Of a DNA stretch of 32,000 nt, positions 1-32,000 are shown one piece after another. The notes under the pieces are model-generated. The model was not told where the DNA came from. It did not search any database and saw only the letters and a list, made by a program, of their open reading frames with translations. The position numbers were made by a program, and so were the translations under genes. Position 1 is the stretch's first letter; each line of letters opens with the position of its first letter. This stretch comes from Alkanindiges illinoisensis DSM 15370. GTDB lineage: Bacteria > Pseudomonadota > Gammaproteobacteria > Pseudomonadales > Moraxellaceae. Location: NCBI RefSeq assembly GCF_000619845.1, contig NZ_JHUX01000010.1:1-32000 (forward strand), given 5' to 3'.

Positions 1-1
1 C

Positions 2-562
2 GATGCAGGCCTGGACTACTACAACCATAACCTCGATACCTCACGCCAGCATTACAGCAATGTGATCACCACCCGCAGCTTTGATGACCGCCTGCAAACT
101 TTAGAGCATGTGCGTAACAGTGGCATGAAAGTGTGTAGTGGTGGCATTTTAGGCTTAGGTGAGCAGCAAAGCGACCGCATCAGCTTATTGCATGAACTGG
201 CCACCCAGCCCATCCATCCCCAGTCAGTACCCATCAATATGCTGGTGCCGATTGCAGGCACTCCCCTTGCAGATGCCCCCAAGGTGAGTGTGATCGAATG
301 GGTCAGAACCATTGCCACTGCCCGTATCCTGATGCCCAAGAGTTATATTCGCCTGTCTGCAGGTCGTGAAGGCCTGACCGATGCTGAGCAGGCGCTTTGT
401 TTTCAGGCGGGTGCCAATTCGTTTTTCTCTGGTGAGCAATTGCTGACCACGCCCAATGCAGGTGAAAGCCGTGATGCAGTTTTATTTGCACAACTGGGCA
501 TTACCAAGGAAAAAGCCAGGCTGGATGTTAAAGCGGCCGCTGTTGATGCGATGAGTGCCTGA
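2..562 (+). CDS. bioB: Biotin synthase, C-terminal part (5' end lies outside the window)
   Basis: The frame is open from base 2. The translation [54 protein letters not shown]... matches the conserved BioB core and C-terminus as I remember it. Confidence 0.9.
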
Positions 563-759
563 ATTTTTATCAGGATAAGCATGTTGCTAGTGCAATAAAA
601 ATCCACTAGGGACTGTTTGCTATTTAATCCTATCGTTTTATATAGTTATTTTCTGTCACTTCCACATCATCCTATATCTGCTCTCCTGGTTTATGATCAC
701 CCCAGCCAAGTATATTTTCCTAAGATAAATAAATGAAATCTCTTATAGGAAAATGAATT

Positions 760-1071
760 ATGGAGTTAGAAATGCATTCGGAAATTTTCTTTAAAAACTC
801 AGTAATATCTCATTTGGAATTTGTTAATAATAGAGATATTATTAAATTTGTAAGCACTGATAATGAGCATTCATCATTAGGAGAATTAATTTGTGAGAAA
901 ATAATTTCCTTTAATTATATCTATGATTTCGAAGAGGACTATTATTTATCTAGCATTTTTATATTTGGTGTTAAAATTATAAAGTTAAATAACTTCTTTG
1001 AAGTAATTTTTGATATGCTGGAAATATTTAACATCAAATGTAAAAATTGTAATATAGTAGAAGTAACCTAA
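760..1071 (+). CDS. Hypothetical small protein (103 aa), very AT-rich; candidate orphan immunity-type protein
   Basis: Intact ORF with AGGA about 9 nt upstream of the ATG. A hairpin/T-tract follows at 1105-1150. I recognise no family. Confidence 0.5.
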   Translation: MELEMHSEIFFKNSVISHLEFVNNRDIIKFVSTDNEHSSLGELICEKIISFNYIYDFEEDYYLSSIFIFGVKIIKLNNFFEVIFDMLEIFNIKCKNCNIVEVT

Positions 1072-1104
1072 ATATTAAAATAAATAATACTTAAGCTAAA
1101 AATG

Positions 1105-1150
1105 AGCTATCTAAAATATTGGTCAGTAAATTAGGTAGCTTATTTTTCTT
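1105..1150 (+). terminator. Putative rho-independent terminator
   Basis: AGCTATCTAA (1105-1114) pairs with TTAGGTAGCT (1131-1140) with one G-U pair, followed by TATTTTTCTT. The loop is large (16 nt). Confidence 0.4.
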
Positions 1151-1155
1151 GTTAG

Positions 1156-1389
1156 ATTCTAGTTGCACATGCGGATAATGGTCCGATCAATATGGTCGAT
1201 ATAACTGAGTATTATAATAAATTTATTAATTCTAAGGCTTCAAGTAGACAAGAAATAGCTTTAGCATTAAATTGAGAAAGAGTCAGATTTCTGGAAAATA
1301 AAGGCCCTGCTCCTGGTCAAGCTGGTGCTAATACGAAACATGATTATATGACCCCATTTAGGGAGGCTATAAAAAATGGAAGTAAATAA
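1156..1389 (+). pseudogene. Start-less reading frame with an in-frame TGA; possible decayed toxin C-terminal fragment
   Basis: A single frame reads ILVAHADNGPINMVDITEYYNKFINSKASSRQEIALALN*ERVRFLENKGPAPGQAGANTKHDYMTPFREAIKNGSK*. There is an in-frame TGA at 1273-1275 and no plausible start codon at the 5' end. The stop (1387-1389) overlaps the next ORF's ATG (1376) by 14 nt. Confidence 0.3.
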
Positions 1390-1873
1390 AAAAGATGCTT
1401 TACTGATACTAAATGGTTCAGAACCATACGTTATTCTGGATGATATTACTGATGCTAAAATTAAATCATTTAATTGCAAATTAGGATATTGTCCATGGAT
1501 AGCACAACCAGAGTTACTGGTTAGAGCAAATCTTCTGATTGGATTAACGTATATAATACCTGATCAATATATGTTGCATGTTTTAAAATGGGTTGAAGAG
1601 TTAAAGAGTGCCCATGTAAAGGTAAGTAAGATTGTATCTAAGAAATACTATAAGATTGAAGACTATTCTAATCAATATATGTTTGAAGTTTACTGGATAC
1701 TTCAAGAGCCAGATGCAAAGGAAGGGTTAGCATTGACAGAAGATTTTTGGCTGCTATCACAAAATAGCGATGAAGATTCTTTAAATAATGTATTTGCTAT
1801 AGGATTGAGTAATCCACATGAAGTTGCACAGGATCATGATTTGGAATGGAAAACTGAACTTATTAAATCCTAA
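1376..1873 (+). CDS. Hypothetical protein (165 aa); candidate immunity protein for the upstream decayed fragment
   Basis: Intact ORF with a strong SD (AGGGAGG) ~8 nt upstream. Its start overlaps the end of the upstream frame by 14 nt. AT-rich. I recognise no family. Confidence 0.6.
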   Translation: MEVNKKDALLILNGSEPYVILDDITDAKIKSFNCKLGYCPWIAQPELLVRANLLIGLTYIIPDQYMLHVLKWVEELKSAHVKVSKIVSKKYYKIEDYSNQYMFEVYWILQEPDAKEGLALTEDFWLLSQNSDEDSLNNVFAIGLSNPHEVAQDHDLEWKTELIKS

Positions 1874-1874
1874 T

Positions 1875-2389
1875 ATGAATTTAACACCTATACCTTGTTC
1901 ATTTTTTCGTGAAAAATCACTTTGTCATGGCGAGATGTGCTTTGGGGATATAAACATCAATTAGTTAGTTGGCAAACTTTTATAGCAATTGCTAATGATC
2001 GATTGATGTTGGGTTCACTTAATCCCATGGAAATAGATCTTTCTATAATTACCAAGGAAGATACCTTTCGAATCAATAAATTAGTTCATGTATTAGCCAA
2101 TAGAGAGGAGATTGACCCTGAAGATAATAGCGAGCAAAAATGGCTATTCATATTACTTTCTTGGTTATATGAGAATAGAAGTAATATTGTTGATCCTTTA
2201 GCAAAAGTTTAATCTATTTATGCAGACTTTGATTATCCTTCTGAGATAGAGGAATTCATCAGTTATATGCCTTTAACTGATGGATGCAATCCTAATCAAC
2301 ACACTAAAGAAGAAAATAAAAATAGATTATTTTCAAAGTAGAAAGAATATCTTTTGCTGACAGAAGAATGTTTCAAAGGCAAAAATTAA
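1875..2389 (+). pseudogene. Disrupted gene (listed ORF 1922..2212 is its middle part); probable small immunity-type/DUF protein
   Basis: An ATG at 1875 lies 1 nt after the previous stop, but that frame stops after 29 codons. The main frame (from 1913/1922) continues in phase through TAA 2210-2212 and TAG 2339-2341 to TAA 2387-2389: ...DPLAKV*SIYADFDYPSEIEEFISYMPLTDGCNPNQHTKEENKNRLFSK*KEYLLLTEECFKGKN*. The ...IYADFDYP.EIE.F..YMP tail reminds me of DUF2247-like proteins (unverified). Confidence 0.5.
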
Positions 2390-2512
2390 GAAGTCTATTA
2401 AACGTTTGTATTCTGGCTTAGTAGGTAATTCGGAACGGTAGTTTCCGGATTACTTGCTGAAATAGTGATAACTCTTTTTCTGGTTTATTAGATCCTAAAA
2501 GGTAAACACAAT

Positions 2513-2782
2513 ATGTCATTAGTAAATGAATTTAAAATTGATTTTATAAGTAGCGTGGAGTTTGAGTGGCTTGCGGTAGAAGTTTTATTTCGCGGGCAAA
2601 GATTAATGCAATTAAATCGAGAAAAAGGTATTGAAAATATTGAGATAGAATTTTTAACAGATATCTATCTTTTACCAGGAACAGTAGAAATGAAGTTTTC
2701 ACTAGAAGATTTTATTTATATAATACACGAAGCAAAACAAGCATTAATATTAGCTTATGAGCAAGCTGATTATTTAAAGTAA
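2513..2782 (+). CDS. Hypothetical small acidic protein (89 aa); candidate orphan immunity-type protein
   Basis: Intact ORF in the same orientation as the array. AT-rich with a weak SD. I recognise no family. Confidence 0.5.
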   Translation: MSLVNEFKIDFISSVEFEWLAVEVLFRGQRLMQLNREKGIENIEIEFLTDIYLLPGTVEMKFSLEDFIYIIHEAKQALILAYEQADYLK

Positions 2783-2809
2783 CCGGATCATAGAGAGTTT
2801 GATTCATAG

Positions 2810-3231
2810 GAAGGAAGTAACTCAGTCTATTCAGCAAATGATCTGGTTAACAAAATAGATTCTGATGATAGGCTCTCAACTTTAATTGCTATAGGTATTG
2901 TATCAGCTATAGACAGCATTATTGATGGAGTGCCACCTCAGTTAAAGGGAGCAAGAACTGCTGGTGGGATTGCAAAGAGTATGGAAGAAGGGCTAGTTAT
3001 GTAAATGCTAAATCTTTAGTTAGAACTCATGCTATTTCTGGAAAAAACTATATTGTTGATGGACATCATAGAGCTGCCGCTGCTCGTAGCCTAAATGAAG
3101 AGATTCCTATTCGGTATAATAATATCAGTGAGATTAATAATCCTGTATATAATTCTGCTGATAAAATACTAAACAGTACTAAAGAGACTAGTTCTACACT
3201 ATACAGGTCAACTAAATATGGAAGAAATTAA
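2810..3231 (+). pseudogene. Decayed toxin C-terminal fragment with a ParB/Srx-like motif
   Basis: No start codon. Frame 2 (2810-3004) reads EGSNSVYSANDLVNKIDSDDRLSTLIAIGIVSAIDSIIDGVPPQLKGARTAGGIAKSMEEGLVM*. The reading then continues after a 1-nt phase shift near 2985-3000 as ...SYVNAKSLVRTHAISGKNYIVDGHHRAAAARSLNEEIPIRYNNISEINNPVYNSADKILNSTKETSSTLYRSTKYGRN*. The YxVDGHHRxxAA motif is the hallmark of ParB/sulfiredoxin-fold domains. The stop (3229-3231) overlaps the next ATG (3218) by 14 nt. Confidence 0.45.
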
Positions 3232-3625
3232 CTTACAGGATGATTTTACTGGTTTTATTAATTTATTTATTTCGAGCAGCAAATGGGCGATTACAGAATT
3301 CTATTCTGCTCTTGGAACTAACGATTTAAGAGAAGCTTACGATAGGTTAAATTTAAAGAGAGAAGATACCATAAATGGCATCTTCTACTCCTTTCATGGA
3401 AATGGTATTTTTTTAAAATTAAAATCTATGACTATTGATATTGATTTTTTACCAAATTATAGCTTAGGCGGTTTTGATGCATCGAGGTTATCAACCTTCT
3501 ATGAAGAAAACTTTACTATATCCTCAGACTACGACTATCGTATCTTTGAAAAAAAATTAAAGGAGTTAGAACAAAATGGTGTTATTAAAAAGTTTAAGGG
3601 AAAGAATTTGTATGTTTTCACGTAA
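3218..3625 (+). CDS. Hypothetical protein (135 aa); candidate cognate immunity protein of the ParB-like toxin remnant
   Basis: Intact ORF, translationally coupled by a 14-nt overlap to the upstream fragment. A strong terminator follows. Confidence 0.6.
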   Translation: MEEINLQDDFTGFINLFISSSKWAITEFYSALGTNDLREAYDRLNLKREDTINGIFYSFHGNGIFLKLKSMTIDIDFLPNYSLGGFDASRLSTFYEENFTISSDYDYRIFEKKLKELEQNGVIKKFKGKNLYVFT

Positions 3626-3644
3626 ATATATTCAATAATTCGCT

Positions 3645-3685
3645 AGTATGAAGTATGTTCTGAGGATACTTCATACTATTTTAAT
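3645..3685 (+). terminator. Rho-independent terminator
   Basis: Perfect 12-bp stem: AGTATGAAGTAT (3645-3656) pairs with ATACTTCATACT (3666-3677). The loop is 9 nt and the stem is followed by ATTTTAATGTTT. Confidence 0.6.
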
Positions 3686-3687
3686 GT

Positions 3688-3802
3688 TTATACCTATTTA
3701 TTTTCTACGAAAAAATAATTTGTCATGGTGGGATTTACGTTAGGTATATAGAAATTAATTATTTGGCTAGCAAACTATTATAGTAATCGCTAACGATTAC
3801 CT
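3688..3802 (+). repeat. Degenerate second copy of the 5' end of the 1875..2389 gene
   Basis: An ungapped alignment of 1921-1999 with 3719-3797 gives 61/79 identities by my count. Flanking similarity continues upstream (TATACCT...TTTT). This copy hits a stop after ~10 codons (LSWWDLRLGI*) and ends near the truncated 3' end of the integrase. Confidence 0.5.
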
Positions 3803-3924
3803 TCGCTCTTTTTTAAAATAAACTAATCTCTTTCAGACACAAAACTAGATTTTTGATTTTCCTATATTGCTCATCGGTATAAGTGCTATGTTTTTGGTTT
3901 GAGGATAGAAATAAAAAGGGAAGG

Positions 3925-4986
3925 TTATTGAGAGTTTAAACTAAAACCAACACGCCTCAATAGATGATATAGCGTCCCTGAACCCATCATGCCATTCCGT
4001 CCTGGAAAAATATAAGGACTGTCTGGATACGCCTCAAACTGTTCTTGGATAATAGCCATCATTTGTGTTGAAAGCGGAACAATATGAATGCGGTTTTTTT
4101 TCATATTACGCTGGCCAGCTTTGAGCTGCTTTTTTGATGCAACAGGGATAGTCCATGTTTGATCATCCCAATTGATATAACTCTTTAAGCCGCGTCTTAC
4201 CTCAATTGTGCGTAGCATGGAGTACAACAAAGCCCGCGCAGCATTCTTCGTGCTTAAGGTGCTACCGCTATCAGTGATGTTCTTGAGAATATTTGACCGC
4301 TCTTGGGCTTCCATGGGCTTGGCATGTTCATGGGCAGGAAACTCAATATAGTCACGCAAAATATAGGTTGGGTTGATGCTTGCGCGTTTGGTAATAATGG
4401 CATAGGCAAATACTTCGCCAATATAACTTTTGACCAATCTGGCTGCATATTCACCAGTACCCACATTACCCCCCTTATTTTGCCGTATTCCGCTTCTGAT
4501 ACGCGCTATGACTTTATCAATAACTCCAATGACGTGCTGGGAATCAATTTCATTAGTAGGCAGTCTACCAATGCAAGGATAAACATCACGTTCAAAATAA
4601 GATTGTCGGCTGCTTAGCTAGTTAGCTGATTTGTTTTCTTTCCTTTTTTCGAGCATTTCTTTTGAAATTTCTTCAAAAGTTTCATTTTTATTTTTAATGG
4701 CTTCCAGCTTTACCGTTTCCTTATTGGCTTGGGGGTCTATCCCTTTGGCTAATAATTCCCGCTGTTTTAAGGTATCCTGCCGGGCAAAGGCCAGTGAAAT
4801 TTCAGGATGGTTCCCGATGGTATACATCTTGGGAACATTAAGAAATCGATAACGGAATCGCCAGATTTTAGTACCCGTTGGACGAACTTCAAGGCATAGT
4901 CCATCATGGTCAGCAACGCGATAAAGTTTATCAGTTGGCTTGAGCTGTTTTACTTTGGTATCGGTGAGTAAGATTGTGAGTAACAT
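3925..4986 (-). pseudogene. int: P4-type tyrosine integrase, inactivated (in-frame TAG plus loss of the catalytic C-terminus)
   Basis: The N-terminus MLLTILLTDTKVKQLKPTDKLYRVADHDGLCLEVRPTGTKIWRFRYRF... is typical of the P4-integrase arm-binding (DUF4102-type) domain. ORFs 4618..4986 and 3925..4464 are in the same frame, joined through 4465-4617 (LSSRQSYFERDVYPCIGRLPTNEIDSQHVIGVIDKV...) and separated only by a TAG at 4618-4620. The protein ends at ...GTLYHLLRRVGFSLNSQ*, just before where the HxxR...Y catalytic region is expected. Confidence 0.85.
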
Positions 4987-5014
4987 GAAATCTTACTCAC
5001 AATCTTACTCACAA
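4964..5014. repeat. Perfect 20-bp inverted repeat (9-nt spacer) plus a 12-bp tandem repeat spanning the integrase start codon
   Basis: GTGAGTAAGATTGTGAGTAA (4964-4983) is the exact reverse complement of TTACTCACAATCTTACTCAC (4993-5012). The spacer CATGAAATC contains the integrase ATG (4984-4986, minus strand). TCTTACTCACAA is repeated in tandem (4991-5002 and 5003-5014). The 8-mer TTACTCAC therefore occurs four times, two in each orientation, at 12-bp spacing. Confidence 0.9.
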
Positions 5015-5106
5015 AATGTCTGGTTGTCATCATACAAGTATGGATGTTATCGGACAATCAAGTGAATATATAGTGATTAATTTCAGTAATTTAAGGAATA
5101 TATCGG

Positions 5107-5322
5107 ATGTGTATGGATGAGATTAGAGATTTGCAAGTTAAAATTGCATTTCAGGATGATTTTATTGAGTCTTTAAACCAGATGGTGGCCAGCCAGCAGC
5201 ACACCATTCTGGATTTGCAAAAACAGATGCAGTTGCTGTACCAGCGGGTGGAATCTTACCAGAATGGCGAAAATGGTGTCGCGCCATTTGACCCTTTACA
5301 GGAAATTCCACCGCATTACTAA
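5107..5322 (+). CDS. slyX: SlyX family protein
   Basis: 71 aa coiled-coil protein: ...IAFQDDFIESLNQMVASQQHTILDLQKQMQLLYQRV...EIPPHY. The AFQ motif and PPHY terminus match E. coli SlyX as I recall it. The start could be 5107 or 5113. Confidence 0.75.
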   Translation: MCMDEIRDLQVKIAFQDDFIESLNQMVASQQHTILDLQKQMQLLYQRVESYQNGENGVAPFDPLQEIPPHY

Positions 5323-5373
5323 GCAATGACGGTGGATAACCAGTATGGCGTCTTATTAATGTGGATTAAACGC

Positions 5374-6165
5374 TTAATCTTCAAACTGCCTAAAATTTGG
5401 TGCGCGTTTTTCCTTAAATGCTGCCACTGCTTCATGCAAGGCTGCAGAGTGCGCGCGCTCAATGAATAATTCTCCTTCGGCATTAATTTGTTGCAGCACC
5501 TGAGGCGTATGGCCGCGTAACAGTTGCTTGCTCATTTTCAGACTGGCAATCGGCAACTGGGTCAGGCGGCTCGCCTTGGCAAATGCATACTCGTAGACAT
5601 CGGCATCTTCGACAATATGGTTAACCAGTCCCGCTGACAATGCACTTTGGGCATTAAAGGGTTCACCCAGTAATAGCATTTCTGCTGCTTTTAAATAACC
5701 AGCTCGCTGGGGCAGTAATAAGGTAGACGCGCCTTCTGGCACCAGCCCCAGGGTTAAAAATGGCAACTGGAAGCGTGCCTTGGCATCGGTATACACGAGG
5801 TCTGCATGCAGCAGCAGGGTTGAACCAATACCAATGGCAACACCTTTAATGGCAATTACTAGCGGCTTGCTAAAGTTAGCTGCGGCGCGCAAGACAACAA
5901 ACGCGGGTGCTTCGGTATTTTTTGGCGGATTGTCAATAAAATCCTGCAAGTCATTACCGGCACAAAAATCCTGTTCACCCCGTAATAGCACCACACGCAC
6001 TGCACTGGACTGGTCAGCTTCATGGAGGGATTTCGCCAGTGCCAAATAAAAGTCACCAAAAAATGCGTTCTTGCGCTCAGGGCGGTTAAGGATCAGTTCC
6101 AGAATGCCATTGTCATGCAACTGGGCATTCAGGTTGGCATGCGGGTTGGTCACGCAGTTCAGCAT
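5374..6165 (-). CDS. Enoyl-CoA hydratase/isomerase (crotonase) family protein
   Basis: 263 aa with typical crotonase motifs (RPERKNAF, FCAGNDL, KPLVIAIKGVAIGIGSTLLLHADL, AAFKEKRAP). Confidence 0.85.
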   Translation of the reverse strand: MLNCVTNPHANLNAQLHDNGILELILNRPERKNAFFGDFYLALAKSLHEADQSSAVRVVLLRGEQDFCAGNDLQDFIDNPPKNTEAPAFVVLRAAANFSKPLVIAIKGVAIGIGSTLLLHADLVYTDAKARFQLPFLTLGLVPEGASTLLLPQRAGYLKAAEMLLLGEPFNAQSALSAGLVNHIVEDADVYEYAFAKASRLTQLPIASLKMSKQLLRGHTPQVLQQINAEGELFIERAHSAALHEAVAAFKEKRAPNFRQFED

Positions 6166-6526
6166 CGTTATGGTTCCTGATAAATGTACTGCCTGATCAT
6201 AAAACTGGGTGGCATAAAGTACGAGTAAAAAATATGGTTGCTGCGTTGATTATTTTTGTGGAAATGACTGTCGCACTAATCATTTCCACACCAATCATTT
6301 TTGGGTAGCTATTTTATAACACTGAACTGCAAATTGATAAGCACCGGGGAAGGTGGCAAAAGTTGCCAAGCTATGATGCTGATGGTTATCCGTGATAAGC
6401 AGACAGGAAACTTGCCTTTATATCGTGGCTTAGGCACTCTACGCTAAATAGCCAATACCACGGTACTGGGAAATTGAAGTATCAAAAACCACAATATGAG
6501 AAATCAGGCATGAGGAATAAGACATT

Positions 6527-6979
6527 ATGAGTGCAACAGCTTACTGGATTATTGGCTTTATTGTACTGTTTATTCTGGGATCTATTATGGGCCTGCGCGT
6601 GAGCCCGCGTGAGAAAGCACTGGGTGAAATGCGTGACCGTGCACGTAAAATGGGGCTGCATCCGCGCCTGATGCCTGCACCGGCATGGATTCATCATACT
6701 GCACCTTCGGGACGTGAAGGCGGCATGGTGGCGTTTTACAGTATTTTGCTGCCGGAAGCCCGCTTGCCCCTGATGCAGGCACTGGTTAACGGGCAAAAAC
6801 TGCAAGTGAAAACCGGGAACACGCAATTTGATGGACAATCCCTCGATTTAAAGGGAATATACGCGCTAGAAATGCAAGCCAACTGTGCAGGCCTGTATTG
6901 GGATGAAGAAAGCGATTTGCATGGCGAACAGCTTGAAAAAATGAAGAATACCCTTATGTCCTTTGCACAGCAGGCTTAA
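6527..6979 (+). CDS. Hypothetical membrane-anchored protein (150 aa)
   Basis: Backbone GC. It has an N-terminal hydrophobic helix (AYWIIGFIVLFILGSIMGL) and sits immediately upstream of topA. I recognise no family. Confidence 0.6.
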   Translation: MSATAYWIIGFIVLFILGSIMGLRVSPREKALGEMRDRARKMGLHPRLMPAPAWIHHTAPSGREGGMVAFYSILLPEARLPLMQALVNGQKLQVKTGNTQFDGQSLDLKGIYALEMQANCAGLYWDEESDLHGEQLEKMKNTLMSFAQQA

Positions 6980-7021
6980 ATTCAGCAAGCTACCCTTAAT
7001 TTTTGAGAAAACCGAAGCACT

Positions 7022-9721
7022 ATGCCAACAGCGCCACGCTCTACCACAAAAACAACTGCCAGAAGCCGTAAGGCAGCCAGCAGTACTGCCCTGCCTGATG
7101 ATGATCAGGACATCAGTACGGCTAAAAAGGCACGTGCACTGGTTATTGTAGAGTCACCTGCCAAAGCCAAAACCATTAATAAATATCTGGGCAAGGATTA
7201 TATTGTCAAATCCAGCGTGGGCCATGTGCGTGACCTGCCGACCAGTGGTGGCGGAAAAACCACAACGGCAGCCAAGGGCCAGACCAAAACCAAGCTGACC
7301 GCTGCAGAAAAAGAAGCCAAAGCCCAGCAGGCACTGGTCAATCGCATGGGTGTTGACCCGGAACATGGCTGGAAGGCGCACTATGAAGTGTTGCCCGGCA
7401 AGGAAAATGTAGTTAGTGAGCTGAAAAAACTGGCATCGCAAGTCGATGAAGTATATCTGGCAACGGACTTGGATAGAGAAGGGGAAGCCATTGCCTGGCA
7501 CTTGCAGCAGGTGATTGGTGGCAAACCCGAGCGCTATCGCCGCGTGGTGTTTAATGAAATTACCAAAAATGCCATTCAGGATGCCTTTAAAACGCCGGGT
7601 CGCCTTGATGTGGACAAGGTTAATGCACAGCAGGCACGCCGCTTTTTAGACCGTGTGGTGGGCTTTATGGTGTCGCCACTGCTCTGGGAAAAAATTGCCC
7701 GTGGCCTGTCGGCTGGCCGGGTGCAGTCGGTTGCGGTAAAGCTGGTGGTGGAGCGCGAGCGTGAAATCCGGGCATTTATTCCCGAAGAATACTGGCAGAT
7801 TTTTGCCGATACGCTGAGCCAGAAAGCCAAGCAAAGCGACGAAATCCGTCTGGAAGCGGTTAAGCAAAACGGTAAAACCCTGAAACTGCAAAACAAGGCA
7901 CAAACAGATGCCGTGCTGGCCGTACTCAAAGATGCAGCCTATAAAATTACGGCGCGGGAAGACAAGCCAACCAAAGTCAACCCTAGTGCGCCGTATATCA
8001 CATCCACCCTGCAACAGGCTGCCAGCACCCGGCTTGGTTTTTCTGTCAAGAAAACCATGACACTGGCGCAGCGTCTGTATGAGGGTGGTTTTATCACCTA
8101 CATGCGTACCGATTCAACGTTTTTAAGTACCGATGCGGTCAACATGGTGCGTCATCATATTGAGCATGAATACGGTGACAAGTACCTGCCTGCCAAGCCA
8201 AACCGCTATGGTAACAAGGCCGGTGCACAGGAAGCACACGAAGCCATTCGTCCATCCAATGTAGGGTTAAAGGGCGACCAGCTCACCACCATGGAGCGTG
8301 ATGCACAGCGCCTATACGACTTGATCTGGCGTCAGTTTGTCTCCTGCCAGATGACGCCAGCAGAATATTTGTCGTCCACCATTATGGTAGAAGCCAATGG
8401 TGTCGAGCTGAAAGCGCGTGGCCGTACCTTGGTATTTGACGGGTTTACCCGTGTGCGTGGTGCCAATAAGCAGGATGATGACGTACTGCTGCCCAGCGTT
8501 AAAGTGGGTGAGGAGCTCAAGCTGGTCAAGCTTGATCCCAGCCAGCATTTTACCAAGCCACCAGCGCGTTTTACCGAAGCTTCACTGGTGAAAGAGCTTG
8601 AGAAAAAAGGTATTGGCCGGCCATCGACCTATGCTGCCATTATTTCCACCATTCAGGATCGTGGCTACGTCAAGCTTGAAAACAAGCGCCTATATGCTGA
8701 AAAAATGGGTGATATTGTCACCGACCGCTTAAATGAAAACTTTAGCAACCTGATGGATTATGCCTTTACTGCAGATCTGGAAGGGCAACTGGATAAAGTG
8801 GCAACCGGCGAGCGTGACTGGAAAAACCTGCTGGACAGTTTTTATAGTGATTTTACCGCCAAGCTTGCGCATGCCAAGGCACAAGAAGGCATGCGGCCTA
8901 ACCAGCCCGTGGAAGTCCCTGATGTGCACTGCAAGGAATGCGATCGTGCCATGCAGATTCGTACTGGCTCTACCGGGGTATTTTTAGGCTGTTCCGGCTA
9001 CAACCTGCCGCCGAAGGAGCGTTGTAAAGGCACGCTAAATTTGACCCCAGTGGAATCACTGGCCGCCATTACCGATGATGACAGTGCCGAAACTGCCGAC
9101 CTGATGGCCAAAAAACGCTGCCCAAAATGTGATACTGCCATGGACAGCTATTTTATTGATGGTGGGCGCAAGCTGCATGTGTGTGGTAACAATCCGGATT
9201 GCGAAGGCTATCTGGTGGAAGAGGGCAGTTTTAAAATCAAGGGCTATGATGGCCCAACCATTCCTTGCGAAAAATGTAATGGTGAAATGCAGTTAAAAAC
9301 CGGGCGTTTTGGGCCGTACTTTGCCTGCAATAGCTGTGACAACACCCGCAAGGTGCTGAAAAATGGTGAGGCTGCACCGCCGCGTGAAGATCCCATTCAA
9401 ATGCCGCATTTGCGCTCCACCAAGCATGATGATTTCTTTATCCTGCGTGATGGCGCAGCAGGCCTATTTCTGGCAGCCAGCAAGTTTCCCAAGGTGCGTG
9501 AAACCCGTGCGCCAACCATTGCCGAATTGCGTAGTGTCAAAGACCAGCTTGCTGCCAAGTATCAGTACCTGCTTAAAGCCCCTGACACTGACCCAGATGG
9601 CAACCCGGCGATTGTGCGCTGGAGCCGTAAAAACAGTGCGCAGTATATTTCTTCGGAAAAAGACGGCAAGCAAACCAAATGGACCATGATTTTTAAAGAT
9701 GGTAAATGGGTTGAAGGCTGA
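7022..9721 (+). CDS. topA: DNA topoisomerase I
   Basis: 899 aa with the Toprim start [28 protein letters not shown], the active-site region [10 protein letters not shown], and C-terminal Cys4 zinc-ribbon repeats. A ~38-aa basic N-terminal extension precedes the canonical start, so the true start is uncertain. Confidence 0.95.
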
Positions 9722-9820
9722 TTTCTTAAATGGTTTAAGATCATTGTTTGGCTACTAAATTTTTAAATGCAAATAGGTATTTATGATCTTAGTAGCTAGT
9801 TTTTAATTCAAATTAATGGC

Positions 9821-10738
9821 TTACTGCACAACCATTGAATCTAATAGTCGGGTAATTTGTTGATGGTAAAATTTCCAGTTCTCGGCCATTTCTTCCGCAT
9901 CATCTCGTGGATAAGCAATAATTAAGTGATTTTTATATAAAATTTTCATTTGATATCCTGCAAAACCTAGTGAAGAGTCAATTTTTACTGCCATGGCAGG
10001 CGGTGTATTAACAGGTGACCGCCAAAATATAGAATCACGTACTGCTAAGCAATGTGCTGGCGTAATATCGTAGCTAGGCTTATTTGCAAGGTCTTTTAAC
10101 GGCCATTTACTGCTTTCTTGATAATTAGGGTCTAAAGCTTTTTTTTGCAAAGCTTGAACATCATAGCATGTCATTTTTACATACTGCTCAAGCCCCGATA
10201 TGTCCTTGCCTCTAAATAGCTCTTCACCTTCCCCGCAACAGTCCCTTTCTCGGTTAAGCACATCACCCTTTCCATCTCTAAATATTTGTACGACATATTC
10301 ATCTGCATAGATTTCTTTTTGTTTTCTTGTAATCTCTGGGTTGTCAGTTTTTTTAGGATAAACATAAGGAACAGGCTGACCATTAGACCGCCTGAGTTTG
10401 AGATAAATCGTGTCTATCTTACGATTTTCCATTGGCTTTAAAGCCCAAATCACAGTTTCAAACTCATTATTTTTATCCATTGCACCAGATAAATACGCTA
10501 CAGGTATTTTCAACTTTAATGGCGCTATATCCTGTTGAGCGTTGCCTTGCCAATTGACCTGTAGATGGGTTTTAGTTAAATAATATTCAGGTGCATAGCT
10601 TTTATTAAAGCTGTCGATTTGTGCTTCTATACTAAATGGGTTAGAACATGCGGTTAATAGGAAAATAGACAATAACAGAGTAAAAGCCTTTAACCATGGA
10701 TTACCTTTAAATTTTCTCTTAAAATTATATATATACAT
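9821..10738 (-). CDS. Hypothetical lipoprotein (305 aa), low-GC
   Basis: Signal peptide with lipobox (LLLSIFLLTAC). The gene and both flanks are markedly more AT-rich than the neighbours. I recognise no family. Confidence 0.7.
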   Translation of the reverse strand: MYIYNFKRKFKGNPWLKAFTLLLSIFLLTACSNPFSIEAQIDSFNKSYAPEYYLTKTHLQVNWQGNAQQDIAPLKLKIPVAYLSGAMDKNNEFETVIWALKPMENRKIDTIYLKLRRSNGQPVPYVYPKKTDNPEITRKQKEIYADEYVVQIFRDGKGDVLNRERDCCGEGEELFRGKDISGLEQYVKMTCYDVQALQKKALDPNYQESSKWPLKDLANKPSYDITPAHCLAVRDSIFWRSPVNTPPAMAVKIDSSLGFAGYQMKILYKNHLIIAYPRDDAEEMAENWKFYHQQITRLLDSMVVQ

Positions 10739-10845
10739 TTAATAATTCTCATCTTAGATAAAATAGTAATTAACTTTAATAAATATCTTTTTTAATAACT
10801 AATGATCTTAAGTGAAGTATAATAATCAATTATTTTATGACATTA

Positions 10846-11634
10846 TTAATTCACCCAGCCAATCTCTCTTGCGGTCTTTGGCCCAATCACAGTTTGCGCC
10901 AGATTTTTAGGAATCACTGCCTTGCTTTCATTAATGACCAGTCGTCCGCCCATCAGCTCGGCTTTGGCTTGAGGAAATAACGGCTGCTGCTGCGGATTGC
11001 CATAGCCATCGGGAAAGGCGGGCATGTTATTGGCAAAATCATATTTATCGTTAGCGCCCAAGGTATGCAGCAGTTCATGGCTTAAAATCACCAGATTCTG
11101 CTGGCTATAGCTGGCTTCACCGAACAGGTTAACCCGGCCCACACGGCCTTTTTGCAATGCCGTGGAATGGCTTAAACTGCGATGCTGCTTTGGATCAAAA
11201 TACAGTAAGTACAGCTGAATTTGTGGATGGATGCTAAAGTCCTGCTCATTTCGCCAGGCAAAATAGCGTAGCTTTAAACTCCACAGCATGATTTCAATAA
11301 TGCCCCCATTGACTGGCGGGGCAGGCGGCAATTGACTAATGGGTTTACCCAGCACAATATTAATTGGGCGATACAAAGGAACGCCATAACGCCTGGCTTC
11401 GCTATTTAAAAACTCACTTGCTTCTACAAAGTCAGCTGCAGTTAGGTGTTGAATATACTGCTCAACCTGCGGATTATTTTCTACATTGACGGGATAGACC
11501 GCCACATAAAAGCTGTTTTTCCAGTTCAGGTCGGCTTTATCCTGTAGCGATTGAATAATCACCACGGCCAGAATAACCAATAAAATAAAGACCCGGATTT
11601 TTTCCACATAAGCTGTCCTGTGGCTAAGCTTCAA
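10846..11634 (-). CDS. Membrane-anchored putative zinc metallopeptidase-like protein (HExxHxxGxxD motif)
   Basis: 262 aa with an N-terminal TM helix (VFILLVILAVVIIQ) and the motif SHELLHTLGANDKYD. It starts 9 bp downstream of corA on the same strand. Confidence 0.7.
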   Translation of the reverse strand: MKLSHRTAYVEKIRVFILLVILAVVIIQSLQDKADLNWKNSFYVAVYPVNVENNPQVEQYIQHLTAADFVEASEFLNSEARRYGVPLYRPINIVLGKPISQLPPAPPVNGGIIEIMLWSLKLRYFAWRNEQDFSIHPQIQLYLLYFDPKQHRSLSHSTALQKGRVGRVNLFGEASYSQQNLVILSHELLHTLGANDKYDFANNMPAFPDGYGNPQQQPLFPQAKAELMGGRLVINESKAVIPKNLAQTVIGPKTAREIGWVN

Positions 11635-11643
11635 TCAAGCGGT

Positions 11644-12615
11644 TTAACGCAGCCAGCCTTTGCGCTTGATATAAATAAGTGGCAACAATGCCGCTGCAAC
11701 CGTCAGAATCATGGAGTAAATAAAGCCATATTTCCATGACAGTTCCGGCATCACTGAAAAATTCATGCCATAAAATGTGCCTACCAAGGTGGGTGGCAGG
11801 AACACCGCAGTGATAATGGTAAAAATCTTAACGATCTGGTTTTGTTTAATGTTCAGGATGTTGGTAACTGCATTTTGCAGGTAACGCACTTTTTCATGTT
11901 CAAAATAGGCATGTTCCTTGACCCCTGTCACATCTGCCGCCAGTTCATTCACCAGCTCTTCAAGCTCAGGATGGGTGAGGCTATCGACTTCGCCACTTAA
12001 GTAACGCACTGCCCGTGCCAGTGAGAGCTGTGCTTCCAGACAGCGTGAAATCAGTTCTTCTTTTTCATTCAGGCGGCGCATGATCTTCAGCAGATCTTTT
12101 ACACCCAGTTCGCGGCCATCGGCACTGTAACCTTCTGAAATCTCAAAAATGTGTTCAGAAAGACATTCTAGCGCATCGGTAATATGGTCAAGGCTATTAT
12201 CAGCCATGTCATTTGCTGCCCGAAGCAGCACTCTCAGCACGGCACGTGGATTTTGATGATTACGTGGTTTCTTACGCAAGCGTGCAATGACCTGATTAAA
12301 AGGTTGAAAATCCGCATGATGGCTTAAGGTCGCAACCCAGTGCTCGCCCAAAATAAAGTTTATCCGCCCAAACTGTGGGGTGCCGCCTTCGGTCAGCCTG
12401 AGCAGATCGGTACGCAAATACAGTAAATCATCCGTTTCCATCACGCTATTGCGCTGGACAGCCACCTCTATACCAAAATGTGAGCGTAAAATCGTGGCTT
12501 CATCTATAGTAGGCGCAGTAATCTCAAGCCAAATAATCTGGCCATCATCCTGTGCGTCAGGCAAGCCCTGAATCATTTTTAATTCTTGTGCAGTTTTGAT
12601 CAGGCAGTTAATCAT
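11644..12615 (-). CDS. corA: CorA/ZntB-family divalent metal ion transporter
   Basis: 323 aa with two C-terminal TM helices and the YGMNF signature. Confidence 0.85.
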   Translation of the reverse strand: MINCLIKTAQELKMIQGLPDAQDDGQIIWLEITAPTIDEATILRSHFGIEVAVQRNSVMETDDLLYLRTDLLRLTEGGTPQFGRINFILGEHWVATLSHHADFQPFNQVIARLRKKPRNHQNPRAVLRVLLRAANDMADNSLDHITDALECLSEHIFEISEGYSADGRELGVKDLLKIMRRLNEKEELISRCLEAQLSLARAVRYLSGEVDSLTHPELEELVNELAADVTGVKEHAYFEHEKVRYLQNAVTNILNIKQNQIVKIFTIITAVFLPPTLVGTFYGMNFSVMPELSWKYGFIYSMILTVAAALLPLIYIKRKGWLR

Positions 12616-12681
12616 AAAAAAACTCGTTGCTTTGGCTTTTTACGCTATCAATAGATTGATTTATAGGATGTATCTAAAAAA

Positions 12682-12801
12682 TTATGCAGCAAAGTTCCAG
12701 TAATGGACAAATACCATGATGCCAACAATCAAAAGATAAAGCACCAGTACGGCAAGCAGGACTTCATTTTCCATGCTGATTTTATGATTGTTTTTTTTCA
12801 T
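12682..12801 (-). CDS. Possible small membrane protein (39 aa)
   Basis: Found by hand translation; it is not in the ORF track because it is under 60 aa. Sequence: MKKNNHKISMENEVLLAVLVLYLLIVGIMVFVHYWNFAA*, with one clear hydrophobic helix. Confidence 0.3.
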   Translation of the reverse strand: MKKNNHKISMENEVLLAVLVLYLLIVGIMVFVHYWNFAA

Positions 12802-12907
12802 GTTAAACACTGGACAGGCAGGTGAAGATGACAGACAATAGTAACCATAAAAAAATAACTTAAGCCAGACCAGTTGCCCGGCTTAAGCCATCATCATGCA
12901 GGCAAGT

Positions 12908-13753
12908 TTAGCGAATGGCATCGCCCCAGGCCGGCACAATGGTTTGCATCAGCGGTTTCAGCAATTTCATGGAGGTGGCAATAATCTGCCCATTGTTCAG
13001 GCTGTCTGTGCCGCCTTTGGCATCTACAACCACGCCGCCGGCTTCCTTGACAATCAGCTCACCAGCCGCCAGATCCCATGGCTTTAAGCCCAGTTCAAAG
13101 TAGCCATCAAAACGCCCGGCAGCCACGTAGGCCAGATCCAGCGCGGCAGAACCACCACGACGGATTTGCGCCCCGGCTTTGGTCACGGCCAGTAGGGTAT
13201 TGAAGTGCTGTTCGGCATATGATACGACTTCACCATTGCGTATGGTGGCATATGGATAGCCCACCGCCAGAAAAGTGTCTTGTAAAGTGTCTTTGGGGGT
13301 CATACGAATACGGCGCTGGGTTCCACTGACATCACGCAACAGGGCACCCTGACCACGGCTAGCCGTAAACATTTCGTCTTTAACGGGGTCATAAATGACG
13401 CCATGCTGGGTCACACCTTTGTGCTGCACGGCAATCGACACACAAAAATGCGGATAACCCTGAATAAAGTTAACGGTGCCATCTAAAGGATCAATAATCC
13501 AGCACCAGTCAGCGTCATTGCCCTGACCTTCCTGAAGGCCAAATTCTTCACCCAGAAAGCTGTGCTTGGGATAGCTTTTTTTTAGGGTAGCAATAGTAAG
13601 TTCTTCAATATAGCGATCCAAACGGGTAACCGGACCATCAATACCCTTGCTTTGAATTTGCAAGTCCAGCTTATGGCGATTTTGATGCGCTTTTAAAATT
13701 TCACTGCCAACTGTTTGAGCCGCGCGCGCAGCCATCACCACCATAGGTTCCAT
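12908..13753 (-). CDS. suhB: Inositol monophosphatase family protein
   Basis: 281 aa. MEPMVVMAARAAQ... aligns with E. coli SuhB MHPMLNIAVRAAR. The LGEE, WIIDPLDGTVNF and GSAALDLAYVAAGR motifs are present. Confidence 0.9.
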   Translation of the reverse strand: MEPMVVMAARAAQTVGSEILKAHQNRHKLDLQIQSKGIDGPVTRLDRYIEELTIATLKKSYPKHSFLGEEFGLQEGQGNDADWCWIIDPLDGTVNFIQGYPHFCVSIAVQHKGVTQHGVIYDPVKDEMFTASRGQGALLRDVSGTQRRIRMTPKDTLQDTFLAVGYPYATIRNGEVVSYAEQHFNTLLAVTKAGAQIRRGGSAALDLAYVAAGRFDGYFELGLKPWDLAAGELIVKEAGGVVVDAKGGTDSLNNGQIIATSMKLLKPLMQTIVPAWGDAIR

Positions 13754-14060
13754 GATTCACCCATTTGAATTAATTAAAGACGTCAAAGAATATAGAACAA
13801 GTCTAGTAGGCTATTTTAGCAAACTTATACTGACTCGTGTGGATTATTGTATTTCGCATTAACTAAGGACTGGCATGTACAGCAGGGCCAATTTTGTAAA
13901 CATAGATTAAAGCCAAAACGTTTTCTAAAAAATGATTGGGCATGAATAGTTACAGCAACTCATAAAAAGCAGGACAGCAATTGAGGCGCTAAAACGGTTA
14001 AATGAACAACACACCTTTGATAAGAAAATGGCTTATTAAGCCTATGGGATAAATCACGCA

Positions 14061-15110
14061 ATGACTCAAAATGTGAATGAAAGCATGAATCAACATATCA
14101 ATCAGACCATGCAGGCTATTGAAATTAGTCATCCGGGTGGGCCGGAAGTTTTACAGCGCACCACACGTGAGGTTCCTGTGCCCAAAGCGGATGAGGTGTT
14201 GATTGAAATTGCCGCAGCCGGGATTAACGGGCCGGATGTGATGCAGCGCAAGGGTTTATATAATCCGCCAGCCGGAGTCACTGATATTCCGGGACTGGAA
14301 ATTGCAGGCAGAATCGTGGCGTTGGGCAGTAAAGTTGGACAAATCAGCAGTTATCAGGTGGGCGATTTGGTATGTGCTTTGATTGCTGGTGGTTATGCTG
14401 AATATGCCGTTGCACCCGTGCGCAATGTGATGCCAGTGCCTACTGGTCTAAGCCTGATTGAAGCAGCCAGTGTGCCCGAAACCTTTATGACCGTCTGGGC
14501 ACATTTGTTTATGCGGGCTGGGTTTAGCGCAGGCAAGTCCATTTTGATTCATGGCGGGACATCAGGCATTGGTACCACCGCCACCATGCTATGCCGTGTC
14601 TTGGGTGCCACGCAGATTTTTACCACCGTGGGCAGTGCCACCCAGCAGCAAGCCAGCCTTGAACTGGGTGCAAATGTGGCTATCAATTACCGGACTGAGG
14701 ATTTTGTCGAGCAGGTCAGGCAACATACGGAAGGACATGGGGTGGACTTTGTTCTGGACATTATTGCCGGAGACTATGTGCCACGTAATTATCAGGTGGC
14801 AGCCGTGAATGGCACCATTGTGCAAATTGGCGTGGCGCAGGGCAAGGTAAAGGAGCTGGATTTATTTCCAATGCTGGCCAAACGGCTGACGCATCTGGGT
14901 GCAACCCTGCGTTCTCAAACGGTAGAGCAGAAAGCGGAAATTCTCCGTCAGCTACAGGAACGGGTATGGCCGTTATTTGCCGCAGGTCAGATCAAACCCC
15001 AACTATTTAAAACCTATGCCTTGCATGATGCACACCTTGCGCATGCGCAATTGGCCGAGGGCGGTCATATTGGCAAACTGGTGCTAATAAATGAAAATTT
15101 TAAGGCATGA
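14061..15110 (+). CDS. qor: NAD(P)H:quinone oxidoreductase (zinc-type alcohol dehydrogenase superfamily)
   Basis: 349 aa, MDR family, with EVLIEIAAAGINGPD, GLEIAGRIVALG and the nucleotide-binding ILIHGGTSGIGT. The true start may be the internal Met at 14109. Confidence 0.85.
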   Translation: MTQNVNESMNQHINQTMQAIEISHPGGPEVLQRTTREVPVPKADEVLIEIAAAGINGPDVMQRKGLYNPPAGVTDIPGLEIAGRIVALGSKVGQISSYQVGDLVCALIAGGYAEYAVAPVRNVMPVPTGLSLIEAASVPETFMTVWAHLFMRAGFSAGKSILIHGGTSGIGTTATMLCRVLGATQIFTTVGSATQQQASLELGANVAINYRTEDFVEQVRQHTEGHGVDFVLDIIAGDYVPRNYQVAAVNGTIVQIGVAQGKVKELDLFPMLAKRLTHLGATLRSQTVEQKAEILRQLQERVWPLFAAGQIKPQLFKTYALHDAHLAHAQLAEGGHIGKLVLINENFKA

Positions 15111-15202
15111 GTTAAGAGATAATTTTTTATTTTATGAATCAAAAACTTGTAAAAATTAAACTGGCTGGGCTTTCTAAAGCTCAGATAAAAACATGCTGAA
15201 AT

Positions 15203-15236
15203 AAAAAAGGCACCCAGTTATGAAGTGCCTTTTTTT
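15203..15236. terminator. Putative bidirectional terminator between qor and dxs
   Basis: AAAAAAGGCAC...GTGCCTTTTTTT has a short GC stem (5 bp) extended by A/T tracts, with an 11-nt loop. Confidence 0.45.
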
Positions 15237-15281
15237 AGTGCTATTAGCTTAAACGCAATATGAGCAGTTACGCATAAGAAG

Positions 15282-17201
15282 CTATACAGTGCCTACAAGT
15301 GTTTGCATAAAGCGCTGCACATCACGGCTAATGCCATCTGCATTGAGGCCACATTCTGCCAGCATTTGCGGGTGCGTGGCCTGATGCAAGAAAGCATCGG
15401 GCAGGCCAAGGTTCAGCACAGGCTTAAGAATATGTTGTGCTTGCAGGCTTTCATTTACCGCACTGCCAGCACCACCCATGATGGCATGTTCCTCAATGGT
15501 GATAAATGCATTTACTTGAGCAGACAAACGTGCCAGCAGTTGCTGATCCAGCGGCTTGATAAAGCGCATGTTGACCACAGTTACGCCAAGCTGTGGACGG
15601 GCCAGTTGCTCAGCGGCTTGAAGTGCTGGCGCTACCATGCTGCCAAAGGCCAGTAAGGCAATCTGCTGGCTGGCGTCTGTATGGTGTTGCGCCACAATTT
15701 CAGCCTTGCCAATTTCCAGCGTGGTAAATTCGCTCGCAATATGGCTGCCCGGCCCTGTTCCGCGTGGATAGCGTACGGCAGCTGGTCCCGGATACTGATA
15801 CGCCGTATGCAGCATCTGGCGGCATTCGTTTTCATCCTTGGGCGCCATCAGGATCAGGTGCGGAATGGTGCGCATGTATGCATAGTCATAAGCACCCGCA
15901 TGAGTGGGGCCGTCTTCACCCACCAGCCCGGCACGATCAATGCCAAAGGTCACATCCAGATTTTGTAGCGCCACATCATGAATCAATTGATCGTAGCCGC
16001 GTTGCAAGAAGGTGGAGTAAATGGCTACCACCGGCTTTAGGCCTTCACAGGCCATGCCAGCTGCCAGCGTGACTGCATGCTGTTCGGCAATGGCCACATC
16101 AAAAAATCGCTCAGGATACTGGCTAGCAAACTGCACCATGCCGGAACCTTCACACATGGCTGGGGTAATGGCCAGCAAGCGGTCATCCAGCGCTGCCTGA
16201 TCACATAAAAACTGGCCAAATACGTCGGCATATTTTTGCGGTTTTGGCTGTTGTTGCGGTGCCTTGACAGGGCTTGTGGCCTGGCTGGTAATTTTGGTAA
16301 TGGCATGATAGCCAATCGGGTCTGCTTCAGCCGGGAGAAAGCCCTTGCCCTTGGTGGTATAGATATGCAGCAGGCGCGGACCTTTACGGTCTTTAAGCAA
16401 GGCCAGAATGCGAACCAGTTCTTTGAGGTTATGGCCATCAACCGGGCCAAAGTATTCAAAGCCAATCGCGCGAAATAAATTCTCGGCAGAATTATTACTG
16501 TTCACGCGCGGATTAAAGGTCCAGTTGGGATGCGGCTGAATGGACACTTCGCCATTATCGGCCAGATAAACCGATTGGCCCTGTTTCCATAAGGCACCCA
16601 GATGCTTGGCAAAACCACCCACACTGCCGGAAATGGACATATCGTTGTCATTGAGAACCACCAGTACATCAGCATTGTGCTGTACCGCATCATTCATGGC
16701 TTCAAAGGCCATGCCGGCAGTCATGGCACCATCACCCACCACGCAGGCCACCCGGCGATCATCCTTCTGATAGCGCAACGCCAGTGCCATGCCAAGGGCG
16801 GCAGAAATGGAAGTTGAGGAATGGCCTACCCCGAAGGTATCAAAAGCGGATTCTTCACGGGTTGGAAAGGCGGCCAGACCATCCTTGCTGCGAATGGTGG
16901 GCAGGGCTTCACGGCGGCCAGTGAGTACCTTATGCGCATAAGCCTGATGACCCACATCCCAGACCAGCCGGTCCTTGGGGGTATCCAGTGCGTGATGCAG
17001 GGCAATGGTGAGTTCCACTACACCCAGATTGGCACCAAAATGTCCGCCACTCTGGCCAGCGGCGTATAAAAGATAAAGACGTAACTCATCAGCCAGTTGT
17101 AGCAGTTGCGCGGTATCAAGCGTCTTTAACTGGCTTGGCTGGTCAATGCGATCCAGAAGCGGTGTAGCGGGACGAGCGGTTGGGATTGTGTCATACATCA
17201 T
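15282..17201 (-). CDS. dxs: 1-deoxy-D-xylulose-5-phosphate synthase
   Basis: 639 aa with [26 protein letters not shown], the TPP-binding [13 protein letters not shown] and [13 protein letters not shown]. Confidence 0.95.
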
Positions 17202-17508
17202 GTGGCGATATACCTGCTAGCCTGGCATTCCTCAGCTGGGTTTAAGTGTCGATTGACTAAAATCGGCGTCTTGCGTCTAAGCTTGATGAGCAAAGCGAAT
17301 AGGCCACATTAGGCGCAAATCGTATCATTTGCTGCATCGATGTCCTAGTATTGTTGTCAGAAATTAGCATTAATTGCCTGTTAATTTAGCAGATTTTGTC
17401 ATTTAACCCGAGCAATATTTTGTACTGTTCCACTGAACTGGGGAAGTCAATCAACAATACGATGGCTGGTTTATCCGGCGCTTATTTTCGTTATACTAGT
17501 TCACCTCA

Positions 17509-18129
17509 ATGTTTGTGGATGAAAATGTAGTGCCCATACAATTTGTTGCCACCTCTAAACTCCCGACGGTGCATGGTGAATTTGATATTTCGGTGTTTGA
17601 AGACCCGGAAACCGGCGAGGAGCATGTGGCACTATCCAAAGGCCTGCTGCACCACCAGATTGGGGTACAGGCTGATGCAGTGTTGGTGCGTTTACATTCT
17701 GAATGCCTAACCGGCGATGCCTTTGCCTCACTGCGCTGTGATTGCGGCCCGCAGTTAAATGCCACCTTAAAAATGATTGAGGATGAGGGCCGTGGGGCCT
17801 TGCTGTATTTGCGTCAGGAAGGGCGCGGTATTGGCCTGCCCAACAAGATTCGCGCCTATGCCTTGCAGGATCAGGGACATGATACGGTGGACGCCAACCT
17901 GCTGCTTAACCTGCCCGCCGATGCCCGCACCTATGAAATGTGCAAGGTGATGCTGGATTATCTGGGGATTAGCAAGGTTAAACTGGTTACCAATAATCCG
18001 GCCAAGGTGGAAGCCTTGCAGCAACTGGGCATTAATGTCGTGCAGCGGGTGCCGCTTCAGGTGGGTAAAAATCCGTTTAATGAAGGCTATCTGGCGACCA
18101 AGCAGCAGCGTATGCGCCATTTGTTTTAA
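17509..18129 (+). CDS. ribA: GTP cyclohydrolase II
   Basis: 206 aa with [38 protein letters not shown] and [10 protein letters not shown]. It aligns closely with E. coli RibA. Confidence 0.9.
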
Positions 18130-18203
18130 CGGTTGATGAAGCCAAAGCAGCGTACCGTTTGCCCATCTTTTATTTAATGCAACAGGTAAATAAATAAGCG
18201 TAA

Positions 18204-19277
<1,074 letters not shown>

Positions 19278-19333
19278 TCGCTAAGGTATTATATTTAAAG
19301 CATTGCAATAATAGTCAAAATGCCAAAGCCCAT

Positions 19334-19362
19334 AAAAAACCTCGCCAGTGACGAGGTTTTTT
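19334..19362. terminator. Bidirectional rho-independent terminator (hemF / OmpA-family gene)
   Basis: AAAAAACCTCG-CCAGTGA-CGAGGTTTTTT. Confidence 0.6.
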
Positions 19363-19391
19363 ATCAAAAAGAATATTGTGCAAAAATACTG

Positions 19392-20936
19392 TTAAGTACC
19401 GGCCTGTTCAGCAGTGGTGGTCACCGCAGTTGATTCATCTACCTGTTCAGTAATGCCTGTCTGGGTATCTACCACCTTGAACTCGATGCGGCGGTTACGG
19501 AACTTGCCTTGCTCGGTGACATTGTCAGCAACCGGATTTTCCGGGCCATAACCTCTGGCACTCAGCTTGCTGGCAGTAACGCCCTGGCTAACCAGATAAT
19601 CCACCACAGCATGCGCGCGCTGTTCCGACAAGCGCTTGTTATATACCGCATCACCGGTAGAATCAGTATAGCCTTCTACCATCAGCACAATATCCGGTGA
19701 TTGTTTCATCAGTGTTGCTGCAATGTCCAGAATGGATTTGTTGGCATCTGGAATCACCGCAGAATCACTGGCAAAGTTAATGATTTGCAAGTTAAGGGCA
19801 CGGGCAACATCCTCGGCTTGTGCCGGATTGGGCAGGTTATTTAAGGCTGTGCGTGCTGCTTCAATACTGCTGTTCACAGACTGGTCAACATCCAGTGGGG
19901 TAATGGCAGCCACACCCAGTTCCGGTGCAATCGCCTTGATCTGGTCAACCAGCTGGTTAATAGTCGCGGTATCGGGTGCATTAATAACGAGTTGATTGCC
20001 ACTCCAGGTCAAACTGGCATTCGGGTAAGGCTTAACCAATTTTAAGATGGTTTCTATCTTGTCCTGTCCGGGCAGTGCACTGCTATAAGCCGGATTGACC
20101 TGACTATTACAGGCATACTGACTGCCAAACACATTACGAATGGCTGTATTAAGCATGCTATTGAGGGATGCGTCGCCAACACTGGAATTACAGGCTAGCA
20201 GGTTATTGCTGCTGCCTACAGTCAGGTTAATGCTTGCCGGATAACCGCTACTGCTGGTGTTACTGGTTGTAGGGGTTGTGGTGGTGACAGAGGGTGGGAC
20301 TTCATCACGCTGGCAGGCACGCAGCAAGAGCAAGGCCAGCAATAACAGCGCGGCCAGGCCCAGCCACCAGGGCAACTGGTCCCTAAAGGTTTTGGCACCA
20401 GTTTCAACCGGCATGTGATGTGCCGTTTCAATGTCGGAGACAGGCGCGACTGCCGGAATATCGGCTTCTGGCTTAAACAGGCCAGCCAGACCCAGACTGC
20501 CCAGCACCGCAATCGACCAGGCTGGAATGCTGCTGACAATGATGGGCAGGTAGGTTTGCAGATAGTCCACCACATTGGCTGGTGCAATGTCAGCCTGTAA
20601 TGCCTGTGCACTCAAGGGTGTTGCCTGATCCAGCAGCGGGGCAATGGTTTCTACGGGCAAATTATGATGTCTTGAAAACTCTTCCAGCAACTGATGAAAG
20701 GAGGCACTGGTGGCTTGCTGCGGGAACACATCAGCAAATAGCGCATTGAGATGTTCCAGTGCAAAGTCAAAGGCATGGGGCTGATAGGCAAATATTCCCA
20801 GCAGGATAGGATAAAACTGGTCCAGCAGTGCAGACTTGCTATTAAACTGATGCTGACTGGCATCAGTAATTGGATCAGGCTGAATGATTTGCGGGGTTAC
20901 CCGTTCCCTCAGCAGGTCAATTGGATTAATCGCCAT
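19392..20936 (-). CDS. OmpA-family (peptidoglycan-binding) protein with a long N-terminal region
   Basis: 514 aa. The C-terminal OmpA-like domain reads INFASDSAVI...VEGYTDSTGDAVYNKRLSEQRAHAVVDYL...RNRRIEF. A central hydrophobic segment and a Thr/Ser-rich linker precede it. Confidence 0.8.
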   Translation of the reverse strand: MAINPIDLLRERVTPQIIQPDPITDASQHQFNSKSALLDQFYPILLGIFAYQPHAFDFALEHLNALFADVFPQQATSASFHQLLEEFSRHHNLPVETIAPLLDQATPLSAQALQADIAPANVVDYLQTYLPIIVSSIPAWSIAVLGSLGLAGLFKPEADIPAVAPVSDIETAHHMPVETGAKTFRDQLPWWLGLAALLLLALLLLRACQRDEVPPSVTTTTPTTSNTSSSGYPASINLTVGSSNNLLACNSSVGDASLNSMLNTAIRNVFGSQYACNSQVNPAYSSALPGQDKIETILKLVKPYPNASLTWSGNQLVINAPDTATINQLVDQIKAIAPELGVAAITPLDVDQSVNSSIEAARTALNNLPNPAQAEDVARALNLQIINFASDSAVIPDANKSILDIAATLMKQSPDIVLMVEGYTDSTGDAVYNKRLSEQRAHAVVDYLVSQGVTASKLSARGYGPENPVADNVTEQGKFRNRRIEFKVVDTQTGITEQVDESTAVTTTAEQAGT

Positions 20937-21240
20937 TTGTTATTCTCCAGTAGTAGGCGGCCAGATTACAGTTGGGTTTATGGCCAACCCTGTTCTTGTC
21001 AGGTTCTTTCTCAGGCGCTACAGCATTAGCCTGCATGCCAGCACTCACACAGGCAAGCGGACTAGGTTGCCAGCCGGCTTGCACTCATGTTTTGATCATG
21101 CAATATTTTGATAAATTTATAATTATGTGTTTTTGTTTAAATTGTGAGCTTTTCTAATCTACAGGTAAAAAGTGTAACAATAGGAGTTATTCTTGGTGAG
21201 GATAGGGGAAAGCCTATTAAAGCGTTGAATTACTTACATA

Positions 21241-21273
21241 GCATCCAGCAAATTTTAGAGTATTGCTGGATGC
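21241..21273. terminator. Stem-loop downstream of the nitronate monooxygenase gene (possible terminator)
   Basis: Perfect 11-bp stem (GCATCCAGCAA / TTGCTGGATGC) with an 11-nt loop. There is no clear U-tract on either strand. Confidence 0.35.
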
Positions 21274-21319
21274 CAAGCGGCTTTACGGTATAAAGATTTT
21301 TAAAATGATTACTTGACAG

Positions 21320-22357
21320 CTAATTCATTAGGGTCTGATTCACATGGTGGCTTTGCTGATGGGCTTCTTCAATAATGCGCTGAATTAATACCTGTGCTGT
21401 TGGAATGTCATGGATCAGGCCTTGTGACTGTCCAATAAACTGCATGCCGGTTTTTAAATCACCCTGTTCGGTAGCAGCCTTGAGCCGTGGCGTGGCAGCA
21501 CCAAAACAGGCCAGCAAGCGCACTTTGGTTGGCTCTACCACCAGACCTGCCATAATCTTCCATAGCGAAATATTTAGCTGTCGTGCAGCCAGCATTGCTT
21601 GCCATGCCGCCACAAAAAAATTCATGGGCTTGCGGGTCAGGCGCTGTGCCGTTGGTGTTTGCATATAGCGGGCAGGCAGACCATCAAAATTGGAGGAGTA
21701 AATGGTGGCATGCTGATCCTTGTCCAGCACTGCCTGTTTGGTATGCTGGTGTACCGGGCTTTCAAGGCAAGTGGCAAAGCGCGAACCCATGGCAATACCA
21801 GATGCACCCAGTGCCAAGGCCGCCAGCAAGCCACGTCCATCGGCAAAGCCACCACAGGCAATGACCGGAACTTTTAGCGCATCAACCAGCGCAGGCACCA
21901 GTACCAGTGAAGTCACATCGCCGCCATGCGCCGCAGCTTCATGTCCGGTTGCCATGATGGCATCCGCGCCCTGTGCTTCGGCAGCCAGTGCGTGCCTGGC
22001 GGTAGTGACTGTTGCAATGACCTTGCCGCCATAGGCATGGCAGCGCTCGATCAGCCAGTCGCCCTTGCCCAGTGAAAAGTTAATCACCGGCACTTGCAAC
22101 TCCAGCGCCACTTCCGCATTTTCCTTGGCGCCGGGCATCAGCAAGGTACAGCCCACGCCAAATGGCTTGTCAGTCAGGCTGCGAATTTTCAGAATGGCCG
22201 CGCGGGTTTGCTCAGGGCTTAAAGGCCCCAGTGCCAGCACGCCCAAACCCCCGGCATTGCTGACAGCTGCCACCAATTCTGGTGTGGAAATCCAGCTCAT
22301 GCCTGATAAAACAAGCGGATACTCAATACCCAATAATGTGGTTAAACGGGTTTGCAT
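21320..22357 (-). CDS. Nitronate monooxygenase (NMO / 2-nitropropane dioxygenase family)
   Basis: 345 aa, FMN TIM-barrel NMO family (GIEYPLVLSGMSWISTPELVAAVSNAGGLGVL, EAAAHGG, IACGGFADGRG). Confidence 0.85.
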   Translation of the reverse strand: MQTRLTTLLGIEYPLVLSGMSWISTPELVAAVSNAGGLGVLALGPLSPEQTRAAILKIRSLTDKPFGVGCTLLMPGAKENAEVALELQVPVINFSLGKGDWLIERCHAYGGKVIATVTTARHALAAEAQGADAIMATGHEAAAHGGDVTSLVLVPALVDALKVPVIACGGFADGRGLLAALALGASGIAMGSRFATCLESPVHQHTKQAVLDKDQHATIYSSNFDGLPARYMQTPTAQRLTRKPMNFFVAAWQAMLAARQLNISLWKIMAGLVVEPTKVRLLACFGAATPRLKAATEQGDLKTGMQFIGQSQGLIHDIPTAQVLIQRIIEEAHQQSHHVNQTLMN

Positions 22358-22479
22358 GCTAAATTTCCTAAAATACCAACAACCTAAATTATCAACAATT
22401 GCTACCGGCCAAAAATAAAAAGCACTACAGTCACGGTATAATTAAAACTATTATAGCCAATTTAGCCTAGAGAAAGATC

Positions 22480-22983
22480 ATGTCACGTGTTGCCCGTTAC
22501 CATGCTGACCGCACCAACCAGAAACTGTATTTTGCACGACTGGCCTGCCAGCAAGCGGAGCAAACCGATAAAGTACAGCAGGGACAGGGCGCACGCGAAT
22601 CTGCCGTGTTCCATTTGCAGGGCGCAGTGCTGGCTTTTTTACAGGAACTGGCACGCTATTACCGGCTGGACGACCCACGACCAACCCTAAAAAGCATTAA
22701 GGAAAAAATGGCTGCGCGTGAGCAGGTGTCCCCAGAAATCAGTATTCTGGAGCAATTGTCGCAGCAGGGCTTTCTGGCCGAACTAAACCGTGCTTATGCC
22801 TTTTGCCAGTATGCCCCGGAACCTCCGGCACCAGCGCCGGAAGAAGAAAGCTCCTCTATGCTGATCATTAAGGTCACGCAAAGCCCGCAAGCCTGGTTAC
22901 CGGATGTGCAAATCCTGCGAGAATGGCATCGTGAATTATTGCAACTCATTGAAGGTTTTCGTGATGAAATGGTAGAGTTTTAG
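22480..22983 (+). CDS. Conserved hypothetical protein (167 aa)
   Basis: Backbone GC, intact ORF. It resembles a conserved Pseudomonadales DUF family as I recall, but I can assign no function. Confidence 0.65.
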   Translation: MSRVARYHADRTNQKLYFARLACQQAEQTDKVQQGQGARESAVFHLQGAVLAFLQELARYYRLDDPRPTLKSIKEKMAAREQVSPEISILEQLSQQGFLAELNRAYAFCQYAPEPPAPAPEEESSSMLIIKVTQSPQAWLPDVQILREWHRELLQLIEGFRDEMVEF

Positions 22984-23179
22984 GCAGTTTTTTATAAAAA
23001 AGCCGCTTTAGCCCTTGAAAAAAGCTGTCATTGGTCGCATTTTAATTAAAGTAAAAGATGTCAAATTTGTTTTCAGGGTTGTCATTATTTAACCTTAAAC
23101 TGATTGCCTAAAGCCAATTTGATAGCGTTTCGCACCAGCGCGATAGATGATCGCGACTGTAGTATTGGTGGAGAAGACA

Positions 23180-23461
23180 ATGGCTTCAATTGAAAAAATT
23201 AAAGAATTACTGAAATCAACCGAAACCGTGCTGGAACTAGTGCAACAGGCCAACGGTGAGCTGGTGCTGCGTCCTTCTGGTAGCGACAGTGAACCACTGG
23301 TGAGTATCAAGTTTTCTGATCAGGTTCAGGCGGTCTTGGGCGATAATGCACAGGCATTGGGTCAGCATATGATTCAGTCGGCCATTTACATGATGATGGA
23401 GCAGCAGTCTGCACGCTGGCATGCCGAAGTGTTTGATGTTGAGCCTGCCCACTATAGTTAA
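23180..23461 (+). CDS. Hypothetical protein (93 aa from Met 23180; the ORF opens at 23147)
   Basis: Backbone GC. A strong terminator follows. I recognise no family. Confidence 0.55.
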   Translation: MASIEKIKELLKSTETVLELVQQANGELVLRPSGSDSEPLVSIKFSDQVQAVLGDNAQALGQHMIQSAIYMMMEQQSARWHAEVFDVEPAHYS

Positions 23462-23557
23462 TGCGTTGGTCTGCTAGCTTGGCGGGTTTTGTAAGCAATC
23501 CAGTATAGCTAGCGCTTGATTCAGTAGATGTTTAACCGGCTAATGTATATTTGAACC

Positions 23558-23592
23558 AAAAAGAGCGCAACTTTAATTGTTGCGCTCTTTTT
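23558..23592. terminator. Bidirectional rho-independent terminator
   Basis: AAAAAGAGCGCAAC-TTTAATT-GTTGCGCTCTTTTTT: a 10-bp GC-rich stem flanked by A and T tracts. Confidence 0.75.
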
Positions 23593-23617
23593 TATGTGTA
23601 TTTAAGCAAGTTTTTAA

Positions 23618-25354
23618 TTAATGAGCAGTTTTGGGCGCGGCTTCCCGTTCATCAAAACCCATTTGTACCAGAATATGATGAGTCATATTGCTGGCCATTT
23701 CGGACTTGGCGTAATACACGCGGCCAATATTTTCCTGCTCCAGTACCCGCGCTTCCTCAATGCTTTCGGCACACAGCATGATTTCAATACCGGGATTAAG
23801 CTGGCGCGCAATTTCAGCCATACGACGCACGTACAAGATATCCATGGGGGATACCACCAGCATTCGTGCATGCATGATATGCGCCTGAATCAGTACGGCA
23901 GGCTCGGTGGCATTACCTGATACGGCAGCAATGCCTTTGTTACGCAGATTTTCAACAATTTCGCGGTTTTCCTCGGCAATCACCACGCGGATGTTTTGTT
24001 GCTGCAATGATCTGGCAATGCGGCGGCCCACTTCACCATAGCCCACCATCACCACCTGATTTTTCAGGTAAGACTGATCCACTTCATCCGGCAGCATGGC
24101 CAGCGGATCGGCACTGCGCTCCAGCAGGCGTGCCAGATGTGAGCGTTCGCGAATCCAGCGCTGTACCGGTTCAATGGCGGTAAACATGAACGAGTTTAAG
24201 GTAATGGAAATGAGTGCCCCGGCCAGAATCAGGTTTTGCGCTTCAGGCGTAATCAGCTTTAAGGATAGGCCCAGCGTCGCCAGAATAAAGGAAAACTCGC
24301 CAATTTGCGCCAGACTGGCACCCACAGTGAGTGCCGTATTGAGCGGATAGCGGAAAAACAGCACCAGTGCCATGGCAGCCAGCGTTTTACCCAGCATGAT
24401 GATGGCAACCACGCCCAGAATTTGTAAGGGCTGCTCCACAATAATGCTGGGATTAAACAGCATGCCCACCGATACAAAAAACAGGATGGAAAAAATTTCA
24501 CGCAGCGGCAGGGTTTCTTCTTCTGCACGATGGCTAAAGTCGGATTCCTTAACCACCATCCCCGCAAAGAAAGCGCCCAGTGCCATCGACACGCCAAACA
24601 GCACATACGAGCCATAGGCAATGGTCACGGCTGATGCCACGACGGTTAGGGTAAATAACTCACGTGAGCCAATCCGCGCCACCAGCAGCATGATTTTGGG
24701 AATCAGCCGCTTGCCAACAATCAGCATAAAGGCAATAAATGCCGATACTTTTAGCAGGGTTAATAACAATGTGAACCAGATATTCTGGTCGGTAGCTGCA
24801 TGCCCATCCTGCACGGGCGCTTCACCACCCAGCAGGGTAGCGGTTGCAGGCAGCAAAACCAGTACCAGCACCATGACCAGATCTTCAACCAGCAGCCAGC
24901 CCACCGCAATCTTGCCATTTACCGAATCCAGCAGGCCCCGGTCGCCCAGTGCACGCAGCAACACTACCGTACTGGCACACGACAAACTCAAGCCAAACAC
25001 CAGTGCCGCGCCAAGGCTCCAGCCCCACCACATGGTCAGGCCAATGCCCATCAGGGTTGCCACCGCAATTTGCAACATGGCACCTGGCAGAGCAATCCGG
25101 CGTACCGCCAGTAAATCTGATAGGGAAAAGTGCATGCCGACGCCAAACATCAGGAACATCACGCCCAGCTCGGCAAGCTGGTTGGCCAGCGCCAGATCGC
25201 CCACCACACCGGGCGTGTTGGGGCTAATGATAATTCCAGCGATCAGGTAGCCGATCAAAGGGGGCAGACGCAAGCGTGCCGCCAGATAGCCAAACACCAG
25301 CGCCGTGCCAAAACCTACGGCCAGTAAAATAATCAGATCAACTTCATGCGGCAC
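23618..25354 (-). CDS. ybaL: Kef/YbaL-type monovalent cation:proton antiporter (CPA2) with a C-terminal TrkA-N (RCK) domain
   Basis: 578 aa with about 12 TM helices followed by a Rossmann-like VVMVGYGEVGRRIARSL segment. Confidence 0.9.
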   Translation of the reverse strand: MPHEVDLIILLAVGFGTALVFGYLAARLRLPPLIGYLIAGIIISPNTPGVVGDLALANQLAELGVMFLMFGVGMHFSLSDLLAVRRIALPGAMLQIAVATLMGIGLTMWWGWSLGAALVFGLSLSCASTVVLLRALGDRGLLDSVNGKIAVGWLLVEDLVMVLVLVLLPATATLLGGEAPVQDGHAATDQNIWFTLLLTLLKVSAFIAFMLIVGKRLIPKIMLLVARIGSRELFTLTVVASAVTIAYGSYVLFGVSMALGAFFAGMVVKESDFSHRAEEETLPLREIFSILFFVSVGMLFNPSIIVEQPLQILGVVAIIMLGKTLAAMALVLFFRYPLNTALTVGASLAQIGEFSFILATLGLSLKLITPEAQNLILAGALISITLNSFMFTAIEPVQRWIRERSHLARLLERSADPLAMLPDEVDQSYLKNQVVMVGYGEVGRRIARSLQQQNIRVVIAEENREIVENLRNKGIAAVSGNATEPAVLIQAHIMHARMLVVSPMDILYVRRMAEIARQLNPGIEIMLCAESIEEARVLEQENIGRVYYAKSEMASNMTHHILVQMGFDEREAAPKTAH

Positions 25355-25514
25355 CAGTTTCTCCCAAAAAAGACAGTCAGTAAAACGGCTTAAACCTATT
25401 ATAGAAATAGCAATAAATCGAAGTAACAGCGCTAATAGTCAGCGCTACTTTAAGATAGTAATCAATAGATGCAAAAATTGTGGCAAGACAGCAAAAATTA
25501 CCTGAAAAAAATGT

Positions 25515-25547
25515 AAAAAAAAACGGCTCAATATTGAACCGTTTTTT
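25515..25547 (-). terminator. Rho-independent terminator downstream of rpmB-rpmG
   Basis: AAAAAAAACGGCTC-AATATT-GAACCGTTTTTT: the stem has one mismatch, with A/T tracts on both sides. Confidence 0.6.
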
Positions 25548-25562
25548 ATCGCTAAAACCAGA

Positions 25563-25718
25563 TTATTTGATTTTAGCTTCTTTGAAAATCACGTGCTGAC
25601 GAATTTTCGGATCAAATTTTTTGATCTCCATTTTCTCAGGCATAGTACGTTTGTTTTTGGTGGTAGTGTAAAAGTAACCAGTACCAGCAGTAGACACGAG
25701 ACGAATCTTATCGCGCAT
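25563..25718 (-). CDS. rpmG: 50S ribosomal protein L33
   Basis: Found by hand translation (51 aa, below the ORF-track cutoff): [59 protein letters not shown] upstream. Confidence 0.95.
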
Positions 25719-25730
25719 GACCAGGGCTCC

Positions 25731-25967
25731 TTAGATCTTTTGACCTTGAGCACGCAGGTCAGCAACAACCTTCTCAATGCCCAATTTGTCGATAATACGC
25801 ATACCTTTAGTGGTCAGGCGTAGGCGTACAAAACGCTTTTCGCTTTCTAACCAGAAACGGTGGTGATGCAGGTTCGGCTCGAACCGGCGTTTGGTTTTGT
25901 TGTTGGCGTGCGAGACGTTGTTGCCAACGACTGGACGCTTGCCGGTAACTTGGCAAACCTTAGACAT
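25731..25967 (-). CDS. rpmB: 50S ribosomal protein L28
   Basis: [39 protein letters not shown]... (78 aa). GGAG SD upstream of the Met at 25967. The ORF track extends 4 codons further upstream. Confidence 0.95.
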
Positions 25968-26037
25968 GGTAAACTCCATTGATCAGGCCACAATGTTAAC
26001 GGCCTTTCATATCAAAAAAGTGGTTGATTAAATTCAA

Positions 26038-26065
26038 GGGGCGTTTTATATCAAAAAAACGCCCC
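26038..26065 (-). terminator. Putative terminator downstream of the aldehyde dehydrogenase gene
   Basis: GGGGCGTTTT...AAAACGCCCC forms a 10-bp stem. It lies between the aldH stop and the rpmB promoter region. Confidence 0.5.
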
Positions 26066-26128
26066 AAACACAAGTCAAATGCCTATAAAAAGCGCTTTTA
26101 ATTGTGCAGCCCTTGCTGACAGTCAGGT

Positions 26129-27580
26129 TTAACGCAGCATGGTCTTGAACAGGATTTTATGAATTGGCTTACCGAATGGCGGCAGAATCATTTTGAGCGC
26201 GTAAAAACGCGGCTTAACCATGACTGAACGCGCATGGCTCATGTTATAAAAACCTTCTTCGCCATGGTACTTGCCCATGCCTGATGCACCAACGCCACCA
26301 AACGGCAGGTCATCCTGTGCAACGTGGGTTAGCACCTGATTAATGCCAAAATGGCCGGAATGGGTACGGCGCGCCATGTATTCGGCACGGTCGGCATCAT
26401 AGTCAAAATAGTACAACGCTAACGGACGCTGGCGGGCATTGATGTAGCTAATGGTTTCATCAATATCATCATATTCAATGATGGGCAGCACCGGGCCAAA
26501 AATTTCCTGCTGGCACAATTCCATGTCCGTGGTCACATTGGCAACCAGTGTAGGGGCAATCTTGCGCACGCTGCTGAGGTCTTCGTTGGCTGGATTAAAC
26601 TCAAAAAATTCAGCACCGTGTTCGCGTGCATTGTCCAGATAACCCTGAATGCGATTATACTGCTTGTCATTAATGATGCTGGTGTAATCCGGGTTGTTGC
26701 GCAGGGTTGGATACATGCTGGTGGCAAAATGGCGCATATGAGCCACAAACTCACGGGTACGACCACGCGGTATAAAAACATAGTCCGGTGCTACACAGGT
26801 TTGACCTGCATTCCAGAATTTGCCTGCAGAAAGGCGTTCGGCGGCATCCTTAAGTGACATGGACGGATGCACAATGGCTGGCGATTTACCACCCAGCTCC
26901 AAAATCACCGGAACCAGATTTTCAGCAGCGGCGGCCATCACGGTTTTGCCGACAGGAATAGAACCGGTAAACACAATCTGGTCAAACGGCAGGCGGCAGA
27001 AGGCATCGGAAATAGCACCGCCGCCGTTGATCACGGTCACCAGATCATTGGGGAATACTTCAGCCAGCGCGCGTTCCAGTACCTTGCCAAAGCTTTTGGA
27101 GGAGCTGGAGATTTTTAGCATGGCATGATTACCGGCAGCCAGTGCACAAACAAGTGGGCCTACGGATAGAACCAGTGGATAATTCCACGGTGCCATGATA
27201 CCAATCACACCCAGTGGCTGGTATTGTACCCACGCCTTGGCAGGTTGATGCAGGGCAGACACATGACGCTTGGAAGGTTTCATCCAGCTGGTCAGGTGCT
27301 TACTGTAATAGGTACACTGCTCAAGGCAGGTCATGATTTCGCCAATCTTGGTTTCATGGATGGAGCGATTGCCAAAATCTTCGGAAATGGCATTGGCAAT
27401 TTCGTCCTGATACTTCACCAATGTGCGGCGCAGGCGGGCAATACGCTCAATGCGCTCATGCGCCGAAGGCACCGGATTTTGTGAGTAGGCAGTTTTCTGG
27501 GCTGCCAGTGCATCGTGCATGCGTTGAATTTCAGGTGGCAATGTGCTTTGTACGCTGACAGGAGATGACAAGCTATTCAT
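26129..27580 (-). CDS. NAD(P)-dependent aldehyde dehydrogenase (coniferyl-aldehyde dehydrogenase-like)
   Basis: 483 aa, ALDH superfamily (FTGSIPVGKTVM, ELGGKSPAIV, catalytic GQTCVAPDY). Confidence 0.9.
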   Translation of the reverse strand: MNSLSSPVSVQSTLPPEIQRMHDALAAQKTAYSQNPVPSAHERIERIARLRRTLVKYQDEIANAISEDFGNRSIHETKIGEIMTCLEQCTYYSKHLTSWMKPSKRHVSALHQPAKAWVQYQPLGVIGIMAPWNYPLVLSVGPLVCALAAGNHAMLKISSSSKSFGKVLERALAEVFPNDLVTVINGGGAISDAFCRLPFDQIVFTGSIPVGKTVMAAAAENLVPVILELGGKSPAIVHPSMSLKDAAERLSAGKFWNAGQTCVAPDYVFIPRGRTREFVAHMRHFATSMYPTLRNNPDYTSIINDKQYNRIQGYLDNAREHGAEFFEFNPANEDLSSVRKIAPTLVANVTTDMELCQQEIFGPVLPIIEYDDIDETISYINARQRPLALYYFDYDADRAEYMARRTHSGHFGINQVLTHVAQDDLPFGGVGASGMGKYHGEEGFYNMSHARSVMVKPRFYALKMILPPFGKPIHKILFKTMLR

Positions 27581-27621
27581 AATAGGACATGAGGCCAGAT
27601 TTTATTTAAGATAAGTTGATT

Positions 27622-27641
27622 TTTAGAGTAATTGCTCTAAA
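27622..27641. promoter_or_regulatory. Candidate TetR operator in the aldH-tetR divergent intergenic region
   Basis: Near-palindrome TTTAGAGTAATTGCTCTAAA: 7-bp perfect arms TTTAGAG/CTCTAAA around TAATTG. Confidence 0.4.
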
Positions 27642-27708
27642 GTGTCAATAGGTTTTTGATGAACCGTCAGGTTTAAAGGTTATTCAATTGCAATCAGGAT
27701 GAGCTATT

Positions 27709-28410
27709 TTGAAGCCATTAAAGACACGAGACCGGATTTTACAGATCAGCTTGGCGCTGTTTAACGAACGCGGTGAACGTGTAGTAACCACCAATCATAT
27801 TGCTGCTGAAATGGGCATTAGCCCCGGCAATCTGTACTATCATTTCAGGAATAAAACCGAGATTATCAAGGAGCTGATGGATACCTATCAGGCCGAAACT
27901 ATTGACCTGCTAAGTGTGCCGGATGACCGCCCACTCACTGTTGCTGACAAGATCCAGTATTTTCAGTCTTTAAGCCAGCAGTTGTGGAAGTACCGGTTTT
28001 TGCATCGCGATATTCATCACCTGATGGATTCCAATGATGATTTCAAGCAGATGTATCCAAACTTTGCTGGTCAGATCATGAAAAAGGGCAAGCAGATTTA
28101 TCAGGGCTTTGTGGATGCCGGGCTGATGAAAATTGAGCCGTCTGAAATTGAGGCATTGATTATCAATATCTGGATTGTGCTCACCAACTGGACTAACTTT
28201 TTATATATGTCGGGTCATATCTCGCATGCAGGTGTGATGGATGAGCGCTGGATCTGGCAAGGCCTGCGCCAGATGGTGTTTCTGGAAGGCCCGTACCTGA
28301 TTGGCGACAGTCGTCAGGCCTATGACACCTTACTGGCCAATATTGGCAAATCCGAGCTGTTTGAAAGCCTGTCCGCACAAGGTACGCATCAGCAAGCTGC
28401 CATTGATTGA
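27709..28410 (+). CDS. TetR/AcrR family transcriptional regulator
   Basis: 233 aa with an N-terminal HTH (RDRILQISLALFNERGERVVTTNHIAAEMGISPGNLYYHFRNK). It has a TTG start and is divergent from the aldehyde dehydrogenase gene. Confidence 0.85.
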   Translation: MKPLKTRDRILQISLALFNERGERVVTTNHIAAEMGISPGNLYYHFRNKTEIIKELMDTYQAETIDLLSVPDDRPLTVADKIQYFQSLSQQLWKYRFLHRDIHHLMDSNDDFKQMYPNFAGQIMKKGKQIYQGFVDAGLMKIEPSEIEALIINIWIVLTNWTNFLYMSGHISHAGVMDERWIWQGLRQMVFLEGPYLIGDSRQAYDTLLANIGKSELFESLSAQGTHQQAAID

Positions 28411-28476
28411 CAGATAAGCCCACACAATTGAATAAAAAGCCTTGGCATCGCAGCAACGTAATAACAGGGACAACTT

Positions 28477-28507
28477 GCAGGGCTAAATAAAAATATTTAA
28501 GCCCTGC
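28477..28507 (+). terminator. Stem-loop downstream of the TetR gene (possible terminator)
   Basis: GCAGGGCTAAATA...TATTTAAGCCCTGC has ~13-bp arms with one bulge. No strong U-tract. Confidence 0.4.
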
Positions 28508-28579
28508 CTAAAAGCAGCTAGAATGCCTGCTCTTTTTGTTTGCTTGAATTGACTAAAAACACAAGATGGGATTTTTGAC

Positions 28580-29440
28580 ATGACCACGGCCAATACCGCG
28601 CGCCTTTTGATTACCTGTGCTGACCGCTCTGGTATTGTTCAGGCAGTATCCGGGTTTTTGTATCATCAGGGTGCCAATATTACTGCGCTGGATCAATACG
28701 CCACTGAGGCACAGGGCGGCACTTACTTTATGCGGGTTGAGTTTGAAGTCAACCAGTTGGCAGCCCGCCGTGACAGTTTGAGTCAGGCTTTTGCTGATAC
28801 CGTTGCTGGCCGTTATGACATGACCTGGCAGCTCACGGCGGTGAGTGACATCAAAAAAGTGGGTATTCTGGTGTCCAAGTATGACCATGCCATGCTGGAA
28901 CTACTGTGGCGGCATGCACGTGGCCTGTTGCCCTGCGAAATTACCCATGTGGTGAGCAACCATGAAGACCTGCGCGATGCGGTCGAAGGCTTTGGCATTC
29001 CTTTTACGGTCATTAAGGTGACCAAGGACACCAAGGCTGAAGCTGAAGCCCAAATCCATGAAATCATGGCAGGTAATGATCTGCTGGTGCTGGCACGTTA
29101 CATGCAGATTTTAAGCAGTGATTTTGTAGAAAAATGGCCGATGAAGGTGATTAATATTCACCATTCTTTTCTGCCAGCGTTTGTGGGTGCAGATCCATAC
29201 CGTCAGGCTTATGACAAGGGCGTTAAGCTAATTGGTGCCACAGCGCACTATGTGACGGCAGAGCTGGATCAGGGGCCGATTATTGAGCAGGATGTTGAGC
29301 GGGTGAGCCATCGCTATAGTGTTGCTGATTTACGTGAGCTGGGTGAAGATGTGGAGCGCAATGTACTGGCGCGTGCAGTGCGCTGGCATCTTGAAGACCG
29401 TGTGATTGTGCATGGTAATAAGACAATTGTGTTTGATTAA
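28580..29440 (+). CDS. purU: Formyltetrahydrofolate deformylase
   Basis: 286 aa with an N-terminal ACT domain (LLITCADRSGIVQAVSGFL) and a formyltransferase core (INIHHSFLPAF, GATAHYVT..LDQGPII). Confidence 0.95.
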   Translation: MTTANTARLLITCADRSGIVQAVSGFLYHQGANITALDQYATEAQGGTYFMRVEFEVNQLAARRDSLSQAFADTVAGRYDMTWQLTAVSDIKKVGILVSKYDHAMLELLWRHARGLLPCEITHVVSNHEDLRDAVEGFGIPFTVIKVTKDTKAEAEAQIHEIMAGNDLLVLARYMQILSSDFVEKWPMKVINIHHSFLPAFVGADPYRQAYDKGVKLIGATAHYVTAELDQGPIIEQDVERVSHRYSVADLRELGEDVERNVLARAVRWHLEDRVIVHGNKTIVFD

Positions 29441-29461
29441 GCATTTTTTATGGGCTAAATA

Positions 29462-29498
29462 GAGGTCACTTAAAATATTTTAAGGTGGCCTCATTTTT
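29462..29498 (+). terminator. Rho-independent terminator of purU
   Basis: GAGGTCACTTA...TAAGGTGGCCTC forms a stem with a bulge, followed by ATTTTT. Confidence 0.55.
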
Positions 29499-29589
29499 AC
29501 TTTCATAAATACATAATTTTTATTGCTTAATAGTTGATAGAAAATAACGTTTTTAATAAAAATAATTGAAGGTAAAGTAGAGGTGCGAA

Positions 29590-30024
29590 TTGTCTATTCA
29601 TGCACAATTAGATATTGAATTTACATCAGCAATAATGCAATTGGATTTGATAGAACAGCTTGTTGGTATTGGATGGACGTTCAATGATTATGATAATCGG
29701 CAAACATATTTACCTGTTCATGATGATGATAATTATAACTGGATGAGTGAGACATTAGATCAAAACACTTTATTTCAGATTTTCCAGAAAAAGCACAAGT
29801 TGAAAGAAAATATTGGAATTGTAATGACTTGGAAAGATACACAAATAGGTGGAGAGTTTATATTTTTCATTAATGATGGAATGCAAATATCTCCCAGTAT
29901 AAATAGACAGCTCATCGCAAATTCGAGTATCACAGATATAAGTTGGTATCTTGAAAAAACAATTTACTTGCTACATAAAAAAGGAATAAGTTTTTTATCA
30001 TCTAGCTATCTTGAGCATCTTTAA
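29590..30024 (+). CDS. Hypothetical protein (144 aa), low-GC orphan
   Basis: TTG start with a GAGGTG SD 5 nt upstream. The gene and flanks (29500-30100) are AT-rich relative to the neighbours. I recognise no family. Confidence 0.55.
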   Translation: MSIHAQLDIEFTSAIMQLDLIEQLVGIGWTFNDYDNRQTYLPVHDDDNYNWMSETLDQNTLFQIFQKKHKLKENIGIVMTWKDTQIGGEFIFFINDGMQISPSINRQLIANSSITDISWYLEKTIYLLHKKGISFLSSSYLEHL

Positions 30025-30195
30025 AAGTTTACTTTGGATTTTAGTATTCAACCTTTGGGCATGGCATAACATGAACAAATAATTTGATGTATGGTTTTCT
30101 TATCCAGACCTTGCAATATGCACGCTGCTATGCCTAATTTATAGACAACGGATTGCATCTAAATTCAAGTAGACTGAATCATCAAGGAAAGGAAA

Positions 30196-30561
30196 ATGTC
30201 AGAGATCAAACGCCTGCATGTGGGCAAATGCTATTGCGAAGTTACTATTTATAAGGATGTGGTATATCTGGCCGGACAAGTGCCACGTCACTGTGCCAGT
30301 GAACAGTCCAGCGATATTGTCACACAGGCACAGGATGTATTTAGCCAGATTGATGCGCTGCTGGTTGAGGCTGGCTCGGATAAGCACCGGATTTTATCCT
30401 GTCAGATTTTTCTGGCCGACATGGCCGATTATGATGGGTTTAACCAAGTGTGGCGCGAGTGGGTGTCACCACGCAATCCGCCGCCACGTGCTACCGTACA
30501 GGCCCAGCTTGCTAATGCGGACTGGAAGCTGGAAGTGGTGATTACCGCAGCCATTTATTAA
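30196..30561 (+). CDS. RidA/YjgF/TdcF family protein
   Basis: 121 aa with an architecture typical of RidA-family proteins (VYLAGQVP..., ...PPRATVQAQLANADWKLEVVITA). Confidence 0.85.
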   Translation: MSEIKRLHVGKCYCEVTIYKDVVYLAGQVPRHCASEQSSDIVTQAQDVFSQIDALLVEAGSDKHRILSCQIFLADMADYDGFNQVWREWVSPRNPPPRATVQAQLANADWKLEVVITAAIY

Positions 30562-30574
30562 ATCTACTGTTTCT

Positions 30575-31708
30575 CTAGGGATGAGCCGATTGTTTGGTAT
30601 TAGCCTGATGCAGCTCATCTATTAGGGTGTGCATCAGTTCAGTGGTATTTAGCTTGCGAATGCGTGCCACATTGCTGCCTGCCCAATAGGCGGCAAAATC
30701 ATGATTGCCCTGCTTACTGGCTAGCGCATGAAGTTGCTTGGCCAGGTCATACATATAAGAATAACTGCTTAAGGCAGGGCGTTCCGGCTGGTCGACTTGC
30801 CTGTGCCATGCACTCATTAAGCCCCGTGCAGGCCGTCCGGAAATGCTGGCGGTAATATAAGTGGTCTGAAAGGCCGGATCTTGCAGGCGCTGGCGATATA
30901 CCGGATCGGCAGCAGATTCCTCACAAATCACAAAGGCCGTGCCTAACTGGGCGGCACAGGCACCAAACTCAAGTACCTGCTGAATATCATAACCATCCAT
31001 AAGGCCGCCCGCCGCAATGATCGGCAGATGGGTATGTGCTACCAATAACCGCACCAGATCATGGATGCCAATGGCCGGGTCGATATCGCGGTTAAAAATG
31101 CCCCGATGGCCACCAGCTTCTACTCCTTGCGCCACAATGCCATCTATACCAGCCGCTTCAATAATTTTGGCCTCGGCTAGGCTGGTCGCACTGGCCAGCA
31201 AAATAATCCCGGCCTGTTGCAGTTGTTTGATCACATCGGGAGCAGGAATGCCAAAGTGAAAGCTAACCACCGCTGGTTTTTCTTGTAGCAGCATATCCAC
31301 GACAGGCTGGTTGTCAATCAAACTGGAATTCACTGGTTTTAAGGTTTCTGGTGCTTCACCACCCAATGCCTGAAAAAATGGCGCCATATAGTTAATCCAG
31401 ATCTGCTCAGTGGCTGGATCGCGCTGTGGTGGCTGATGGCAAAAGAAATTGCAGTTAAATGGCTTGCTGGTGAGTGCTCTGGTTTGTTGAATTGCCAAAC
31501 GGGCAGCTTCAGCTGAGGCATTGGCCAAGCCCAGTGAACCCAGTCCGCCAGCATTACTCACGGCTGCTGCAAGCTCGGGCGTGCTGGTGCCTGCCATGGG
31601 CGCTAACAAAATGGGATGCTGTATGCCCAGTTGCTGTAGAAATTGCTGTGTCTTTATGGGGTAGGAGGGTGTAGCGTGGGAATGAAAAGAGTCAGGTCGA
31701 TTGTTCAT
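30575..31708 (-). CDS. Nitronate monooxygenase (NMO family), second paralog
   Basis: 377 aa (GIQHPILLAPMAGTSTPELAAAVSNAGGLGSLG, EAGGHRG, IIAAGGLMDG). Confidence 0.85.
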   Translation of the reverse strand: MNNRPDSFHSHATPSYPIKTQQFLQQLGIQHPILLAPMAGTSTPELAAAVSNAGGLGSLGLANASAEAARLAIQQTRALTSKPFNCNFFCHQPPQRDPATEQIWINYMAPFFQALGGEAPETLKPVNSSLIDNQPVVDMLLQEKPAVVSFHFGIPAPDVIKQLQQAGIILLASATSLAEAKIIEAAGIDGIVAQGVEAGGHRGIFNRDIDPAIGIHDLVRLLVAHTHLPIIAAGGLMDGYDIQQVLEFGACAAQLGTAFVICEESAADPVYRQRLQDPAFQTTYITASISGRPARGLMSAWHRQVDQPERPALSSYSYMYDLAKQLHALASKQGNHDFAAYWAGSNVARIRKLNTTELMHTLIDELHQANTKQSAHP

Positions 31709-31924
31709 GGCAATTGCTCTCTAAATAAAGGGTGCCAATTCAAAGCATTAACCTGTTTTAGCATGGGATTTAGGGGAGCATAAGCTTAATTTAATGATAT
31801 TCATTATTCATGCGGTAAATAATTGATAGGATTAAATCAAGCTGGGCAATGAGCCAGAGATTTAATCTAAGCATGAATTTAGCCTAAGCATTAGTTTAAC
31901 CTGGAACAGCTTAGCGCTGAAAAG

Positions 31925-32000
31925 TTACTGCGTAGTCTGTAATTTGGGTCGGGCGCGCTCTAAAGCAGCCAGTAATGCCGGTTTAAATTCACCAGCTTTA
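31925..32000 (-). CDS. 3' end of an unidentified gene continuing beyond the window
   Basis: Hand translation of the minus strand gives ...KAGEFKPALLAALERARPKLQTTQ*, with the stop at 31925-31927. Backbone GC. Too short to identify. Confidence 0.3.
   Translation of the reverse strand, partial: KAGEFKPALLAALERARPKLQTTQ

Follow-up and report, generated by a model that had tools for sequence, protein, structure and literature searches.

The window analysed here is a 32,000-nucleotide stretch of the Alkanindiges illinoisensis DSM 15370 chromosome (contig NZ_JHUX01000010.1, positions 1 to 32,000). At window positions 600-5040, with bioB on one side and slyX on the other, lies an AT-rich insert of ~4.4 kb, which we call the islet. 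Its GC content is ~30%, compared to ~48-51% in the flanks; window 600-3924 has 30.4%, with segments ranging from 22.8 to 35.4%, while topA has 51.3% and the remainder of the window 47.8%. An AT-rich block between bioB and slyX had been claimed by a first-pass annotation of this DNA and was found at or near the coordinates it gave, although its GC value for topA (~57%) was too high. The features are as follows:

1-562, plus strand: the 3' portion of bioB, which belongs to the core genome and forms the left flank (NCBIfam TIGR00433, profile positions 143-306 of 307, E 1.5e-66; GC 52.8%)
563-759, no strand: AT-rich non-coding left edge of the insert (approximate), where GC drops from 53% to 32%
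760-1071, plus strand: intact ORF of 103 aa (WP_026472020.1), no family assigned, candidate immunity gene by position only
1147-1389, plus strand: unclassified putative toxin tip, a C-terminal frame that has no start codon and is interrupted by an in-frame TGA (1273-1275)
1376-1873, plus strand: intact ORF of 165 aa, candidate immunity gene for the upstream tip, which it overlaps by 14 nt
1875-2389, plus strand: Imm38/DUF2247 immunity pseudogene (Pfam PF10004, E 7.4e-41, profile positions 6-154 of 158, repaired translation)
2461-2505, plus strand: tail of a toxin tip, its last 14 codons (NSDNSFSGLLDPKR, then the stop); the tip occurs elsewhere on Rhs and CdiA-type proteins
2513-2782, plus strand: intact ORF of 89 aa (WP_026472022.1), predicted immunity partner of the 2461-2505 tip
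2810-3231, plus strand: dead Tox-ParB (DGHHR) toxin tip that lacks a start codon, changes frame at 3001-3004 and has lost 32 residues within the ParB core
3218-3625, plus strand: intact DUF6896 gene, 135 aa (Pfam PF21837, E 8.8e-18)
3650-3800, plus strand: 5' end of a second Imm38/DUF2247 gene, interrupted by three stops and cut off after ~40 codons
3925-4986, minus strand: P4-type tyrosine integrase pseudogene with an in-frame TAG at 4615-4617 and ~80 C-terminal residues gone
4963-5013, no strand: four copies of a 12-nt motif (TGTGAGTAAGAT), two plus two inverted across the integrase start codon
5107-5322, plus strand: slyX, right flank (Pfam SlyX, 2.9e-19)

All cargo ORFs lie on the plus strand, as claimed, and the four small ORFs reported as intact (760-1071, 1376-1873, 2513-2782 and 3218-3625) are so; two of them are identifiable as immunity genes. 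The ORFs are not due to chance: the plus strand of the islet contains six runs of 96 or more codons without a stop, against an average of 0.11 runs of 89 or more codons in 500 shuffled sequences. Nor are the lesions of the islet one assembler's artefact, since an independent Logan assembly (SRR3313971) matches window 413-13625 with 100% identity. The comparison with sister genomes that had been proposed showed the islet to be missing beside slyX in four relatives (L002, L003, L004 and L005), including L002, whose TopA is 99.4% identical; homology of the right flank with relatives starts again at ~5085 (alignment A4: L002, L003 and L004).

Three toxin-tip remnants are present, each directly 5' of a small intact ORF on the same strand. 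The first-pass annotation had listed two start-less broken frames, each ending 14 nt inside the next ORF; both frames, 1147-1389 and 2810-3231, are real and their stop codons (1387-1389 and 3229-3231) fall 14 nt inside the ORFs that begin with ATG at 1376 and 3218, but the third remnant, 2461-2505, had been overlooked. In the 2810-3231 frame the first part stops at a TAA (3002-3004) and another frame continues from 3001, with the DGHHR motif at 3058-3072; this motif is given for Tox-ParB in PMC3482391. An exhaustive phmmer search with the remnant 3001-3228 gave six matches (E 1.7e-6 to 3e-4), one of which, P0006, consists according to Pfam of an RHS core followed by DPLGL and then the ParB tip. 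In an RHS protein, homologues of the remnant form the very last C-terminal part, and the match to Rhs toxin C-termini that had been suggested as a check was obtained. BLASTP against P0007 gave E 2e-6, the core deletion appears as a 32-column gap in alignment A1, and the profile of the tip family matched sulfiredoxin (1e-6) and ParB (6e-3) in the PDB, in agreement with the ParB/Srx-type fold proposed from the motif. DUF6896 genes lie directly 3' of an intact Rhs-ParB toxin (L014) and of a ParB cassette (L015), two unrelated loci, and also 3' of truncated ParB tails in L010 and L011. From this recurrent neighbourhood we infer that the DUF6896 protein is the cognate immunity protein of the ParB toxin clade.

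The 2461-2505 tail and ORF 2513-2782 form a cassette whose DNA is 90% identical to L017 9949-10266, with the homology breaking off sharply upstream of ~2470. In L017 the matching tail ends an orphan Rhs-CT whose beginning is the core-end handle, the gene directly 3' of it encodes a protein with 85% amino acid identity to the ORF 2513-2782 product, and the orphan array sits behind a full-length Rhs gene of 1546 aa. Homologues 39-51% identical to the ORF product occur after a VENN tip on a Cronobacter plasmid (L019), where the homologous tip comes after the VENN motif, and immediately 3' of a hemagglutinin/CdiA-type locus in Ralstonia (L020), where the homologue follows a hemagglutinin-type gene and adjoins an IS5 insertion. 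Judged by these sequence neighbourhoods, ORF 2513-2782 is the predicted partner of a tip carried by Rhs and CdiA-type proteins.

The disrupted family that had been noted in two copies proved to be Imm38/DUF2247, a published immunity family (PMC3482391). The islet holds one and a third Imm38 pseudogenes. The longer one is frameshifted once near 1915-1935 and interrupted by in-frame stops at 2210-2212 and ~2339-2341, and an 89-nt direct repeat (1911-1999 and 3709-3797, 76% identity) connects it to the fragment. As both copies are decayed, selection for immunity has not been general.

Family searches on the ORFs and repaired frames, which had been proposed as a check, identified DUF6896 and DUF2247 and left 760-1071, 1376-1873 and 1147-1389 without a family. 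Frame 1147-1389 had no match among families, the PDB or plasmids and is a putative toxin tip, judged solely from its position and coupling. ORF 1376-1873 had no family match either; the sole homologue found, P0011 (58% identity), is a lone gene in a 1.16 kb islet of 28% GC in a Moraxellaceae MAG, with no toxin remnant there, and the AlphaFold model of ORF 1376-1873 is unusable (pLDDT 39). ORF 760-1071 (GC 22.8%) gave a sub-threshold but full-length Pfam match to NGO_1070-like (E 0.29) and no match in PADLOC, PHROGs, NCBIfam, the PDB or plasmids. These three elements have neither family nor context support, which counts against the interpretation that we prefer below.

Could the small ORFs be anti-phage cargo, or phage or regulatory genes, as the first-pass annotation had allowed? 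An AT-rich, integrase-linked islet with small ORFs of no assigned role would suit such cargo, and in the predicted model of the DUF6896 protein the C-terminal part resembles a winged helix. However, no anti-phage family was matched: PADLOC matched none of the seven cargo products, NCBIfam gave no cargo match, and in PHROGs only the integrase was matched, apart from a weak match of the repaired DUF2247 frame (E 0.007). Moreover, three cargo families have a toxin-immunity context or published immunity status. We regard this alternative as scarcely credible.

The adjacent P4-type integrase is dead. It runs in a single reading frame with one nonsense codon; its Pfam domains are Arm-DNA-bind_3, Phage_int_M and Phage_integrase, the last of which is matched at positions 3-118 of 172 only, and the NCBIfam PRK09692 match spans profile positions 7-330 of 413. 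The missing C-terminus includes the HxxR box and the catalytic Tyr. The link of the integrase to the cargo is one of adjacency only: their GC contents differ (41.6% versus 30%) and no att sites were found. A direct repeat of at least 10 nt common to the left and right edges was not found.

These properties bear on the proposal that the islet is an integrase-borne, perhaps undescribed system, a proteobacterial counterpart of Bacteroidales rAID-1 that actively collects immunity genes by means of its recombinase, capturing cassettes and moving between genomes. As in the Bacteroidales AID and rAID-1 clusters, a tyrosine recombinase adjoins a low-GC, one-strand array of small genes including predicted immunity genes, and a cassette with 90% DNA identity in an unrelated contig shows that single cassettes move. 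rAID-1 clusters, of up to 31 genes, begin at the 5' end with an intact XerD-like recombinase; their genes run in its direction, with integron-like repeats between them (Ross et al., bioRxiv 10.1101/471110). In contrast, the islet recombinase is P4-type, lacks its catalytic end and converges on the array; the only repeat found is the gene fragment, with no repeated intergenic motif; toxin remnants are interleaved; and neither att repeats nor a tRNA was found for the islet. For this copy an active system of the rAID type is largely refuted, and we consider it very unlikely; a new mobile system is not supported, while the orphan-immunity reading is.

Beyond topA the window has 22 ORFs that reach 120 aa, and the longest of them has no more than 639 aa. 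Ten of these were scanned and included no toxin-delivery gene (eight proved to be housekeeping genes and two had no match), which agrees with the earlier claim that the window holds no full-length Rhs, CdiA or T6SS effector. The window contains no CdiA/CdiB or two-partner secretion genes, and a motif search found no DPxGL or VENN handle in the islet. Upstream of the array, where a full-length toxin is absent, there is bioB instead. The array has therefore been separated from whatever parent gene it had, a point against the interpretation that we prefer below. One might suppose that the islet is a silent store whose tips are kept so that a full-length Rhs or CdiA gene at another place in the genome can acquire them by recombination, since orphan cassettes in Rhs/CDI loci, for example L017, look alike, with a start-less tip followed by an immunity gene. 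But the toxin pieces all lack a start codon, a delivery domain and a recombination handle; one is reduced to 14 codons, the ParB tip has a frameshift and a 32-residue deletion in its core, and the other has a nonsense codon. Because of these defects the locus can neither make a toxin nor donate a usable tip, and we consider a silent store very unlikely.

Orphan Rhs-CT/immunity arrays arise by C-terminal displacement (Jackson 2009 and Koskiniemi 2014, as cited in PMC5361080). Like the islet, they are low-GC and consist, on one strand, of tips that lack a start codon and directly precede a small immunity gene. A live example, L017, shares one cassette with the islet, and the ParB tip family of the islet is found on an RHS protein. 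The islet differs in having no upstream parent Rhs gene and no core-end (DPxGL) handle on any tip, in that all its tips are further broken, and in being flanked by bioB and a dead integrase. Orphan cdiA-CT/cdiI modules belong to contact-dependent inhibition loci; they resemble the islet in that the ORF 2513 tip family occurs after VENN in Cronobacter and an immunity homologue in the Ralstonia locus, and they differ from it by the VENN motif, CdiA/CdiB and two-partner secretion genes that the window lacks. In the orphan immunity arrays of the Vibrio cholerae T6SS, old immunity genes persist once an effector has been replaced, along with pieces of effector 3' ends (Kirchberger et al. 2017, PMC5361080). 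Retained immunity genes, effector 3' pieces and horizontal acquisition are common to both, whereas those arrays remain 3'-terminal in a functional T6SS cluster and the islet is detached from any secretion locus and itself decaying. Heterogeneous polyimmunity loci likewise have unrelated immunity families in tandem, and Imm38/DUF2247 is a listed member, but such loci are by definition always free of intervening toxin cassettes (Zhang et al. 2012, PMC3482391). As the islet has three interleaved toxin remnants, it is an ordinary toxin-cassette array and not a polyimmunity locus. It is a new member of an already known kind of locus.

Taken together, the islet is probably a horizontally acquired, now immobile locus, in which an Rhs/CdiA-type array of polymorphic-toxin cassettes is decaying. 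Its low GC content and its absence beside slyX in the four relatives speak for a foreign origin. The identity of its parts as assigned here is very likely correct. The first-pass idea of retained immunity genes with eroded toxin tips is supported by the ParB/DUF6896 pair, Imm38 and the ORF 2513 homologues. The array may have formed elsewhere by C-terminal displacement, each incoming tip and immunity module pushing the older one downstream, and could have reached this genome by horizontal transfer, possibly with an integrase element, at the slyX 5' region. One deletion between the convergent second Imm38 gene and integrase may have taken both 3' ends. Protection would be the only activity that can remain: the DUF6896 and ORF 2513-2782 proteins would bind and neutralise matching nuclease-type tips that competitors inject, acting as orphan immunity. 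That at least one immunity gene is still expressed and protective we propose only tentatively.

An alternative is that the islet is pure genomic debris, in which nothing works and four ORFs are intact because the insert is young or by luck. Everything else in the islet is broken, the integrase as well as the three tips and both Imm38 copies, promoter-like sites show no enrichment there, and the ORF 760, 1376 and 3218 proteins and the exact ORF 2513 sequence are each recorded from one contig only. We counted 11 lesions in ~796 pseudogene codons versus none in 492 intact codons, giving a Poisson P(0) for the intact ORFs of 0.001, which falls to 1e-5 at the lesion rate of the cargo pseudogenes (without the integrase), a value that speaks against debris, and rises to an unsurprising 0.25 at the integrase's own rate. 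This sparing statistic hinges on the decay rate assumed. Against debris, the same asymmetry of a truncated toxin and an intact immunity gene arises independently in L010 and L020, and the ORF 2513 cassette has held its DNA identity with L017 while the adjoining upstream sequence lost all homology. We therefore consider pure debris unlikely, though far less so than the other alternatives.

Finally, four of the five matches of the 12-nt motif in the window cluster at 4963-5013, a region with a 23-nt inverted repeat (96% complementary), and the copies are possibly a binding or regulatory site.

The AT-rich island between bioB and slyX has a GC content of 30.4% over positions 600-3924 (22.8-35.4% by segment), compared with 52.8% in bioB, 51.3% in topA and 47.8% in the remaining window, and the integrase, at 41.6%, is intermediate between the cargo and the flanks. 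All cargo ORFs are on the + strand. On the + strand, the island has six runs of 96 codons or more that contain no stop; shuffling the island 500 times gave a mean of only 0.11 runs of 89 codons or more. The sequence confirms what the first-pass annotation described: frames lacking a start codon, a 14-nt overlap at two junctions, a DGHHR motif and a gene fragment present twice. The lesions in the island are not the product of one assembler, because 413-13625 is 100% identical in a second, independent assembly (Logan, run SRR3313971). Two of the island proteins are exact RefSeq entries of A. illinoisensis (WP_026472020.1 and WP_026472022.1). A promoter and terminator scan of 500-5200 found no enrichment over shuffles. 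The features are:

Left flank, bioB, matching TIGR00433 over profile positions 143-306 of 307
760-1071, + strand, intact small ORF (ORF 760)
1147-1389, + strand, unclassified putative toxin tip, coupled to ORF 1376
1376-1873, + strand, intact small ORF (ORF 1376)
1875-2389, + strand, Imm38/DUF2247 pseudogene with one frameshift and two stops (PF10004, E 7.4e-41 on the repaired frame, profile positions 6-154 of 158)
2461-2505, + strand, tail of a third toxin remnant
2513-2782, + strand, intact small ORF (ORF 2513)
2810-3231, + strand, Tox-ParB tip remnant without a start codon, frame change at 3001-3004
3218-3625, + strand, DUF6896 gene (PF21837, E 8.8e-18, score 65.1 bits where the gathering cut-off is 27, covering profile positions 5-126 of 128)
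3650-3800, + strand, 5' fragment of a second DUF2247 copy, with three stops
Ending at 3925, opposite strand, P4-type integrase pseudogene in a single frame with an in-frame TAG at 4615-4617
Right flank, slyX, confirmed by Pfam

The enoyl-CoA hydratase (ECH) that adjoins slyX shares 95% identity with its A. illinoisensis NFYY 23406 counterpart and 90% with the enzymes of A. hydrocarboniclasticus and a Moraxellaceae MAG. We compared the slyX loci of four relatives (L002 to L005). The gene order is ECH, slyX, uup in L002 (NFYY 23406, TopA 99.4% identical), L004 and L005, and ECH, slyX, TauE-like gene in L003. None of the four carries the island beside slyX; the block is thus strain-specific and not core. 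The empty bioB-slyX junction that the first-pass annotation proposed to look for was not found, as bioB stands beside slyX in none of these relatives. At the right boundary, homology to L003 restarts at ∼5085. The 5' end of slyX is a synteny break, since a 71-aa form of the gene (MCMDEIRDLQ...) is present in the window (5' region, 5085-5130) and in L003 (10877-11092) and an 81-aa form (MDEQLRQLE..., its start overlapping or abutting uup) in the other three (L002 11804-12049, L004 10845-11090, L005 12940-13185). Beyond slyX the five genomes show three states (bioB with the island, the TauE-like gene, or uup), so that the slyX 5' end is a hotspot of rearrangement or integration. An insert of 1 kb and 28% GC that NFYY 23406 alone carries separates the hydratase gene from slyX in that strain (L002 10793-11803), with two small ORFs of 119 aa (membrane-like) and 157 aa that have no Pfam match.

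The Tox-ParB remnant and the DUF6896 gene form one module of the island. The DGHHR motif of the remnant lies at 3058-3072. A word-indexed protein search with the repaired remnant as the query gave no match, and an exhaustive search by phmmer, run with 3001-3228 against 1.8 billion representatives, retrieved six proteins (E 1.7e-6 to 3e-4). Among the homologues of the tip, P0006 carries the ParB-like tip as its extreme C-terminus, behind RHS repeats and an RHS core whose end reads DPLGL; P0005 is a 145-aa ParB_N cassette that passes the Pfam ParB_N cut-off; and the BLASTP alignment of P0007 with the remnant (E 2e-6) spans the tip and part of the preceding linker. We assigned the ParB/Srx fold to the tip family because a profile of three intact tips (A6) matched sulfiredoxin (1e-6) and ParB (6e-3) in the PDB. 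The remnant therefore combines the DGHHR motif with ParB/Srx-fold homology; Zhang et al. 2012 (PMC3482391) described Tox-ParB tips in which DGHHR is conserved and whose carriers are RHS and hemagglutinin proteins. A complete, translatable Tox-ParB domain is not encoded: the start is absent, the frame changes, and alignment with the homologues shows that 32 residues between RTHAISG and KNYIVDGHHR are missing. A pre-tip linker common to the remnant and to a metagenome Rhs array (L017) was also considered and was dropped, as BLASTP similarity was absent.

The decisive evidence for the role of DUF6896 is the gene order in other loci. In L014 an Rhs-ParB gene and the DUF6896 gene overlap by 4 nt, and in L015 a ParB cassette is followed by the DUF6896 gene in an array downstream of an 880-aa C39-peptidase toxin. 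In L010 only the last ∼45 codons of the toxin are left after truncation by an IS3-type transposase; the DUF6896 gene there is intact and overlaps the toxin by 14 nt, as in the window. L011, a metagenome contig, contains two ParB/DUF6896 modules in tandem, both decayed, and is a later stage of decay. Judging from the gene order in five loci, the ParB tips of this clade probably have DUF6896 proteins as their cognate immunity. The literature searched mentions DUF6896 nowhere, and the 2012 survey lists Imm20, Imm27 and Imm-SuFu as partners of Tox-ParB, with DUF6896 absent from the list (PMC3482391). A PDB sequence search with DUF6896 gave nothing meaningful, its AlphaFold model (pLDDT 71) had a best PDB fold match no better than E 0.17, and a metagenome scan with the DUF6896 alignment gave no confirmed locus. 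At L011 843-1130 the ParB motif is DEHHR, not DGHHR, the tip is frameshifted, and the next DUF6896 gene stops at codon 2.

The third toxin remnant, which was overlooked in the first-pass annotation, is the tail upstream of ORF 2513. ORF 2513 falls into one 90%-identity cluster with P0015, which is encoded on L017 (a 96.9-kb metagenome contig) in an array behind a 1546-aa Rhs gene. The DNA is 90% identical between 2461-2778 of the window and 9949-10266 of L017, and the similarity ends abruptly upstream of ∼2470. On L017 an orphan Rhs-CT lies before the P0015 gene; it opens with the core-end handle LQAGLNMFAYADNNPVMNTDPSGL and closes with GDNSFSGLLDPKR and a stop codon; the window retains of that Rhs-CT only NSDNSFSGLLDPKR and the stop (2461-2505). 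Other homologues of ORF 2513 (39-51% identity) are found on plasmids and megaplasmids. On a Cronobacter sakazakii plasmid (L019) a homologous tip follows a VENN motif, which is the boundary of CdiA-CTs, and ends in SFSGFLDPRR and a stop just upstream of the immunity gene. In Ralstonia solanacearum (L020) the homologue lies downstream of a 'hemagglutinin' gene, the immunity gene of the latter and an IS5 element, and a degenerate remnant of the tail is present. The order of tip and then ORF 2513-family gene is kept in all three loci. That one tip family occurs on both Rhs and CdiA-type carriers, each time with this small gene after it, is what marks a polymorphic toxin and its immunity protein. 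The ORF 2513 family probably provides the immunity to that tip. A PDB sequence search with ORF 2513 gave nothing meaningful. The Cronobacter region (L019 6501-7243, plasmid pCsaCS09b) is an unannotated orphan CdiA-CT behind VENN with one in-frame stop; the ORF 2513-family gene and then an IS5 element come next, and only short 'hypothetical proteins' are annotated there in the record.

The remaining cassettes are less well defined. PF10004 is matched over its full length on the repaired frame of 1875-2389, and the gene as encoded is a pseudogene; DUF2247 is Imm38, which is paired with Ntox19 and NGO1392-like HNH toxins (Zhang et al. 2012, PMC3482391). The frame 1147-1389 and ORF 1376 are, from their 14-nt coupling, a candidate toxin/immunity pair; family, PDB and plasmid (tblastn) searches with either gave no match. 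The AlphaFold model of ORF 1376 is unusable (pLDDT 39), and a metagenome scan with its alignment gave no confirmed locus. The sole homologue found stands alone in an islet of 28% GC in a Moraxellaceae MAG, where no toxin remnant is present. That islet (L012 9761-10921, 1.16 kb) lies between pirin and ahpF, and a convergent 103-aa membrane-like ORF adjoins the homologue. ORF 760 has only a sub-threshold NGO_1070-like match, and plasmids (tblastn) gave nothing useful and PDB sequences nothing meaningful for it. A cassette-boundary motif shared upstream of ORF 760 and ORF 2513 was dropped, as the similarity was weak. The toxin-stop/immunity-start junctions of two unrelated modules, at 1370-1392 and 3212-3234, are nearly the same (AAAAATGGAAGTAAATAA and AAATATGGAAGAAATTAA, 15/18 nt): both have the 14-nt overlap, the toxin tails end in KNGSK and KYGRN, and the immunity proteins start with MEVNK and MEEIN. 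This likeness could be AT-rich chance or a common translational-coupling signal.

The integrase lies on the opposite strand and converges on the cargo. It has Arm-DNA-bind_3 and Phage_int_M domains and a catalytic domain reduced to positions 3-118 of 172; overall it covers PRK09692 positions 7-330 of 413, so that ∼80 C-terminal residues are absent. In tyrosine recombinases it is these residues that bear the HxxR box and the Tyr nucleophile. With an in-frame TAG, and with the last third of the catalytic domain lost, this is not the intact integrase with a catalytic Tyr of a P4-type island. Since the Imm38 fragment and the integrase, both truncated, point towards each other from the two sides of 3800-3925, a single deletion may have taken the 3' ends of both. 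No tRNA or tmRNA gene was found in a scan of the whole window, Rfam gave no match in 1-7000, and no att-type direct repeats of at least 10 nt were found between the two island edges; the insertion into a tRNA or tmRNA gene with flanking repeats that marks P4-type islands is thus not seen here. At 4963-5013, across the integrase start codon, the 12-nt TGTGAGTAAGAT occurs four times, twice in each orientation. The four copies form a 23-nt inverted repeat (96% complementary), and the other island edge has none. These copies could be binding sites for a recombinase or regulator, or a hairpin that hides the start codon.

We compared the locus with the known systems that it resembles. Orphan Rhs/CdiA cassette arrays are the closest, as they are alike in content and gene order: two of the tips are of families from the C-termini of delivery proteins (the ParB remnant by comparison with P0006, the tail 2461-2505 with L017 and L019), and a same-strand immunity gene lies directly downstream, the order of ParB and then DUF6896 being kept in L014, L015, L010 and L011. 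Unlike such arrays, the locus has no parent toxin and no handles. A six-frame motif search of 500-5100 found no DPxGL or VENN handle, whereas the tips of the L017 array carry core-end handles. No full-length delivery toxin heads the array, upstream of which lies bioB, and none was found among the ten ORFs scanned beyond topA, in line with the first-pass annotation; 9000-32000 has no ORF above 639 aa save topA (899 aa, topoisomerase I). Beyond topA there are 22 ORFs of at least 120 aa, none above 639 aa; ten were scanned with Pfam, giving eight housekeeping genes and two without a match. Two ORFs just past topA on the - strand (305 aa, 9821-10738; 262 aa, 10846-11634) have no Pfam match at E 1e-5, and the same two genes in locus L001 are likewise without a Pfam family.

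Polyimmunity loci are tandem immunity genes that are never interrupted by toxin genes or cassettes (Zhang et al. 2012, PMC3482391), unlike the window array with its three interleaved toxin remnants. [quoted passage not shown] Of these the window shares only the low cargo GC. Its integrase, judged by architecture, is P4-type (Arm-DNA-bind_3, PRK09692), on the opposite strand and a pseudogene, and the intergenic repeats are absent, the sole sizeable repeat being the Imm38 gene fragment. An anti-phage defence cargo is likewise not indicated: a PADLOC search at E 0.1 was negative for all seven cargo products, the cargo had no significant NCBIfam match, and PHROGs gave one weak match (E 0.007), to the repaired DUF2247 frame. 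Thus the proposal of an undescribed integrase-borne defence island is not supported, as the integrase is dead, convergent and of another type and the intergenic repeats are missing, while the proposal of eroded toxin tips with kept immunity genes was right, as the tips are dead and at least two identifiable immunity genes are intact. The locus is one more orphan toxin-cassette array and not a new type of system.

Such an array would have been built elsewhere through C-terminal displacement (reviewed in PMC5361080), as is visible in L017, and would have come by horizontal transfer and now be eroding. With the DPxGL/VENN handles absent, its tips are not recombinable onto a parent toxin, and any leftover activity can only be that of immunity proteins protecting against matching tips injected by competitors. 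A block of 'hypothetical proteins' thereby becomes a record of past interbacterial warfare in a little-studied genus of soil and sludge, and a further case, beyond the usual model organisms, of immunity genes outlasting toxins. For annotation there are two gains: DUF6896 as a probable immunity partner of a clade of ParB-type nuclease toxins, and the ORF 2513 family as a probable partner of a tip found on Rhs and CdiA-type carriers.

It is unlikely that a P4-type integrase element brought a ready orphan-immunity set to the slyX 5' region, as a proteobacterial analogue of mobile acquired interbacterial defence, in which two unannotated families, DUF6896 (against Tox-ParB) and the ORF 2513 family (against the Rhs/CdiA-type tip), still protect the host. 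That at least one immunity gene is still expressed and protective is a serious possibility, which we stop somewhat short of favouring because two Imm38 copies have decayed. The pseudogenes have 11 lesions in 796 codons versus none in 492 intact codons; the rough Poisson probability of no lesion is 0.001, or 1e-5 without the integrase and 0.25 at the integrase rate alone. A broken toxin beside an intact immunity gene recurs in L010 and L020, which argues for retained protection.
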